DNA from: a virus | Reading direction: 5' to 3' (one strand) | Length of the DNA: 7,514 nt | IMG/VR virus record: IMGVR_UViG_3300007517_000068 | Location: 1 to 7,514 of that record | In this document: positions 1 to 7,514 of the stretch, piece by piece | Layout: every line of letters starts with the position of its first letter | Position numbering within the stretch: position 1 is the stretch's first letter | The notes under the pieces: generated by a model | Seen by the model: only the letters and a program-made list of their open reading frames with translations | Told to the model about the DNA's origin: nothing | Database searches by the model: none | Position numbers and translations under genes: made by a program

Positions 1-395
1 CCGTCAGGGCCGTCTCGATGACTCCCGACGCGACCAGGGCGCACCCCCCTAGGCCGTCAGGGCCGTCTCGATGACTCCCGACGCGACCAGGGCGCACCCC
101 CCTAGGCCGTCAGGGCCGTCACGATGACTCCCGACGTGGCCAGGGCGCACCCCCTTAGGCCGTCAGGGCCGTCTCGATGACTCCCGACGTGGCCAGGTCG
201 CACCCCCTTAGGCCGTCAGGGCCGTCTCGATGACTCCCGACGCGCCCAGGTCGTGCCCCCCTAGGCCGTCAGGGCCGTCTCGATGACTCCCGACGCGATC
301 AGGGCGCACCCCCCTAGGCCGTCAGGGCCGTCTCGATGACTCCCGACGCGACCAGGGCGCACCCCCCTAGGCCGTCACGGCCGGCCGATGACTCC
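1..395. repeat. 53-bp tandem repeat array: 7 full units (starts 1, 54, 107, 160, 213, 266, 319) plus a truncated, diverged 8th unit (372-395)
   Basis: Direct reading gives the consensus ccgtcagggccgtctcgatgactcccgacgcgaccagggcgcacccccctagg. Units 1, 2 and 7 are identical. Substitutions cluster at unit positions 31-43 and 49, and neighbouring units share them (units 3/4 and 4/5). Each unit carries the palindrome CCTAGG, giving TAG on both strands. Confidence 0.97.
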
Positions 396-396
396 A

Positions 397-419
397 CCCG
401 CCGGAGGCGGGTTTTTTTT
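397..419 (+). terminator. Rho-independent terminator closing the late operon and repeat array
   Basis: cccgcc-gga-ggcggg forms a perfect 6-bp GC stem. It is immediately followed by a T8 run (412-419). Confidence 0.75.
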
Positions 420-550
420 GCACCAAAAAGTGTTGTATTACTACAACTGTAGGCGTAATTTACATTTACATCATACAATTACAGTACATCGCTACAACTG
501 TATGATACAATGTAATCACTACAATCCGTAGTGTTTTTAAGGTGTACACC
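420..550 (+). promoter_or_regulatory. AT-rich, TACA-rich control region (candidate promoter and/or origin) upstream of the KfrA-like gene
   Basis: There is a sharp GC drop relative to the flanks. Three copies of CTACAA(C/T)(T/C)(C)GTA(G/T) lie at 441-452, 492-503 and 519-531, the first being the inverted repeat ctaca-ac-tgtag. TACA words recur every 6-7 nt between 461 and 496. A sigma70-like pair TTACAG (479-484), 16 nt, TATGAT (501-506) is present, along with TACAAT boxes at 474, 506 and 520. Confidence 0.45.
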
Positions 551-1180
551 ATGGCTCTCACTGTTCAGCAGATCCACGCAGCCGCAACTTCGATAGATGC
601 GGCAGGCCAAAAGCCGACTCTCGCCGGCATACGTGCAAAACTGGGATCGGGCTCCTATTCCACGATCTCGGCCGCACTGGCGACTTGGCAGCGCCAGGAC
701 GTCCAGTCGTCCGACCTCCCTTCTGAGCTGCCTGATGATGTTCAGCAGGCCTACGACCTCGCCGCGCTGACAATGTGGCAACTGGCCGTTAAGTCGGCGT
801 CAATGGAATTTGTATCTGAGCGCAAAGCCTTCGAAGCTCGCATTGCTGACCTTGAGGAGAATCTGCGCGTTAGTTCGGCAGCGGTCGACCAGCTTGATGT
901 CGACGTCGATTCCCTTCGTTTCAAGGTGGCGTCATTTGAGATGTTGTGTGCCGATCAGCAAGCAATCGTTGCTGACCAGTCTCGAAGCCTTCAGACTGCA
1001 AATAGCATGCTGGAGGTTGCTCAGTCCATGGCCAGTGAACGTTTGAAAACGATTGACTCCCTGCAATCGTTCCTTGCCACCGTCACTGTGGTCCCGCCTG
1101 TTTTTGAGCTGGTCCCGGGGCCAGCCCCCGACGTGCGTGATGCCAAAAAGCCCGCCAGGCCAAAAAAGCCACCCCTCTGA
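551..1180 (+). CDS. KfrA-like DNA-binding protein: N-terminal KfrA_N-type domain plus long coiled-coil and a basic Pro/Lys tail
   Basis: This is the ORF-track ORF 542..1180. I prefer the ATG at 551, which is preceded by AAGGTG (539-544). The N-terminus MALTVQQIHAAATSIDAAGQKPTLAGIRAKLGSGSYSTISAALATWQ fits the remembered KfrA_N pattern G-x2-PT-x4-(I/V)R-x2-LG-x-GS-x2-TI-x6-W. The central part is heptad-like and Ala/Leu/Glu/Gln-rich. The C-terminus is KKPARPKKPPL. Confidence 0.7.
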   Translation: MALTVQQIHAAATSIDAAGQKPTLAGIRAKLGSGSYSTISAALATWQRQDVQSSDLPSELPDDVQQAYDLAALTMWQLAVKSASMEFVSERKAFEARIADLEENLRVSSAAVDQLDVDVDSLRFKVASFEMLCADQQAIVADQSRSLQTANSMLEVAQSMASERLKTIDSLQSFLATVTVVPPVFELVPGPAPDVRDAKKPARPKKPPL

Positions 1181-1190
1181 CACGTCAATC

Positions 1191-1212
1191 AAAGCCCATT
1201 CGTGGGCTTTTC
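1191..1212 (+). terminator. Probable intrinsic terminator after the KfrA-like gene
   Basis: aaagccca-ttcg-tgggcttt forms a perfect 8-bp stem with a tetraloop. It runs into TTTT (1208-1211) and starts 11 nt after the stop codon. Confidence 0.55.
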
Positions 1213-1342
1213 GGCAATCCCCTTCTTGATAGGCAAAACCTGTCGAGCATCAATCCCTTGCCGTGATGCCCGGTATTCCGGGCATGTGCCGAAGGCCCAA
1301 ACCCGCATGCATACAATGCCTCCGACGCACCGAGGACGCTCA

Positions 1343-1363
1343 AGCGCCGCACGCGGCGGTGCT
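1343..1363 (+). other. ACGCR-pentaloop hairpin, copy 1 of 3
   Basis: agcgccgc-acgcg-gcggtgct forms an 8-bp stem with one G.T pair. It has the same architecture and loop as the hairpins at 3997-4017 and 6299-6319. Confidence 0.5.
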
Positions 1364-1424
1364 CCATGGCAATGCCTCATGCTGTAGGTCGTCACCCCGC
1401 TACTCCGTACGACGCGAACCCGTA

Positions 1425-1853
1425 TCACAGGCAAGAAAAAACCCGCTCTAGGCGGGTTGTCTGGGGTGGCTGTTTCTTCACATAACACGGGTCGCGGAAT
1501 ATACATCGTGGAAGACCGGACTCTGGTCTACCTGTAGGGCCTGGGTGCTGCCCACTTGAACCACTCGCCTCGGTGGTCGCTGGCGACCCTTTTCCCAAAG
1601 CCACCGCCAGGCGCGCCCCCTTTGCTGTTCCTGCGTGTTTGTCCAGCAGCGCACGTATCAGCCACGCCTCGGCGTCCAGCCCTGCAATTGAGGCCAGTAA
1701 CGCCGCGTCCTCGGGCTGCGCGTTCTTGCTGCCGTGTCTCCAGTTGCTCACCGTCTGGCGTGGAACACCCAGCGCCTGCGCTACCTTGTAGTCACTGCCT
1801 AGCACTTTTGCCGCTCTGTCAATCAGTGGAACTACTAACGTAACTTTTTCCAT
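1425..1853 (-). CDS. HTH (Cro/CI-type) phage repressor or immunity regulator
   Basis: This 142-aa ORF is the only convincing minus-strand gene. A classic HTH segment SDYKVAQALGVPRQTVSNWRHG lies near the N-terminus. The SD AAGGA sits 6 nt upstream of the ATG (minus strand, 1860-1864). It is divergent from the rep operon across an operator-like region. The C-terminal half is low-complexity. Confidence 0.8.
   Translation of the reverse strand: MEKVTLVVPLIDRAAKVLGSDYKVAQALGVPRQTVSNWRHGSKNAQPEDAALLASIAGLDAEAWLIRALLDKHAGTAKGARLAVALGKGSPATTEASGSSGQHPGPTGRPESGLPRCIFRDPCYVKKQPPQTTRLERVFSCL
1436..1458 (-). terminator. Intrinsic terminator for the repressor transcript, embedded in the last codons of the ORF
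   Basis: The minus strand reads aacccgc-ctaga-gcgggtt followed by T6. The hairpin and T-tract lie 9 nt upstream of the TGA stop (1425-1427). Confidence 0.6.
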
Positions 1854-1949
1854 GACGTATCCTTTAGGGGTTACATTTCAAACCGTCACCAATTTAGGTT
1901 ACCTGCCCTGTTTGGTTACGTAACCCAAATGTATATCTAAGGAGCGAGC
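1854..1949. promoter_or_regulatory. Divergent promoter/operator region between the repressor and the rep operon
   Basis: A perfect 12-bp palindrome GGTTACGTAACC lies at 1914-1925 and extends to tttGGTTACGTAACCcaaa. Additional GGTTAC half-sites lie at 1869-1874 and 1897-1902, and a GTAAC lies at 1840-1844. The region is AT-rich relative to its flanks. A strong SD AAGGAG (1939-1944) serves the downstream ORF. Confidence 0.6.
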
Positions 1950-2132
1950 TTGATTAAAGTACCTTGCACTCTAAAAGTCCATTGTTACGTTTGCACGTGG
2001 CCTACCCGTCGCGGCCCAGCTCGCCGCGTTTTCACCTCGCCCCACGCTCTTGATGGCTACGTGCTCGAGCTGCGCCGCATCGGCTGCCCTCTGACCTGGG
2101 TCACACCGTTTGTCGTTCAGGCTGTTCTGTGA
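1950..2132 (+). CDS. Small Cys-containing hypothetical protein (60 aa, TTG start), first gene of the rep operon
   Basis: AAGGAG lies 5 nt upstream of the TTG at 1950. The stop TGA (2130-2132) overlaps the GTG start of rep (GTGA). The Cys pattern is C-x5-C-x2-C plus one distal Cys. No family was recognised. Confidence 0.5.
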   Translation: MIKVPCTLKVHCYVCTWPTRRGPARRVFTSPHALDGYVLELRRIGCPLTWVTPFVVQAVL

Positions 2133-3193
2133 AAACCACCCCACCAGCAGCAACACACCGCGCAACCGCGCGGCGCGTCGTCCCCAAGGCGAAGCCTTCC
2201 CCCAGTGCTGTAACACTGGGGGAAACCTCTGAGAAAACCACCACCTCCCAGGCCCCTGGTCCTGGTCCTCAAGGGGCCAAAGTTGATTGGTTTACGTGCA
2301 CGTGGAAGCCTGAGCCCGATGAGCACGTGGTCGGCACCATCCTTGGCTTGCTGCGCTCGATCGGGATAGCAGCCCATGCTGACGTCGGCTCTGGTCATTT
2401 CGGCTATGGCTACGGTGCTCGCATCTATACCCTGCTCGATGACGGCGCACACCACCAAGTGGCTCTCGTTGACTGGGGCGGCGACCGCATGCGAGGTCGC
2501 GCACGTCTTGATCTGTCCGGGTCGGGCTGTAGCCGCGTCACCAGCTTCCAGCCGGTTCAGGATTGGCTTGGCCATCAGTGGGAGCCGACTATCACCCGCG
2601 TGGATCTGGCCGTTGATTGCCTTGAGGGTGAATACACCGTCGACCACGCCCGTGACTGGCTTCTTTCTGGCGAGTTCACGGCTGGCGAAGGTCGTCCACC
2701 CCGGCACTCCACACCTGGGGATTGGCTCTCCGAGGTGCCATTTCACGGGCGGACCCTCGAAGTCGGGCGGCGTGAGAACGGGAAGATGCTCCGGGCCTAT
2801 GAAAAGGGCCTACAGCTCTCTCCTGGCAGCGGCGACAAGTGGACCCGATTCGAGGTGGAGCTGCGCCGCAAGGATCGCGACATACCGCTGGACGTGCTGA
2901 CTCGTTGCGACGAGTACTTTGTCGGCGCTTATGTCTGCCTGCAGCGTCTCCTGCCTGTGGCTGGCCAGCGTATCGCCACCCATCAAAAAGAGGGTGAGCT
3001 GTCCCTGCAGCAGCTTCTCCACTGGTGCCGCGAGAGTTATGGAAAAGTCGTCAATGTGGTGCGCGCTCATGCCGACCTAGACGAAGTGCTCGACCTCATT
3101 TCCCGACCCGGAACACCTAAGCGGCTTGAAAAAGCGTTCGGGGTTGGATTTAACGCGAGTTCGCTGCTCGAATCTATGAAGGCTCCCCCATGA
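2129..3193 (+). CDS. Rolling-circle replication initiator, RstA/Rep_trans-like (gene II equivalent)
   Basis: The 354-aa ORF has motifs that I recall from Rep_trans/RstA-type initiators: VDWFTCTW near the N-terminus, ITRVDLAVDC, LRAYEKG (candidate catalytic Tyr) and WTRFEVELRRKD. It sits immediately upstream of the gV-like gene. Its GTG start is coupled to the upstream ORF, and there is no in-frame ATG upstream of the VDWF motif. Confidence 0.85.
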   Translation: MKTTPPAATHRATARRVVPKAKPSPSAVTLGETSEKTTTSQAPGPGPQGAKVDWFTCTWKPEPDEHVVGTILGLLRSIGIAAHADVGSGHFGYGYGARIYTLLDDGAHHQVALVDWGGDRMRGRARLDLSGSGCSRVTSFQPVQDWLGHQWEPTITRVDLAVDCLEGEYTVDHARDWLLSGEFTAGEGRPPRHSTPGDWLSEVPFHGRTLEVGRRENGKMLRAYEKGLQLSPGSGDKWTRFEVELRRKDRDIPLDVLTRCDEYFVGAYVCLQRLLPVAGQRIATHQKEGELSLQQLLHWCRESYGKVVNVVRAHADLDEVLDLISRPGTPKRLEKAFGVGFNASSLLESMKAPP

Positions 3194-3528
3194 AAGCACA
3201 CGTAATTGGCATTGAAATCGCCGAAGGTATTTCCAAAAAGACAAACAAGGCATACGCCATTGGCAAGCTTTACGCCACCCTCCCGCTCGCTGGTGGTGAT
3301 GGTGTCCGCGGCCATATGGGCTCGATGTATATGTGCGAGCCATCCGTCCTCCGCAAGCTCTCGAACGTTCAATTGCCCGTCGAATGCGAATTGGAAATGC
3401 AGGATGTTATGCGCTACGGAGAACGTCGCTCCGAGATTGTGTCCGTCGTGCCCGTTGCTGCGCCCCAAGCAGCCGCGTCTAGGCAAGCTGCATCCTCGGT
3501 CGCTCTCGGCGCTTCTGCTCGGGTGTGA
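3190..3528 (+). CDS. Putative ssDNA-binding protein (gene V equivalent)
   Basis: This is a 112-aa ORF whose ATG overlaps the rep stop (ATGA), with AAGG 7 nt upstream. The assignment rests on conserved position and size only. The tail is Ala-rich. Confidence 0.55.
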   Translation: MKAHVIGIEIAEGISKKTNKAYAIGKLYATLPLAGGDGVRGHMGSMYMCEPSVLRKLSNVQLPVECELEMQDVMRYGERRSEIVSVVPVAAPQAAASRQAASSVALGASARV

Positions 3529-3542
3529 GTGGGCAAGGTGGG

Positions 3543-3580
3543 TAACCGCCGCCCCCATGCGCAGCATGGTGCAGCGGTTA
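3543..3580 (+). other. Nested stem-loop in the gV-downstream intergenic region
   Basis: The outer stem pairs taaccgc (3543-3549) with gcggtta (3574-3580). It encloses an inner hairpin catgc-gca-gcatg (3556-3568). Confidence 0.4.
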
Positions 3581-3611
3581 TCCACCAACTCCGCACAAAC
3601 CAAAAAAAGCC

Positions 3612-3773
3612 ATGAAAAACCTCTACGCCTCCGCCTTCGTGTTGGTGTTCCTGGCAGCGTGTGGCGGCCACGCCTACAAAAACACGCTCGCACACCGTGG
3701 CTCTCTCCTGTACCCCCCTGGCTACCCCCCTGAGGAGCACGTAACAGAAACCGCACGGCGGGGCCTCTGGTGA
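3612..3773 (+). CDS. Small predicted lipoprotein (53 aa)
   Basis: This ORF is not in the ORF track because it is under 60 aa. It translates as MKNLYASAFVLVFLAACGGHAYKNTLAHRGSLLYPPGYPPEEHVTETARRGLW, with a Lys n-region, a hydrophobic core and the lipobox L-A-A-C. Its stop overlaps the next ATG (TGATG). No obvious SD is present. Confidence 0.5.
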   Translation: MKNLYASAFVLVFLAACGGHAYKNTLAHRGSLLYPPGYPPEEHVTETARRGLW

Positions 3774-3871
3774 TGGACTGGGGCAATACAAGCCATGTGC
3801 TTCAAGCCATTTTCTGGGCTATTGCTTTTCTCGCCTTCGCTCACGGCTACACCGCAGGTGATCGCCAATGA
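3773..3871 (+). CDS. Tiny hydrophobic protein (32 aa), pVII-like minor coat candidate
   Basis: It translates as MDWGNTSHVLQAIFWAIAFLAFAHGYTAGDRQ and has one hydrophobic helix. Size and position (between gV and the major coat gene) match Ff pVII/pIX. It is overlap-coupled on both sides. Confidence 0.55.
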   Translation: MDWGNTSHVLQAIFWAIAFLAFAHGYTAGDRQ

Positions 3872-3984
3872 TTGATGTTTCCGACGCTGTAATGATTTTT
3901 TCCGGAATCGCTGGCCTTTGGGCCTCTGGCTATGCTGCTGGCAAAGCAACTGCTTGGATTCGCGCTATTCTTAGCGCTGCATAA
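3868..3984 (+). CDS. Tiny hydrophobic protein (38 aa), pIX-like minor coat candidate
   Basis: It translates as MIDVSDAVMIFSGIAGLWASGYAAGKATAWIRAILSAA. The SD-like AGGTGA (3856-3861) lies 6 nt upstream, and there is an ATGA overlap with the preceding ORF. Confidence 0.6.
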   Translation: MIDVSDAVMIFSGIAGLWASGYAAGKATAWIRAILSAA

Positions 3985-3996
3985 CTAGGACTGTCA

Positions 3997-4017
3997 AACG
4001 CTGCACGCAGCAGCGTT
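3997..4017 (+). other. ACGCR-pentaloop hairpin, copy 2 of 3
   Basis: aacgctgc-acgca-gcagcgtt forms a perfect 8-bp stem. It starts 13 nt after the pIX-like stop, and no T-tract follows. Confidence 0.5.
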
Positions 4018-4077
4018 CATCGAATCCCCTTTTAGGGACAACGACCCGGCGTTTTCCGGGAATTCTGAAAGTCTCCC

Positions 4078-4311
4078 ATGCTGTTCTCTCTCAAACGTCA
4101 AGTTTTGGCCATCTTTGCTTTTGTGCTGGCTGCTCTCTCGCCTGCTGCATTTGCCCAAGCCACCGGCGCCGCCGCAACCTTCGGGACCACCATGACCGGG
4201 ATGACGTCTGACGTTACGACCTATGGTGGCCAGCTGGTTGTCTTGGCCGCTGTCGGTGTGGCCTTCATGGTCGGTATCAAATACATCAAGAAAATTCGCG
4301 GCGCCGCATAA
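4078..4311 (+). CDS. Major coat protein (gene VIII equivalent)
   Basis: The 77-aa precursor has a signal peptide ending AFA|QA. The roughly 51-aa mature part has a small-residue N-terminus, a hydrophobic core LVVLAAVGVAFMVGI and a basic C-terminus KYIKKIRGAA. This is the canonical inovirus coat architecture. Confidence 0.85.
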   Translation: MLFSLKRQVLAIFAFVLAALSPAAFAQATGAAATFGTTMTGMTSDVTTYGGQLVVLAAVGVAFMVGIKYIKKIRGAA

Positions 4312-5972
4312 TGAAAAGAGACTCAATTAAGTGCAGCTCAACGATGTATCTTCGTTGGGTCTCTATCATTCCATTTTTGCTGCCTATTGCCGTATTTCCT
4401 CAGGCTCTGCCAAGTGTAGCGTTTCCGCTAACCACAATCGGCACTGTAACCACCTTCGGCCCATTAACTGCTGACGCAACAAACGCGTCTCGATTTACCT
4501 TTGGTGCCGCGTCCAATGGTGCAATATTTGCCAACGCAGACGGTTTCAAGCCGACTGCTGGCGGTGCGTCTATACCTGTCAACGTCTCCTCCGCCATCAA
4601 TCCCAGCGCGGCCCGTGCTGCTATTGGCAACTTTGTTAAAAGGGTTGCCCCCCCCCTGATCCTGGCCTCCGCAGCCGTTGACCTCGCACGTGAGCTTGGA
4701 TGGGGTGTGTCTCCTCCTCTTGTTCCCGGTGGACCCCTCCAGCTTGTTCGCCCTGGCGGCAACACCACCAATCTTGAATGGGGACCACCCGCCGATCCGA
4801 ACTTTTGGGGCACGCCTTTGGAAGCGTACGCCCGGCAAGTGTCTCTAATGGCCAATTCATTCATCCGTACTGGCTTAGTCGTGGTCCCTCTTACTGGCGG
4901 TGGATTTAACGGTACTCACACCGCTTGTCTGCCCCCGCCAGATTCTCTTTGTCACGCTAATCAAGGGTCAACGAATATCACCCGGAACCGGACCCGTACC
5001 CCTCCGACTCAAAACGAACTTGGTGATGCAATCATCGCGTCGGTTCCCACTCCCGCGTCATTCGCTCCAGCCCTTCGTGACGCTGTTACTGCCGGTGATT
5101 CTGTGCCGGTTGCCCCTACCGCTGTCACCGGTCCTGCCTCGTCAACCTCCCCTTCAACTGTTGCCCCTGGTCCGAACGTCGGAAGCGACCCGACCACAAT
5201 TACAACCACCACTCAGTCCGGTCACACCTACTCGCCTTCCGCCCCGACGGTAACCACAACGACTACAGATACAGCTATCCGCCGCCGCACCTCCGATGGT
5301 GTAGAGGTTGACCGTGTTATCACCGTCGATGGCATACCTATCACTGTCCCAAACCCAAATTTTGTGCCCACGCCCCCACCGGCACCGGCACCGTCACCGG
5401 CACCAGCACCAGCGCCAGCGCCAGCACCAGCGCCAGCACCAGCGCCAGCGCCAGCACCAGCGCCAGCGCCAGCACCAGCGCCAGCACCAGCGCCAGCACC
5501 AGCACCAGCACCAGCACCAGCGCCAGCACCAGCGCCAGCACCAGCACCAGCACCAGCACCAGCACCAGCACCAGCACCAGCACCTGCGCCTGCACCAGCA
5601 CCTGCGCCAGCGCCTGAGCCTCTTCCCTTTGAGCTGCCCTGTGGTGTTCTCGGCAAACCTCCTTGCAATGTAAAAATCGACGAGGCTGGCACGCCGCCTA
5701 TTCCAGCGCGTCCCCTTGGCGCTGCTGAGGATTTGATCATTTCCGAGAGAGCCGTTTCTGAGGCTGCAATTGATCAAGCTGAGGACATTCTTATCCCCGC
5801 CTGGACGTGGACCTTCCAACTCCCAACAGGTTGTGCAAGTTTGCCTATGTGGGGTGTTATTGTTATCGATCCTTGCCAGTATCAGGGTATTATCCATGAT
5901 CTAATGTCTATGATTTGGGCGATTACTGGTGTGTTTGGTTTGTTTGCTATCCTTCGAATGGGAGTCCATTAA
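4311..5972 (+). CDS. Adsorption / minor coat protein (gene III equivalent) with Thr-rich and Pro-Ala linkers
   Basis: The 553-aa ORF starts at a TAATG overlap with the coat gene and has an N-terminal hydrophobic signal-like segment. Its layout is modular: N domain, Thr/Ser/Pro-rich stretch, (PA)n linker, C domain. The C-terminus FQLPTGC...VIDPC...IWAITGVFGLFAIL parallels the remembered Ff pIII C-terminal C...IDC plus membrane-anchor layout. Confidence 0.85.
   Translation: MKRDSIKCSSTMYLRWVSIIPFLLPIAVFPQALPSVAFPLTTIGTVTTFGPLTADATNASRFTFGAASNGAIFANADGFKPTAGGASIPVNVSSAINPSAARAAIGNFVKRVAPPLILASAAVDLARELGWGVSPPLVPGGPLQLVRPGGNTTNLEWGPPADPNFWGTPLEAYARQVSLMANSFIRTGLVVVPLTGGGFNGTHTACLPPPDSLCHANQGSTNITRNRTRTPPTQNELGDAIIASVPTPASFAPALRDAVTAGDSVPVAPTAVTGPASSTSPSTVAPGPNVGSDPTTITTTTQSGHTYSPSAPTVTTTTTDTAIRRRTSDGVEVDRVITVDGIPITVPNPNFVPTPPPAPAPSPAPAPAPAPAPAPAPAPAPAPAPAPAPAPAPAPAPAPAPAPAPAPAPAPAPAPAPAPAPAPAPAPAPAPAPAPEPLPFELPCGVLGKPPCNVKIDEAGTPPIPARPLGAAEDLIISERAVSEAAIDQAEDILIPAWTWTFQLPTGCASLPMWGVIVIDPCQYQGIIHDLMSMIWAITGVFGLFAILRMGVH
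5379..5615 (+). repeat. Hexanucleotide (CCR-GCN) microsatellite encoding a 79-residue Pro-Ala tract
   Basis: Uninterrupted ccn-gcn codon pairs (mostly cca gca / cca gcg) run from 5379 to 5615 in the pIII frame, with one Ser substitution. Confidence 0.95.
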
Positions 5973-6292
5973 TGCCTATTTTTGCTGCATTGTTTAGCGC
6001 TGTTTCCGGCGCATTTGGTATTCTTATTGCAAAGATGTTTGCAGCAAGAATATCTATTCGAGCCGTGGGTGTCGCTGCGCTCATAGCGTTAACGCTTGGT
6101 CTTGTCGTTGCTTTTAATCTTGCCATTGCTCCGTTTGTGCAGGCTGTGTTCTCAACTCAGTACGGCCAATTCCTTGGCTTGTTGTTTCCGCCCATTGCTG
6201 GATCAGTTGTTGCCGCGCTTATGGCTTTTTGGCTCGTTGTTATGACCTACCGCCTCCAGACGCGCGTCGTCTCTCTTACGGCCAGCGTCTAA
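5972..6292 (+). CDS. Hydrophobic minor coat protein (gene VI equivalent), 106 aa
   Basis: The ORF-track ORF 5915..6292 is trimmed to the ATG at 5972. That ATG overlaps the pIII stop (TAATG) and has GGAG (5961-5964) 7 nt upstream. The product is strongly hydrophobic with multiple TM segments, and its size and position match pVI. Confidence 0.7.
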   Translation: MPIFAALFSAVSGAFGILIAKMFAARISIRAVGVAALIALTLGLVVAFNLAIAPFVQAVFSTQYGQFLGLLFPPIAGSVVAALMAFWLVVMTYRLQTRVVSLTASV

Positions 6293-6298
6293 GTCTCA

Positions 6299-6319
6299 AA
6301 CCCCGCACGCGGCGGGGTT
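6299..6319 (+). terminator. ACGCR-pentaloop hairpin, copy 3 of 3 (possible T-tract-less terminator or attenuator)
   Basis: aaccccgc-acgcg-gcggggtt forms a perfect 8-bp stem. It starts 7 nt after the pVI-like stop. Confidence 0.45.
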
Positions 6320-6454
6320 CCGCAATGTCTCTGCGTTAGGGATCGTTACCCGAAGGGCTGAGACAATGTAATCATTGGCTCAGTGCGCAGCATAGAGCCC
6401 GGGTGGCTTTAGCCACAACGCCCTATTCCTTCACCAATTAATCCATAAAAAATC

Positions 6455-7354
6455 ATGGCTGTTTATTTAGTTCAGGGAAAATTAGGCACTGGTAAATCTA
6501 AATTCTGTGTGTGGGTTGCAAAGATTGCTATTTATTACGGTCGGCGTGTAGCTGGGAATCTTGATATTCATGTTGAGAAGTTATCGCCCAGTAAACCAAA
6601 AGGTTATGTTAGGTTACCAGATAAACCAACCTCATTCGATTTGAATGCAATTGGCCACGGCAATCCTGATACCTATGACGAGTCCAGAAATGGTGTCTTG
6701 ATCCTGGATGAACTGGGAACGTGGCTCAATTCTCGATCTTTTCAGGATAAAAACAGGGCTGACTTATTGGATTGGCTCATTCATGCCAGGAAAAAGGGTT
6801 GGGATGTTTATTTGATTGTGCAAGATGCAATGATGATTGATAAGCAGGTCAGGGAAGCATTGGTTGAATACACGGCAACCTGTTTGCGCATGGACAAGGT
6901 GAAAATCCCTTTTGTCGGTGGAATCCTCAATTCTTTGGCTGAAACATTTAATGCATTAGCTGGCATTCGTAAGCAATCCAAGTTCGGCTATTTGCCATTT
7001 TTTCACTTGGTCGTTGCTAGAATAGGTTCGGGCTCTCAGCAAGTTGTCGCTGAGCGATGGACGTACATCGGTCGAGATTTGCACGATATGTATGACACTC
7101 GGCAGATATTCCAGAGCGATTATCCTCATGGTTCTTTTTGCGTTTTGCCTCCATGGGATTACGTAATTCCGACAACTTGGCTCCAGCGGTTTTTGGCTGC
7201 TCGATCCGCCGGGCGGCGCGCTGTGCGCGCTCCCTATCCCCGCGTCCGTTCCCCGATGGTTGAGGGATTGGCCAGCATTGATGACCGTGATGTTCGTTGG
7301 AGGCTTGCTAGGGCCGTCACCTTGACCCGACGCGACGAGGGCTCACCCCCCTAG
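6455..7354 (+). CDS. pI/Zot-family assembly ATPase (gene I equivalent), apparently lacking the TM and periplasmic part
   Basis: The N-terminus MAVYLVQGKLGTGKSKF closely resembles the remembered Ff pI start MAVYFVTGKLGSGKT (Walker A). Further collinear blocks are RLPDKP, NGVLILDELGTW (Walker B), LDWLIHARKKGWDVYLIVQD, IDKQVREAL, IPFVGG and ERWTY.G..L..MYDTRQ.F. Similarity ends near aa 230. The remaining 70 aa are Arg-rich with no hydrophobic segment and end at the TAG of a repeat unit. Confidence 0.9.
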   Translation: MAVYLVQGKLGTGKSKFCVWVAKIAIYYGRRVAGNLDIHVEKLSPSKPKGYVRLPDKPTSFDLNAIGHGNPDTYDESRNGVLILDELGTWLNSRSFQDKNRADLLDWLIHARKKGWDVYLIVQDAMMIDKQVREALVEYTATCLRMDKVKIPFVGGILNSLAETFNALAGIRKQSKFGYLPFFHLVVARIGSGSQQVVAERWTYIGRDLHDMYDTRQIFQSDYPHGSFCVLPPWDYVIPTTWLQRFLAARSAGRRAVRAPYPRVRSPMVEGLASIDDRDVRWRLARAVTLTRRDEGSPP

Positions 7355-7514
7355 GCCGTCAGGGCCGTCTCGATGACTCCCGACGCGACCAGGGCTCACC
7401 CCCCTAGGCCGTCAGGGCCGTCTCGATGACTCCCGACGCGACCAGGGCGCACCCCCCTAGGCCGTCAGGGCCGTCTCGATGACTCCCGACGCGACCAGGG
7501 CGCACCCCCCTAGG
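7313..7514. repeat. The same 53-bp tandem array: a degenerate 43-bp edge unit (7313-7355) plus 3 full units (7356, 7409, 7462)
   Basis: Direct reading shows that the unit at 7356 has a single G>T change and that the units at 7409 and 7462 equal the consensus. The window ends exactly at a unit boundary, in phase with position 1. The degenerate unit forms the last codons of the pI/Zot ORF. Confidence 0.96.

Follow-up and report, generated by a model that had tools for sequence, protein, structure and literature searches.

Can a filamentous phage encode a complete assembly ATPase that has neither a transmembrane (TM) helix nor a periplasmic domain? This question is raised by gene I/Zot (6455-7354, plus strand, 299 aa) in the window, i.e. 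the whole stretch of 7,514 nt of viral DNA analysed here. The textbook model of filamentous phage assembly assigns pI and pXI to a complex that spans the membrane and is coupled to the secretin through its periplasmic part. In canonical pI, a Walker domain on the cytoplasmic side is joined by a TM helix to a periplasmic domain working with pIV (bioRxiv 10.1101/2022.09.21.508815). A sequence-only reading of the window had proposed that the gene I product (the query pI) keeps only the cytoplasmic ATPase domain, and had offered three explanations: that an adjacent repeat array or recombination had cut gene I short, so that the element is defective or needs a helper; that the phage uses a Zot-like ATPase in soluble form, together with a separate partner in the membrane; or that the ATPase was co-opted for another role next to the array.

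The cytoplasmic P-loop ATPase domain comprises residues 1-234 (6455..7156, plus strand), as delimited by Pfam, PHROG, tblastn, alignments and AF2 modelling. Zot (PF05707) is its closest Pfam domain, one of the criteria of Roux et al. 2019, and matches residues 2-149 (E 5.6e-21). The PHROG 1675 profile 'protein I of M13' aligns its positions 1-225 of 353 with residues 1-236 (E 3.3e-84), leaving positions 226-353, the C-terminal third of the profile, unmatched in the query. The Walker A (G8-KLGT-G13-K14-S15) and Walker B (V81-LIL-D85-E86) motifs are both intact, their residues being invariant or nearly invariant in the family alignments, and the domain ends with a conserved L231-P-P-W234. Tblastn of the query against the pI of If1, M13, f1, IKe, PEar and VFJ gave 40-45% identity in alignments ending at residue 234-241; collinearity with pI, earlier said to stop near residue 230, stops at residue 234. 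AF2 modelled the domain with pLDDT >90, and the best PDB fold match was the N-terminal domain of the Neisseria Zot protein (2r2a). RecA, KaiC and viral packaging ATPases followed at E-values 10-100-fold weaker, as expected inside one superfamily, and whole-protein Foldseek searches of PDB and BFVD returned only Zot-domain and other P-loop ATPases. 

Beyond this domain, we searched for a membrane-spanning segment with a hydropathy heuristic, in which the TM helices of M13 and If1 served to calibrate a criterion based on uncharged runs; an earlier Kyte-Doolittle (KD) cut-off of >= 1.6 was abandoned, as the known M13 TM helix reaches only 1.31. The longest run free of D, E, K and R anywhere in the query pI is 12 residues, and the best 19-residue KD window past residue 231 scores 0.30, compared to 1.3-1.6 for the M13 and If1 TM segments (VLCLAIGFASAFTYSYITQP and VLCLFCGFVSAFTYLSLS, respectively), which have no counterpart in the query in the alignment. 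Nothing in the query tail matched the M13 and If1 C-termini, and the periplasmic secretin-contact domain is absent. Nor is there a pXI-like internal start, the sole Met of the tail (M268) opening a 32-residue peptide without a TM segment. Two of the checks proposed in the sequence-only reading, a TM scan and an alignment to pI/Zot homologues, were thus carried out and revealed no TM-capable stretch in the query; hydropathy, alignment and PHROG 1675 agree that of the canonical protein only the cytoplasmic ATPase domain is kept.

No source of the missing segment was found elsewhere in the genome. None of the three plus-strand frames, traced across the array and around the circle to base 600, offers a hydrophobic continuation, as had been stated before for the two other frames, and readthrough or frameshifting into the array was rejected because no frame yields a hydrophobic product. 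A separate pXI-like gene was sought in the TM-less genomes and not found; their small membrane proteins are limited to pVII/pIX-like ORFs, the coat protein, a pVI-like protein and a small lipoprotein. An overlapping gene was discarded as a general TM source: a hydrophobic ORF of 60-64 aa in an alternative frame occurs in the related loci L003, L010 and L011, where it sits inside the 3' part of gene I, but it is absent from the window.

Distribution of the short form and its link to the secretin

A total of 811 homologues of the query pI were found. The best 120 of these are 274-333 aa long and 56-74% identical to the query at a query coverage of 79-100%, usually 96-100%. A TM segment is absent in 117-119 of these best 120 and, by the criterion calibrated on M13 and If1, a clear TM segment past the ATPase domain is present only in cluster P0118. 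Among the distinct pI of this clade in the fetched loci, 53 of 55 are TM-less. Twelve TM-less contigs are complete circles of 5.4-7.2 kb, and short-form prophages were found in Xenophilus azovorans DSM 13620, Variovorax sp. UC74_104, V. gossypii DSM 100435 and Tepidimonas alkaliphilus YIM 72238 as well as in Hydrogenophaga, Rubrivivax and Rhodoferax MAGs. A strict test of the 150 nearest 50%-identity cluster representatives returned 53 without a TM-like segment, a count in which some real TM helices were missed and fragments were included; many carry the motif 'LPxxxR[IW]xxxRRLxxxGA[ILF]'.

We define the short TM-less pI class by a length of ~260-335 aa, an L-P-P-W end, a basic tail motif and a genome without a phage secretin gene. 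The query pI shows these features, with 299 aa, L231-P-P-W234, the motif at most positions and no secretin in its genome. By these comparisons, the short pI with a basic helical tail represents the normal design in a large group of Comamonadaceae phages without a secretin gene. The class constitutes a large, so far undescribed pI/Zot architecture, built from a P-loop domain and a basic helical tail of ~50-100 residues, and its carriers are secretin-less inoviruses and prophages of Comamonadaceae and other Burkholderiales. Literature searches brought up neither a TM-less pI class nor described inoviruses of Comamonadaceae; the whole window had no megablast match among GenBank phages, and no TM-less form occurs among the cultured phages of INPHARED, where the best tblastn matches were Ff-type and Vibrio pI with at most 45% identity. 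For the sequence-only reading, a decisive point was whether close relatives with proven virion production share the short, TM-less protein as their norm. Most of this point holds: the protein is the norm in the relatives, which are putative virion producers.

Presence of the TM module coincides with that of a phage secretin. None of the loci with the 53 distinct TM-less clade pI encodes a secretin, and a secretin HMM built from M13, If1 and the two TM-bearing loci L012 and L013 detected nothing in the window or in these 53 loci. L012 and L013, both of the P0118 type, are the TM-bearing relatives that emerged when full-length versions were sought in related genomes, and in both of them a secretin gene lies directly downstream of gene I (Pfam Secretin E 8e-16). 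In an NJ tree of the ATPase domain, computed without support values, the type with TM segment and secretin is nested inside the TM-less clade, which implies that the C-terminal module is exchangeable. Phages lacking pIV rely on host secretins (PMC10011098). Nevertheless, many secretin-less inoviruses, such as the CTXphi-type and Methylobacter-type loci, retain the TM helix, and loss of pIV alone therefore does not explain loss of the TM segment.

The basic C-terminal tail and its possible role

At the position where Ff pI carries the TM helix and the periplasmic domain, the query pI has a basic helical module of net charge +6 (residues 235-299; 7157..7354 including the stop codon, plus strand). 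Its 65 residues include 13 Arg, 8 Ala and 6 Pro, matching the earlier description of an Arg/Ala/Pro-rich end without a hydrophobic stretch. The full-length AF2 model (pLDDT 91.9, pTM 0.82) places tail helices at residues 242-258, 267-273 and 278-294 with pLDDT of 80-97 in 10-residue blocks, falling to 66 over residues 291-299. Modelled alone, the tail reached a pLDDT of 83 and a pTM of only 0.42, which suggests that it packs on the ATPase core. Helix 1 (WLQRFLAARSAGRRAVR; 7178..7228, plus strand), delimited by alignments and AF2, has a hydrophobic moment of 0.44 and a net charge of +5, and shares its alignment columns with the basic juxtamembrane segment located ahead of the TM helix in TM-bearing pI.

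Column statistics of 111 proteins located a clade C-terminal motif at 7253..7315 (plus strand), a region that includes helix 2 (PMVEGLA, 267-273), the turn SIDD (274-277) and the start of helix 3 (278-294; R-DVRWRLARA at 278-287). The family consensus reads [KR]P[KR]xxx[VL]xx[LI]xx-L-P-(D)-P-D-x-R-[IWV]-R-L-x-[RK]-R, and the query sequence R263-V-R...V269..L272..I275-D-D-R-D279-V-R281-W-R283-L-A-R286 agrees with it at most positions. In the 111 proteins, the consensus residue is found 96 times at P264 (V in the query), 90 times at L275 (I in the query), 89 times at P276 (D in the query), 77 times at D279, 92 times at R281, 61 times at R283 and 59 times at R286; the median tail net charge of the family is +9. 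The motif recurs in cluster representatives of 40-48% identity. At three well-conserved positions the query deviates from the consensus (V264, D276 and R278, each for P), and these deviations together with its array-derived last 13 residues imply that some loss of function in the query copy of gene I is possible.

Taking these data together, we consider it most likely, judging from sequence and predicted structure, that gene I encodes a full-length peripheral assembly ATPase in which a basic tail replaced the TM/secretin-contact module, in phages that use host secretins. According to this explanation, the phages of the clade would employ a host secretin in place of pIV, and the TM segment together with the secretin-contact module would have been exchanged for a cytoplasmic tail at the domain boundary (about residue 235). 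Packed on the ATPase core, the tail would present its cationic amphipathic helices and thereby hold the ATPase at the inner membrane, docking via acidic lipids and/or a membrane partner. We have good confidence in this explanation as a whole. The data directly show the architecture and its conservation, a confidently predicted structure, the association with absence of a secretin and the integrity of the sequence, while host secretin use, peripheral docking, the choice of partner and the recombination event are inferred from them.

It corresponds to the soluble Zot-like ATPase with a separate membrane partner, the best supported of the three explanations offered before, given the strict link of the TM/periplasmic module to the phage secretin. 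As to the partner in that proposal, the tail lacks any match by which it could be annotated: a Pfam scan of 35 tails, a tail profile search against PDB sequences and a Foldseek search with the tail-only AF2 model all returned nothing. Candidate phage partners of the tail are pVI, the pVII/pIX-like proteins, the coat protein and the small lipoprotein, and the candidate host partner is the T4P/T2SS platform. The gene VI-like minor coat protein (106 aa, multi-TM, DUF5455/PHROG 17485; 5972..6292, plus strand), encoded upstream of gene I as in Ff, is one such candidate. The lipoprotein (53 aa, lipobox L-A-A-C; 3612..3773, plus strand) is conserved in the nearest TM-less phages, with homologues carrying the motif 'ACGxYTYQNTH' in L003, L006, L010, L011, L029 and L030, whereas the secretin-encoding L012 and L013 have a different 75-aa ORF with one TM-like segment (KD scan) at this position; it may serve as an envelope partner of pI. 

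A more far-reaching version, which we put forward tentatively and with considerable doubt, is that of a lineage-wide peripheral cytoplasmic motor whose basic tail would contact either the host T4P/T2SS platform feeding the host secretin or the packaging signal. Related to the latter, the tail could be a nucleic-acid-binding module, in which a helix-turn-helix (HTH)-like pair (267-273/278-294) with a conserved Arg face reads the packaging hairpin or other phage DNA, analogous to the C-terminal DNA-recognition domain of FtsK, while the motor would be localised to the membrane only via the embedded coat proteins. Ff genetic suppression data tie gene I to the packaging signal. The high median charge of the tail, the conservation of R281, R283, R286 and R287 on the last helix and the succession of short helix, 4-residue turn and long basic helix in both AF2 models are consistent with such a role, as is the membership of pI in the FtsK-HerA ATPase superfamily (PMC6813254). 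However, neither fold nor sequence searches linked the tail to an HTH or winged-helix domain, the low pTM of the isolated tail does not clearly indicate an independent domain, and such a role would leave the retention of the motor at the membrane unexplained. We therefore think a DNA-binding tail unlikely.

It is improbable that the protein is anchored in cis, and hence not truly soluble, by a hydrophobic helix at about residues 151-171 (IPFVGGILNSLAETFNALAGI) in a re-entrant or in-plane orientation. This is indeed the most hydrophobic stretch in most family members (KD19 up to 1.5-2.0 near residue 151; 1.18 in the query), it coincides with a 12-13-residue insertion relative to Ff pI in the nearest subclade, and AF2 predicts a helix at 155-169. 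But the uncharged run in the query spans 12 residues only, the segment, modelled with pLDDT 95-97, is part of the ATPase fold, where it is flanked by two core strands, and the insertion is missing from many members of the family. Moreover, the equivalent in M13 pI aligns N-terminal to its TM helix and thus belongs to the cytoplasmic domain (bioRxiv 10.1101/2022.09.21.508815).

Base composition, the repeat array and the integrity of gene I

The GC content rises from 0.517 at 7141-7200 to 0.750 at 7201-7260, exactly the step from 52% to 75% reported in the sequence-only reading. It amounts to 0.432 in the ATPase part and 0.631 in the tail, a contrast that the relatives do not show. With 0.42, the GC3 of the ATPase domain is below that of the rest of the genome (0.42-0.46 over 5661-7156 versus 0.59-0.65 in rep, ssb, kfrA and the coat gene), while that of the tail is 0.62. 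The GC jump is thus a low-GC ATPase segment beside a tail of normal GC. A foreign, GC-rich tail was rejected, as the compositional outlier is the ATPase block, the tail being at the genome norm, and as the closest relatives of the tail are from the subclade to which the ATPase domain belongs (P0003, P0005 and P0006, with 'RWRLA[RK]'). The jump rather represents the edge of a low-GC block of ~1.4 kb, including the 3' end of gene III, gene VI and the ATPase domain, which was probably acquired by recombination with a lower-GC relative.

The window corresponds to a circular genome of ~7408 bp cut inside a 53-nt tandem array: its last 106 bases duplicate bases 1-106, as results from a cut within the array, and locus L008 is a circular permutation of it. 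In the TRF analysis, the array occupies 7356..7514 at the 3' end of the window and continues with 7.5 copies at 1..395 (both plus strand), giving about 9 copies on the true ~7408-bp circle. Directly after it follows an intrinsic-terminator-like hairpin, ACCCGCCGGAGGCGGGT, with a T8 run (396..420, plus strand), so that the gene I transcript would include the array in its 3' UTR. On the far side of the array from gene I lies the gene of a KfrA_N-like DNA-binding protein. As a structured element the array is unremarkable (DNA fold z-score -1.15), and an Rfam scan of the window gave no match.

A degenerate first unit (7309..7355, plus strand) overlaps the last ~13-15 codons and the stop codon of gene I, TAG at 7352-7354, which is embedded in CCTAGG (7350-7355). 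Bases 7326-7355 differ from the 3' 30 nt of the 53-nt unit by 2 mismatches, and TRF sets the start of the array at 7326; weaker similarity with indels extends back to about 7309, while an ungapped register comparison of 7303-7355 with the unit yields 20 mismatches. From about residue 287 (AVTLTRRDEGSPP) the query is unlike the '...LAN[RH]' ends of its closest relatives (P0003, P0005 and P0006). The observation that the final codons are a degenerate repeat unit ending in the TAG of CCTAGG therefore holds for the last ~13 codons. The wider claim that the membrane part was replaced by a tail decaying into the array does not fit: array sequence makes up only about residues 287-299, and the family conserves the tail as far as about residue 286. 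In this genome the array has become fused to the 3' end of gene I, to which it contributes no more than ~13 poorly conserved final codons and the stop.

Could the array or a recombination event nevertheless have truncated gene I and left a defective or helper-dependent element? The array-derived end, the compositional junction at about 7170-7200 and the deviations of the query from P264, P276 and P278 would fit such a history. Yet array-free relatives have a pI of equal length with an equal tail, the short form being the norm of the clade, and the conserved, confidently modelled tail keeps its motif through R286. An identical 299-aa protein is encoded in two further assemblies, one of them an independent ENA assembly, with a single synonymous base difference in the gene, and the phage was found in two separately sequenced samples. 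In addition, the window encodes a full inovirus complement in the ORF map and in Pfam and PHROG searches, comprising a Rep_trans RCR rep, an RstB-like ssb, pVII/pIX-like genes, a 77-aa coat protein, a 553-aa pIII-like and a 106-aa pVI-like protein and pI. Truncation is thus very improbable, and the evidence speaks against this explanation of the sequence-only reading.

Co-option of the ATPase for an array-linked function, e.g. in partition or replication, hardly merits belief. It could be inferred from the array abutting gene I with the KfrA_N-like protein on its other side, and from L029, where gene I has a homologous 51-nt repeat on either side. However, genes III, VI and I follow one another in the canonical order, the ATPase motifs are likewise canonical, the genome would lack an assembly ATPase if pI were not counted, and the array motif occurs in only four of 96 loci from two lineages, namely the query phage (L008 and L009) and one other (L029/L031), while the short pI is general. 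That misassembly or a frameshift masks a TM-encoding C-terminus can be practically dismissed: repeat arrays are easily misassembled, and their copy number differs between assemblies here (9 versus 2, the latter in L009, the same phage from another sample), but no downstream frame contains a hydrophobic segment, the JGI and ENA assemblies agree on the gene sequence, more than 100 homologues share the same kind of end, and a terminator follows the array, also behind the two copies of L009.

The TM-less class and known assembly systems

For the window itself, these results dispel the idea that the gene is broken, and the element has the appearance of an intact, episomal inovirus. More generally, if a conserved TM-less pI class exists in complete circles and in cultured strains as prophages, the motor would be able to work from the cytoplasmic face alone; this poses the question of how it is tethered to the membrane and coupled to a host secretin. 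If the tail engaged the host platform, the phage would borrow the entire trans-envelope machine of its host, beyond the outer-membrane pore; with either the platform or the packaging signal as its contact, the accepted view of pI/pXI as a complex that must span the membrane would have to change. The finding also matters in practice. The curation rule for pI-like proteins of Roux et al. 2019 asks for one or two TMDs at the N- or C-terminus (PMC6813254); the query pI has none, whereas the other inovirus genes are present in the same sequence. This widely used rule would reject the TM-less class, and discovery pipelines requiring a TMD would miss or discard the lineage, if our reading is true.

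Compared to the Ff-type pI (M13/f1/fd, If1 and IKe), the query shares an N-terminal domain with 41-45% identity over residues 1-234, the same Walker A and B motifs and the gene position after genes III and VI, and presumably the role as filament-assembly motor. The Ff proteins differ in having a TM helix at about residue 254, a periplasmic domain of ~75 residues, a pXI produced from an internal start and a phage secretin, pIV, as partner, in contrast to the 65-residue basic helical tail and the secretin-less genome of the query. Host-secretin dependence would be shared with CTXphi Zot, VFJphi and the Methylobacter-type pI of L023-L026, which likewise have a Zot-domain ATPase (PMC10011098), but these are 36-41% identical to the query and retain both the TM helix and an extended C-terminal region (361-471 aa). 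Short 'Zonular occludens toxin' proteins of uncultured Inoviridae in BFVD/UniProt (e.g. A0A8S5V634, 206 aa) resemble the query in having a Zot-like fold and a short length, at an identity of only 14-18%.

Canonical in build are the pI and pIV of the prophages of Limnohabitans sp. T6-20 (L013) and Comamonadaceae PBBC2 (L012). They come from the same host family as the query, are 57-63% identical to it in the ATPase domain and have the same order upstream of gene I (small TM proteins, coat, gene III-like, gene VI-like), but their pI of 328-330 aa possesses a clear TM helix (KD 1.8-2.0) and a periplasmic domain of ~65 residues, with the secretin encoded downstream. At the sequence level, these two prophages indicate that the C-terminal module switches together with the presence of the secretin. 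Finally, GspE and PilB provide a functional analogy only, as they belong to a different ATPase family with a weak fold match (PilF 5oiu, E 1.8e-4). Being soluble, these ATPases drive filament assembly by an envelope machine in concert with a secretin, and a platform protein distinct from them (GspL/PilM, GspF/PilC) keeps them at the inner membrane.

The pI protein and its conserved tail

The product of gene I/Zot (6455-7354, plus strand; 299 aa) matches Pfam Zot over residues 2-149 and PHROG 1675 ('protein I of M13') over residues 1-236, which align to profile positions 1-225 of 353. When searched with tblastn, the pI proteins of If1, M13, f1, IKe, PEar and VFJ were 40-45% identical, with alignments ending at residues 234-241. 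In contrast to M13 and If1 pI, the aligned window protein has no counterpart of the transmembrane (TM) helices. Past residue 231 the Kyte-Doolittle 19-residue maximum is 0.30, and the longest stretch free of D, E, K and R in the whole protein is 12 residues (the TM criterion was calibrated on known helices, with uncharged runs of 20 residues in M13 and 18 in If1). No hydrophobic continuation was found in any of the three forward frames through the 53-nt tandem repeat array abutting the 3' end of the gene. A sequence-only reading had described a pI devoid of TM and periplasmic part, with no TM continuation in the other plus-strand frames; the end of Ff collinearity at about residue 234, the low hydropathy and the short uncharged run bear this out.

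The same reading had considered a frameshift or misassembly. Two further contigs of the same phage, L008 (JGI) and L009 (ENA, a separate project), encode the exact 299-aa protein and in gene I each differ from the window by one synonymous change (7210 C/T). L009 also shares the gene-array junction and the terminator following the array, though it carries only two repeat copies. This makes it very unlikely that an error of this kind hides a TM helix.

The suggestion that gene I had been truncated or had decayed is rejected, because homologues of the same length share a conserved and confidently modelled tail (residues 235-299). A protein search returned 811 homologues, the best 120 of which are 274-333 aa long and 56-74% identical, mostly with 96-100% query coverage, so that the tail is included in the match. 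By the calibrated criterion only one of these 120 (P0118) has a clear TM segment after the ATPase domain; two more have marginal Pro-rich runs. In the alignments the ATPase domain ends with L-P-P-W and is followed by an amphipathic basic helix, a Pro/Lys/Arg-rich linker in which P-K is almost invariant (P264 in 96 and K265 in 73 of 111 aligned proteins) and the motif '..V..[LI]..L-P-(D)-P-D-x-R-[IWV]-R-L-x-[RK]-R'. The median net charge of the tail in the family is +9. The window tail, '...RVRSPMVEGLASIDDRDVRWRLAR...', retains V269, L272, D279, R281, R283 and R286 and deviates from the clade consensus at 264, 276 and 278.

AlphaFold2, supplied with the 111-sequence alignment, modelled the protein with a pLDDT of 91.9 and a pTM of 0.82, placing tail helices at 242-258, 267-273 and 278-294. 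Ten-residue blocks from 241 to 290 scored 96, 80, 85, 97 and 94, and the array-derived residues 291-299 alone dropped to 66. Modelled by itself, the tail kept its helices (pLDDT 83) with a pTM of 0.42, which we read as a tail predicted to pack on the ATPase core rather than to form a free domain. The window thus very probably encodes an intact, clade-typical, TM-less pI, and this single gene is ordinary within its clade.

In Hydrogenophaga-type phages an alternative-frame ORF of 60-64 aa lies in the 3' part of gene I (L003 10629-10823, L011 8629-8823, L010 8629-8811) and encodes a hydrophobic stretch, e.g. IALLLVGLAGGFLAS. The window has no such ORF. In those phages it could represent a real membrane protein in overlap with pI, or else a side effect of conservation in the main frame.

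Genome map, low-GC block and repeat array

The window holds the whole genome of a filamentous phage, a circle opened within the tandem array. Its ends have 106 bases, i.e. two 53-nt units, in common, and L008 contains the same sequence circularly permuted (99.9% identity), so that the true circle measures about 7408 bp. Directly after the array and terminator lies a gene for a KfrA_N-like DNA-binding protein (542-1180; Pfam E 5.9e-23), followed by an HTH repressor (1425-1853, minus strand), a Rep_trans rolling-circle initiator (2129-3193), an RstB-like ssDNA-binding protein (3190-3528) and a 53-aa lipoprotein (3612-3773) with a lipoprotein signal and the lipobox L-A-A-C. Two pVII/pIX-like ORFs (33 and 38 aa), a 77-aa coat protein, a 553-aa pIII-like protein with an (Ala-Pro)n linker and a 106-aa pVI-like protein (5972-6292) precede gene I, the last gene in order. 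Neither a secretin gene nor an integrase or recombinase gene was found in this genome; the lack of the latter together with the KfrA_N-like gene suggests that the phage persists as an episome and is maintained much like a plasmid. Instead of the KfrA_N-like gene, relatives have a resolvase (L003) or nothing comparable.

The long (Ala-Pro)n linker is encoded by a hexanucleotide repeat of about 39 copies (5377-5611), which on the minus strand and in the other frames also opens long but spurious ORFs; gene III of L008 was missed by the automatic gene caller. A 162-nt spacer (6293-6454) separates genes VI and I in the window; these genes abut or overlap in most relatives examined (L003, L006, L027, L011), and in the related phage L029 an 80-nt gap between them contains repeat copies. 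As RNA the spacer forms several hairpins (z -2.7), including AAACCCCGC...GCGGGGTT at 6299-6319, and it shares 'CCCGAAGGGCT' with the region downstream of L029 gene I.

The GC jump noted in the sequence-only reading was reproduced (0.517 at 7141-7200, 0.750 at 7201-7260). With GC 0.63 and GC3 0.62 the tail resembles the remainder of the genome (GC3 0.59-0.65 for rep, ssb, kfrA and coat), and the compositional outlier is a block of about 1.4 kb (~5750-7170; GC 0.43-0.50, GC3 0.42-0.46) spanning the gene III 3' end, gene VI, the spacer and the gene I ATPase domain. Relatives display no such contrast among ATPase domain, tail and remainder. Recombination probably gave rise to this block as a mosaic, with the GC jump at the ATPase-tail boundary as its right edge; at this boundary relatives also differ in their C-terminal modules. 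By subclade type the tail goes with the ATPase domain ('RWRLA[RK]' in the window protein, P0003 and P0006; 'RWAMAH' in P0005), pointing to exchange between close relatives.

As had been read from the sequence, the stop codon is the TAG of CCTAGG (7350-7355) and the final codons derive from a repeat unit, 7326-7355 matching the last 30 nt of the unit with two mismatches. Upstream of 7326 the similarity is weaker and gapped and extends back to about 7309. The array supplies only residues ~287-299. The closest relatives end '...RWRLA[RK]-[VLI]LA[ND][RH]...' and the window protein '...RWRLAR-AVTLTRRDEGSPP'; past that point length and sequence vary in the family.

The array occupies 1-395 and 7303-7514 with about nine copies, as in L008; in the independent ENA assembly L009 it has only two (1035-1141), reflecting either assembler collapse or true copy-number variation. 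Since a terminator-like hairpin with a T8 run follows it (396-420), the array would be transcribed as gene I 3' UTR. Each unit holds the direct sub-repeat GGCCGTC, and the period of about five helical turns would suit phased protein-binding sites such as iterons or a centromere-like site. Single-stranded DNA structure of the array was unexceptional (z -1.15), and Rfam gave no match in the window. Among the 96 loci fetched, the array motif occurs only in this phage and in the L029/L031 lineage (pI 71% identical), as a homologous 51-nt repeat (core TAGGCCGT..GGCCGTC) on both sides of gene I (L029 1704-1785 and 2708-2840, likewise in L031), with the pI ATG within one copy. Direct repeats of this kind could allow the gene to be swapped as a cassette. 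Unrelated arrays of 4-6 copies lie between gene I and rep in L003 (10939-11475) and L006 (4092-4261), with 14-17-nt and 15-nt units, respectively; iteron-like arrays at this place seem to be a general feature with lineage-specific sequence.

Breadth of the class and the secretin link

Scanning one genome per species placed the clade in Comamonadaceae and other Burkholderiales. It was found in MAGs of Hydrogenophaga (66-68% identity), Rubrivivax and Rhodoferax and in the isolates Xenophilus azovorans DSM 13620, Tepidimonas alkaliphilus YIM 72238, Variovorax sp. UC74_104 and Variovorax gossypii DSM 100435, all with TM-less pI of 266-312 aa. One member, P0017, sits within a prophage that is flanked by cyaY and lysA in a contig of 5.36 Mb. 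Many relatives are contigs of 5.4-7.2 kb, and terminal overlaps identify twelve TM-less ones as complete circles. A library of representatives clustered at 50% identity contains 308 matching proteins at E <= 1e-30; the nearest 150 divide into 97 with a TM-like segment (median 384 aa) and 53 without (median 292 aa), the latter including a few fragments or false negatives of the strict TM test. Many TM-less representatives, only 40-48% identical, end 'LPxxxR[IW]xxxRRLxxxGA[ILF]'. The TM-less class is clearly large and old.

The exception is informative. Prophages of Limnohabitans sp. T6-20 (L013) and Comamonadaceae PBBC2 (L012), with the region 8989-10266 in both (cluster P0118), are clade loci whose ATPase domain is 62-63% identical, and their 328-aa pI has a clear TM helix and a periplasmic domain of ~65 residues. 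The next gene after pI encodes a secretin (PF00263, E 8e-16). An HMM built from these two secretins and M13 and If1 pIV detected none in the other loci fetched. The distinct complete clade proteins in the fetched loci comprise 53 TM-less ones without and two TM-bearing ones with a secretin. In a neighbour-joining tree of the ATPase domain, which carries no support values, the TM-plus-secretin type is nested within the TM-less clade, the TM-less Variovorax forms branch deeper and the Ff phages fall outside; it therefore seems that C-terminal module and pIV were gained or lost as a pair. These data suggest that the swap of the module takes place at the domain boundary and accompanies gain or loss of pIV. 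In Methylobacter-type loci, which are more distant (36-39% identity) and have no secretin, the TM helix is retained, so loss of the secretin alone does not force loss of the TM segment.

Homologues of the 53-aa lipoprotein with 'ACGxYTYQNTH' occupy the same position in L003, L006, L010, L011, L029 and L030; the secretin-encoding prophages have there an unrelated 75-aa ORF with one TM-like segment (Kyte-Doolittle scan). The lipoprotein might act as an adaptor for a secretin or the envelope, or else in exclusion.

Proposed mode of action and known systems

The protein combines an intact Walker A/B ATPase and the canonical gene position with a conserved, strongly basic tail, confidently predicted to be helical, in place of the TM/periplasmic module, and in the fetched loci a phage secretin is absent wherever this tail is present. 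We propose that tail-bearing phages would leave by way of a secretin of the host, a route established for other inoviruses that lack pIV (PMC10011098). The periplasmic module would then be dispensable because there is no pIV to contact, and the ATPase would act from the cytoplasmic face, where the cationic amphipathic helices (hydrophobic moment 0.44; net charges +5 and +4) may hold it by binding anionic lipid, a membrane partner or both. Such a partner could be pVI, one of the pVII/pIX-like proteins, the small conserved lipoprotein or a T4P/T2SS platform of the host. Such docking to membrane or partner is put forward tentatively; its main rival, recognition of phage DNA by the tail, appears unlikely. 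The earlier idea of a soluble ATPase with a separate membrane partner gains support as a clade-wide design from the TM-less tail form and the secretin-less loci.

GenBank phages included no close relative, and literature searches retrieved nothing that describes a TM-less class of pI or inoviruses of Comamonadaceae. The canonical gene 1 protein consists of a cytoplasmic Walker domain, a TM anchor and a periplasmic part working with p4, and contains the internal gene 11 (bioRxiv 10.1101/2022.09.21.508815). Roux et al. 2019 (PMC6813254) required one or two TM domains of a genuine pI-like cluster; the TM-less class lacks these but has Zot as its closest Pfam domain and other inovirus genes in the same sequence. 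The combination of clade-level architecture and strict complementarity with a phage secretin is of moderate interest and directly testable in cultured strains. Altogether, ATPase domain and genomic context identify the protein as a member of the pI/Zot family that does not share the canonical membrane-spanning architecture.
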